Of a DNA stretch of 64,000 bases, positions 1-64,000 are shown in pieces. The position numbers were made by a program, and so were the translations under genes. The notes under the pieces were generated by a model that ran no database searches, was not told where the DNA came from, and saw nothing but the letters and a program-made list of their open reading frames with translations. The DNA is from Felis catus (taxonomy: Eukaryota): contig NC_058368.1 of NCBI RefSeq assembly GCF_018350175.1, positions 76,508,001 to 76,572,000 of the forward strand. Direction: 5' to 3'. Each line of letters starts with the position of its first letter. Within the stretch, counting starts at the first letter, position 1.

Positions 1-1638
1 CCAAATAAACTTCAGCATGGGTTTACTCTGCTGAACAATGCCCGTGGCTTTGCTTGTGTACTCTAAAGTGTTAACCTGATCCAACTTTAGCCTACTCAAA
101 AAAAAAAAAAAAAATAGATCCATCGCTCCCCAATTTGTAGAGGGATTACACAATTTAAATTTCTGTCAAGGATTTTACAGCAATAAAAAAAAAAATTCTG
201 CATGTTGAGAGGATGCGTTTTGGCCAATGGCTTAGAGGAGAACGCACACATCCCCACCATTTCTGTTAGCATATTACAATTCAAAATGCCAGTTGCTTAC
301 GGGACTGTAGCTTCTGTGTCCGATGGAACAAGATGAAATTGTTAATCCTCGGCTTTGGACCTAGAAGCAGCATTCAAAAGGTTCAATTTGAGTTGTAAAA
401 AGCTATTGAATGCAATGGATTCATTAAGTTCAACAGATCTAGTTCTTTTTAGTCTATGACCATAGGTGGCTTTTGAATTATTCTCCATCTGAAGAGGAGG
501 AGTTACCATGTTTCTCCACTACCCATCCGCAAAAAACCACGGTCTCCATGGTCTTCCAAAAACACTTTGGAAAATAAAGCTAAATCCTTCCCCCAAAGGA
601 AGCCCATGAATGCTCACTTCGATTTACATTTTGTATCATCCCTGTCAACCAGATCGTGTTTTGACACGATCTTTCTAGATCTAGATCTTTCTAGATCTCC
701 ATTCTAGAGAGGAACCAGTTAAGGAGAAGTTCTAAATCAAACAAGAGAGTTACTCTTTGAATCTGGCCTGGAGTCCACACCTACAGTCTGAACTTACGAT
801 CTCCTTTGGAGAATTTAAATCATGCCCAATAAATGAATGCTGAAACTTGTAATGACAAAAGATCTGAAAAAGTACATAGATGCTTGCTTACTCACTGGTA
901 GGAGTTCAATCATACCAGTAAAAATACCAGATGTATTTTGGTGAGTATATTTCAGTTCAATTTCCATTGTTGCCTGCCTACAGGTATCCAGCACCTCACT
1001 GAGTGAGGTTAGGTATGAAAAGTTCCCAGGAAATGGAACACAGCTCATTAGTTAGAACCTAAAAAGTCAGTGGAAGAATACTAGCAAAGACTGATGAAGA
1101 AAGTAAGCAGAATACCATAGAAACTACGTGGGACTAGATCACAGAAGAGCCATACACCGAGCAGGTGGTCACAGAAGCCTAGGGCCATCTCCCCGTCTCA
1201 TTTCAGTTGACGATGCTTCGGGAGAATCTCCCATCAGACAGCATTCCCACAGCCAGACACACACTGACAATGAAGTCTTCAACATGCCAAGCAGGAAGTT
1301 ATTCTCTGGTCTGGGCTTGTTATTCCGACAGCACTTTCCAATAGCACTTTCCAACATGCTGCCTGCTGCAGTTCAGTTTACCCCTTTTTCCTTCTGCATC
1401 CCTCCACCCCAACACAAACCAGGAGGAACAAACTATACCCACACTTCTCTCGGCCACTAGTCTTCGACCATGAGCTACTTTCCTCCCGAGGTCCATCTGA
1501 TCTAAAAGGAATGTCCCTTTTGTTGTAAGGAAACGGAAATGGTGAATGGTTTCGATAGAGTCTATATCCTTTGGTGCCTTTGGTATTATGTCTAGCAGAG
1601 GTTGATGGTTCCATAATCATAGGAGCAATTTGTAATCT
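1..1638 (-). other. Cluster of candidate spliced exons (1638-~1439, 863-798, 703-618, 360-301, 91-<1) of an unidentified gene, lncRNA or pseudogene
   Basis: Minus-strand acceptor/donor pairs: tactttttcag|ATC..ATC|gtaagt (863-798); ccttaac..ttcctctctag|AAT..GAA|gtgagc (703-618); tgctgcttctag|GTC..CCC|gtaagc (360-301); T-run gagtag|GCT (91); ctatttttaag|AGA (1638). No TEs recognised in this stretch. Confidence 0.5.
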
Positions 1639-1999
1639 CTTAAAAATAGCAATGTCAACAACCTTTTAAAAAAAAACAGACACTAAAACACTGGTGGCCT
1701 TGCATCTCCCCAGATAAACAGCCCCTTCAACTCCAGCCTTAAGCACAATTTCCCCTCTAGCACTCTTTCCGTCCTCAGCCAAGTCTTCTCAAAGTGCACT
1801 GCACGGTCTCCCGTTCCCCACCTTCCCTAGGTCCTCCTTATCCCATTGTAATTGGGCACGTCCCATCACCATTGCCCTCCTACTGGATGACAAGCGACCT
1901 CTATGGTGCCCAACTCAATGGGCTCTAAGCAAATGAACTTCTATCTTCTTAGACACCTAAACACACCATCCCTGAAACTGTCCTAAGTGGACTCCCTGA

Positions 2000-2350
2000 C
2001 TTTCTTAATCCATTCAGGCTGCCATAACAATACCATAGAGTGGGTGGCTTGTCAACAAATTTCGCACAGTTCTTTCTGGAGCCTGGAAGTCGAGGACCAC
2101 GGCACTGACGGTGTCCATTGAGGACCTACTTCCTGGTTCACAGATGGCCATCTTCTCCTTGTGTCCTCACATGGCTGAGGGGGTTAGACAGCTCACTGAG
2201 GTATCTTTCTTAAGGGCACTAGTCCCATTCATGAGGGCTCTGCCCGCAGGACTTCATCACCTACCAAAGGCCCCATCCCCAAGTATTACCACATTAGGGA
2301 TGAAGTTCAACACATGAATTTCATAGGAAAAGAAACATTCAGTCTATAGT
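2000..2350 (-). mobile_element. MaLR solo LTR, MLT1A-like
   Basis: caggctgccataacaatacc...gtgtcctcacatggc...cccattcatgagggc...ttcaacacatgaattt...aacattcagtctatag matches the reverse complement of MLT1A. Confidence 0.8.
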
Positions 2351-3265
2351 GTTGACAATACTGATTTGTCTCTACTTCTGGTCAATCTTTTGTTTCCTTC
2401 ATGGACCCACCATGGCTGCCTTGCCTCTTGAGGCTCAGTGTTCCTAAGATTCCAGTCACTGAATCCCTCTCCTTCTAAAGAGACACAGAGCACTCAGAGA
2501 CCACTGGTCTCTCCCATAGCTTTTTATTCCTGACCAGATGACCCACTGGTAGCAGCACTAAGTCCCAACTGGAGTTTACCATCTTTCTCAGTACAGATTT
2601 ATTTCAGGTAGTGATACCAGTATCCACTCAACATTTTAAGCCAAAAGCTTCGGGGACCTTTCTGACTCCCCTCCTCGCTCTTCTGTGAGTTTGTTACAAA
2701 GGTCTGCTCTTCCCGATTTCCTAAATATCTTCAAAGACTCTTCATCCACTCCACGTCTCTCATTTACTTTAGACAACTGGTGCCAATAATCAGTACCAAG
2801 CCATGTTTTAGAAAGCTGTCGAGAGGACCTAAGACTCCACGTAAGCAGGTCACGGCACTGCCTATCCTTCAATGGTCCTCCACTAATCTAGACTAGATAG
2901 TCTCCATCTGACCCCAAAGCTTTGGTTCTGGTCACTTTCACATGGATCTAAGCTCCAGCAATCCAAAGTACTAACTACACCATTCCCCAGTCATCGTAGA
3001 CTACCTCTTAGCTTCTAGCACCTTCCACAGAAGGTTTCTCCCACTAGAAAATGCACCTATCTTCCTCCTCAAGCAAACTCCTACTCAGCATTCAAGCCTT
3101 CACAAAGATGACACAGATTAGGAAGGCTTCCACACAATCCACCACCTCCTACCATTGTCAAGATCAGACACCGCCTGCTGGGAGCTGTGAGAGCACATCA
3201 GACAAGATAGCTCCATTTTAGCACTTGTCTTATTTCACTGTAGCTGTTACAGGCTCCTTCAAGAT

Positions 3266-3449
3266 CCAGGTTTCTCAATCTTAGCACCACAGGCATGTTG
3301 GACTGGATAATCCTGTTGCAGCTAAGAGGTTTTGTAGCATCCCTGACCTCTACTCGCTAGAGGTCTACCCTGGTCGTGACAGTCAAAAAACACCCACAGA
3401 CATTGCTAAATACTCCCTGGGGACCATCGTCCCCAGTGGACAACTAGTC
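3266..3449 (+). mobile_element. MER20 (hAT-Charlie) DNA transposon relic
   Basis: gtttctcaatcttagcac...ggataat...tagcatccctgacctctac...cagacattgctaaat pattern. Confidence 0.75.
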
Positions 3450-4420
3450 CGCTAGACGGTGGGTTTTCACTTAGGTGAAGTGCTCACCTTGATCCCCAGC
3501 ATCAAGCACATGATGTAGCCCTGCACATGTTTAATGCAGGGCTCTTGAATGAGGTTTATTGAACAGATGAGGCCCGAAGCCTTATGAATCAGCTACTTGA
3601 AAACAAATCCCAAAATGACACTTTAAGGTAACTAAGAACAGGTCATCCTTTACATCTAAGATTGTATCTTAGTTGATTTGCAAAGGACGACTCCATTTCT
3701 GCTCTAAAGAGCACAACTCAAACACTACTTTATAAAAGTAGGTTACTTCAGTAAGAAAACAGGCAATTAGAACCAGGATATTTCAGTGTGTGATTTCTGT
3801 TTTCACACAAAGAAAAAGAACACCTTAGCTGAATGTACTGTGTTTCGATGGATATTTTCCCTTGTGTTAAATTAGATCTGGCTACAGGAAGGAACGCCAG
3901 AGACAAGGTAACACTTGCAATACGTTCTCTGAGCTGTGTCACAACCAATCATCGGCAGTGACCCTTATGCTTTGTCAGATCTGTGCTTGATTAAAACTCA
4001 CATTTTAAACCTTAAATGAGGCCCACCAATTTTAAATCTCTTTCCTTCTCATCCAAACCACACAACCAATTACATATGTATTTTCCTTCAAAAGCTTCCT
4101 CTCTCAAAAGGATCCTGCTTGCCTTCATCCAAGGATTATGATGAGGCAAAAACAAAACAAAACAAAACAAAATCCATGAGCCCGAGTCTCTTCTGAGAGA
4201 ACTACTAAGTAATTAAAAGTTTCACAAGTGAAGAATCTGTCCCTTAGTTTAGGACAAAGTTTGGCTTCAAGCAAAGAACCAAATTAAACGAAAACCTAAA
4301 AGTAATTGATTGTAAGTATTATTGAATCTTACCCCTGGCCTTCATGTTCTATAATCAACAATCACTTTTTTTTTTTTTTTAGGTCCTCTGAAATGGGTTA
4401 ACCAAGTAAACTAAGCCTAC

Positions 4421-4858
4421 CTCACTTCTCCCTTCCCCAGTTGCCCACCAGGAAGTTTAAGGAAATAAAGTTCTACATGGCCTGGTGGGACCGAACAGGA
4501 AGATCCGAAATTAGTGGAGTGCCATTTAGAAACCGGAGCATCGCTCCGAGGCTTTGACACAGTATGCCTAATTGTCAAAGGTCACAGACAGCTTCAAATC
4601 TGAGGCACATCCACCTCTTTTTAAAGTCTGCATTTCTCTGTTTTTAGCATTTGTGATAACACGGTCATAAGAAGTGCTTTACAGGAGGTGTTGAGTTTTA
4701 TTCAACTAAGGATCCTTGAAGACCAAAAGATCCCTTAGACTGAGAAATTCTTCCACAATAAGGGTGCAACACAAACACTAATATGCTTGAGGCCTTAGAA
4801 CATGTAGCAATCCAGAAGCCAGGACAAGTAGCCAACTGCAGAGAGATCTGAAGAAAAC
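4421..4858 (-). other. Candidate non-coding/5'UTR exon of the minus-strand transcript
   Basis: Acceptor gttttgtttcag|G at 4858; donor GAG|gtaggc at 4421; no long ORF. Confidence 0.3.
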
Positions 4859-5545
4859 CTGAAACAAAACTGGTTCGTAAAAACAGTGTCTGATGGAATG
4901 TTTTTCATTTTAACTCTATTTCAGGGTGTTAACAGATCCGTGAAAACCTCAAAGTCAAATGCATTCTGCAAGGATGGCTCTGCTCAGTCATGGGCTCCTT
5001 GGGCTTCCTTCTCGGACCTTGCTCCCTTCCACAGGACGCCTGGACCGTGTGATGCCCTGTGAGTTCCCAGGACACCTTCTTCCTGTAGGATACCATCCAA
5101 CACCCTGCAGCATCCAGAATACAGACCTGAATGGTCTCCTCCAAATGCAAGCTCAGCTGAAGGAGCCCAGTCTCTAAATACCACCTTCTACTTTCGCGGC
5201 TCTAATCACGGTATTGACCGCCCATTACGTGAGACCTGTAAACCCCCAATCTCCCCACTTTTTCATTCTCACGTAGCTCCATTGCTTCCTCACTTCCCTC
5301 CTTCCTCAGCTTCAATTCTAGCTCCTTCATCACAGGCACTGCTTGAGTGAACCCCGAACTCCCTCCCCACCTCCTTCACATTTGTTGGCCAAACCCCAGT
5401 CCTGGTTCCATCTGAGTGGCCATTCTCTGCCAGGATAGCTGAAGGCATGTGGACAGAACATGAGTAAGGTGACTGATTGTGGTCTTCAAAGACGTCCACT
5501 AAAGTCATGGGACCCCTCAGTGCCACCAGTAACCACCTAGGTTTC

Positions 5546-5773
5546 CTTTTTTTTTTTTTCCATTTTTTTAATGTTTATCTATTTTTGAGACAGAGAGAGT
5601 GACAGAGTGAGAGCAGGGGAGGGGCAGAGAGAGGAAGAGACACAGAATCTGAAGCAACTCCAGGTGCTGAGCTGTCAGCACCGAGCCCGATGTGGGGCTG
5701 GAACCCACGAACCTGGAGACCATGACCTGAGCCAAAGTCGGACACTTCACCAACTGAGCCACCAAGGTGCCCC
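5546..5773 (-). mobile_element. Can-SINE (SINEC_Fc2-like)
   Basis: Reverse-complement SINE body; TSD aacc(a/c)cctaggtt. Confidence 0.93.
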
Positions 5774-6454
5774 AACCCCCTAGGTTCTCTTGACCCATCT
5801 CTTTTGCTACCTCCAGAAAGAACCACCTCGCTCTTCAGACATGTAGCATTTCATCTCCTCTCTCCTCACAGTCAGGGAGTCTTTGATTTCTAGGAGAAAC
5901 ACTTAAGACAGAGAAAAAGGCCACTCACTCTCAACCATATATACGGCCCAACTTTATCAACAGCCCATCTTTGCCTTCCTACCTATAATAATGGCAGAAC
6001 TTCCCGCTTCAGAAGGCTGAGGCTTCCACACTGGTCGTAGATCCCATCCTTTCTCACCTACTCAAGGGAGTCTCTCCAGGAATTCTTTCCTCTCTCCTGC
6101 ATCCTCCCCTGGTCACTCTGAGGTTGTTTCTCATCAGTAGAGAAACACTGGGAGGATTCCAAGGTAGGATAAAGAACCCTGGTATCCCCACAAACATTAT
6201 TTCTATGCTCATTTTCATATGGATCTTTCTTTGGGTCCTTTACTTTTCTTCCACATCTCCCAGATCACTGGAGGTCAGGAACCCCCGAATTCTTGTCCAG
6301 TTACCCATTTCACATTCTCAAGGGTTCGACAGCCAAGTCAAGTTTCACATGCCAAACTGAACTCCCAATTTCTCCCACCTCCAGAAGTAGCTCCCGCTGT
6401 CCTTTCACATAGCCCTGCTATCAAGTGAGTGGCAAGTACATCTCGGGAGTTGCT

Positions 6455-6594
6455 CCAACAAAATACGTAAACATATACATAAATACATACATAAGTTATT
6501 CTTTGAGAACATCCCCATTAGGAAATATGCCGATACATTTAGGAGTGAAGAACCATGTAACTATTCTCAGATCACTCAAGATGATTGCATACAT

Positions 6595-6632
<38 letters not shown>

Positions 6633-6775
6633 CAAAAGGGGGAGGAGGAGAAGCGAAGCAAATGGGGTAAAATGTTAACAGGTGAGTCTAGGTAAAGGGT
6701 ATGACTGGTGTTCCTTGAACTAGTCTCCCAGCTTTTCATAAGTGTGAATTTTTTAGCCAAGGTTTTCAAATGGAA
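6455..6775 (+). mobile_element. Old L1M 3' UTR fragment containing a (CA)n tract at 6597-6630
   Basis: gcaaatggggtaaaatgttaacaggtgagtctaggtaaagggtat is a typical L1MC 3' end. Confidence 0.7.
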
Positions 6776-7308
6776 CTAATGCTGACTCTTCCCTCCTTCA
6801 CCGCCTCCAACCCAGGTCAACAGAAAATTCTGTTGCCACTACTTTCCGATAATGCCCAAGATATGGCCCCTTGTCACCATCTGCAACATCCCTAGTCCAG
6901 CCCCCACGGTGGCCATGTTCTCTGCTCTGCCCCCCTCCTGCCCTGCCCCCCCCCCCTCCACGGCCTTCTGTAAGAGCAGACAAAGGCTATTCCTGCTCTG
7001 CTCACAATCTGCCTGTGGTTCCCATGTCCCCTCAGTAAGGGCTGTCATCAAGGCCTCATGGGCGCCATGTAGCATTCCCCTCCCTCCATGCAGCTGCAGG
7101 TACTCTGAGCCAAACTCAATCCTTCAGGGCTTCCACACATTCTGTCTAGAATATTCTTCCTCCCGGTGTCTACGGGTCTTGCTCCAGCAATTCTTTAGGT
7201 CTGTGCTCAAATGTGGTCTCGTCACCATGGGTTCCTCTGAGTGACCTCTCTGGGAAGAGGCCCTCTTCTCTCCCCCAGGGCTCACCACTTCCTCATCTGA
7301 TTTTCTAT

Positions 7309-7490
7309 CAGAGTGTAGCAAAATTTTCCTTAAAGGGCCAGGGCAAGTATTTTCGGCCATAGGGTCTCTGCAGGTGGTCTTTCAACTCTTATTGTAGCAC
7401 AGAAGCAGCCACAGACCATAAATAGATGGGTAAGACTTACATAAGGTGGCTGGCCAGATTTGGCCAATATGCCCTCATTCCAGACCCCTG
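7309..7490. mobile_element. MER58A-like hAT MITE
   Basis: taaagggccag...gcagccacagac...ggccagatttggcc...gacccctg. Confidence 0.75.
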
Positions 7491-8129
7491 TTCTGGATGA
7501 AGGCTACTATAGATCTTGGGTTTCTTCATCTCCCATTATTGACTTGCAAGCTCTGTGAGAGAAGGTACGTGCTTGTGTCCACTCCTGGACCTTCGGTGCC
7601 AAGAGCAGGTGGCACAGACTCCAATGTTCACTGGATAACAGAAATCCATCCGTGCAACACCTTCTAGTCCTACTACATCTATTTCCTTCCTCCAGTGGAG
7701 GAAGTGCTCCTTCTGATCCAACTGTCCCCTCGGTATTGTTTCCTTGTATTTTACTTCAACTAGACTCTACCCTCCTTTATAGCAGAGGTGGGTTTCTTCC
7801 ATCTGGAAGTCCAACGTGCTTCAGAATACTTAACCGAATAGGCTCTATAGATCTGTATCGAAAGAAGAAATCGATCACGATAAGAAGGGAGGTAAGAATA
7901 GAGAAGGCTAAGCGGAGATGGGAGGGAAGCTTACAGGAAAAAGAGGATCGTAGGAGTGAGTGCTAGCAATTTCCTCTGAGGACAGAAAATGCGGAGGATG
8001 CTCTGCTCTACGTTTTGCCAGCCAAACAATACCTGGAGGGCTTTGTTCTTATGCTGCTGCCCATACTTTAAGAGGGAACTTTGTGTGGTGCTTCAAGAGG
8101 AATACAGCCAAGGTAGTGAAAGGAAATTT

Positions 8130-8505
8130 GACATTTGAAGAACCATTGAAAAGCTGGTGACTGAAACACGGAGATGGCTTAGCCTGGGAAGGAAGAGATG
8201 GAGAGGTACAGGATCACAGGCTTCAAATACTTAGACCGGTCAGACTTGAGAAGGATTAAATGCTTGGTGTTGGTCCAGAAATCCTACCGTGAGAATTACT
8301 GAAGTTGATGTTAGTTCAATAGAAGAACTTTCTAGAAGCTAGAGCGTCTGAAAACAAAGGATCAAATCACCAGAAGACATGCAGTTCCCATCACACAAAA
8401 GATTATTCAACCACTGCTCAGGAAGAACCTGGAAGGATCTGGGGGTGAGGTCAAGATCTTTGCCCGGATGACTAGGGTTCCTTCCAACTTGGAGACTAGA
8501 ATTTT
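8130..8505 (+). mobile_element. CR1/L3 LINE 3' end relic
   Basis: ttagcctgggaaggaagag...cttcaaatactt...gttcccatcac...gttccttccaact. Confidence 0.6.
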
Positions 8506-8949
8506 ATCAAAGCTGTGAAGGGTATCCAAATGCAGAACCGGGGGACCAACCTGCCAGCTGTTGCCTCAGCTGGTTGTGAGCTCATCTGACAGCGCCCCAA
8601 ACATGTTCAGTAGACAACATTCCCAAGAGGAAGTTAGTTCAATGTCACTTAGTGGTCTTAGAAGAACATTTCTAAAAGTCTCCTAAGTATTAGTTGTATA
8701 GATAAATGGGAAAAAAAAATGAAGATCTGTATCCCTACTTTGTATCACAGAAGGAGAAACTCATGAAAAAGGTCATCTAATAGGCCCAGGACAGAGCCTT
8801 AGAACAGGACCACGGAGGAAGCTACCAGAATCAGGTCCCCGTGGCAGGTACTCAACCAGGGCTCCCCAGGAATCCAATCCAAACTTAAAAGCCCTGCTGG
8901 CCAGTCGTCCCCTCTATTTTCCTCTTTGTGTAGATCTTTAAACTTCTCA

Positions 8950-9135
8950 GGGGCACCTGGGTGGCTCAGTGGGTTAAGTGTCCAACTCCTGATTTCAACT
9001 CAGGTCATGCTCTTATAATTCAGGAGTTCGAGCCCCCCATCAGACTCTGCAGTGCACAGCCTGCTTGGGATTCTGTCTCCCTCTCTGCCTTTCTCCTCAC
9101 TCACACTCTCAAAAACAAGCATTTAAAAAAAAAAA
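8950..9135 (+). mobile_element. Can-SINE (Fc3-like)
   Basis: ggggcacctgggtggctcag head, A tail, TSD aacttctca. Confidence 0.93.
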
Positions 9136-9186
9136 TGAACTTCTCAAACCTTACTTCACATTCAAACATTAAAATACCTTGCTTCA

Positions 9187-9371
9187 GGGGCACCGAGGTG
9201 GCTCAGTTGGCTCAGCTTCGGACTCTTGGTTTCGGCTCAGGTCACGAGATCACAAAACCATGAGTTGAAGCCCCACATCCGGCTCCACGCTGTTAGGGTA
9301 GAGCCTGCTTGGGACGCGCTCTCTCCGCCTCCCTCCGCCCCTCCTCTGCTTGTGCTCTCTCTCCAAATAAA
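9187..9371 (+). mobile_element. Can-SINE (Fc3-like)
   Basis: SINE head, CT tract, aataaa. Confidence 0.9.
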
Positions 9372-9769
9372 CTCTAACAAATTGAAATCAAATCTCTGGT
9401 TTCAACCATATACTCTTCCCCAACACCTCGGTCATGCTATCACTTCCCCAGGGAAGACTCATAAATGACCTGCCTCTAACTTCTCATCTGCCGCCGTTCA
9501 CTCTGCGGACAGGATTTTACCACACCCTTTACCGAGCCTCTGGTGTTGAACGCTCCGGAGGCTCCACAGGTGCAGCCTTGACATGACGTTCTGAGAGCGC
9601 TGGGTACTGTTGGGCTTTCCCCGCTCCAACGTGCTCTTTTGCTTCTGCGATAATTAATCGCTCTTTGGGGCTGTGGGTGTCGGGCACGGAGCTGGCACTT
9701 GAAGACAACTCTGAAGAGGATGAATGTGGTTTCTGCTTGGTTTATGACTTTGTTCGGAATCCTACAAGC

Positions 9770-10495
9770 GTCATGGACTGAACTGCACCTCACTAAAGGT
9801 CCATTCGAGTTCCAAACCTTAGCACCGAGGAGTGGGACCTTATGTGGGAACAGGGTCCTCACCGACGTGGGTACGATGCAAGTTACAGTGAGGCCATACT
9901 GTGGGGAGGGGGGATGATCCAACAACTGGAGTCCTTACAAGCGGATTTGGACACCAGACACAGGAGATGGTCCTGTGAAAACCCATATTCAGACACAGAC
10001 AGAAGAGGTGAAGACAGAGGAAAACGCCACAGGAAGATGGAGGCAGAGGGTGGAGGGACAGACCTACAAGCCAAGGAACAGAAGGAGCATGGTCACCGGA
10101 AGCTAAGGCAGAAGCATGCGAGAGATTCTCCCCATCGAGCCTTCAGGGAGAGCAGGACGTTGCCAACATTTTGATTTGGGACTTCTAGACTCCATAGCAG
10201 AGAAGAAGTTTTGGTTTTCAAAGCTCCGATTCTTGGGGCGCCTGGATGGCTCAGTCGGTCAAGCATCCGACTTCCACGCAAGTCATGATCTCACGGTTCG
10301 TGAGTTCGAGCCCCACATCAGACTCTGTGCTGATAGTGTGGAGCCTGCTTGGCATTCTCTCTCTCGCTCTCGCTCTCTCTCTGCCCTTCTCCTGCTCACA
10401 CTCCCTCCCTCTCTCTCTTAAAAGTAAACATTTAAAAAAAAAGACCCCAAAACCTTCAATTCTTGGTCCTTTAAGGCAGCCCTGGGAACCTAACA
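9770..10495 (+). mobile_element. MaLR LTR (MLT1B/C-like) split by a Can-SINE
   Basis: tggactgaact...gaagatggaggcagag...caagccaaggaa...gagccttcagggagagc...ggcagccctgggaacctaaca. Confidence 0.75.
10235..10442 (+). mobile_element. Can-SINE
   Basis: Full head, CT tract, A tail, degenerate TSD ending attctt. Confidence 0.93.
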
Positions 10496-11539
10496 GGAGC
10501 AGCAATTGGGCAATTAATGGTAAAGCAGGTGCTGTGAATGAATTACAAGAAGCTGCCGGTGAAAACTAGGTTCGTGAGAAGCATTTTGCTTGCAAGGGAC
10601 AGGAATGGGACCCCAACAGAATCAAGCAAATACCGCAGAATAGACGAGTACCCAAGGGTTGAAACACCCATGTCGGGACCCTCCCCCCTGCTCCGTCCTT
10701 TCTCAGGCAGGCTGCCCCCCCCCCAAAGGCAAGCAGAACCCCAGCAGGTACAGGCTGCCCTGGTCCCTGCAGCCTCCCTCCAGGGATAGGGGCTCAGACT
10801 CTCAGCATCCATGGGAGTTCTTGAAGCAACAGGCCCACTGGCAGCCGAGGCCACAGGTCTGACTTCACCCGGAAAAGGGGGCCTTTATGATTCAGACCCC
10901 CACGTGGTGTAGAGGAACAGGGGTGGAGAGGAAAAGAACTTTCCAGGTATCAGGAGAGGGAGAACGTGGTGCGAGCGAAGCAAGACTAGCAAGGGTCTGC
11001 AGCACTGCCTAAGTGTTCGGGGAAGGCTTAGAGACACAAAGACCCTCCTGGTTAGGACCTTAAGGAAGCTGGTAACTGGTCAGGCTGAGGGTAGGAGGGA
11101 ACCGGTTCCAGGCAGAAGGAATGAAGTGTGCAGAAGCCCAGCGCTGGGTCCTCACGACCCCCTGTATCTGTGGTCACTAGGAGCAGAAATCCTAACTCCC
11201 GTCCCAAGGGGGGAGGGGGGATCAGCTTTGTTCTTTCCTAGAATTCTCACTGGCCAGCCTCCTTCCCAGGCGTCTCTACCTCCTGCTCTCAGGGTTAGGA
11301 GGACATTGGAGGTGACAGTTCCACTTCCGATCACCTCTGCTGCCGGATCCTCAGGGAGCCTCCCGCCCTCCCCCCCCCGCAGCACCCTGCCAAACACCAG
11401 GACTGTCCTCCTGGGACCCCGGCCCCTCCCCCCACGCCCCAGCACTCGGCGCCTCCCCCGCTTCCCAGACAGGCTCCTAGTTGTTGCACGGCCTCCGCCA
11501 GCTGCTTGCTCTACCTGGAAAACGGTCTCCTTGTGCACT

Positions 11540-11960
11540 GGCTGGCTGGTTATGACGTCACAAGCCACCACAATCCCACCAAGTGGCTCAAAACAGCGAC
11601 ACAGAGCTCTCGCCTCACTCTACTGGGGTCACAAGGCCCACACAAGACTCACCGAGCCAAAGTCAAGGCGTTGGGTGGGCTGCACCCCCATCTGGGGGCG
11701 GCTGTACTCCCTTACCTCTTCCAGCTCCTAGAGGTCCCCCACATCCACGGTGCCTGGCCGCTTCCTCCAGCTTCCGACCCAACGGCAAAACGAGCCCGTC
11801 TGGAATCTCCCCGCTCTGACTCCCTTCTGCCTCCCACGTCCACCCTTAACAAGGACGCTTGTGATCGCACCGGGCCCGCCTGCAGAACTCGGCCGACCCT
11901 CCCAGAAGTCAGCTCATTAGCAACCTTCACGGCACCTGCAACCTTAAACCCCACCCCCAC
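11540..11960 (-). mobile_element. MaLR LTR (MLT1D-like), unusually CpG-rich
   Basis: agtggctcaaaacag...gccaaagtcaagg...cttccagctcctagagg...cttctgcctccc...aaggacgcttgtgat...gtcagctcattagcaacctt matches reverse MLT1D. Confidence 0.7.
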
Positions 11961-12850
11961 CCCCACGGGGCCAACGTCATCTGCCGTAGTCACGAGGCTC
12001 CCGGGTGGCCATTCTTCCTGCAGTCGCGCAATTCCTATCCGTCTTGCCACCCCATGAACATTCGTGCTTTTGTCCACTCTGGGTGACATCGCCGGCTGTT
12101 CCCGGCGCGGGGGGCACACGTCTCTCTTACACAACCCCCCACTCCGCCCCTACGGCTCTCCAGAATCCGCCACCTCCTCTGGCGAGGCCCTCCCAGCACG
12201 CTGGGGTGGAGGGGGGCGGGCGGGGTCCACCTAGCGTGGGACGATGTGGTCCCATCGCCGGGTTCCAATGAGCTCCCTGTGTTCGCGTTTCCCACAGCAC
12301 CTGCAGTGGCCACACCGCCGTTGATGGTTTTCTCAGCGAGGACTCTCTATCTCCCGCCTGGCTAGTAGCAGGCCCCCAACGCTTTGCCGCAGACCCGGCC
12401 ACCCAGAGTCAGTCCAGGCTGGAGTGTTTAACCCATAGCTTCAGCTGGAAGGCCGAGGCCTCGCGCCATTCATCCAAAGGCTCTTTTGGTCTTTGTCCCC
12501 AAACAACTTCTCCCTGGGAAAAAGAAGCCGAGGTCACGTATCCTCTGTAGATGCCTAGCCCTAACCTACAGACCAAGAGGATGATCGCTTCACGTTGCCA
12601 ACGTTTATTTAGGTCCAAATTTTGCCGGGGGCGCTCGCATACGAGGCTCTATTCATAAGCGCTCCAGTCACAGCCCACAAAGAGTGACAACGATTGCCAC
12701 GTGTTATTTGTACACACCAACGCACGCGTTTATAATCAGCGCATTTGTGGCGAGTTTTGTTATTTGCCCAAAGATGGCTATCACGTAAATAAGGTCATGT
12801 TACCAAATTTCAGAATACCGGGTTACCCGCGAGATTTTGTGTGGCATCAT
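11800..12850. promoter_or_regulatory. CpG-island-like promoter, probably driving the minus-strand transcript
   Basis: High GC and CpG density, GC boxes (gggggcggggcggg ~12212-12225), E-box CACGTG 12698-12703, minus-strand donor TGT|gtaaga at 12131. Confidence 0.65.
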
Positions 12851-13494
12851 TCTTTTCCCTCCCCTCCCCAATATTGTAAAAAGGCCACAGATCTCAACTG
12901 ATGAGCAATGTATGAACAAACCTCGAGGACTGTAAATCATTAACATTAATCATATGTTCGTTATAGTCCTCAAAATAGAAATATTCTGCACCGCATGCCT
13001 CACAAAAGCAAGCACAGAGTGCAAAGTTATGATAAAGCTCTCTGTCAGCAAGTGTAAACTCTTACAATACAATCCAGAAACTAAATGCAATTACCAGTGT
13101 CACTGCTTACAGTAAACACATAATGTGCATATAATGAAGAAAAGCAGGAGTCAGATTAAAATAGAATTGCATCTAGAAAATTTTCTTTAGGGAATAAAGC
13201 TTCTTCTGGGGTTGATCTGGGCTATTATTTATTGACCAGGAAAATACAGGGAACTAACTCCAGGTGAGAAGTGTGTGTCTACAAAGGTGGAAAATACACA
13301 AAAGCACAAGGGGTTCAGGGAAGGACGGGCAGACTGAGAAAATCTCTTGGGAAATGTGAATAGATATTATCAGAGAGGAAAAAAAGGGAGAACAGTAAAG
13401 AATTCTTAAGAGGCCTGTAGTTTAGATAAAGTAATCTTTGCATAAATGTTTGTTTGCCACCTACTAATTGCCAGCCCCTGTGCGACTTGTCAGC

Positions 13495-13694
13495 TTTTTT
13501 TTTTTTTATGTTTATTTTTGAGAGAGACAGAGCATGAGCAGGGGAGGGGCAGAGAGAGAGGGAGACAGAGAATCCGAAGCAGGCTCCAGGCTCTGAGCTG
13601 TCAGCACAGAGCCCTATGTGGGGCTCGAACTCATGAACCATGAGATTGTGACCTGAGCTGAAGTTGGACGCTTAACCGACTGAGCCACCCAGGC
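13495..13694 (-). mobile_element. Can-SINE (Fc2-like), downstream unit of a tandem pair
   Basis: Reverse-complement SINE. Confidence 0.93.
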
Positions 13695-13707
13695 TCACCC
13701 CCACCCC

Positions 13708-13903
13708 TTTTTTAATGTTTATTTTTGACAGAGAGAGAGAGTGTGTGTGTGTGTAAGCAGGGGAGGGGCAGAGAGGAGAACAGAGGAAGCAGGCTCTGTG
13801 CTGACAGCAGCGAGACCCAGTGTGGGATGTGAACTCACGAACCTTGAGATCACGACCCGAGCAGAAGTTGGACGCTCAACCGATTGAGCCACAAAGGCGC
13901 CCC
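13708..13903 (-). mobile_element. Can-SINE, upstream unit of a tandem pair
   Basis: Reverse-complement SINE; the pair is flanked by tgtca(g/a)ctt. Confidence 0.9.
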
Positions 13904-14049
13904 TGTCAACTTCTTTTGACGTAAGGCCTTTGTCATCGGATGAGGACGTTCTCCTTATCTGATACCTATAGCATTGATCTCATGGGATACACGGTGATGA
14001 GAGACTATAGTGTGTAACTAATTGTCAACAGTTGAGTTACAAGACATTA

Positions 14050-15200
14050 CACTCGATGCCATTACATTTCATCTTTCAGTTTCTCATCTGTGGTTTCGCC
14101 TATTCACGTATTGATCCAGCCTCCTGATAAGGCCATCCACAGTATTAGCTCCTGCCAGCTTTGTGCAACCCACAAAGCAGAGGCTTCTCTGGTTTAATTC
14201 AAGTCATTAACAAGAACATGAAATTGCACCTGACTTCAAGCGTGGGCTCTAATCAAGAATGAGAAACACGCAAGTCCAATGGTCTCCACTGACAGGGCAA
14301 GTCCTTGAAGACAAACAGCTGCCTATTGTGCCAAAGCAAACAAAGGAGCGCCCAGAGAGGAGGAGGCTCGCCCAGTAAGGGAAAGAGCCTCCCTGTTCCA
14401 GCTCCGAGCCCCCGATCTGCTTCTAAGAGACAATACCAGTCTACCCTTTCCTTTAGCGGGGAAGGTTCCCTTCTGCTGGAATGATGTTCACTAGATTGAT
14501 ACAATTAAGGTCAATACTAACATGTTCCTTGCACCTGGCCTGACATTCCTACGTAGTCACGCATATCTCTTCCAATAGGGGAGCAGAAGCCTAGGATTGT
14601 GTTCTTTAGGAACCATAACTTTTCTCCACGCCAGGAAGCTCAGATCTCTGCACAATTAATAAAGCTTCTAACTTTATCACCCTGAAATTCCTCAGTCTAA
14701 CACTGGCTAAAATATGGACCCCAGAACCAAGATGTGCTGTAGGACTCACGCTTGGAGGTGATTTCTGAATTTCCTCATTTCTCAACTGGAGATTGAATGC
14801 CTTGTCTGAAGGTCCCGCTCTTCGAAAGGTCTAGAACGGACTTGTTTTTCCTTCTACCCCTCTACGCAGGAGAGCTGTGGGGTAGCTCATGTCTAAATTA
14901 TGACCAGCTGTTCAAAGAGAAGCCACAAAGAGCCACAGTGCTTTAACTCCATCCATACATATTCATTTTGCCCCAATGAGTATCTTAAGGGCTTTCTCGA
15001 AGATCTCCTGAAATCCCTAATATGCAAATTCAACACATTAAAAATATCCTCTGCCTTCAGGCGAGACAACACCTAAACCATTATTAGAGACCTCCAGAGA
15101 AGACTTCACCATCTCCTTCAATAACTGGTTTCAGCATTTAATAACCCTTTCCATCAGCCAGCTCTTAAATCTAACTTAAATCCTGCTTCCTGGTGCTTAA
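14050..15200 (-). mobile_element. Scattered CR1/L3 relics
   Basis: tcaagtcattaacaagaacatg and cctccagagaagacttcaccatctcc...tctaacttaaatcct are CR1-like. Confidence 0.4.
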
Positions 15201-15530
15201 GTTGGGGAATATCCTTCTATGAAAGAATTTTAAAGTTAGAAAATTACTCATCAGCCTGGGTATTACCGCCAGCAATTAACCACACATGGAAATATCTGAA
15301 GCCTGATGCTTTTGAAAATAGAATTCCATTATTCACACTTTCTGCAGCCAAAGACAGAGCCACAAGATAGTACTGTAACCTATTTAGGAAGGCAGTCTGG
15401 CTCTCGGATCCAACCGTGAGAACGAGCTCCAAACTCCCCACTAATCTCAGTCCAGCCAGGCGTGATTCATGGAAGCAATCCCTACGTAATAATATAGAAC
15501 ACTGGGTGGTTGGGGGGGGGGGGGGGAGGG

Positions 15531-15745
15531 GGCGGTGCCTGGGTGGCTCAGCGGGTTAAGCGTCCGACTTCAACTCAGGTCATGATCTCACGGTTCATGG
15601 GTTCGAGCCCCGTGACAGGCTCTGTGCCTGACAGCTCGGGGCCTGGGGCCTGCTTCGGGTTGTGTGTCTCGCTTTCTCTCTGCCCCTCCCCTACTCATGC
15701 GCCGTCTCTCTCCATCTCTAAAAAATGAATAAACGTTACGAAAAA
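15531..15745 (+). mobile_element. Can-SINE (Fc2-like) with a 5' G-tract inside its TSD
   Basis: Perfect TSD atagaacactggg at 15494-15506 and 15754-15766. Confidence 0.95.
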
Positions 15746-16595
15746 TTTATGACATAGAACACTGGGATCATTACCGTCCCCTTTGGTTCCCTCCCTGTGG
15801 TAGCAAGATGCTTACACATCTTTTCAGAGCTCAACAGAACACTAGTAGTGATGGTTATATGCCAGGGTCACCAGAATTTCTCCTGGGGAGCCTTTGCAAT
15901 CAGAGTTCAGCCCATCCCTTCCATCATTCCCTTTCTCTACATGACTCTGTGCAAAGAATATCATTCTGTCCCCTGGTGTAGACCGGGCTAGCATCACCCA
16001 ATGGTTGCTTCTCATGGTGAGAAAATCATTATCCTATGCTCTTCACGAAATTCTGAGACACCTGTCTATGCAACAATGACAGTGTCACTCAGCAGTTAGA
16101 AGGGCGAATAATGTCCGTAAAGTTTGGTATTATTACAGCCGTAATAACATAGGGCGTTTTTATATAAATCCTTTTAAAAGGGAGCCTGTACATATTTCCA
16201 TGCGCCCCGGCAAGGGAGAAAATTGAACAAATCCTTTCAGTAGGTGTTAAATACCATCAACATGTGAATCATCTTTAAATCATTTCCTTAACAATAGGTC
16301 CATTTTGAATGGTACAAATTACTTGGCTAAAAGAGACAAGGTGAATGCCAGCATACTGATAAACTAGCAAACGCAAATGAAGTCAGTGTGACTGTCACCT
16401 CGTATATGCTCTGCTGGGGCCCGGTGGAGAGGCCGCAGAAATGCTTACAATTTTGTCTTGTGAAACATGACAGACCTCCCTTGACAGGACTTCTCCCTAA
16501 GCAGGCCTGCGGAAACCGGAGGACGCTATGTGACTCTGTACGAACGCTGTCTTGTTAAAGTGGCCCCACCACCCCCACGGCTCGTCATCATCGAC

Positions 16596-17310
16596 GTGGT
16601 AGACAGTGCTCCCCCAAGTGTCCCCCATGTCCCCATGAGGACATGCCCTCGTCCCCAGAACCTGTGAATATAGGACCTTCCATGACCAAAGGATCTTTGC
16701 AGATGTAATCACATCAAGGATCCTGGAAGGCGGAGATGATCCCGGATGATCCAGGTGGGACCAATGTCATCACAAGGGTTTTTATAAGAGAGGCAGAGGG
16801 TGGCCGTCAGAGGGGATGTGGCTGTAAAGGTAGAGGCCGAGGCCGGACTGCTGAGAAGAAAAGCTGATGAGCCGGGGAGGTGCACAGCCTGGGAAGCTAG
16901 AAACAGCAAGGAAGTGTTCTGTTCTTTTGAGCCTCTGGAAAGAACATGGCCCCATAGACACATTGATTTTAGCCCACTGAGACTTCTGACATCCAGAACT
17001 ATAGGAGAGTAAAACTACATTTAAAAAAAAATTTTTTTTAATCTTTATTTATTTTTGCAAGAGAGACAGAGTGTGAGCAGGGGAGGGACAGAGGGAGAGG
17101 GAGACACAGAGTCCGAAGCAGGCTCCAGGCTCCGAGCTGTCAGCACAGAGCCCGATGCGGGGCTCGAACTCACAAACCGTGAGATCATGACCTGAGCCGA
17201 AGTCGGACGCTCAACCGACTGAGCCACTCGGGCGCGCCTGAAGTTACATTTTCGAAGCCACTAAGCTGGTGGTAGTTTGTTACAGTGGCTGATACAAGGG
17301 AGTAATGTAC
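16596..17310 (+). mobile_element. MaLR LTR (MLT1D-like) split by a Can-SINE
   Basis: ccccagaacctgtgaatat...ctttgcagatgtaat...gattttagcccactgagacttctgac...gaagccactaag...tttgttacag. Confidence 0.8.
17032..17238 (-). mobile_element. Can-SINE (Fc2-like)
   Basis: Reverse-complement SINE; degenerate TSD ending tacattt. Confidence 0.93.
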
Positions 17311-17645
17311 TGCTCACAGAATGAAAACATAAACCAGAGATTTATACAGACAGGGACTTAAATATTTCCCTTTTTAGGCAGTTAAAGGTTATCGCGTGAT
17401 CTAGTGTTCGGGATGTGTGTTTGAACTACACTTCTTCTGTTCAGGTACTCGATGTTCTGAGGTCTTACATCTGCTAGCATTGTCTAAGATGACCATTACC
17501 CCATCTCCCTGCACTTCTGTAAACAGCAGGTGCTAAAATGAAATTATATTCAAAGGCATTTAATCGAACCCTCGAAAGGAGCCAGTTAGCTAAAATCCTG
17601 CACTTCCCCAATAACTTCAAACTAACTTCAAAAAGAGCAGACATT

Positions 17646-17878
17646 GGGGCGCCTGGGTGGCGCAGTCGGTTAAGCGTCCGACTTCAGCCAGGTCACGATC
17701 TCGCGGCCCCGTGAGTTCGAGCCCCGCGTCGGGCTCTGGGCTGATGGCTCAGAGCCTGGAGCCTGTTTCCGATTCTGTGTCTCCCTCTCTCTCTGCCCCT
17801 CCCCCGTTCATGCTCTGTCTCTCTCTGTCCCAAAAATAAAATAAAATAAACATTGAAAAAAAAATTTAAAAAAAAAAA
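17646..17878 (+). mobile_element. Young SINEC_Fc
   Basis: Diagnostic gcgcagtcgg...cagccaggtcacgatctcgcgg...ctctgggctgatgg; TSD aaaaagagc(a/g)gacat. Confidence 0.95.
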
Positions 17879-17896
17879 GAGCGGACATAGTTTAGA

Positions 17897-18375
17897 GCAG
17901 ACTTTGGCAGACTAGCATACAGGTCACATCCACCTGTTTTTGTAAATAAGGTTTTATTAGAACACAGCCACGTTTTTTGTTTATTTATTATAAGTGACTT
18001 GCTCTCATGCTACAACCTCAGAGATGAGTGGTTTTCGCAGACCATACACTACACGAGTATCTACATATCACCCTTGACTTTGTCTTTCAGCCTACAAAGC
18101 CTAAAACACTTACCACCTGGCTTTTTTCATTTTTTTTAATGTTTATCTATTTTTGAGACAGAGAGAGTGCGAGCAAGGGAGGGGCCGTGAGAGAGAGACG
18201 CACACAGAATCAGAAGCAGACTCCAGGCTCTGAGCGATCAGCACGGAGCCCGACGTGGGGCTTGAACTCATGAACCGTGAGATCATGACCTGAGCCGAAG
18301 TCGGACTTTCAACCAACGGAGCCACCCAGGCGCCCCTCCACCTGCCTCTTCACAGAAAAAATTGGCTGACCCCTG
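17897..18375. mobile_element. MER58-family hAT element split by a Can-SINE
   Basis: cctgtttttgtaaataaggttttattagaacacagccac...aaagcctaaaa...ttggctgacccctg. Confidence 0.75.
18122..18336 (-). mobile_element. Can-SINE (Fc2-like)
   Basis: Reverse-complement SINE; TSD ccacctg. Confidence 0.93.
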
Positions 18376-19269
18376 GATTAAAGGACTCTCTTTGGAGTCA
18401 GACAGACTTAAGTTCTAATGGCATTTGAGGCAAAGCATTTAATCTCAGGGAGCCTCATTTTTCTTTATTTGTAGAGGACACAGATATCCACACCTACCTT
18501 AGAGGAGACTGAAGCCTAGAATACAGTGCATAGGACATTTGTCAAAGGGAGCATGTATTAATAATATTATATATTAATTATTTTGCAATTCTATAAAATA
18601 TTAAACACCTCAAAAATTAACTTACAAAGTAATAGCTAAACAAGCAATAGATGCTTCTAACAATAGCATTGCTCTTTAGCAGATGCTCCGTAAGTATTTT
18701 TGAATGAATGAGTAATCTGGATTTCCAAGTCATGCGATGGCGTCATGCTAAGACTGAATTATGCTGGGACATCAGAAGGCGTCCTCCCCAAGTCTTTACC
18801 TACTGAACTGATCACAGCAATACGAAGCAACTCCTCTGGTACCAGGAAGGAACCATCTCCAGGGAAGGATAGCAGGCTGCAGTAGACGTCAAGGGCAAGG
18901 AAGCTTTAGGCGGATCATCTGAGAACAGTCGCAGGAGTAGGGAAAACGTTAAGTGCCCTACATGAATTCCCACTTCACACCAGTGACCTCCTCATGACTT
19001 ACTTGTATCAGTTCAAGAAAGCACAAAGAGATTCCGAGAGAAGAGACAAATTGTACCACCATTATATGGGGAAGCAACCATTCTAATTCATTGTCATTTC
19101 ATGGATTTTTCCAATCCTAAAATTTGGCATGATTAGGGAAGCCTTTGTATTCTTTCTAACTCGGGAAAATGAATTCTTTAGGTTGACTAAGCCTTGACCA
19201 TGACTCTTTCCAATGCTTTATCACAATGTTATCACTTTCTAGACACACCCTTGGCGATTATCAGGGAAA

Positions 19270-19490
19270 ACAGTTGATTGGGCTTGAGTCACAACATCCT
19301 GGTCCGGATTCAGCCCTGTAACTTTTCCTACTATCGTCATCTTAAGTTCCTACTTTTCCCTACTTTTCTACTTTTTCATCCATCAAAATGGAGCTAAAAA
19401 TATTTAACTCGTGGATTTGTTCTGAATATTAAATGAGATAACTTACATAGAAACATGCACCAAAAGCACTATTTTACAGGTTTATTATTA
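19270..19490. mobile_element. MIR SINE relic
   Basis: tcatccatcaaaatggag...ttaaatgagataac...tattatta core. Confidence 0.6.
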
Positions 19491-19624
19491 GCTAATTACA
19501 TGGTAGAAATCAGATGCAAACATGCTCTAAATACTGAAGGGCAATGTAAACATCAGCCATTTGTATACAGCAATAAATAGACTAAAATGGATTACATTTT
19601 AATGTAACTGAAAAAGTCATATTA

Positions 19625-19843
19625 GGGGCGCCTGGGTGGCTCAGTCGGTTAAGCGTCCGACTTCGACTCAGGTCATGATCTCACGGTCTGTGGGTTCGAG
19701 CCCCGCGTTGGGCTCTGTGCTGACAGCTCAGAGCCTGGAGCCTGCTTCGGATTCTGTGTCTCCCTCTCTCTCTGCCCCTCCCCCGTTCATGCTCTGTCTC
19801 TCTCTGTCTCAAAAATAAACATTAAAAAAAAATTTAAAAAAAA
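19625..19843 (+). mobile_element. Can-SINE (Fc2-like)
   Basis: Perfect TSD aaaaagtcatatta. Confidence 0.95.
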
Positions 19844-19859
19844 GTCATATTAAAGCCAT

Positions 19860-20845
19860 GGAACTATCACAGTTTATAGCAGTATTTCTCACGTTGGACG
19901 AAAACTGGACACACAAATGTTCGTCAACTGGCAAATGGATAGATAATTGTGGTGTATTCCTCCTATGGAATACAACTGAACAATATAAAGTGTTAATACG
20001 TGCAATAGCATGGGTAAATCTCATAAACCTTATGCTTGAGCAAATGAAAGCAAACACAAGAAGCCATGTGACAGTTAATTTTACATATCCATTTGGTTAG
20101 GTTGTGGTACCCAATTGTTTTTGTGAAACACCAACAACTTGGTGCTGTGAATGCATTTTTTAGATGTGATTAACACTGAAGTCAGTAGACTGAATAAAGC
20201 AGATCCCCCTGCTTTATTGTAGATATTGCTTTATTATAGATAATATGGGTGGGCCTTGTTCAATCAGTTGAAGGTCTTAAGAGAAAAGACTGAGCTTCCT
20301 TGAAAAAAAAAAAAAAAGAACTGCCTCCGGGCTGCCTTTGGACTTAAAAGGCATCAACTCTTCAACCTTTGGCAGAACATCCAGGCTCCTGGCCTGCATT
20401 CCAAATTTCAGACTTGCCAAACCCCTGTAACCAAATGACTCAGTTCCTTCAAATAACAGAAATATTTCTCTCTTCTCTTCTCTCTCCATAGGTATGCATT
20501 GCATAGACATTAAATATATTTCATAGATATGTGTGTGTGATCGCCTGTTTCTCGGGAGGACCCCGACAAATACAGGCTGCGTATCCCATAATTCCATTTC
20601 CATGAAATTACGGAAAAATGAAAACAGTAGTGACAGGAAGCGCATCCGTGCAGATGAGTAGTTCCGTGGGGCTGGGAGAACGCGAAACTTCTTAGGAAAC
20701 TCTTTAGGATAACGGAAATGTTTTACACATTTGCACCTAAATGTACAAGTGGCTGCGTGATTGCACCGATTACCAAAATGTCTCAAACTGTGTATGTGTA
20801 CTTAAAATGGGTGAATGTTACTGTATTTAAAATATATCTCAACAG
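19860..20845 (+). mobile_element. Old L1M 3' fragment interrupted by an MLT2 LTR
   Basis: aaactggacacacaaatgttcgtcaactggcaaatggata...; resumes after 20574 with attccatttccatgaaatt...cttaaaatgggtgaat. Confidence 0.7.
20067..20574 (+). mobile_element. ERVL solo LTR (MLT2-like)
   Basis: tgtgacagttaatttta...tagatgtgattaaca...gggtgggccttgttcaatcagttgaagg...cagacttgcc...gaccccgacaaataca; TG...CA ends. Confidence 0.8.
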
Positions 20846-22168
20846 AACTTGGAGGGAAAACTCAGACTGCAAACCACGTAACAGGCTGCAATATTCTCCT
20901 GTACCTCACGAGCAAACTTAATGAAAAATTATTTTGTGTATAACGTTATTTTTTCATGAATATAAAAATACCAGGATTTGTTGAATTGCCATTATTGCCT
21001 AACACACTAAACACGTTCAAGGGGAGCAAATGCTAATATATCTGTCAGGCAGAATCGTGGGTAATTCACATACGCATTATTATGAACAAGTTAATTAAAG
21101 TCATCATACTAATAAATTACATCCACTAAAGCCATTGTTTTATTCACTTCTGATTTATGTACAGTCCGTCTCTTGAGTAAATGGAAACTTTGATGTGACA
21201 GTAAAAGCTCAATAACTAATATATCAATCCATAGTAAACATCATCCAAAGGCAACTGTGATAAAATTAAGTCCTCCTTACAGTAGCTGGGAAGAGAAACT
21301 GTATTAAAAATAAAGGTGTTTATAACTTCAAAGGTACCAGCAGCATCACCAGTTCTGACACAGCGACTTTGATCTCTGGCTCCGAAGCCGTTTTACAGCC
21401 GTTCCCGAGTTATCAGGAAGTCACCGGCTCAGGACAGAGCAATTGACAAAGGTAGGAGAGCCTCAAATAAACAGCTCAAAGCCTTTGCTGAGAATTTCCA
21501 CCTTTGCTCTCTCAACTGCCCTTCTGGACAAACAGTTCCATGACAAACAAATTGGTCTGCTCTCGATTTGCTACCACATTTCCTAGATACGGGTTACCCA
21601 GCAGCGTCTCTCGACTGCAACCATGAATAATGATTCCCCCTATGAATCAAGACACTCGCTTCCTCATGCTACCCATGCAGCTGAGCCCAGCCACAGCTTT
21701 TAAATGCTTTATTGTCACTATGGAGGGTGATTGGGAACATTACAAAATGTCAGAAGTGGAGAACTCTGTCTAAAAATACCTCGCCGTGAAGTTTATGGCA
21801 GCAAGGCCATTTTACCATTGGTAACAGATTTTAGGAGCACACTTGGATTTGATCGGCAATTCCGACACTTTGAGCCTGAGACAAACTATCGACCTCTCTG
21901 AAACTCAGACGCAAAAGTGGGAAAATTTTGAGTCTGCCTGTTTAAAGGCTCAGATAGGAAAATAAGAGTAATTATGCCAACCGTGCCTGCCTGTTTAAAG
22001 GCTCAAATAATGTTTGTAAAGCCTCTACTTTCAATGCCCAGCCCTCGTAAGATCTCAATAAAAGCGGGGCATACCGCCAGGCTTATTCCTTAAAAGAGCT
22101 GACTGGGGAGGGGTGGGCTTGTATTTAATTCCTGAGACAATTGTCATCTCCTGTAAAACCCTGGTCCT

Positions 22169-22385
22169 GGGATGCCTGGGTGGCTCAGTCAGTTAAGCGT
22201 CCAACTTCAGCTCAGGTCATGATCTCACAGTTCAGGAGTTCGAACCCCACGTTAGGCTCTCTGCTGTTGGCACGGATCCTGCTTTGGATCCTCTGTCCCC
22301 CATGTCTGTGCCCCCACTTTGCTCATTCTCTCTCTCAAAATAAATAAATAACCTTTAAAAAAAAAAACAAAAAGAACAAAAAAAA
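22169..22385 (+). mobile_element. Can-SINE
   Basis: Head, A tail, TSD aaaac..tggtcct. Confidence 0.92.
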
Positions 22386-23685
22386 CATGGTCCTAAACAT
22401 CACGGATTCTAGTAGGTTCCAGTTAAAGTAGCAAGCCAACCTTATGTGGACATGTGTCAAGTAATAGCCTCCCCTCCTGAAGGAGATCGACCCTCACGTC
22501 CTGAAGAGCAGGGCTTTCTTTCGAGGGTAGAACCAGCCATCTCCTATGCCCCTCAACACTGATCCCCCGATATACCAGTCTAAACTTTCATTTTCAAAGA
22601 CACAAAATCAATAGACACCCGCTAAGCTTGTAACTGAACTTACTCCTTCTAAAAGAAAACGTGAAAGGGTTGACAGGTGTCAATACGTGCTGATTGATTT
22701 TTAGGAGACATATTAAAAAATGAGGGTGCCAATTTATTTTCTCTGCTGATGACCGATAACGGTTTCGGTCGCCTTAAAACACAACCCCGTCCCTTTCAGA
22801 CACCACTTTGATCGTCCAAGGTTTCTGTGCCCCTCTCTTTTTCTCTCCTTTTTTCTCCATCTAATACCTCGTTACTCGCCGATCGATAGCAGTTATGTCT
22901 TTATCATTCACGCTGAAGCCCGATTTTGTCACCACCACCTCGCCACGAGCACCACTGGAAACGCCGACGTCCACACCGGTGACTTAGCTGACAACGTCCG
23001 CTGCAGCAACTGTAAAAGCAAAGCGTGACACCAAAAGTCTTCTTTGCAAAGATACGGGACCATCTGATGCCTAGAAGTACGCAGAGTAGTGCATCAATAT
23101 GACGTGTCCTGGCACTCGAAGCTCTTTCAGGGGGCATGTATTATCTTTCTCTGGGTTTCTAGCCCTAGAAATGACTTGGCACAGAGTAAATGCTCAATTA
23201 ATACTCGAGGAAAGAGTAAACAAGCCATGTCTCACAAAACACGCCGAAGCGCGACAGAGACAGAAATAACTTTTTTTTTTTCTGTCCAAGGGAAATTTTT
23301 TGAAGAATGTGCAGTGGAGGAATTCGAGAGGTCCCCCCTCCCTTCATACCAGCCTAATTTCTCTGAAGAACCCCGCAGCACTAAAGCCCGTCTGTATCTC
23401 AGGTCACTAAATGAAGGGGTCTTACATACGGAGAAACCAAAAAATAACGCTGGAGAAAGGAACAGGGAACTTACGATAGCTGCTCTCTTTGGGACCATGG
23501 AAAACAACCAGTTCCGTCTTTGGCATGGCTGATAGTCATGATTCCTATTCAAGAAATTATTCAGGTAAGTGTTTTATAAATTATTTGTGCAGTGAAATGC
23601 ATAGGCACTGAAGTAATATGGAATGAAGGTACAATCCTTTCCTTTGTGGAAGACAAATCGCACCGTGTTGGAAAGGTCTTATGTT

Positions 23686-23906
23686 GGGGGCGCCTGGGTG
23701 GCTCAGTCGGTTAAGTGTTGGACTCTTGATTTTGGCTCAGGTGATGATCTCACAGTTGGTGAGTTCGAACCCCGAATTAGGCTCTGCGCTGATAGCAAGG
23801 AGCCTGCTTGGGATTCTCTTTCCCCTCTCTCTATCCCTCTCCTGCTCACACTCTCTCATGCTCTCTCTCTCTCTCTCAAAATAAATAAATGAACATTTTT
23901 TAAAAA
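23686..23906 (+). mobile_element. Can-SINE (Fc3-like)
   Basis: gactcttgattttggctcagg variant, CT tract. Confidence 0.93.
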
Positions 23907-23973
23907 TGTTCTTAGGTTCCAACAGTTCGAACTTGGATTGGTTTTCAGAATGACTTGGATATAATTAGATGTA

Positions 23974-24180
23974 TTTTTTAAAAAACGTTTTATTCATTTT
24001 CGAGAGAGAGACCGAGCGTGAGGGCAGGGGCAGAGAGAGAAGGAGACACAGCATTTGACTCAGGCTCCAGGTTCTGAGCCATTAGCACAGAGCCCTACAG
24101 AGGGCTTGAACTCAGGAGCTGTGAGATCATGACCCCAGCCGAAGTTGCATGCTTAACCAACTGAGCCACCCAGGGGCCCC
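23974..24180 (-). mobile_element. Can-SINE (Fc2-like)
   Basis: Reverse-complement SINE; TSD gatgta(t/c)tt. Confidence 0.92.
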
Positions 24181-24399
24181 GGATGTACTTATATAGTGCT
24201 GTTTTAATTTGCCCCATATGCACTCACTGAGATGTCTTAGACTGGACGTCACATAAACAAATCTAGTTAAGGTTGGCTCAACTGGAGAGAAAAAGAAATC
24301 CATGATATCCCACCAGGATGGAAAACCTTTCGTCCCATGTCTTAGCCAGTTATTTTCCTGTTGCCAAATTAAACGATCCTGACAAATACGGGGCACGCA

Positions 24400-24630
24400 G
24401 GGGTGCCTGGGTGGCACAGTCGGTTAAGCGTCCGACTTCAGCCAGGTCACGATCTCGCGGTCTGGGAGTTCGAGCCCCGCGTCAGGCTCTGGGCTGATGG
24501 CTCAGAGCCTGGAGCCTGTTTCCGATTCTGTGTCTCCCTCTCTCTCTGCCCCTCCCCTGTTCATGCTCTGTCTCTCTCTGTCCCAAAAATAAATAAAAAC
24601 GTTGAAAAAAAATTAAAACAAAACAAAACA
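24400..24630 (+). mobile_element. Young SINEC_Fc
   Basis: Perfect 18-bp direct repeat acaaatacggggcacgca at 24382-24399 and 24628-24645. Confidence 0.95.
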
Positions 24631-25083
24631 AATACGGGGCACGCACCCACGGACAGGTAAAATTAAAATGGCGAACTCTTGTGTCTGAGATCTTCATTTT
24701 TCATAATTTCACCGGAAGAGCTAAGCATAACGTTAAGTGCTAATAATGAACAAAATTCTCCTTATTTTTATTTCCTGACACCCCACTTCCAGTTGTGGGT
24801 TTTATACATCTGTCCAACAAAAACTTGCAGACTAATCGCAAAAACATTTATAAACACAGAGAAGTTCGGCCTGTATGCGGAATATGAATTTGGAAATGTT
24901 TACCTATGCAAATATTTGGGAACTAGAATTTCATTCTTGGCAAAGAAACTGAAGGGTTTTTTGCTAAGCATGTTGCTGCAGAAAACACAGCCAGGAATGA
25001 CTGCTTTTCCTCGGAAGAGGCTCCAGGAATGAGAATTATACCAGCATTTATTAATGTTGATCGAATGCTATTAAAAAAACAAA

Positions 25084-25299
25084 TTTTAATGTTTATTTAT
25101 TTTTGAGAGGGGGGACAGAGAGAGAGCACACGTGAGTGGGGAGGGGCTGAGAGAGGGAGACACAGAATCCAAAACAGGCTCCAGGCTCTGAGCTGTCAGC
25201 ACAGAGCCTGACGAGGGGCTCGAACCCACGAACTGAACCTTGAGATCATGACCTGAGCGAAAGCCAGATGCTTAAGGGACTGAGCCACCCAAGTGCCCC
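25084..25299 (-). mobile_element. Can-SINE (Fc2-like)
   Basis: TSD atc(g/a)aatgctatt. Confidence 0.93.
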
Positions 25300-25719
25300 A
25301 TCAAATGCTATTTTTACGTTAAAAGGAGCTGAGGAATTTGTCTTAAACTTTGACCTAACTGTCCTTTTTTTCCTCATGTTCATAATCAAAGCTATTATTT
25401 CAGAGGTGGGTTATTCTGTCTCTCTCAATTTCACTGACGTCCATCAAGACTAAACAGCACGAAGCTGCATACTCACTTGGGTCATTAAAAAAATATACCG
25501 TGTAATTTCAGTGTTTAGTCAACAAATGAATTCAGTAAGATTCACATGGTATTTTTGAGTCTTTTTTTTTTTTTTTTTTTTTTTTTAGAAAAATAGAGCC
25601 ACAACTTCAAGTCCTGTGGGCCACAGGTAGGGGTCAAGGTTGTGGCCAAGCAGGTGACTTTAGTGGTGCAGATGCAGGGGGTGGGCTCCAGTCTGAGCAG
25701 CGCGTCTGTCCCCAGATTC

Positions 25720-25733
25720 CCAGCAGGGGGCGG
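25720..25733 (+). promoter_or_regulatory. Candidate CTCF binding site
   Basis: CCAGCAGGGGGCGG matches the core consensus CCASYAGRKGGCRS at all positions. Confidence 0.5.
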
Positions 25734-26709
25734 GGGGGGGGGCGGCTGGCTTCTCTGCCTTGACTGATCGTGAAATGGCTGAGGTCTTTATGTTTTATTC
25801 TCAAACACCAATTCCATGCTATCTTTGAGTGTTCAAAAAAAAAAAAATGGAAAAGTTTGCCGGTCACATATTTAATATTTACCTGTTCGTAGGTGAAAAT
25901 AAATACCTGGCATTCCATCCGCAAGCTAGTTTGCTTTGGTCTCTGCTCTGGAGGAAAACTTGGAAAACAGGTTTTACCAAATCCTTAGAAGAATGTTTTG
26001 TTACACAAAGAGAGCATTGTTCCTCGGGACAAGATAGGCAATTAGGAGATAATGGATAAGTTTGTCTTTCGCGGTGAACTTAACAGAAAATAGAAATAAA
26101 GTAGAGTGATTACTGATTACAGGCGTTCTCTTACCTACCCTGGAACTTGTAAGAAAAACAGAGGAAGTTCGCTTTCCAAAGGGGCATTCAGAAAATGCTC
26201 AGTTGGTAACCCAAGCTAACGAAAACAAGGAAATGTGCAGTTAAGGCTGACTTCCAATGCCTCGCACAACACGGTGTCTTCCTAACTACTTCCCTTAGAT
26301 GTCCCTTTGAGTCCATCGAGGAAGGTCAGCTTAAACTGTGAATTTCCTTATGATTAGTTTCTGTCATGACCCTGGTGTTCTCTGAGCGACTTTCTGGTTA
26401 GTACATTTAATTTCCTCTCTTTAACAACATCGTATGACCCTGAGAGGGTAAGCTACCACAACTGAGAGTCAATTATCGCCAAGTGGAGGGATTGTTCTAG
26501 TTTGAGTCCCCAAACGTGGTAGGTTTTGCTTTATGACCAGATCCCACAGGTCGCCACAAACAGGCTTTTGGGGAGGCCCCATCTTCATAAAACGTTTTTG
26601 GAATATTAGCATACAATTTATTTCCTGATGTTAATACCATTTTGTATCTAAATGCTTTTTAACTTGTGTTTTGTGGTTTCAAAAACATGATCAAGAAATC
26701 TACCTTCTA

Positions 26710-26902
26710 GGGCTCCTGGGTGGCCGAGTCAGTTAAGCGTCCTACTCTTGCTTTCGGCTCAGGTCACGATCTCAGGGTTGGTGGCACGGAACCCCGCTCA
26801 GGCCCTGCCCTAACCACTCGTGGCCTGCTTGGGATTCTCTCTCTCTCCCTCTCTGTCTGCTCCTCCCCCACTCGCTTGCACCGGTGCGTGCGGGCACACA
26901 CA

Positions 26903-26937
<35 letters not shown>

Positions 26938-26970
26938 AAAATAAATGGATAATCGTTTAAAACAAAAAAA
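26710..26970 (+). mobile_element. Can-SINE (Fc3-like)
   Basis: TSD gaaatctaccttct. Confidence 0.93.
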
Positions 26971-27779
26971 GGAAATCTACCTTCTGTGTAAAATTACTAC
27001 CGTGATTTACAAGAACGCATCCATAGCCATCATTGGTGGGTTGAAAGGGAAGGATTCCATTGGACCTGAGAAAACGATGCTCACTTTTTCAGACTGGCCT
27101 CTCCTTTCGAAACCCTTCGCTGTGGACACTGAGCCAATCCTTGGGCGGCATCTCAAGTAGGTCACCCGATGTTCGTGATCGTTCTCAGGTAAGGAAAGTT
27201 CTGCAGTTATTCTAATATAAAAATAGTCTAATTTCAGTCACGTAAATGTCTACACCAGTGTACCTGCCGAAGTTCCGAATTTGGTTTAGAGGTGGTTTGT
27301 CTCCCCCACACCGTGGGCCTACTTGCAGGGGCCTGGGATGGAAAAGGGGTTGGCTTCTCCATCTCAACACCTTCTCCTTTTCTTGTCCTACCCTTGCCCA
27401 CTAGGCTGCCTTCTGGCTCTTTCTGGGCTGGAGTGAGCCAGGGGGAGGAAGGAGAGGTAAGAAGGCAGAAAAGGTGCTGATCAGTCACTGGTATTCTCAG
27501 GACGGCTGAGTCTTCAAAGCTAACCCTTTAGGTCTCGAATATATTTGTGAGTTCTTTGGAGACCCCATTCCAAAGAAAGATCTCTGCTTCTAGTTCCCTT
27601 CATGGGATAAAAATGAATTCTCTGGCTGTTACTCAAGGTACCCCTCAGCGTCTGTGGCAACCCTCCAAGCTTTTGCTGTTGGCAGTAAGTGCTCCCTGAT
27701 GGGGTCGCTGTAACAAGCTGGGTCCTTCCCCGGGGCTTACTTCTGGTCTTCTAGCTCCCAGGGTAGCTGTGGCCCCTCA

Positions 27780-27932
27780 CAGGACCGGCTACATAATTAC
27801 AGGGCCCAGTGTGAGAGGAAACTGCAGGGTCTCTTGTTCAAAAATGGAGAATTCCAAGATGGCGACAACAGAACGTTAGGCCAACTGTGAGTCCCTCTGA
27901 GTGCGGGAGGACTGCACCGGTGTCTGGCCCAG
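27780..27932 (-). mobile_element. MER45A-like hAT-Tip100 MITE
   Basis: caggaccggctacataatt...gggcccagtg...cttgttcaaaaa...caagatggcgac matches reverse MER45A. Confidence 0.75.
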
Positions 27933-28299
27933 CTCCTCACTTACCTCCAGAACAATAGCACTCATACCTGCTTTCCTCAAGTCTTCAACACCACTCCACC
28001 ATACTTCCCTGAGTTTCACAGCAGAAAGTGGGAGAGAAACCCTACGTCCCTGTCTTTGGCACAGAGGAGGCCAACGCCAAGTACTAACCTCCTCTGAGGA
28101 AAATGTCTTGATTTCATGAGCTTCATTCCTTGCTACCCTGGAGATGCGCTCAGTCAGGGGTTGACAAAGATCTCCTTTCCAGGGATGTGCCCTAGTGAAC
28201 ACCCAACAAAGTCTTCCAGTAATTGTGCCAGGTTTTTCTCTGGGCCTCCATCCTCTCCACTACCTTCAGGCTACTTGCTAGAAGATTTTTGAGGAGTGT

Positions 28300-28645
28300 G
28301 TGGCCAGGCCTGAACCGTCAGTACGTCACCTTCCGCTCACCAGAGGCCACGACAGGCAACGGGAGCTGTGAGTGAGGTGCTGAGGTGACTTGCTCGTCCC
28401 CCTCAGGAAGAGACCGGAAGAGCGTGACATGGTGTGCAGTCTGCTGGCTGCCATCCTGTGACCACAGAAGTGAAATCCGGAGGGAGGTGGAAAAAGGCAA
28501 AAGCCTAATTATACCCTCTGAGCCCCTACATCCAGCTAATTCTGTGATGTGGAGTTAAACGAGGCCGTGGATTGATCCCCTTCTGGCTTAAGCCAGTTCG
28601 AATTAGGTTTTCCGTAACGTACAACCCGGAGGCTTAACTGGTACA
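28300..28645 (+). mobile_element. Old MaLR LTR (MLT1J/K-like)
   Basis: gccatcctgtgaccac...tgagcccctacatccagct...gcttaagccagttcgaattaggtttt...taactggtaca. Confidence 0.6.
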
Positions 28646-28726
28646 TTTACCAATATTAACCTTTTATAGCTCATCAGTTCAGTTTTATTCCTAAGTAATA
28701 ATTATTATGAATATGCACTTTAAACA

Positions 28727-29170
28727 GGGTGCCTGGGGGCGCCTGGGTGGCGCAGTCGGTTAAGCGTCCGACTTCAGCCAGGTCACGATCTCGCGGTCCG
28801 GGAGTTCGAGCCCCGCATCAGGCTCTGGGCTAACGGCTCAGAGCCTGGAGCCTGTTTCCGATTCTGTGTCTCCCTCTCTCTCTCTGCCCCTCCCCCGTTC
28901 ATGCTCTGTCTCTCTCTGTCCCAAAAATAAATAAACGTTGAAAAAAAAATAAAAATAAATAAACAGGGTGCCTGGGTGGCTCAGTTGGTTAAGCATCCGA
29001 CTCTTGACTTCAGGTCAGGTTATTATCTCATGGTTTGTGGGTTTGAGCCTCCATCGGGCTCTGTGCTCACGGCACGGAGCCTGCTTGGGGTTGTCTCTCT
29101 CTCCCTCTCTCTCTTTGCCCCTCCCTTGCTCGCTCGCTCTCAAAATAAATAAATAAACATTTAAAAAATA
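28727..29170 (+). mobile_element. Older Can-SINE (Fc3-like) interrupted near its 5' end by a younger SINE
   Basis: Its own degenerate TSD atat..actttaaa.a at 28711-28726 and 29171-29186. Confidence 0.88.
28737..28959 (+). mobile_element. Young SINEC_Fc nested in the head of the older SINE
   Basis: TSD taaacagggtgcctgg at 28721-28736 and 28960-28975. Confidence 0.95.
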
Positions 29171-29688
29171 ATATAAACTTTAAAGAGTGCTAAAATGCCA
29201 TGTACTTTTACCACGATTTCCCATATATCTTCCAACTATTTTGTTATTTTTCAAGGGCTGGTGACCACGTTACTCCTTCATACTCGGGTAAAAAGTAACG
29301 AACATTATGGATAAAAGTACACAACCGATGACACAGGCCGCATGTGGGAAGTATAGCAGTTTGCAGATGATGGTAACAAAGTGTATAAGACGTTTTTGCA
29401 CCCCTCGGAGACGTGTCCTGGGAAATACCAATGAATTAACCTGAACGGTAATCGCGATTCCTAATTGATGCTGGCAAACAAAATAGAATGTCATCACTTA
29501 CATCACTTACGAAAGTTTCCATATAATCTACGTGACTTTTTTTTTTTTTTAAAGATGGTTCTCACTGTTTTTCAGGTTGTTGCTGTGGCATTAATAACAC
29601 TGTCATTTTTGAAACAAGTAAAAGATAAAGGAAGAGGAAATCATTAGCAAGAACAACCCCAAGAATGTTTTAAAACTTGACCTTTCAT

Positions 29689-29904
29689 GGGGCGCCTGGG
29701 TGGCTCGGTCGGTTAAGCGTCCGACTTCGGCTCCGGTCATGATCTCGTGGGTCATGAGTGCGAGCCCCGCGTCGGGCTCTGTGCTGACAGCTCGGAGCCT
29801 GGAGCCTGCTTCGGATTCTGTGTCTCCCTCTCTCTCTGACCCTTCCTCGTTCATGCTCTCTCTCTGTCTCAAAAATAAATATTAAAAAAAGTATTAAAAA
29901 AAAA
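29689..29904 (+). mobile_element. Can-SINE (Fc2-like)
   Basis: TSD aaaacttgacctttc. Confidence 0.95.
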
Positions 29905-31209
29905 ACTTGACCTTTCTTTCATTTCCTCCCTACTCAGTGAAACTCATCTGTTAAAGGGAATCTATAATATAACTTATTCCACATTCTCTGTCCCTCAAAG
30001 ACACTGCCATTTGTAAATTTTCTCCTCCCCACACGAACACTTCCCCGAACGACAGCAACGTCAAACCTCACAAGTACCATCGAGAAGCAAGAAGGAAGTT
30101 TCCTCTTGGAAGAAGACACGAGGCTTAGGTGGTCTTCTGTTCTAGAAACTCTACCACGCTCCCTGCTCACACCCACGGGTTTGCCTTCGACTCCTCCTGC
30201 TTTCAAGACAAAACTGGGGCAAGACCACAATGGTGGGGATCATATTTTAAATTCTCCGCGGCTGCATTCGTGGGCTGCACTCTCTTTGAAGTATAAAATT
30301 AATGGTTACACTGGACACCCCAAACAGGGCCCCAGAAGGTGACCGTGGCGTGCCATCGCTGCGATTTTCAAATGTGAACATTTCCAGAGGTGGGCATGTG
30401 TGCGTGCTGATAACATCTCCATCTGGGGCCTATTCCTCCTGCCAGCTATTTGCAAGCCGTCTTCTTTGAAGTCTGAGGAATCCTTGAGGGGAGATGCGGA
30501 GAAACGTTGCCAGGATAATGGGCCAGGGACACTCCTGACAAATCGCGCCAGAAACAAAAAACAAAAACCAAAAGATCCTGAGCCACCACTGTGTTGGGAT
30601 TGAAATGCAGCGTCCCCCGCCACCCCACCCCCGCCAAAAAAAACCTCTAAAAGCCTCTATATATGCCCCCATCAGAAGAACGATCACCATAACAAAGATA
30701 ATCATTTCGAAAGCATTTCTTGAAAGGATCCAGGGGCAAAACCTAAGTGCTATAGGCTGAGTGCGGTTTGATGGAGACAGAAAAAAAACGGGATATTTCA
30801 ATGACAATGACAGGATTATCAAGTGTGCTGGGGCCTCCGGATCTCTACCTACCAGGCCCCCCTCCACAGACACAAGCTACCCAGAGGCTAGCTGGCTCAT
30901 GGCTAAGTCTGAGCCCTCAGTCTCTCACCTGAAGCCCCACATCAGCTCCCCTCTGCCGGCCCAGGAGGCGACAGCTTTAGGGTGGTGTGCAAAATCTATT
31001 CAAGGTCACGCCCTGCCTCTTTCCAATCTCACCCCCGCCCCCCGCCATAGCCCTCCCCCTGCTACACATGCGCACCTCTCTACCACCACACGCTCACTCG
31101 CACACACTCACACGCACGTGCACACACTCACGCTCCCACACATCCCCCACACCCCGGCCAAGCTGAAAGTCTTGCCGATAGGGCTTTGCACGTGCTGTGG
31201 CGCCTAACT

Positions 31210-31764
31210 CAGGGGTCAGCAATTTTTTTTTTTTTTTTTTTTTTTTTGGTAAAGGGGCCAATGGTGAACACTTTCAGCTTTTGAAATAGAACCATAGTTG
31301 CAACTGACTCTGCCATTGGCCGTAAGGGAATGGGCATGGTTGTGTCCCAATAAAATGTGATTTACAGACACTAACATTTGAATTTCATATAATTTATATG
31401 TGTCATAAGATATAATGTTTCCATTGTCCCCTACCATCTAAATAGGTATATATATATAGGGGCACCTGGGTGGCTCAGCCGGTTGGGCATCCGACTCAGG
31501 TCATGATCTCAAAGTCAGTGAGTTCGAGCCCCATGTCAGGCTCTGTGCTGACAGCTCAGAGCCTGGAGCCTGCTTCGGGTTCTGTGTCTCCTCCTCTGTC
31601 TGCCCTTCCCATGCTCATGCTCTGTCTCTCTCTGCCAATAATAAATAAATATTTAAAAATAAAAATAACTAAATAAATATAAAAAAAAAACATTTCTAGC
31701 TCCCAGGCCACACAAAAACGGGCAGTGAGCCAGATTTGGCCCCAGGCCACAGTTGGTGAGCCCT
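31210..31764. mobile_element. MER58B-like hAT element split by a Can-SINE
   Basis: Imperfect TIRs caggggtcagcaa...ttggtgagccctg; internal cccaataaaa...acatttgaatttcatataattt. Confidence 0.8.
31459..31690 (+). mobile_element. Can-SINE (Fc2-like)
   Basis: Head, CT tract, A tail. Confidence 0.92.
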
Positions 31765-32068
31765 GCTCTAGGTATATGGCCGGAGTCTACTTATGTGCCA
31801 AACTAACTCTTTCAGACAGTTCTGGAACCTTCCACACCCAGGCAAAGGGCTGCCGTGGTCATAGTAATACAGCTCTCTGAAACTGCTTTTTCAATATTTT
31901 AAATGTTCCCTACCTTTCCTCCTAGCCAGGCTCTGAGCTCTTTATAAGCAGCAAAAACTCTTAAAGCAATTTTGTTTCCCACCAAGCCCTCAACCTGTGC
32001 CAAATTAATAGTTACATAAAGCGAGGAGACTCAAATTTTCAGACTCCTTTCTCTCCTCCTGCAAAGTA

Positions 32069-32308
32069 TTTTCTTTTCTTAATGTCTGCTTGCTTGCTTG
32101 CTTGTTTGTTTGTTTATTTATTTTGAGTGAGAGAGAGACACATACACACACGGAGTGTGAGCGGGAGAGGAGCAGAGAGAGAGGGAGACACAGAATCCGA
32201 AGCAGGCTCCAGGCACCGAGCCTAATGCGGGGCTCAAACCCAGGAACCATGAGATCATGACCTGAGCTGAAGTCGGACACATAACCGACTGAGCCACCCG
32301 GGCGCCCC
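32069..32308 (-). mobile_element. Can-SINE
   Basis: TSD ctcctgcaaa(g/a)tatt. Confidence 0.93.
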
Positions 32309-32479
32309 TCCTCCTGCAAAATATTTCTGACGTGTCATTTGTCTGGGAATAAAAGGCACTAGGTACAGTGGGACCAGGAGACAGTCTGCCTGGGAAATCA
32401 GAGTCCTGCCAGAGCCAGCTCCCGGTTCTCTGTGGGGATAATTGCTAATATGACCTGGGTTAGGGTGTGGTGGACAGTC

Positions 32480-32800
32480 ACCCTTCCCACAAACATTCCA
32501 CTGCTCCTGGGTGTTAGGGCTGTAGCTGGGAACAGGACAAAGATACTCCTTGCCCTGAGGGACTTACAGACTGGTCAGGAAGAAAGACTGCAAAAGCCAG
32601 TCTGATGAGAAAGTCCAGAGCGCCAGGAGCGCTGAGCAGAGGAAGCCAGTCCTGCAGGGAAGGGAGAGGCTCCGGGAGGACCTTGAGGAGGTGAGGTGCA
32701 CACTCAGAAAGTTGGAGTTGGCTAGGTGAAAAGAGAGGGAAGGGTGTCTAAGTAGAAGGAACAGTCTGCATGAAGGCTCAGAGGTCAGAGAACCAGAGAC
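32480..32800 (-). mobile_element. L2 relic
   Basis: aacaggacaaagatactccttgccctgagggacttacagact...gaaggaacagtctgcatgaaggctcagagg. Confidence 0.6.
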
Positions 32801-33068
32801 AGGTTGTCCAACCATCCCAGTAGGGCAGGAGACGGCCGAGGTCACCGAGGGGATGGATGGAGCCAGAGGAGAGAAGACGTGGGAGGACTGAGTCCTGAGC
32901 CCTCCAACATGAGAACGATTTATTGTCGTTGCAGAGCTAATGGATTCACTGGCTGACTCCAGTGATACAATTGTCCAAGCGATGCATCAGAACCATGTGC
33001 CCGAAACTCCTTTATGTTCTAGCAAATAATATTGCGCAGAAGTGAGAATATGGTTTTGTCATTTTGGG

Positions 33069-33296
33069 TTTTTTTTAAGGATTTCTTCAACTTATTTATT
33101 TTGAGAGCAACAGAGAGAGAGCCTGTGCACGCGAGCTAGGGAGGGACAGAGAGAGGGAGAGAGAGAATCCCAAGCAGTCTCTGTGCAGTCAGCGTGCAGA
33201 GCCCAACGCAGGGCTCGACCCAACAAACCCACGAGATCATGACGTGAGCCGAAACCAAGAGTCAGTGCTCACCCGACTGAGCCACCCAGGCACCCC
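33069..33296 (-). mobile_element. Can-SINE (Fc3-like)
   Basis: Reverse-complement SINE; TSD ttg(t/g)cattt. Confidence 0.92.
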
Positions 33297-33399
33297 TTGG
33301 CATTTCATACTGGCAAAAAAAATATACACATAACTATCTTCCACACAAAGTGAAAATTGCGCACACACCCACTTCATAAGGGAAATAGTGCAGAAAACA

Positions 33400-36300
33400 C
33401 TACTCGGTAACTCCAACTCAGAGCCTAGCTGCAAAACGGGAACACGATACGCAGGGACAAAAATAAAAACTGGCCGAGTGTGGTGGGACATGGCAGTTCA
33501 CTGTCTTCTCCCTGCCGGTGAGGGTTTTGGAGCCCGGAGCAGGGCTGGCGCTGTGCCTCCCCAGGCGAAGACCTTTCTGAAACTGATTTGATTTTGATGA
33601 ACTCAGGAAAGCAGGGGGGCAGGAGAAGATCAAAGCTCCCCCGCCCAGCCCAGCACCAGTCCCCCTCTCTTTTCTCCAGGTCCGCACTTAACCGCACTTA
33701 ACCGGCAGATCTCGCAGGAATCCCAACACACCTAACGTCAGGGAAAACGCATTTTAAAACCAATCTTTGAGCTATTGCGCTATTGCTTGCTCCAAGAAGT
33801 CAAGTCCTAGAGCAACGCCACAACAGTGAGCAGGACCCACTGCCAAAACGTGAGACTTTCAGCCCATTATCCAGAGGGCGCATCACTGCAGGACGGCAGA
33901 GAGCACAAGGGCCGCAGCCCAGATCCGTCCCCTCCGAGCTCAGCTTCCTGCCTCTCCGCCCCTGGCAAGAAAGCAGAGCTGAGGGGAAGCGCCCCCCACC
34001 CCCTCCCCTGCCCCCGGGGGGCCTGAGCTCTCCGTGCACTTAGGGAAAATTGCAGCATTTCAGCAGAAATCTCTGAGCTGCACTCAAAGATATCAAAGCA
34101 ATCCGTCCTACTAGGACCCTAAACATTTTGAAGGAAGGTGGCCTTACTTTTTCTCTCCCCCTTCCTTCCTTCCTTTCTTTCTTTTTTTCTTTCTTTTTTC
34201 TTTTTTAATGACAAGCCCTTCAATTTACTGGAGCTGAAGAAGGCCCTCTCTTCCTGACAGGGTAAGCTGGCTTTCTTCCCCCCAGAGGAATGGCCTGTTG
34301 CAAGAATAAGGCCCCAGATGCTAAATTCTTGGGCTCTGCCCCTGGTTCCGGCTGTAGTGATGGCGAAGCTGTGTCTGGGAGCCTGTACGTATGCGGCATA
34401 AATATGTCAGTTCTGCCTTCACTCCATAGAAACGCCTCGATCTCTTAGCGGGGTCACATCACCATCATTACAGGGCATGTAAGCCAGGTGTGGTTTGTAA
34501 AATTAAAACAGCAACAACAAAAGGTAGTTGGGAGGAGGGTCCCCCGAGTGGTAGAAATTGCGTTCACCCTGTGAACCACCCTGTGGTTTAGACCACGTTC
34601 AGTTCAGTCGGGTCCGGGACCACTCAAACCAGTATACTCCCACCTGCCATGATCAATTTCAGAGAGTTCCATATTGTTTCACTAGGGGGAAAAATGAGCA
34701 AAACTTTCTGTTTTTCTTATACCAATGGTTATTGATTTATGAAATGAAAATGATTCATGAATGGGGGGAAATGGAATTATTTTTCCATGCTTCTGTCCTT
34801 AATATGAGATTTTAATGCTCTGTGTGCCTTCTTTCCACTTTGGACTCAGGAACAAAGGAGTAACCGGCAGATTTCACTCTGCTTCCTTATTTAAATGAAA
34901 TGCAACAGTCTCAAAAAAAGTTGTTGAAATCAACTGGCGGTTAGCATGTCTTCTTGAAAATCTGTTTTTGTGTATCAACCTCATACTCTTCTCAGCCTGT
35001 TTTCTTTTGTCTTGACAAATATTATTTTCCTGGGTAAGTGACAGACACGTGTCCGGACGCATATGCACTGAGCAGAGAGGCACACACTGGGGTTTCTTTG
35101 TTCCTCAGAAGGCTGACCCGGAGCCCGGGACCCCAGAGATGGAATGGATTCTCCTGGGCTCCCTTACTCATTAACTGCAGGAAATTCCCAGGGGCTGTTC
35201 CTGAAGGTTGAGTCCAGTCTAGCTTAAAATGACTCAGGTATGTAGGAGTTCTCCAGAGTTCCGCGTCACAGACCTACCCCACCCTGCTTGCTGGAATCAC
35301 AAGCCACGTTTTCTTCTCTAAGATACGCAGTAAAGCTCAAAATTTTAAAGGAACTGAATAAATTCCTAGTGAAGTCCCTTCCCACATAATTTGCAAGCAG
35401 AACTGAGACATTGACTTTATTGAATTCCTTGCACACTGAATAATTAACAGATGCTATTTTTTTTTTAACACATTTTGCACAAGTGTGGCATATGCAGCGT
35501 AAATGCTGGAAACAATTAGATCTGAAACACATAAACCACACTGGGGATCTCTATTTGTAACTTTAATCCCTTTAGTATAAAATACCCTGTTCCTGACTCT
35601 TTTCAGTATTGTATTCACCAAATCACTTGACATATAAATATCAACGACTCCTTTTGTACCTGTGTGTGTGTGCGTGTGTGTGTGTGTGTGTGTGTTGCTT
35701 TCAATATCTTCTCGTTTGTTTTTGAACAAAGAGAAATTGCCAGAGTCACAGGCACGGCCTTTAATTTTAAAGGAATTTTCTTTTCTTGCAAATCTGCTCT
35801 CGCTGTAATCCTAGAAGTACAAAAGACAGCTAAATTATCTATCCCGCGTTCTGACCAGAGCAGCGTCTAACGTTTACCTTTGATTCGGGTTAAACAGCAC
35901 CCTGGCAAGAGATTTCGAGAAGATCCTTCAGAAGGTTGGTACCCAGTAGCATACGCAGCTGCTTCCTGAAGTTTAAAGGGCAGGGCTGAGGCGTAGCGCA
36001 GGGTTGCCACGAAGAACAGTAAATAACGATTATAAAATGCTTGGTAAATGCTTCTAATGTGACACATAAATGCTCTATAATAAAAGAATGTTCCAGCGAG
36101 GGACAGGGGACCCTGTGCAGGTGGAGGCGTTGGCCTTCAGATGAGTCATAACCGTGATTAGCAAAAACCTCAAGCTCCTCCGAGAGAGCGCTATTATGCC
36201 AGCTTCCCAGATTTGTTCTCTCCAAATATGGGAATGTTCTTCCTCATGTCCCCTTCCAAAGCGTGACTTCTGGTCGAGAGCACAGAGGTGCCAACACTTG

Positions 36301-36800
36301 CTCCCGGACACCGCGGGAGTGAGTCACGGCCGTAGAAATCACAGAGTGAAGACAGCGGATGGTCTCTTGGGTTGGGTTAGGACTGGAGGCATGGTCAACA
36401 CCCCGTCTGGTTCGCCAGCTGCTCCGCGGGCCCCTTCCAAGGAGTCTCCTCCTCTGTTTATTCAGTGCTCGTTCACTTGATATTCACGTACGTATTGCTC
36501 GGTTTCGACACGAGCCCATTCTCCTGAATCTCACAAACTAGCTTCCCTTTATGACACGTGGCGTCCCTGAAACCAGGCAGGCAGACGTCCTCCAGCCCAG
36601 GAACGGCACTCTCAGGCGCTGGCATTTCATTCGAGAAACACTTCCTTTAATCAATCAGGTCAATCCCTTCTCCCTACCCAAATCACCTCTTGTTAATTTT
36701 ACGCGGCCGACCTTCCGACTAAGTTTTGCTTAACGATCTGACTGTCATCCCACTGGGACAGGTGTTCAAGAAGACGTTGTTTCTGCACAGAGTTATCAGA
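33400..36800. promoter_or_regulatory. TE-poor, CpG-retaining enhancer/promoter-like block
   Basis: GC-rich 33.45-34.05 kb; AP-1 sites at 35230, 36142 and 36320; partial CTCF-like CCAGAGGGCGC at 33871. Confidence 0.4.
35662..35695. repeat. (TG)n microsatellite
   Basis: Seen directly. Confidence 0.95.
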
Positions 36801-37126
36801 ATTCATATAGAAACCGCTGTCCTTTGTCCTGTGACATATTGCATATGCTAGTGAGGATATCGGTCATAAAATTTAAATAGTCAATGCACCCATTTCCCTA
36901 ATGATGTTTATACCTCATGTTCCCTGTTTTTATTGCCTAAAATTTCTCCGTAAAAATCTGTTTATCCAGCAGGGAGTGTTTTACCCAACCTCCCCCCTGC
37001 TTGGACCAGTCTGTGGTTAAGATTCTCACGTAGGGACTGGAGAGGCGAGGAGAGCCATGAAAGAAAGGATAGAGGACATGCTTCCCTGTGAGGCAGAGTA
37101 CATTTACCTTCTGGGGTCCTGTGTTT

Positions 37127-37342
37127 CTTTTTTTTTTTTTTTAAGTTTATTATTTTGAGAGAGAGAGAGAGAACGTATGAGCAGGGGAGAGGCAAAGAGA
37201 GAGGGAGAGAGAGAATCCGAAGCAGGCTCCAGGCTCTGAACTGTCAGCACAGAGCCCGACGCGGGGCTCAAACTCATGAACCGTGAGATCATGACCTGAG
37301 CCGAAGTAGGACACTTACTCCACCGAGCCACCCAGGCGCCCC
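37127..37342 (-). mobile_element. Can-SINE (Fc2-like)
   Basis: TSD tgggg(t/c)cctgt. Confidence 0.93.
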
Positions 37343-38057
37343 TGGGGCCCTGTTGCAAACACATGAATGCACCACAGAGATTTCGATATGCTCCCCTTTT
37401 GACTTGTTAATTCAGCTAATATTTGTTTAGCATCTTCTATAACCCAGGCTCTGCCCTCTGCGCGGGAGGAAGTCCCCGGCAGAAATGGGACCTTTTTCTC
37501 ATCAGAGACGAGCGGCACAGAATCAGGAGGACTCGTCAGGAGGTGGAGTCCCGTAAGCACCAGTCACTTTGACTTCAGTGTTTCTTGGCCAATGGTTCAA
37601 CCTCTCTGAAACTTATCTTCCTAGAAGAAGGCTGGCTTCCTGCGAGATCCTGGGTAAGTCATTTAAACGCTCTGCATTTTAGTTTTCTGTCTCTAGAGCC
37701 AAGCCATTGACTTGTGAGAAAACGTTTACATGTGGACAATAGAATGTTGTTTGCCAAATGCTTTTTTTTTATACCAGGGAATCAGGCTGCATCACCGTCT
37801 CTAACACGCAACAGCTAAATCATCAACAGGCCCCAAATGCATGAAGACAGTAAAATCACAGCTTCCCCGGGCGGAGGTGTTACTTCATCATCTTGGTAGA
37901 AGCTGTAATGCTTTCTCCTAGGGTCTGTCACACTTGCATTTCCATGTGTGGGGGAGGGGGAGTTCTGAACACTCACCTACTGTCTTATTCTTACGTGTAC
38001 AGCCAGGGAAGGAGCTATATTTCAATTGGCTCTAGGAGAATTAAGAAGATTAAGACC

Positions 38058-38265
38058 GGGGCACCCGGATGGCTCAGTCGGTTGAGAGTCTGATTCTCGG
38101 TTTCGGCTCAGGTCATGATCTCAGGGTCGTGGGTTCAAGCCCTGCCTCGGGCTCTGCGCTGACAGTGCGGAGGCTGCTTGGGATTCTCTCTTCCTCTTTC
38201 TCTCTCTCTCTGCCCCTCCCCTTTTCATGCTCTCGCTCTCTCAAAATTAAAAACAACAAAAAAAA
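38058..38265 (+). mobile_element. Can-SINE (Fc3-like)
   Basis: TSD aaga(t/c)taagacc. Confidence 0.93.
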
Positions 38266-38926
38266 GACTAAGACCATCGAGTACTCGGAAGAATTTATGG
38301 AAACAGAATCCCCCATTGGATTTGGGAGGATTATAGATGTCACAACGACTTTGGGGTGACAAGTGGAAACGTGCGTGTCCCAGTGCAATCCCATGTCTGG
38401 GGAGACCCTCATATGCGCATGGAGAGGCAAATCCAAGGATGCTTGCAATGGCATGACTGGGATAAAAAGGGAATAGCCCAAATCAGAATCGAACCTTCAG
38501 ACGAGAAGGGGACTGTCTGGGTAAAGCGTGGTAGGCGCACACAATGCATTAGGCACGATGGTTAAACTTGATGCAGTCCGTGACTGTATGCATGTCTCAT
38601 CGCAGCACGCGATGGCCATGAAGAAAGCGTCAGGCTGACCCATAAAATAGGACAGGGACACAGGAAAAGCAATCGATAGGGGGGAAAGATATTGGAAGGA
38701 TTCTCACCTGACTCAAGCTGGCTGTTGTTTTGGTTCTGAAGAGGGATACAGACTGAGGAGATGGGGTCAAGGTGGTCAAAGAGGTGCTGAGGTTATGTCT
38801 ACAGGATGCACTGTCTTTCTTTTCGCTCCCTTCTTCTTAAGAGAATTAATGCATACTTTCTTTTTACTTTTTGTTGCCCATCTCCTCCCCATACCAAGAA
38901 AATTAACACCTACCTTTCCTGTGTGA

Positions 38927-39140
38927 TTTTTTTTTTAAACAATTGTTTTTATTTATTTTTGAGAGACAGAGCACAAGAAGGGGAGGGGCAGAGAGAGAGA
39001 GGGAAGCCACAGAATCAGAAGCAGGCTCCAGGCTCCGAGCTGTCAGCACAGAGCCTGACGCAGGGCTCGAACCCACGAACCGGGGGATCATGACCTGAGC
39101 CAAAGTCGGATGCTTAACCGACTGAGCCACCCGGGCGCCC
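38927..39140 (-). mobile_element. Can-SINE (Fc2-like)
   Basis: TSD ttcctgtgtgattttt. Confidence 0.95.
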
Positions 39141-39172
39141 TTCCTGTGTGATTTTTAAATAATATAGATAGA

Positions 39173-39377
39173 GGGGCACCCGGGTGGCTCAGTCGGTTAA
39201 GCATCTGACTCTTAATTTTGGCTCAAGTCCTGATCTCATGATTCGGGAGTTCGCGCCCGCGTCGGGCTCTGTGCTGACAGTACAGAGCCTGCTTGGGATT
39301 CTGTCTCTCTCTGCCCCTCCCTCTCATGCGTATGCAGGCTCTCTCTCGAAATAAATACACTTTAAAAAATTAAAAAA
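39173..39377 (+). mobile_element. Can-SINE
   Basis: TSD aatatagataga. Confidence 0.93.
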
Positions 39378-41163
39378 TATAGATAGATAGCAAAAAAGAC
39401 ATAGGCAGCAAATAACACAAAATACTAGCAGTCTTCAATGTGGATATTTTATCCTGAATTTTTAAATTTTCTTCAAATGAGAAAAAGTGAATTCTAGAAG
39501 GAGGCTACCAGTGTTTTCATTTCTCACATTCACACAGGCACGCACACCACAGAGCCCTCCACCGTTCGTTAGCTGTGAGATTCGGAGCACATCACTTAAC
39601 CTCTCAAGACCTGAGGAGTCTCCCGGGGGGGGGGGGGGAGGGGGGGAGACGGGGACGGGGAATGACACCTGACCCCACTGAGAGCCCAGGGCTGCACCAG
39701 ATGGTCTCTGAGATGCTTTAGTTCTTAACACGGCCAGGTCAGCTCCGCCTGCCTCCCCGGAGACAAAAGTCACAGATCTCACTGCTCCTCCCCTACCTTC
39801 AGGTGCCACTGGACTCCTTTGCAGCCTGTCCCCTGCATCCGAGAGGGACAAGTGTAGTCCTCGTCCAAGCTGGCTCCGTGGCTCCTGCAGAGACCCCAAG
39901 GGAAGCTTTGCATGAGGACAGGGTGTGGCAGCAAGCTGGGGAGGCCTCGGGAAGTGGACAGAGACAGAGGGGAGTGAGCACCGGGGAGGGGGGGGGACCA
40001 GGGAGAGGGAAGGTTGAGGACACAGGACCAGCCTGGGGCGAGCAGAAGTGCAGACATCAGGAAGTGTCAGGGACAGGCCAGAAAAAACACAGCATTCTAG
40101 GCTGACTTTCCAGCAAGCACGTCATCTGGGTATGAACTTGACGGATGGCCCAGAAAGGACCCTGACTTCTCATGTCAGAGCAGAAGAGATAAGGACTGTC
40201 CAAAAGGCACAGCTCTCTGCTTACTGGCACGGATCCTCACAGACGCAAACAGCCACCCGCTGCGCGTGTCTCGACGCGGTGGTGTTACCCGCTCACCAGG
40301 TGAACACGAACCCATCTGGGAGGCGTCACGTGTGAAGAGGCCTACCCAGGTGCCCACGCCAGGGTTCCATGCCAACTGAGCAATTTGTTCCTCCAGGTCT
40401 CATGAACAGCTCTGGATTGTTTTCCTGGGCGGGGGCCGGGGGGAGACAGAATTATCTTTTTCCGTTGCAAGTTACCTAAATCCCCCGTTCGTACGAAAAT
40501 GAAAAATTGCAATTTCTTAGAGCACCAGCCTGCCCCCACCCCACCCACACAAGCGTGTGGGTCGCAATGGCTGTTAGGTTAGGATGCATTTCTGATCACC
40601 TAGAAGGAACTATTAGCCTAAGTGAATATCCAAAGAGGTGTTTCTCAGCCGGTCCCACCAAGCTCTCTTTAGCAGCCAACAGTATGCGGATAGTACATTG
40701 TCACAGTAAGAACTAGACAGGAGTTATTTCAACAAATCCCAGGTGACTGGCCTCCAGTCAGTTTTAAGTGGGAATTCACAAACATGGGAACTTAGCTCTG
40801 TGGATGGACTTTTCTACACTGGTTTAAAATCCTTTCACCAGATGTAGGTTTCAACTACACGTAGATATACCGTGTTCATATATATAATTTTTCCCTGAGT
40901 TCTCAAATTCCATCATAAAAATGGGCAGAGTGATACAGACAGTGCTTCTCTATTCGGAATTTAATATGTAAGATAGAGGGCTTTTTTTTTTTTTTCTTTC
41001 TGGAAAAATGTGGATCCACATTGTTCCAACAGTTGGAAAATTATTCCTCTCGTGCCAAACCTATAATAGAGCAATAAAATGTTTAGCAGTTGGGTGGAGC
41101 TCCCCAGATTCCAGAAGTCTGTGAAATGCAGAGGCCCCCAAGTTTAAAAAATAAAATGTCTGT

Positions 41164-41295
41164 NNNNNNNNNNNNNNNNNNNNNNNNNNNNNNNNNNNNN
41201 NNNNNNNNNNNNNNNNNNNNNNNNNNNNNNNNNNNNNNNNNNNNNNNNNNNNNNNNNNNNNNNNNNNNNNNNNNNNNNNNNNNNNNNNNNNNNNN
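41164..41295. other. Assembly gap (132 N)
   Basis: Run of N. Confidence 1.
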
Positions 41296-41879
41296 TGAAC
41301 AGTCTTGCTGGTTCAAAGATATTTAATTCTATATTTTTTTTCTGAAAATGTAAATTAAGGGCTTTTAAGCATTAGTGACATGACAGGGTAGCTTTGGAAT
41401 CTTATACTAAATCAGCCTGTCGTACTTTCATTGCTATATTGGGCAAGGTAAAGAACAATGCTTTTTGCTCTTTGGAACACTCTAGCACTTTGAAAATACT
41501 GACAGAGTTATGTATTAGTTCTAAATGCTATTTGCTTAAGGTTTCTTTAAAAATGATAGGCTAACAAAAAACTTAGCGCAAAAAGACCTGTGACACGTTG
41601 ACAGCCTAACATGATTTAAATAAATCCCAAAATAAAGTTTGAAATGTAAATTCTGCTCTTTTTTTTCCCCCTAAAACTTCACATACACGAGGTAGGAAAT
41701 AAGTTGCCAGTGACATAAGCTACAATATCATAAATTCATCTCTGTCAAAAGAAGCTATAAATGCGTTTCTTTTTTATGGAAATATAATTGACATATAACA
41801 TTATATTAGATGTAATAGAAGATATATTTCTTGTAAGTTTCCTGCACTAAGATTGCTGGATCTTCTGATAATGCACATT

Positions 41880-42090
41880 GGGGCCCCTGGGTGGCTCAGT
41901 TGGCTGAATGTCCGACTTCGGCTCAGGTCATGATCCCGTGGTTCATGGGTTCGAGCCCCGCGTCGAGCTCTGTGCTGACAGCTCAGAGCCTGGTGCTTTG
42001 GATTCTGTGTCTCCCTCTCTCTCTGCCCCTCCCCCCACTCGCCCTCTGCCTCTCTCCCTCTCTCTCAAAAATAAATAAACATTTAAAAAA
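41880..42090 (+). mobile_element. Can-SINE (Fc2-like)
   Basis: Head, CT tract, A tail. Confidence 0.93.
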
Positions 42091-43339
42091 TTTTTAATTG
42101 TACACCAATGACCTTGTAAGATATCATCTTATCCTATCATCTATTGTAAGAGTAAATTGTATCACGCTACGATTCTGGTATTTATTACACATCTCTGTAG
42201 TATTCACATGCGTTAAATTTGCGTGTTCTTCTACTCTACATCCCTCTACGTTTCTTTGAAATTTGCTCGTCAACGTCACTGAAAAGTCAGTGCTAGGAGA
42301 CAGAGGAAGGGCAAATTATAGCATAGACTTTTCAATGTCAAATATGTTAAAAGGTCAGTACTTGAAAATACATAGTTTTGGGGGTAAAACAGCAACATGC
42401 AAGGATGCCAGTGAAAAAATTTTATAACCTCAGGTATCTTTAACTGGAATTACCGAAGGGTCAAAGAAAGAAACAAAGCAATACTTGTTTCTACACTGGA
42501 CTATCCCTGCTCCCTGCCTCCCGTTGGTTGTGAAGTAAAAAGGAAAGTTCACCCAAATTATTTTTAAAATTACGGAAAAGTACCGTCATTAGAGCTTGAA
42601 GAAGCAATTAAATTTCTTTTTTGATCCAAGAATCCCTTTCACTCAGAAGGTCTTTATTCTATGAATTCAATGAAAATGAATCCTTGGAAACTCATACTCT
42701 TTTTTTTTTTTTATTCTTTTGTAAACTTATTTTATGAAAGCACTAACTTGATAGTCCAGATCAGGCTGTCCTCTCCAAATGTCTGTGGAGTCAGACCTGA
42801 TGAGTAAATCTTCTCAACTCATTTTCTCCAAGAAAGCATTCCAGTCCCAATTCAAAAGGCCGTAGCATAACGTCCTGGCAAATCATTGCTACTTAGGCGG
42901 GTAATGAGTGCCTGTGCTCTGGCCCAGCCTGGTAAGAATAGTGCTTTCCACGCTTGCCAGTGTGGCCCTGGCTCCCGAGCCAGCAAATCTGTACAAACAA
43001 GCTACAGGCATCGTGTTTGCTCATTTTGAAGACACTAAATAATACTTGAAAGAACAAATATTAACACAGGATGGCCTTCCTTAAAAAAAGTGTTAAAATA
43101 GGCATGTAAGCCAAAAGTCATGTAAAATAAAGGAAGCATCGAAGTCAGCGGAATTGGGGACACAGGCTGTTTGAAAACCAAGTACAGTGAGTTCCCTCAT
43201 TCTCATCATACACTACGATTAATTACAGATGAATTGGGAGTTTAACGTATGTGACGTATAAACAAAAACATAAAGAAGCTGGAAGACAGAATTTAGTTGT
43301 TTTTCTGACTTCTAATGCAGAGGAAGGAAACTTTCTAAG

Positions 43340-44090
43340 CACCAGGCTATGGTAGACATTGAAAACTTTCGATATTTTAAAGTAAACTCCAGATACAAAA
43401 AGAGATCACTAATGACATTAAAAGACAAGCCAGTGAGAGACTATATTCACAGTAAACGTACGTAAAATGGGTTAATAGCTTGAATTTATAAAGAACACTT
43501 CTCATTAAGGAGAGCACTAAGACCTCCAATGGAGAAAGAGGCTAAGTCACAAGCATGAAAGCTACAAGGCAGGAAATGCATAGGGCTGGTAAATCTATGT
43601 TAACAAAGGTTCAACTCACTAATAAGCAAATAAATGGGAATTAAATTGCAATAGACTTTTTATAGCTAGTAAATAAGCAGATTTTGGATAATAAATCTAG
43701 GTAACACTGGTGAGCATTTACTAAAATAAACGTTATGGCGTTATTGGTCTACATATTAGTAGAGTCCAAGTCAATTAATACCAGCTTGGTATGGCCTGCC
43801 CAGTCAGAAAGGATTGAGGCCACAGATGTGGAGAGGGTCCTAGAGTTCACCCTGTGCCTTGGGAAAGTCTGAGGGTTCCCGGGAAGGGACTGGATGGCCA
43901 GGGAGGAGGGACTCATATAGCAGCTATTTACGAACCAGCACATAGGTTGGCTGTACCAACGTGTGGTGACAGAAAATCGGTTCAAGTATTACTTTATTTA
44001 AATAAATGAATTGCAAAAACTAAAAAGAAAAAAAAATGATGAATTTATCCTTTGACCTAGTAATCCCAATGTTCTATCGCTCATTAAGAA
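43340..44090 (+). mobile_element. Old L1ME 3' fragments
   Basis: aaaagacaagccag...aaggttcaactcactaataagcaaataaat...cctttgacctagtaatccc. Confidence 0.55.
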
Positions 44091-44097
44091 AAGTTGA

Positions 44098-44247
44098 GGG
44101 GACGCCTGGGTGCCTCAGTCAGTGAAGCAACTGACTCTTGATATCAGCTCAGGTCATGAGATTGAGCCCCATGTCTGGCTCTGCACTGAGCGTAGAGCCT
44201 GCTTGGGATTCTCTCTCTGCCTTTTTCTCCATCCCTCCACCACTCAT

Positions 44248-44288
<41 letters not shown>

Positions 44289-44319
44289 ATAAATAAACTT
44301 TAAAAAAAAAAAGAAAAAA
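44098..44319 (+). mobile_element. Can-SINE (Fc3-like)
   Basis: Head, long (CT)n, A tail. Confidence 0.93.
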
Positions 44320-44359
44320 GTTCAGAACAATTTATGAACAGGTATTGATCATGAAATTA

Positions 44360-44570
44360 ATATCAACGTAACAATGATAGCTAAATGAATAACATGTTCA
44401 CTATATGCCAACCATTCTAGGCGATATAGATTATCTCATTTAATACAATCGTGACACCTAGCTTTTTATCATCATCCTCATTTTATAGATGAGGAAACCG
44501 TGGTATGAAACCTAGTGTGCACAAGGTCACACAGTTACTAAGTGAAAGAACCAGAATTCAAACTTTGCCC
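44360..44570. mobile_element. MIR relic
   Basis: cctcattttatagatgaggaaac...caaggtcacacag...ccagaattcaaac. Confidence 0.75.
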
Positions 44571-45959
44571 CCCCCCCCGTCTGCATTTACTCATTAGCAA
44601 TGTAGTTAAGAATGCAACTTTGTATGAATTAGCAGGCTTCGTAGCAGCTTCTTAAGCAAAAAATAATGATTAGCCTATCTAATTATATTTAGGTCACTTA
44701 TATTTTCATTTGCTAATGTTATCTCCTACTCCCTAACCAGCTATTCTCCATAAGATAACCTTATACTTTAGCTGCAAATCGTCGTGTGGTGAGGATTCAA
44801 ACGATCTGCCTGAAAGGACTCATTTCTCTTCATCCCCCCACAAAGTGGTAAGCGTGTTTCGATTAGAACTCATCATTAAAGCCATCGGGAACAACATTCC
44901 GCTCAAAGCAAAAGCGTAGGCATGCCTTGATTGGCCGGCCTCGCTGGGCCCCACTTGTGTTGGGCGCCTGGCCTCCCCAACCACCTGCTGCCGCTGGAGT
45001 CTGGGTTTGGAGCCAGAACCAAATCAAAAACACACTATCTCTGTCATTAGATTACATCATACAGCACAGTTCATGGTTTTACGAGACGGTAAGGTGTATC
45101 TTCACAAAAACCTTTCAGGAATGAACCATTTCTTTTTAAATCTCGGGGAAAAAAAATTATCTAAAAATAATTACTTTTTTGCCCTAAATTTTAAACCAAA
45201 GTTGCCCTCCACAATGGAAATCTTAATACCGGTTTTTCTAAACTTGTGTGATTATGGAAATTTGCAACCAACACGCCTCTTCAAGTGAATCCTACTTTAT
45301 TCTTTGCCTCCTCTATGGCTGTAGCCGCTAATCACGTACAACATAAAGAGATCCCCTGTGGGGAGTGGGTTCCAGGCTTAGCTTTCTGTGTAAAAAATGC
45401 AGTTCAACAAGAGTGCCTCATCTGAAATCCCTCATGGGAATTTCCCTCATGAGCACTATCTCGTCCCGCTAATACACCCTCGAGAAGATGATACCAGAAA
45501 CTCACGTCAGTCTCATTCTCCAGATTTTTACAGAAAGTTCTGCAGGCTGCTTGTGTATTTGGAGATGAAAAACCTCCGTGACACAAACTGGGCTTTTTTT
45601 TTTTCATCCTTTGAGCTGACGAGCTCTGGATTTGCTCCTGAGCAGAGCGGGAACCGTGTTTAAATGTGAAGCCAGGGAGAGAGAGCTCACCTCGCCTAAT
45701 CTCTGCCTCTTCCCATCTGCCTTCACTCAGCACCACCCAGAAGGTTTCCATGCCCCAAATCAAGCACTGAAGGCCAAGGGGGCCGGCAGGTGGGCAGAGT
45801 GAGCTCAGGCCCTACACCCGGTCTGTGCTGGGGCAGGGAGTTCAAGAACCAGGCGGGTCGTGTCTCTTCCCTCGAAGGCCAGGGTTGCACAAAAGGGGAT
45901 AAAGCTTAGCGATTTACTCTGTGGAGAGGCAAGGACAGTAGCCATGAGCAGAGCTGACA

Positions 45960-46170
45960 CTTGCTGACTGTTGACAGTGCATCAAACACGCAGTGCTCCG
46001 GGTTGACTGGTCTCCCACCAACCCTGTGAGGTGGGCCATCTCATTAGGTCCCTTGACAAATGAGGCGATGTAGGCAGAAGTCGCTAGGAAACATGCTCAG
46101 ATTGGAAAAGGACAGAAGCGAGGTTTAAACCCAGGCGTCCGGGGTCCAGAGCCCAGGTTCCTAACCGGTC
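45960..46170. mobile_element. MIR relic
   Basis: caaccctgtgaggtggg...acaaatgagg...gtttaaacccaggcgtc...ccagagccc. Confidence 0.65.
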
Positions 46171-46430
46171 AGGGAGTATGGGCTCTTACCAGGGAGTATC
46201 GGCTGCAGTGCCGACTGAGGAGCTCCGGCTCAGGGCGATTAAACTACATGATTCTTCAAGGGCATTCTGTTTCCTCCCAGGGAGGCTGATCGAGCCAAAA
46301 ATGCCCCTGTGTGCTTGCTGCTGCAAGAAATGGCTCATAGCAACATCCTGATGCGCCTCATAAGCAGGTTCAAAATCGGCTTTGCTTTATCCTAAATGCC
46401 CCTGTTTCTTGCACTAAAAGAGAAAATAAA

Positions 46431-46627
46431 GGGCACCTCGCTGTCTCAGTCGGTTAAGCATCCGACTTCGGCTCAGGTCATGATCTCCTGGTTTGTGAGT
46501 TCACGCCCACCTCGGGTTCTGTGCTGACAGGTGAAGAGCCTGCTTGCAATTCTCTCTCTCCTTGTCTCACCTGCCCCTCCCCCACTTGTTCCTTTTCCCT
46601 CTCTCTCTCTCTCTCTCAAAAATAAAT
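46431..46627 (+). mobile_element. Can-SINE
   Basis: Head, CT tract, aataaa. Confidence 0.9.
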
Positions 46628-49600
46628 GAGTTAACAAAGTTTTGGAGATGGTCCCAGAAAGAGAGAGCAGTCATAGATACAAGGGAGGGCGTGGCTTTCT
46701 CTCAGTGGCTCCATACGGTGCAAGAGTAGACCTCAAGAAGCCCAGAACCCACAGGAGAAAATGGTGGATGGCTGCCCAATGGGGGAGCCAAGCATCGTGA
46801 CCTTCCTGGAGGCCCCGGGGGAGTCACTGAAGATTTTCTCATTCAAAATATTCAGATTTGGTGTGGAGCAAGCACGCTGACGGTGGCAAGGACAAACAAA
46901 GACGGAGCAGTGAGATTGGAGACTGGGCGCTATCAGGACGCCAAGCAAGTAGAGGTCATTTTTGAACGAATGCGGGCCGAACAGAACGCAGGGTAACAAA
47001 TATTTCTCCCCCGCGCGGCAGGAAGTGAGAACCACTACCTGGATCCTAACCGTTGGTAACTTGAAGCGTTTGAATTCCACAAGTGTTTTCAGGTTCCCCC
47101 CTCACCCGCCGCCAACTCCCCCAAAGCAGGCTCTCACCCACGAAATGTGGTGCTGGAAAAACATCCACGGTGCTCCTATTCGGTCTTCCGAACCCTTTTT
47201 GAGCTCGGGCACCGGGATGTGGCAGCCTGCAAATCCCGCCAGAAACAAGTAGGCCAACTGTAATCGTTCTAAATGAGAAAGTTTCAAGGTGGCTTCCACA
47301 CGCGCAAAGGATAGCTTTTGTATGTGTCGTGATCCCTAGTACTCAAAGTCCACGCGGGGTTCTCAGCAGTGGGTAGAGGTCTGGGCTTCCAGATAGCCCT
47401 GGAATCTACTGCAGCCCAGTGTTTTCCTGTCCTTTAGGAGAGCAGACTGCAAACCGTTCATTGATGACAAGCACCAGAAATTTAGGTTGTTGGCCAGGAA
47501 TTTGTACTTGTTGCAATTTCAGAGACGCGGTGTTTTTCTGTACTTTCTGCCAGAGACTCATTTTTAATATCTTCCTACCAAAGAGGAAAAGACAAGAGAC
47601 CTGAAATAATAGATTCATGGGGAACTGCTCCGTCAGCAGCCACAACCCTTCCTACAATTCCTATCAGCAGATGGGCAGTGACCGATCTGTTTTCCCCCCT
47701 CCCAGACCAGCTCGAAAGGTGGTTCGTGCTCACTCCTTGTGGGGGTGCAGGTCTATGCTTCCCTTTGTGGGCACTGAGGTTTGGGGAGCAGATTTCATCT
47801 TTCCCCAAAAGATCGCCAGTAACTTTCGCCAAAGACTCCCACCTTCTGCCCACTTCAGAACATTCCCATCGTGCCCAGCAGGTAGAGTCCACAAATGTCT
47901 AATTTCCCCACCAAGAGCAAAAGTATTTGTATGATGCTGCCTTTAAGATTCTCATCTTTCCCGCGCTTGATCTTAATCCGGAAAACTGTAGATCATTTAG
48001 ACTACGAATTTCGACATAAAACCAGAGATGCAGCAAGTAAGAATTCGGCTTTTGCTTTATGCTTTTTTTGTCTTTCCGTTCGGAGACTTAAAACAACTTT
48101 ACAATTTTTATTAAATGAAAGCAATGTGATCACTTCAGAGGACGTAACAGAATAGACATCAAAGATACACACAAATAAGATACGGATTGCTGTCGTTGAG
48201 CGACATAAAAGTATGCGTACTTGCATTTGGATTTTGTTTTACATGCACAGGCTATATACGAAAGATTTGCTTATTCGAGTCAGATGTGGCTTTTGGCAAA
48301 CAACCCCTTCGTTTTAGGTGGCCCGTTTAAAACATTTTTTTTTTTTTTGAAAGCTTTCACCTTATCTGCTGATTCCATTTGCATAAGGGTCAACTGTGTT
48401 GTTTTACTTCTCGTAAAAACATTCCCAGTCCCTTACAACGCCTGAAGCCCCACTTTTCTAGAGATTTCGCACCTGTCTGCGAGGAGGGGGTTAAGCCTAC
48501 TGACTCAGAACACTGGATGGTGGGGGGAAAGGCACAGTGCCCCTCTTTGCAAAGTACAGTTGTATCCAGACGGTAATGAACCTGGGGGTGGGAATGAGTT
48601 CACGCTATGCTCTGGAAGCTTCTTCAACCTCTGGCGTCGTGGGCTACTCATCCCTAGAAGAGTGAAGTTTTGGAATAGCATCTTTGAAACATCCCGACAT
48701 GCCGGCCTACCCCCTTGGAACAGGTACCACCTCATTATCAAATTTCCAGAACCCTTGAAGCTTGCATTCCAAGGCAGTGAGGCCGAACCAGAGCTCTGCC
48801 ACAGCCGACAGCTTCCACGGGGACTAAAGATCAAAGCCAGGGGACACGGGCTAGGGCAGCAGGTGAACACGTTCCCCGGGGAACAGGGTGGGGGTGTTGC
48901 AGCAGACGAGGCCCGGAACCACCCTGCAGGCTGCCCAGCCAGAGTCAGAGAAAAACAGGTGTGGGCCGCAGGGTGGGATCAAAGGAGCGTTTGGGAATGG
49001 ATTTGATGGAATGCGTTGGCCCATTTGTCAGAGTCCCACCGTAGTGCCTCAAAGCCATGACTTAATTATCATTTGCCGGGAATACCTTATTAGGGACGTA
49101 GGAGGCAAATGGGAGAGTTCTTAATTGCACCTTGTCTAACTCGAACCCGGAGACCGCGCCTTGTCTCCCAGGCTGCATCTCCGAGATAACCCACCTGGGT
49201 TGACTCCATTTTCCAGCTGAATGCTGCTTGTGAGGCTCCTAAACCTTTCACATCAGAGGGAACGGGACAGGAGCCGGGAGAGGACCGATCTGTTGAATGA
49301 CGCCCCATCCTCCTGCCCATGTCTAAAAGAGAAAGGGTTACACAAGCAAAAAAACTGTGGGCTGTTTCATGTTTCAGTGAAAGGAGAGGAGACCCAAGAA
49401 TGCCACAGAGGACCCCGGGGTTCAAAATATTTAGAAACTTCCTTTACTCTCCAAACAAAACCAGAATGGCAAAGGGAGACGCAGAAATTCAAAACAGGCT
49501 TACGAGAGAATTGGCGGGCTCTGTGGCTCAACAAACTGGCGATTTGGGCTCAAACAAGCAACAACTGGTTCAGTTCCCGTCTTCTCGGAGGTGCCTGAGC

Positions 49601-52020
49601 CTCAGAGAGGGAGCAATGTGTCCTGAGAGCATAAAACACAATTTATTACCTCCCGGGGTTGAGATACCCCCCCCCACACACACGGTGCCGAGAGAGTGTT
49701 CCAGAAACCAGTGACGTTTCAGGAAGAAATCATTGTTTTGGTAAGGTGTTGGCCATGTCCCGTCCTCAGCTCGGTGCCAAACAGAAAGGAGGCAAATAAA
49801 ACAAGATAAGAAGAGCGATGGAAGCATCTGAATGCTTGGTTCCAACAGTTAGACGGTTCCTCTCCAATCGGGCCTCTAGCGCCGCGCGTAATGGTTTCGG
49901 AGCCAGCAAGGATGTGGAAGGTTGGGGCCAAAACGTTAAGTCTGTGTTCTGAGTATTTCACAGAAGCCTTATCGAGCAACTTCTGGGTCAGATCCTTTGT
50001 GGGGTGCCCTGGACCCCAAGCCCCTGGCGCTGGAGGAGCTCAGGGCGCACAGCGGCTCTCACACACACACCCCTTTCCACATGAAGGGCCTGGAATACAG
50101 TAGGAAGGGTACCGAGGAGGAGGAAAGGTTAACCGTCCCCCGGGAGCTGATCTTGAAAGACGCACGAGAAAAAGAAAAGCCCCGTAGGCAGAGGAAATGG
50201 GACCCTTATAATTTTTTGTCCCCTATGCTTGGAATATTCTTCGCAGAGACTGGACAGTGCTCCCGTCTCGAAGATGCAGGTCTCTGCTCCCAGGGCCCGT
50301 CTCCCTGGAACCCTCTCTCGGCCCCCCTCCTCCACCCAGCTCCAGACTTCACTCTGCTTCATTTTCTTCATGGTTATCGCTCTAAGGATTTCAGATGACT
50401 TTTAATGATTCTATCTGCTATTTCCCCATTATAGTTTCCATTGCACTGTGGGCTCCAGGAGCGAGAGGGCTTTGGTTTTCTTGTTCGTCTTAGTGTCTCC
50501 AACATCTAGAGCGTGCGACCCAGCATCGCTGGTCAGTAAGTATCCGTGCAACCAACAGAGAAATCAGTGATACTACGGCAGTGTGTTTTTAACAGGAGAT
50601 TTGTTTTCATCGCTGAAAGAAAACAAGGCAAAATTATTTGCCAGTGTAATACAGGAGTGCTTTGATTTTAGCATTTCAAACAAGTATGATCACAGCCTTA
50701 CACATGAAGCACGAACACCGTATCTGTTTTAAAATTTCACACCAACCTTAGAACGCAAATGGAGGGGGCTCGCCAACCCCCTTCACCCTCCTCCACATGC
50801 TTTTGATAAAAGGCATTATAACTGGGCAATTTCGTTGATGTAAATTACTGTCTGAATAGCTTCATAGTAAATACTGTATTTCTATAACTTAATATTGTTT
50901 GGTGGGGGGAAAGAGTTTGTTTGTTTGTTTGTTTGTTTGTTTCTCACAGACTCCAGAAAGCTTACTGCATTCCAAGGTTTGGTTTTATTTTGAGCTCATC
51001 AGCTTAAGGATGAAAACCAAAAGATTGAGGTTCAAGTTCTGTCTTTATCATCATCTTCCATCTAATGCTGAGCGAGAGAGCGTCTCTCCTGTTGGTTTCC
51101 CTAGCTGCAAAATTAGGATAATAATAGCTTTCCTCCCCTATCTCGGCGAGATGTTGGGAGGATTAAAAAATATCACCTTTTTAATTAGTGTAGAAACTCT
51201 GCGATTTTAAGGAAGGTGTGACGTTCGCACAGGCTAGTGTTCAGTTTCCCGTCCTGCACTACTTTAATGGAAAGAACTGTTAGAAATCCAGCTGCTGAGA
51301 GAAAACACGAGCCAGAGAATCCTCTGTGTGATGGATGGGGTTGCGGAGAATCAATGATAATAGTATACACATTGGGCTTGGTGGGGATTTTCCTTCTAAA
51401 GACGTTAAGTATTTTATAAATATTATCTCTTTCATCCTTTTAAACTTCCTGTGATGTGGCATTTATTACTCTCAGCTTCCAGATGGACAACTAACCGCAG
51501 AGAAATGTATGATCTTCCCAAAGGCACATGATGGCTGAGTCTCAGTGCGCTCAGTTGAATGGCTTTGATGGACTGAGTCACTCATTCATTTGCTTATCCA
51601 CTTGGTCACTCAACAGGAAATGTGGAGAATCCATTCTGTGTGAGGCACTGCACTCAGGACATGGGGCGGGGGGGGGGGGGGTGCAGGGATGAGTAGAGCA
51701 CCTTGACAGGCACTGAGGTGAGAAGACCAAAGAGGTGGGCACGATATACTATGAGAAGGAGAAGACAGCACTCTATTAAGGACGCGTACATTTTCTTGTC
51801 GCATACGGCTGATGCTGTATATCTCCTCATGGAGATTCAAATATACCCTCAGTGACACAAAAGACACACAGCAAGTTCTGGCCAGTAAAACCCAGCTTAA
51901 AAACAAGTAAGAAGGGTGTGTGCTTGTCGTATGTCCTTCGGGTAAGTACATGTGAGCATCAATCTGTAGGCACCGGAAAATAAACAAGGAAGTGTTAAGC
52001 TGTTAAGACGGCAGGTCCCT

Positions 52021-52230
52021 GGGACGCCTGGGTGGCTCGGTCGGTTAAGCGTCCGACTTCAGCTCAGGTCACGATCTCGCGGTCCGTGAGTTCGAGCCCC
52101 GCGTCGGGCTCTGGGCTGATGGCTCAGAGCCTGGAGCCTGTTTCCGATTCTGCGTCCCTCTCTCTCTGCCCTTCCCCCGTTCATACTCTGTCTCTCTCTG
52201 TCTCAAAAATAAACGTTAAATAAAATAAAA
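52021..52230 (+). mobile_element. Young SINEC_Fc-type element
   Basis: TSD aagacgg(c/t)aggtccct. Confidence 0.95.
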
Positions 52231-52588
52231 AAGACGGTAGGTCCCTTCGTTTTTTGCACCTTCATGTATTTTCTGAACATTTTTGCAGTAAGCATGTACT
52301 GAGTTTTTAACGGAAACAGGTTCCTTTACTGATATTAAAATAACATGTTTATTCGCAAATAGATCAAATAGTGTAAAATAGAAATGGTTCAAATAAGAAG
52401 CAAATGTTTCTTCTTAGTCTCAACTCTCAGAAATAACCACCAGCGTCGATGTGTTTTATAGAAATCCTCATTTTTTTATCCACATATATATATATATATT
52501 TTTTTTTTTAAAGGAGATTATCACTGGGGTTCTGTCCCAAAATTATATACACCTTTCCAGGTTAATACATGTTGCTTTATTTTATTTC

Positions 52589-52804
52589 TTTTTTTTTCAA
52601 CGTTTATTTATTTATTTTTGGGACAGAGAGAGACAGAGCATGAACGGGGGAGGGGCAGAGAGAGAGCGAGACACAGAATCGGAAACAGGCTCCAGGCACC
52701 GAGCCATCAGCCCAGAGCCTGAGGCGGGGCTCGAACTCACGGACCGCGAGATCGTGACCTGGCTGAAGTCGGACGCTTAACCAATTGCGCCACCCAGGCG
52801 CCCC
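52589..52804 (-). mobile_element. Young SINEC_Fc
   Basis: Perfect TSD gctttattttatttctt at 52574-52590 and 52805-52821. Confidence 0.95.
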
Positions 52805-53616
52805 GCTTTATTTTATTTCTTAATGGATGGACTGAAATATGTTTAACAGAATTCCTACTATTAGACCTTATATTCTTTCTCCCTCCTTCTTTCCTTCCTT
52901 CTTCTCTCCCTTCCTTGCTTCCTTCCTCTCCTCTTTGTGCCTTTCTTTCTCTCTCTCTTTCTTTCTTCTTTCTTTTAACTGGCAGGTTGACACTACAGAC
53001 CCCCATGCACATATCTTTCGAAATTTGTCAGATGATTTCCTTAAGGTAAAATCCTAGAGTGGCCAAAATGAACAAATCAAGAGACTATAGATGCTGGAGA
53101 GGATGTGGAGAAACGGGAACCCTCTTGCACTGTTGCTGGGAATGCAAACTGGTGCAGCTGCTCTGGAAAACACGGTGGTGGTTCCTCAGAAAACTAAAAA
53201 TAGATCTCCCCTATGACCCAGCAATAGCACTGCTGGGAATTTACCCAAGGGATACAGGAGTACTGATGCATAGGGGCACTTGTACCCCAATGTTTATAGC
53301 AGCACTTTCAACAATAGCCAAATTATGGGAAGAGCCTAAATGTCCATCAACTGACGAATGGATAAAGAAGTTGTGGTTTATATATACAATGGAATACTAC
53401 TTGGAAATGAGAAAGAATGAAATCATGCCATTTGCAGCAACGTGGATGGAACTGGAAGGTATTATGCTAAGTGAAATAAGTCAGGCAGAGAAAGATACCA
53501 TATGTTTTCACTCATATGTGGATCATGAGAAACTTAACAGAAGATCGTGGGGAGGGGAAGGGGGCAAAAAAAGTTACAGAGAGGGAAGGAGACAAACCAT
53601 AAGAGACTCTTAAATA

Positions 53617-53831
53617 GGGGCGCCTGGGAGGTGCAGTCGGTTAAGCCTCCGACTTCAGCCAGGTCACGATCTCGCAGTCTGTGAGTTCAAGCCCCGCGTC
53701 AGGCTCTGGGCTGATGGCTCAGAGCCTGGAGCCTGCTTCCGATTCTGTGTCTCCCTCTCTCTCTGCCCCTCCCCCGTTCATGCTCTGTCTCTCTCTGTCC
53801 CAAAAATAAATAAACGTTGAAAAAAAAAAAA
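53617..53831 (+). mobile_element. Young SINEC_Fc inserted in the L1 3'UTR
   Basis: Perfect TSD aagagactcttaaata at 53601-53616 and 53832-53847. Confidence 0.95.
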
Positions 53832-54018
53832 AAGAGACTCTTAAATACTGAGAACAAACTGAGGGTAGATGGGGGGTGGGGGGGAGGGGAAAGTGGGTGA
53901 TGGGCATTGAGGAGTGCACCTGTTGGGACGAGCACTGGGTGTGGTCTGGAAACCAATCTGACAATAAATTATATAAAAAATAAACAAATATTAAAAAGTA
54001 AAAAATAAGTTTAAAAAA

Positions 54019-54237
54019 TTTTTTTTAATTTTTTTTAACGTTTGTTTATTTTTGAGACAGAGAGAGACAGAGCATGAACAGGGAAGGGTCAGAGAGAGGG
54101 AGACACAGAATCTGAAACAGGCTCCAAGTTCTAAGCTGTCAGCACAGAGCCCGACGCGGGGCTCGAACTCACAGACCGTGAGATCATGACCTGAGCCGAA
54201 GTCGGCCGCTCAACCGACTGAGCCACCCAGGTGCCCC
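54019..54237 (-). mobile_element. Can-SINE (Fc2-like) inserted antisense in the L1 A tail
   Basis: TSD agttt(t)aaaaaa. Confidence 0.93.
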
Positions 54238-55705
54238 AGTTTTAAAAAAATTAAAAAAAAATCCTCGAGGTGGAATTAACAAGTCAAAGATCACTCACAT
54301 CTTCAATATCAATATACATTACTGTCAAACAGTTTTCTGGAGGAAAGTTGCATTGAAATGCACTTGGCCACCAACTGTGTAGAGACTTACCTGATCCCAT
54401 ACACCCTTGCTGTATCATGTCTCTCATTTTTGCCCACCTGTGTGAAAAAAGACACTTCATGATTTAAGTTGGCATAAATTCATCATTTGATTTGGGCCTC
54501 CCTTCAGAGGTTCATTTATTGGCTCTTTGTGTTTCTTCTGAAATGATTTGCCTATTCACGTCTTTGCCCCTTTGCTTCTGAAATGCTTTCTTAGTATTGA
54601 TTTCCAGTAGAGTTTTATATATTAAGAATCGGAGCTATGTACCCATCCCACACGTTGCCAGCAATTCCTAATGCAGTGTTAATGAAAGAAACAAACAAAA
54701 ACCTTCAAAATAAGGACAGCTGTCATTCTCAAATTTGGAAAGATAAATCATAGGCAATTACTTTAAACAGAATACTACACAAAACAGGTGGATCAGTGTT
54801 CCAAGAAATTAAAAACATGAATTAAAAAATTTTTAAATGATTTGAGAAGCAGAGATACAAAATGAATCAAATAAATAAACCGAAGTGTATGGAACGGTGA
54901 TTCTTCTGAAAGACATAGAAAATGTGAAATTATTTTTTAAGAGACCGGTTTAAAAAAAAGAATGGATCCAGTAGCTTACCCATACGTTTAGGAGGTGTTC
55001 TGAAAAGGACAATGAGCAAAGAGAGGAGAAGAAATTGTTTTGAAGTTTAAAGAGAAGAAAATTTCTCAGAACTTCAGAGAGAAAGAAATGTCTGAATAAA
55101 ATATTATAAAAGCAAGCAAAGAAAAACAATGAAAAGCAATTTTCTCTAAAAGTTATTTTACCAAATTCCACGTAAATCTAATAATAATCGGAATTTTTAA
55201 AACTTTTTATCATTTTCTTTTTATAAATTTTGACAACTAATTCTAAAATTTATCTGGGAGAATATCTTTTGATGAAGACCACTGGAAAGGAGGATTTATT
55301 TGAAATCAAATAAAATATGAATCAGTAGAAGTTAAAACAAGGTCTTATTTGTGCAAGAATAAGAAATCAATGGAGCAAGACGGATGAATGAGAAACTAAT
55401 TAATGTATGCCAAATATTCTATAATATGAAGATTCAAACGTTTTAAAACTGATTACTTACAAATGGTGTCGCATACTTTGTTACTTATTTGAAAAAAACT
55501 ACAGTTGGATTTCCACCTCAAACCATCTACTAAGATGAATTCCAAATGGTTAAAAGAGGTAGGGGAAGAAAAAAGAGAATCCATGTGAAAAGATACAGGA
55601 GTGTTTCTCTTTAGGATTTCAGTGTATTCGTGGCTTCCTATGCAAAACACAAAATTCTGAAGCCACTAAAGTGAAAGGTGGAAAGTATGGTCTGAGATGA
55701 AGACA

Positions 55706-57949
55706 CGTGGCGGATTGAAGGTAACCACACTTTATTGCACTTCTTCCACGGAAGGGTGAGTTCTACGATTCCTCCCCTTGAATCTAAGTGAGTATCCAGC
55801 CCAGTTCAGGTAACTCCAGTCCCTACTCCTGAGCTTAATGATTCTAAATGAAAACTACCCATCTGAGCCCCGGGCAACTCATAAAATTGTGAGAGATGAT
55901 AATTACATGTGGTCTTAAGGAACTACATTTTAATATTTTATGTAAAGCAGGGACAGAGCATTGGAACGCAATTTGGTACTGCATATAGGGTGCTTCCATA
56001 AGTTCGAAGACCGGTGACAGTGGTTCTGGGACCCAACGGTGGAGAGAAGACAGACGAGTTTTGAAGATACTGTTAGAGAAAGGTAGAATAGCCTTGAGAC
56101 AACCATTAGTGGGGCTCGATGGGAGTGAAAATCATTGTACTGGGAGAAAAGGTGACCTGGTAGATAATACCGTCACCAACGGTAATGTGGAAAACAGAAA
56201 ATATATTTAATGCACGGATGGATTTGGCTAAGGATATTTCTCATCAGAATGTTAAATGTCCCAACTATTTGTTAATCATGTGCGAGAAAGATAGCTAACA
56301 TTTTTTTTTTAAATAAGAACAATTCGGGTTTCATGTTGAATTTCCAAAAACTAAATTGAAGGCGATACTTACTGAGATAGAAAATTAAACTATTTCTCAT
56401 CCTGAGTTGCTCCAGAGGTGTCAAAGGCTCAAGAAATGAGAACTGGCTTCAGGACAAATATAAAATCCAGAGCACTATCAGTGGCCATGGCTTCAGAGTA
56501 ATGACTTTAATAGTGTGCTAGCCAACCTTTTGGTGAGCCCTCAGAGTGTTTTAGGTGCGTACCCAGTAGGGCCTCAAATAATCCTCAGGTCACTACCCAT
56601 GGATCTTCTCTCTCAGACAATAGGTACCATAAGAGTCCTAAGCGAACGTCCCAAAGACACACCCGACGCGAAGCAAAAAGGCTTCCGAAAACCGTAAAGA
56701 GGTTGTTCCACAGCACCCTGACTCTTGGCTCAAATAAACAGCTTATGTCGGGAAAATGTGAGTATGGCTTTTGTCTAGTGATGTATAATCTGATCTGCAA
56801 GGAATCTACAAACTTTTGAAGAGAATCCTATCAGTTTTGGCTGATGGGGTTGGGGGTAGTACAAAATGAAAAGGGCCTTTGGATACCCCCTCTGCAAATG
56901 ACAATGGGCAGAAAGAAGGCAGAGGAAACGTTCAGATGTGAACAGTCTATATTTTATGGAAAAAGAAAGATGACGTGAAGGAAGAAACAAGAAACTAGGG
57001 CCCAAAGCCAAAAGCCGTGGAGAATCATTCCCAGGAAACAGAACAATTCAAAGAATTGGCAATATGTGCCCAGCTGGATTTCATAATTGCTATGGACCAA
57101 TGACTGCCATGTGCCTCCTATTTTCCTCACTTTTGAATGAGAACGCCATTTGTGGTTTCTCTATGCCTGTCCAACATTGTATGTCTAGTGTGTGTGTGGA
57201 TATAACTTGCCTCTTTGGTTCACAGGTCTTCAAATAGAGAGGGCCCACACCCAAGGCACCTCGTTCACACCTGGACCTGATTTAGATGATAAAAGCCTGA
57301 ACTTTGAACTTGAACTTGAAGCCATCAGGGTATAAATGAGGCTGTAGGTGGGAGGAGGAGTGTTAGGAAGTAGAAGGGGGGCAGCGGCATAAATTTTGCA
57401 TGTGGGAAATATGTAAATATGGGAATAATTTTGGTAAAAGAGTGGAGCTTGGTGGTTTAAAGTAGTCACACAAAAAAAGTAGGTCACAACATTTTTTTTA
57501 ATATTCATCCTGTCCCCTCCTTTGAATTTGGTGGGCTCTCTGACTGCCTTGACCCACAGATTAGAGCAAAAGTAAGGCTTTGCCACTTTTCATGCCTAGG
57601 ATTTAAGAGACTGGCCATTGCACATCTTGTCTCTTGGACCACTTGTACCGGAAACAATCCACCATGCTGTGAGGGCCCCAAACACATGGACAGATGAAAT
57701 TAAATGAAGCTCACGTGTAGACACATTAACTGACAGCCTCAACTGAGCCTCCAGCAGAGTTTCCAGGGACAGTAACACCGACTACCACCCTGTGTGCGAG
57801 ACTTCATGGGGTCAAGCCTTTAGACGATTCTCCTCTTAGTTGCTTCATTACCATAACCACACGAAAGACTAAGCAAGAGATTCTCACTGTGGTGCCCAGT
57901 CAGCTCACAGAACTGTATGAGATGATACCTTGTTGGTTTAAGTTGTTAG
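55706..57949 (+). mobile_element. MaLR provirus remnant LTR-int-LTR (MLT1G/H-like)
   Basis: Shortened 5' LTR ~55706-55965, internal region beginning aatttggtactg...gggtgct, 3' LTR ~57450-57949 sharing ccc.ttgaat and gaga.gata motifs. Confidence 0.65.
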
Positions 57950-58103
57950 ATCACAAAGAATGCATGCCCGTAATGTGTAGAGAGCTGCTGCAAGTCAATA
58001 AAAAAGAAAAAGAGCTCAATACAAAAAATGGGCAAGGAATATGAAAAGGCAATTCCCAGAAAAAAGTATAAATGATAAACAAGCCTGTAAAAAAATCTCA
58101 TAA

Positions 58104-58228
58104 GGGGCACATGGGTAGTTCAGTCAGCTAAGCACTCAACTCTTGGTTTCAGCTCAGGTCATGATCTATGGTTTGTGAGTTCAAGACTGGCATCAGACTC
58201 CACACTGATAGCATGGAGCCGGCTTGGG

Positions 58229-58280
<52 letters not shown>

Positions 58281-58338
58281 TCTCTCTCCCTCCTTTGCTT
58301 ATACTCCCTCTCTCAAAGTAAATAAATTTTTAAAAAAA
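58104..58338 (+). mobile_element. Can-SINE (Fc3-like)
   Basis: Long (CT)n; TSD ending ctcataa. Confidence 0.92.
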
Positions 58339-58628
58339 GATGCTCATAAGCTATATGAGAGAAATACAAATTAAAGTAACAAGGAGACAACTTTTTTCTT
58401 CAATCTGATTGGCAAAAGTTAAAATGACAGGTAAATGTAGTTTCAGTGGCTGCCTTGGAAAATCGATACCTTTACGAACTAATATGACAGTGTGTATACT
58501 TTCATGGAAAGCAATTTGTGTCATTTTTAAATTTTATTTTATTTTATTTTTTAACTTAATTCACATACTGTTAACTTTACCATTTCTACTAGTAGGACTC
58601 TAGCCTGTGGGAAAAATATATATACATA

Positions 58629-58635
<7 letters not shown>

Positions 58636-58676
<41 letters not shown>
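58636..58676. repeat. (CA)n microsatellite
   Basis: Seen directly. Confidence 0.95.
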
Positions 58677-58680
<4 letters not shown>

Positions 58681-61182
58681 GGAACAGAGATGTTCATTGT
58701 GGCATGTTTTGCAATAATTAAAATGGAAAGTAATGTCAAAATTATCAATTAGTAATTAATAAACAATAAGATATCTATACTATATGAGAATTTTAAAGAA
58801 TGAGGCGTATGTACATTATTGACATGAAGGATATCCACAATGCATTTTTAAACAGAAAAGAGAGTTGCAGAACAACATATATAATATCATCTCATTTATG
58901 TTTTTAAAAGTGTGGGTATTCATGCACATTTGTAAGCATCTGCTTATGTGTATGAAAGAAAACCTCTGGAAAGATTCACAACGAATATTAGCAACCATGG
59001 AAATGGAGTAGACGTCGTGTTGGCAGCTGGAGGTGTGTGTGCATCCACACAATTAGCATCTTTAGAAGGAGCAGACAGGTGAAGGTTATCTCTGACCTTT
59101 GAAAATGTCCCCATCCCACCACCACCAAACAACACACACACACACATACACACACAAAGACCAATTGACCGGGGAGGAATAGTGCACAGCCGTAGGAAGT
59201 TGTCAAAGAGGAAAATGGAATCCAGGGGAGAATTTTGCCATCAAGAGTCAAGGAAATCGTCTGAATGTTGAGCAGACACACAGGATCCAGGGGGTGGTGA
59301 AGTTGCGGGGGTGGCTTCAATTGTCTCACAGAGCAAGGGGGAAAGGGGTCCAGAGCACAAGGGTGGGGTATGGGGGCTGTAGGCCGTGCCTGGGACCATG
59401 GGCTGGCCTCTGAAGGCTGCTGGCGGGAGAGGATCTTCCAGATGGAGTGGCCCAGCTAGCAGAAGCATGGCAGATGCAGAAAATGTCAGAGACTCTGCTT
59501 CACTCATGAGTCTCCCACTTCCTCCAATACAACCAAGTATTCCAGGATAAGGGACTATATTTATGCGTAAAATTTAGCGCGGGTATAGCTTTTGCTGACT
59601 TACACAACACCTGATAACCAGAACACTTCCCTCTCATAGACCTCCTTTGTCCCCTTCCAGGCTATAGATGCGCTCTATCACCCTGTCCCCTGCCCTCTTG
59701 CCCCCAACAGGCCTAGGTGGGACCATATGCACACCCAAGATTAGCTCCTGAAAGTCTCCCAATGAGAAGGTGATAAGCTTGAAGTTTAACTCACTTGAAC
59801 TTTTCCTTGTACAACAAAAAGGAGCAACGCATCTAGACTTAGATCCTTACCGGACGGTCTTCCCAGAAGATGACCTCCCCTCCACTCCTAACCCAGTTCT
59901 CTTGCTTTTAGATTTGACCCAGGACCAACCACATGCACTCCCGCTAATCCACCATGGAAACACCTCTTTCTGGAAAATACCATTCAGACCTGGGGGGTTT
60001 GCTGGTTGTTTTGGTTCTTTGCCCACGAGCAAGGGAGGACAGGGTCCTCTCATTCTGGATCAGTCTTTCACCAGTGACAGCTGGGTGATTCCCTTATTTA
60101 ATAACCTATTAGTTAAAGACGTGTTAAAATCTGAAACCACGGAGACAGCATCATCTAAACCCACTTTGGGGAGAAAATGGAGTATTTCTGCTCCCACCAA
60201 AGCTCTGGCTTTCAAGGAATGATAAATTCCTCCTAGGAGAAACTCTGACCCTTGCCCCATGCAGCCTGCAGCCTCACAGCAAAGCCACGCCAGCTTCTAC
60301 TGGTCGCTCATTTTCTACCTGGGGCGATGACACCAGCTGCCATTGTAGTGCATTTATCTGGGGTCTCTCTCCAATGTATACTGGGAGCAGTTTGCCATTT
60401 CCTGTCACCATGTAATTATCACAAAGCCCTTGTACGCTGTGACAGATGTGATTTCTCCCCAGCTATGACATGGCCCGTTCAGGAAATGACTATTTTTAGG
60501 CAGAGGTCCTGGTCCCTGGTTCCATTCCCACAGCCACCTTCTATTTTCGTGCTCTGTTCAGCTCCCGGATCTAACCGTGCCCAGAGAATTCCCACAAGAG
60601 TTTTGCAGAAAGTCAAACCTAGCGCCACTCCTGAATTAATGAAGCCCTCTTGCTGTCAGTGGAGTTTAATGGATTTCACCATCCCGTGTATTTTCACACC
60701 CAGAACAGAAAGTCATACAAAGGTAACTTAATTCAGGGGTGACCTTTGAGTTCACTGCCTGGCAGTGTTGTAAATCTTGCGCAATGGCAGGTTTATTCCC
60801 TCGTCCATGATTTCCATAGGCGGCTTCACCTTCCGTGAGGCGATGACTTAAAAGGGTTGCAAAAATGTTACCTCTGTCTAAAATGGGCTACAGACGTTGC
60901 ATTTCATCAACCCTGGTGATAACTTATCCCTATTCATTCCCCAAATTTCACATGTTGCTACACCATCGTTTAAAAAGATTGGGTCCCCATGGTACTTAAC
61001 ATCTCTAGTAACTAGAAAGAAAAAAAAATTTCTATTCTGTTCTCTTGATTGAAGCACCATTTTTGGTTACTTTCTAAGGTTCAAGAATTACCAAACGTGG
61101 GGCTTTATTTTTCAATTTTTCTTGCTATCATCTTAAGTCATTTCATGATCAGTTGTAATTCTCATCTTTAGCATTAAATGCA

Positions 61183-61397
61183 GGGACACCTAGGTGGCTC
61201 AGTCGGTTAAGTGTCTGACTCTTGATATCCCAGCTCAGGTCGTGATCCCAAGGTTCGTGTGTTCAAGCTCCACATCAGGCTCTGTTCAGACAGTGCAGAG
61301 TCTGCTTGGGATTCTCTCTCTCCCTCCCTATACCCTTCCCTCATTCTGTCTCTCTCTCTCAAAATAAATAAGCTTAAAAACATAAAAATTAAAGTAA
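61183..61397 (+). mobile_element. Can-SINE (Fc3-like)
   Basis: TSD attaaatgc. Confidence 0.92.
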
Positions 61398-61657
61398 ATT
61401 AAATGCGAATGTGTCAGGTGAGTTTGAGATGAACAAAATCTCCACAGTGGACTTGGTTGATTTAGAATAGGGTTTCGGGGTGCCTGGGTGTCTCAGGCAG
61501 TCAAGCGTCAGACTTCAGCTCAGGTCATGATCTCACAGCTTGTGAGTTCGAGCCCCGCGTCGGGCTCTGTGCTGACAGCTTGGAGCTTGGAGCCTGCTTT
61601 GGATTCTGTGTCTCCCTCTCTCTCTACCCCTCCCCTGCTCATGCTCTCTCTCACTCT

Positions 61658-62504
61658 TGAAACAGCAGACCTAGGCCGGCCGACTAGTGACTATGTCCCT
61701 GACATGGCCGCAGAAAGAGGTTCCCGCTCAAACCTCAGACCACACCTCCTCCCCTTGAGTAACTCATGCTTTCTAAGAAAGCAGGCTACCGATTGATACA
61801 TTCTTCCGAAGTCTAAGGTGGGAGGAAGGGGAGTATGAGAGGCGTGGAAAGTGTGAGTAGAAGAGGGAGGGCTTCTCTCAGGTAGGGGCCAGAGGCAGGA
61901 GCCCTCAACCCTGTCCAGGCTTAGAATGACCTGGGAGCATGTTACCCCTCCCCAAACCAATTAATCAGAGTCTCTGGGGATGGTGTTTGGTGCTAGGTAT
62001 TTATATAGCACAGCAAGGCTGACAGCCAATGGTTAATAGGTGACCAGTGAGAAACGTTCTGTGTACATTGAGGCTAAACATGTTAGAGACCCTCAGACAC
62101 AGTGGTTCTTAAACTTCAGGTGCATCAGAATCTCCTGGAAGACTTGTTCAAACACAGATTGCTGAGCCCCACCCCCAGAGTTTCTGATTCAGTGGGTCTG
62201 TGACCACCAGGCCCAACATTTGCATTTTTAGCAAGTTCCAGGTGACGCTGATAGTTACTGATCTGGGACCACACCTTGGCAGCCATTGTTCTATCCTTCC
62301 CCAGCCAATCGGCTAAGGCCATGATCCCTATAAAATCTTTGTGCTTTTGAACCCCCCACCCCCACCCCAGTATCTCATCACTCTGTCGCCCTGTCGGTGC
62401 AGGTAGGGGATTGAGCTGGAGCTAGCTTGAATAAAGGCTCTTTGCTTTTGCATTGGACTCGGCTCCCTGGTGGTCTTTGGGGATCACGAATTCTGGGCAT
62501 AACA
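61658..62504 (+). mobile_element. ERV1-like solo LTR (847 bp) with an internal host-like segment
   Basis: TG...CA ends, 4-bp TSD ctct, CCAAT ~62305, TATAAAA ~62329, AATAAA ~62430, U5 end ctgggcataaca. Confidence 0.85.
62100..62288 (+). mobile_element. MER5A (hAT-Charlie), full length and diverged, lying inside the LTR
   Basis: cagtggttcttaaactt...gcatcagaatctcctgga...aaacacagattgctgagccccacccccagagtttctgattcag...atttgcatt...caagttccaggtga...gggaccacac; 189 bp. Confidence 0.9.
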
Positions 62505-64000
62505 CTCTCTCTCTCAAAAATAAATAAACATTTAAAAAAAAATAGGGTTTCATGGGTCAGATACAAACTGATAGGAAGTAGTGAATTCCCAGACTGTCCC
62601 CATTTCACTCACTCTGTCTCTTCTTTTCACTCACATCACTCTCATATGTGATGTTGTTTATCACATACCCTTTGCTGAGAATTGAGTAAATGGGGGTGCA
62701 CAATAGTAAACAGTGATTTTTCTGCCACCTAAGATGTTCCCAGCTAGTGGGAGAGACAATCAGGTTTAAGAGGCATCACAGCATTTTGTCATACTGGCCA
62801 TGAGAAACGATGTAACGTGTTTGGGCAGCAAATTGGAGAGGCAGCCGAAGGGCAGTAGACGGTTGCTGTATCTCCAGCATCCATCCTGTGTCTGGAGACA
62901 GCATCCTTCTTTGATCTGAAAGCTGCCCCACCGTCCGCTGAAGCCACCCTCCTAGCTCTGGGCCTCCCCCCATTCCCCACCGCAGTGGGCGGATAGCCCC
63001 AAAATGGCCTCCATCCTCCTGGCCACAGTGTTTGGTCCAGGATGAGTAGACGACCAATGTGAAACACTTCTTGAGATTTTCTTCACAGACGCTCAAAGAG
63101 AAAAGCCATAATGTTAGCCAATGAACGTGCATTTTTTCTTACATTTCCTTGAATCGGGCTTTGTTCACCCACAACCGAATGAATCTTACCTGGCACAGAG
63201 GCATTCTAGGAAGAAAACAACCAGGGATGGCAAGAACGTGGTACCTTCATGGTGCAGCTAATAGAGAAAAGAGACATTTGTCCTCTTCCACCCAACCCCT
63301 CACTTTGCCCATATTGTTTTCACAGTTTGACGCTGACATTTTAACCCCGTCGCTTTTTCTGTGTCCTGCCAAGACCTGGACTGTAAGTATGCAGTGGATG
63401 CAATGGTAGGATGTGCACAAAAGAAATCGATGACCGAAACAAACGGATCATCCGACCATTCTGGACAATCTTGGAACACCTGTGAGAATCGTTTCATATA
63501 GTCCCCTGAATTAAATAAAGGCACATGTAATAAGGTTTTCATCCAATTCATAATAAACAAATGTTGAAGACTATAATGAACAAGATTAAAAATTTAATAA
63601 GGGCTCAACCTAGACATGGAAAAAATTTGAATCTAAAAATTTCACCAAGAGAAACACAGACTTGGTAGAAATGACAGGCACACCGTGCATCGTACAATGG
63701 AAGAAAATGGAATTCGAAATTTTAATTTTGTGAAATAATATTCTAAGTACTCTGATACAGGGATGCCTGATCAATAAATCAAATATCAAGTATAAAATGA
63801 ACACAGATATAATTTTCCCAATGAGATTGTTTCAATTAGAAGAGTCAAAATAAACTGTATACAGTTCAATTGTGTTACATAAACATTTAGACAGGCAGTA
63901 ATTTGGTTTACTGTATCAGCAAGAGAGAATATCCTCTCAGCAAAACTCACCTTGAAGTTAATTCAGTGGGATTAGAAGCTATTGATTCCATATGTACATC

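Follow-up and report, generated by a model that had tools for sequence, protein, structure and literature searches.

Host DNA with an old MER5A element in the U3 region of a young cat LTR: a candidate for capture in a replicating retroviral lineage

Introduction

MER5A is a DNA transposon of early-eutherian age. In a 64-kb window of cat DNA (by 'window' we mean the whole stretch that was analyzed), a decayed MER5A lies within the U3 region of a long terminal repeat (LTR), and this LTR in turn interrupts a feliform Can-SINE, an arrangement in which the oldest component is found innermost. The locus therefore raises the question of how old host DNA came to reside in a young LTR, and whether this was a single event or the mark of a whole LTR subfamily. 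The sequence-only reading that preceded this analysis offered two candidate routes, retroviral template switching or templated repair of a double-strand break. We judge these to be the right candidates, and published lists of cat and tiger LTR positions lean towards the first. Our favored account, to which we assign a probability of roughly 0.55, is that the window LTR is a solo remnant from a chimeric subfamily within FcERV_gamma6 (FERV1), with the host DNA captured in a replicating lineage. That this subfamily has multiple copies, and that a template switch gave rise to it, are matters that we infer.

Results and discussion

A young LTR splits the CT tract of a feliform Can-SINE

The nest comprises the following features, given in window coordinates, with the strand where one applies.

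61466..61476, plus strand: target-site duplication (TSD) of the SINE, left copy, from 11-mer identity
61477..61657, plus strand: 5' part of the Can-SINE, with its tRNA-like head and most of the CT tract; subtype IIA/SINEC_Fc2-like
61654..61657, plus strand: 4-bp TSD of the LTR, left copy (right copy at 62505-62508); weak, as it sits in the CT tract
61658..61762, plus strand: 5' part of the LTR U3, from by-eye comparison with the FERV1 LTR at KIT
61763..62294, no strand: 532-bp non-LTR insert with a CpG o/e of 0.16 and neither TSD nor poly(A) of its own, delimited by comparison with the LTR at KIT
61767..61783, no strand: perfect 17-bp palindrome with a TTC-N3-GAA core, adjoining the 5' junction of the insert
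61915..62040, no strand: possible second MER5-like relic, weak
62100..62288, plus strand: full-length but decayed element of the MER5A family (hAT-Charlie), 189 bp, 8-bp TSD not intact
62295..62504, plus strand: LTR core of 210 bp, with CCAAT at 62305, TATA at 62329, AATAAA at 62430, and R-U5
62505..62540, plus strand: 3' part of the Can-SINE, with the remaining CT tract and the A-rich tail
62541..62551, plus strand: TSD of the SINE, right copy, from 11-mer identity

The perfect 11-bp duplication that brackets the SINE (61466-61476 = 62541-62551) involves an 11-mer that occurs only twice in the whole window. Between these copies, the SINE is cut in its CT tract at 61657/62505 by an element of 847 bp that runs from TG at 61658 to CA at 62504. 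The 5' part of the SINE (61477-61657) is up to 87.5% identical to other copies in the window, and the SINE resumes at 62505. The sequence-only reading had described a Can-SINE with a perfect 11-bp TSD whose CT tract is split by an 847-bp TG...CA element, and the exact 11-mer pair and the coordinates agree with that description. It had also noted a 4-bp duplication (ctct) as the TSD of the LTR. This duplication is indeed present, but it is weak evidence because an apparent 4-bp duplication also results from 49 of 217 cuts placed at random in SINE CT tracts. The split tract adds up to 25 bases, or 21 when the 4-bp duplication is subtracted, compared to a median of 19 in the 20 of 21 other copies that have the anchor, and therefore no SINE sequence was lost when the LTR inserted.

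The head of the focal SINE diverges by 10.4% from the majority sequence of the 21 other SINE copies in the window, or by 6.4% when CpG sites are left out. When aligned with the diagnostic positions presented in a published survey (PMC4084570), the copy lacks the subfamily I motif and retains the T that is missing from subtype IIB. It matches the subfamily II motif only in decayed form, and its CT tract, A tail, and TSD are all present. By these sequence characters we classify it as a feliform Can-SINE of subfamily II, subtype IIA (SINEC_Fc2-like). The subtype IIA group originated from about 35 Mya, and subtype IIB elements are confined to felid clades (PMC4084570); the one-base deletion that we take as the mark of subtype IIB occurs in 5 of the 21 other window copies, which makes a felid origin of the window probable. 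Another Can-SINE, of older appearance and oriented like the focal copy, lies ~80 bases farther upstream (61184-61385, 70% identity to the focal copy).

The LTR belongs to the FERV1 family

The split-in element carries CCAAT (62305), TATAAAA (62329), and AATAAA (62430) in LTR order. Neither a primer-binding site nor internal viral sequence was found adjoining it, and for this reason we consider it to be a solo LTR. Its family was assessed by comparing the minus strand of the window by eye with the FERV1 provirus at KIT, which is printed for the opposite strand in Figure S1 of PMC4199695. The R-U5 segment (62393-62504) is identical to the printed KIT copy at 108 of 112 positions, and three of the four mismatches fall on CpG sites of that copy. 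Likewise, the U3 stretch at 61738-61762 is identical at 25 of 25 positions and the first 25 bases of the LTR at 19 of 25, with the middle of the U3 5' part being too diverged to align. Thus, the segments on either side of the insert, previously assumed to be the two ends of one LTR, do align to both ends of a single published LTR.

From these sequence matches we assign the window LTR to the family known as FERV1, ERV1-1_FCa, or FcERV_gamma6, and its diverged U3 5' half marks a U3 subtype other than that of the KIT copy. As described in PMC4643047 and PMC4199695, this family shares its R-U5, U3 motif, termini, and solo form with the window LTR, and its 4-bp TSD has a weak counterpart in the duplication at 61654-61657. 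The differences are the diverged U3 5' half, a core that is 19 bases shorter from CCAAT to the end (200 bases versus 219 in the KIT copy), a U3 motif that is single here and present as tandem 46-bp repeats in FERV1, an overall length of 847 bp versus a 353-bp consensus, and the added 532-bp host insert. The published counts of FcERV_gamma6 are 832 copies in cat and 730 in tiger, with none in dog, panda, ferret, or seal (PMC4643047), and dated cat proviruses range from 0.9 to 19.5 My (PMC4643047, S1 Table). No second copy of this LTR was found within the 64-kb window at word sizes of 4-7, a blastn search of a plasmid collection with the LTR returned no match, and an exact scan of GTDB genomes for the U5 motif, which serves as a check for felid contamination, yielded 0 hits.

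A block of foreign-looking DNA occupies the slot upstream of the CCAAT box

Homology to the published FERV1 LTR ends at 61762 and restarts at 62295, ten bases ahead of CCAAT, which places the junctions by eye at 61762/61763 (plus or minus about 4) and at 62294/62295. Between these points the printed KIT copy has 34 bases and the window has 532. The KIT spacing falls to 21 if the ten bases of the window are aligned to the alternative copy of a short repeat. What had been noticed from the letters as about 530 bp of genomic-looking DNA within U3 can now be given as 532 bases at 61763-62294 that are foreign in CpG content. The CpG o/e of the insert is 0.16, compared to a median of 0.41 across the 103 non-SINE tiles of the window, of which only 2 are as low. 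The block is placed such that all cis elements needed for replication are spared, and host DNA reaches to within 6 bases of the conserved core. Searches of the 64-kb window, which ends 1.5 kb to the right, revealed neither a donor nor a second copy of the insert at word sizes of 4-7.

These characteristics make the insert look foreign both to the LTR and to its neighborhood, and we conclude that a block of host DNA, in which MER5A lies with its own surroundings, was copied in from a more CpG-depleted region. We also considered an L1-mediated, or class 1, templated insertion and rejected it, as a TSD of at least 5 bp and a poly(A) tail are both absent from the insert. Judged from the sequence, the presence of captured host DNA in a young LTR appears to be real and well bounded.

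The MER5A element arrived as part of the block

The element at 62100-62288 is one that we take to be MER5A, and we likewise presume that 189 bp is the characteristic length of that family. Its terminal repeats are identical at 9 of 16 positions, its residual palindromy is equaled in 10 of 1000 shuffles, its fold has a z score of -2.17 (6 of 200 shuffles), and the 8-bp sequences flanking it agree at 3 of 8 positions. The element ends six bases before LTR homology restarts. Moreover, positions 62221-62238 match 18 bases of miR-544, with full identity to the sequence tabulated in PMC10671384, where this microRNA is described as derived from MER5A1 (hAT-Charlie). A complete but diverged MER5A lacking an intact 8-bp TSD, as first proposed for this segment, is thus supported by its termini, palindromy, microRNA identity, and flanks. 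This copy retains a long-hairpin fold, and in a 3' LTR the segment at 62221-62238 would belong to viral RNA.

MER5A did not transpose here, because it is decayed and without a TSD, it is accompanied by 337 bases of extra DNA, and the LTR family is young, with dated proviruses of less than 20 My. The earlier reading had reached the same conclusion, and transposition of MER5A at this site was rejected on the basis of the absent TSD (flanks 3/8). Its claim of a second relic fared less well. A 27-base stretch with 81% inverted similarity to MER5A was found (3 of 1000 shuffles, in a region picked post hoc), but its E value of about 0.07 to 0.3 across the window and its lack of any palindromy of its own leave this feature weak, and the label MER5-like is our assumption.

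Features near the junctions

Adjoining the 5' junction, the perfect 17-bp palindrome is followed by a TTC-N4-GAA site at 61801-61810, which lies 34 bases beyond it. We presume that STAT-type is the appropriate motif name for both the palindrome core and this second site. There are 12 distinct palindromes of 17-bp size in the 64 kb, several of which are A/T runs, and the one at the junction could be either the scar of a fold-back or a site selected for enhancer function. The same junction is straddled by a small hairpin that includes an AP-1-like site (61756-61766).

A word of ten bases is common to the U3 motif (61738-61747) and the 3' end of MER5A (62267-62276). Both copies sit 15-18 bases upstream of a junction, an arrangement matched by 8 of 5000 random 40-mers, although the word was chosen post hoc. 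We did not adopt it as the site of a template switch, given that it is 15-18 bases off the junctions.

Published coordinates lean towards a multi-copy subfamily

If other LTRs carry the same insert, they should be visible in published coordinate lists as cores whose homology to the consensus breaks near the CCAAT box. We used S1 File of PMC4643047, which gives RepeatMasker coordinates relative to a 353-bp consensus, in the form of parts 1, 6, and 32 of its 38 parts supplemented with start-position searches. Consensus position 118 was equated with window position 62295 by length only, and the expected row is one of ~210 bases starting near CCAAT. When its span is computed by subtraction, as for the list rows, the window core measures 209.

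Among the 53 cat solo rows found to start at consensus 118-123 of ERV1-1_FCa-LTR, 21 span 203-213 bases and thus resemble the window core; these are 21 of the 744 cat solo rows in the file. The short rows are concentrated at particular starts, with 12 of 16 rows at 118, 1 of 5 at 122, 8 of 27 at 123, and 0 of 5 at 119-121, and the start-position searches returned no cat rows starting at 113-117, 120, or 124. For tiger, short solo rows account for 5 of 11 at start 118, the single row at 115, and at least two at 123 (2 of 14 among the 25 rows there). One full provirus starting at 118 is listed in cat, on NC_018741.1 near 69.17 Mb, and one in tiger, on NW_006712746.1 near 1.52 Mb.

Counting in favor of a subfamily, part 6 also includes 7 rows (of 123) that span 316-324 bases and align from position 1-3, and these possibly represent an insert-free version of the short-core form. 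Homology breaks at the CCAAT boundary are nevertheless generic. A longer core is present in 32 of the 53 cat rows with starts at 118-123, and the rows of pangolin and bat likewise accumulate at single internal start points, so that subfamilies with a swapped or diverged U3 can break there in the absence of any host insert. The short class could be an insert-free subfamily whose U3 has merely diverged. No row near 847 bases occurs in part 6 or among the part 1 solo rows, with the longest being 585, but this absence says little because fragments in the list appear to be unjoined. However, if the insert were private to the window, then the placement of its junction on the break point of ~20 other short-core copies would be due to chance. 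The lists, which record positions and not the insert itself, hence lean towards a multi-copy subfamily.

One further entry involves a similar distance. At 64591937-64592706 of cat NC_018741.1, two 239-base LTR-core fragments of FcERV_gamma6 lie in tandem exactly 530 bases apart, a spacing that is probably unrelated to the 532-base insert.

A model for capture, and its rivals

According to the account we favor, ~530 host bases from a distant locus would have been copied into the U3 of an ancestral felid element. After copying R and the core promoter, reverse transcriptase would have jumped to a co-packaged cellular RNA, followed it for ~530 bases, and then gone back to U3, such that the block took the place of a short segment lying upstream of the CCAAT box, on the far side of which is the U3 repeat motif. 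The integration ends, CCAAT, TATA, and the poly(A) signal would have been left intact, and the element would still have been mobile. Only chimeras retaining both ends and these three signals could spread, and the anatomy of the window LTR matches this expectation. One copy would then have landed in the CT tract of a Can-SINE older than itself, and LTR-LTR recombination would have reduced it to a solo LTR, with the old MER5A being carried along as a passenger. We favor capture in the replicating lineage because the cat and tiger lists, in the parts covered, contain a short class with a core of ~210 bp that breaks near the same point.

A more ambitious version is decidedly tentative. It would date the capture before the cat-tiger split, attribute the retention of the block to enhancer sites such as the STAT-type palindrome, and have the chimera reach perhaps 20 loci or more in each genome, whereby a long-extinct DNA transposon was re-amplified as a passenger and its donor locus could be traced. 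A borrowed-enhancer role for the insert is only a candidate function.

The most serious competitor, although we consider it clearly less likely than capture in the lineage, is a one-off repair event, in which a germline double-strand break in the U3 of an ordinary short-core LTR or provirus was sealed with a patch of ~530 bases from a distant locus, through end joining that used a cDNA or DNA template. The absence of a TSD and poly(A), the small loss of target relative to the KIT copy, and a donor that is not local all fit class 2 templated insertions as characterized in PMC5110952. Such a repair could have left the palindrome next to the 5' junction as a fold-back scar, and a second copy of the insert is absent from the 64-kb window. 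Against this, a random break is not expected to land within 6 bases of a conserved core boundary, and 532 bases is long compared with the experimental insertions of 73-414 bases (median 191) reported in the same source. A separate cause would also be needed for the ~21 cat rows that share the core length and break point. Another way to account for the intact ends and the location within U3, with no need for other copies, is that the template switch took place in the single round of reverse transcription that made this provirus and the chimera never spread. The 10-base word near both junctions would suit such a dead end (8 of 5000 random 40-mers), but it is not located at the junctions themselves, and a lone chimera is much less likely to be encountered than a member of a 20-copy class. 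We regard this explanation as improbable.

Less credible still is that the nest reflects an assembly chimera or a direct transposition of MER5A into the LTR. The sequence comes from one assembly and has no read support, and yet its outer layers are exact in the 11-bp TSD, in the TG and CA termini, and in the length of the tract. The sole run of N lies 20 kb away (41164-41295, 132 N). As for transposition, a MER5A within an old sirenian LTR has been reported to result from this simple process (PMC3758187). However, in the element studied here the termini are decayed, a TSD is lacking, and 337 bases of extra DNA lie alongside. Furthermore, MER5A is reported in sirenians (PMC3758187) and in macaque (PMC10671384), and hence in both Afrotheria and primates, whereas the dated proviruses of the LTR family are all younger than 20 My.

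Precedents and significance

All three component families and both candidate mechanisms are already known. One precedent is the 190-bp insertion in the LTRs of polytropic MuLV, which derives from another LTR-like repeat. All polytropic MuLV ERV LTRs have this insertion in U3, where it disrupts the enhancer, and it is absent from infectious viruses (PMC4306825; PMC2241634). As in the window LTR, a gammaretroviral LTR holds extra DNA at the place of its U3 enhancer. In contrast, the MuLV insert is common to a whole amplified endogenous group, a sharing between copies that we infer for the window LTR, and it is shorter, whereas the window insert is ordinary chromosomal DNA with a DNA-transposon fossil. 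The precedent also cautions that U3 inserts need not be enhancers, because no infectious virus is reported to have the 190-bp insert (PMC4306825).

Class 2 templated insertion polymorphisms (PMC5110952) share with the window insert a patch from a distant locus, the absence of a TSD and poly(A), and a small target deletion, but they are single-locus events at seemingly random sites, unlike the window insert with its junction at a functional LTR boundary. The transduction of the X region by XR-FeLV (PMC10878261) resembles the proposed capture in that a feline gammaretrovirus gains unrelated sequence by recombination. There, however, the donor is the leader of another ERV, the site is outside U3, and the virus is exogenous. 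Song et al. 2013 reportedly provides an inventory of cat ERVs. In the text of the literature matches listed, we found no description of a FERV1-family LTR with a MER5 insert.

New enhancer modules in the U3 of LTRs are usually inferred to come from point mutations and from viral recombination between subfamilies. Here, an old transposon fossil marks the insert as host-derived, and so the donor locus, the junctions, and a date are recoverable. If the cat and tiger class has the insert, it would provide a natural comparison set in which some LTRs contain captured host DNA and others lack it, and the family concerned is one that has recently altered coat and eye color by insertion (KIT, PAX3). 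In this case, some cat MER5A annotations would also be passengers of young LTRs that mislead the dating of repeats. If the insert is a single repair patch, it would be a tidy curiosity.

Genomic context of the window

The CpG o/e of the window is 0.46 overall and 0.44 outside SINEs, values that are high for non-island mammalian DNA, and Can-SINEs are dense; perhaps the window is subtelomeric or pseudoautosomal. A Pfam scan of 227 of the 231 stop-to-stop frames of at least 75 aa (four containing N were omitted) produced one weak match below the cut-off and no detectable exon. Its single assembly gap is the 132-N run at 41164-41295. In an Rfam search of the whole window, the one match was a SINE-derived tRNA-like sequence.

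Two other regions drew attention. Overlapping long open frames are present in a GC-rich stretch at 11126-12057, which was rejected as a related provirus as it has no Pfam match and no similarity to the LTR at 61658-62504; part of it presumably is an old MaLR-type LTR. Finally, the segment at 53050-53610, which we take to be a C-terminal fragment of L1 ORF2, retains an intact frame of 184 codons.
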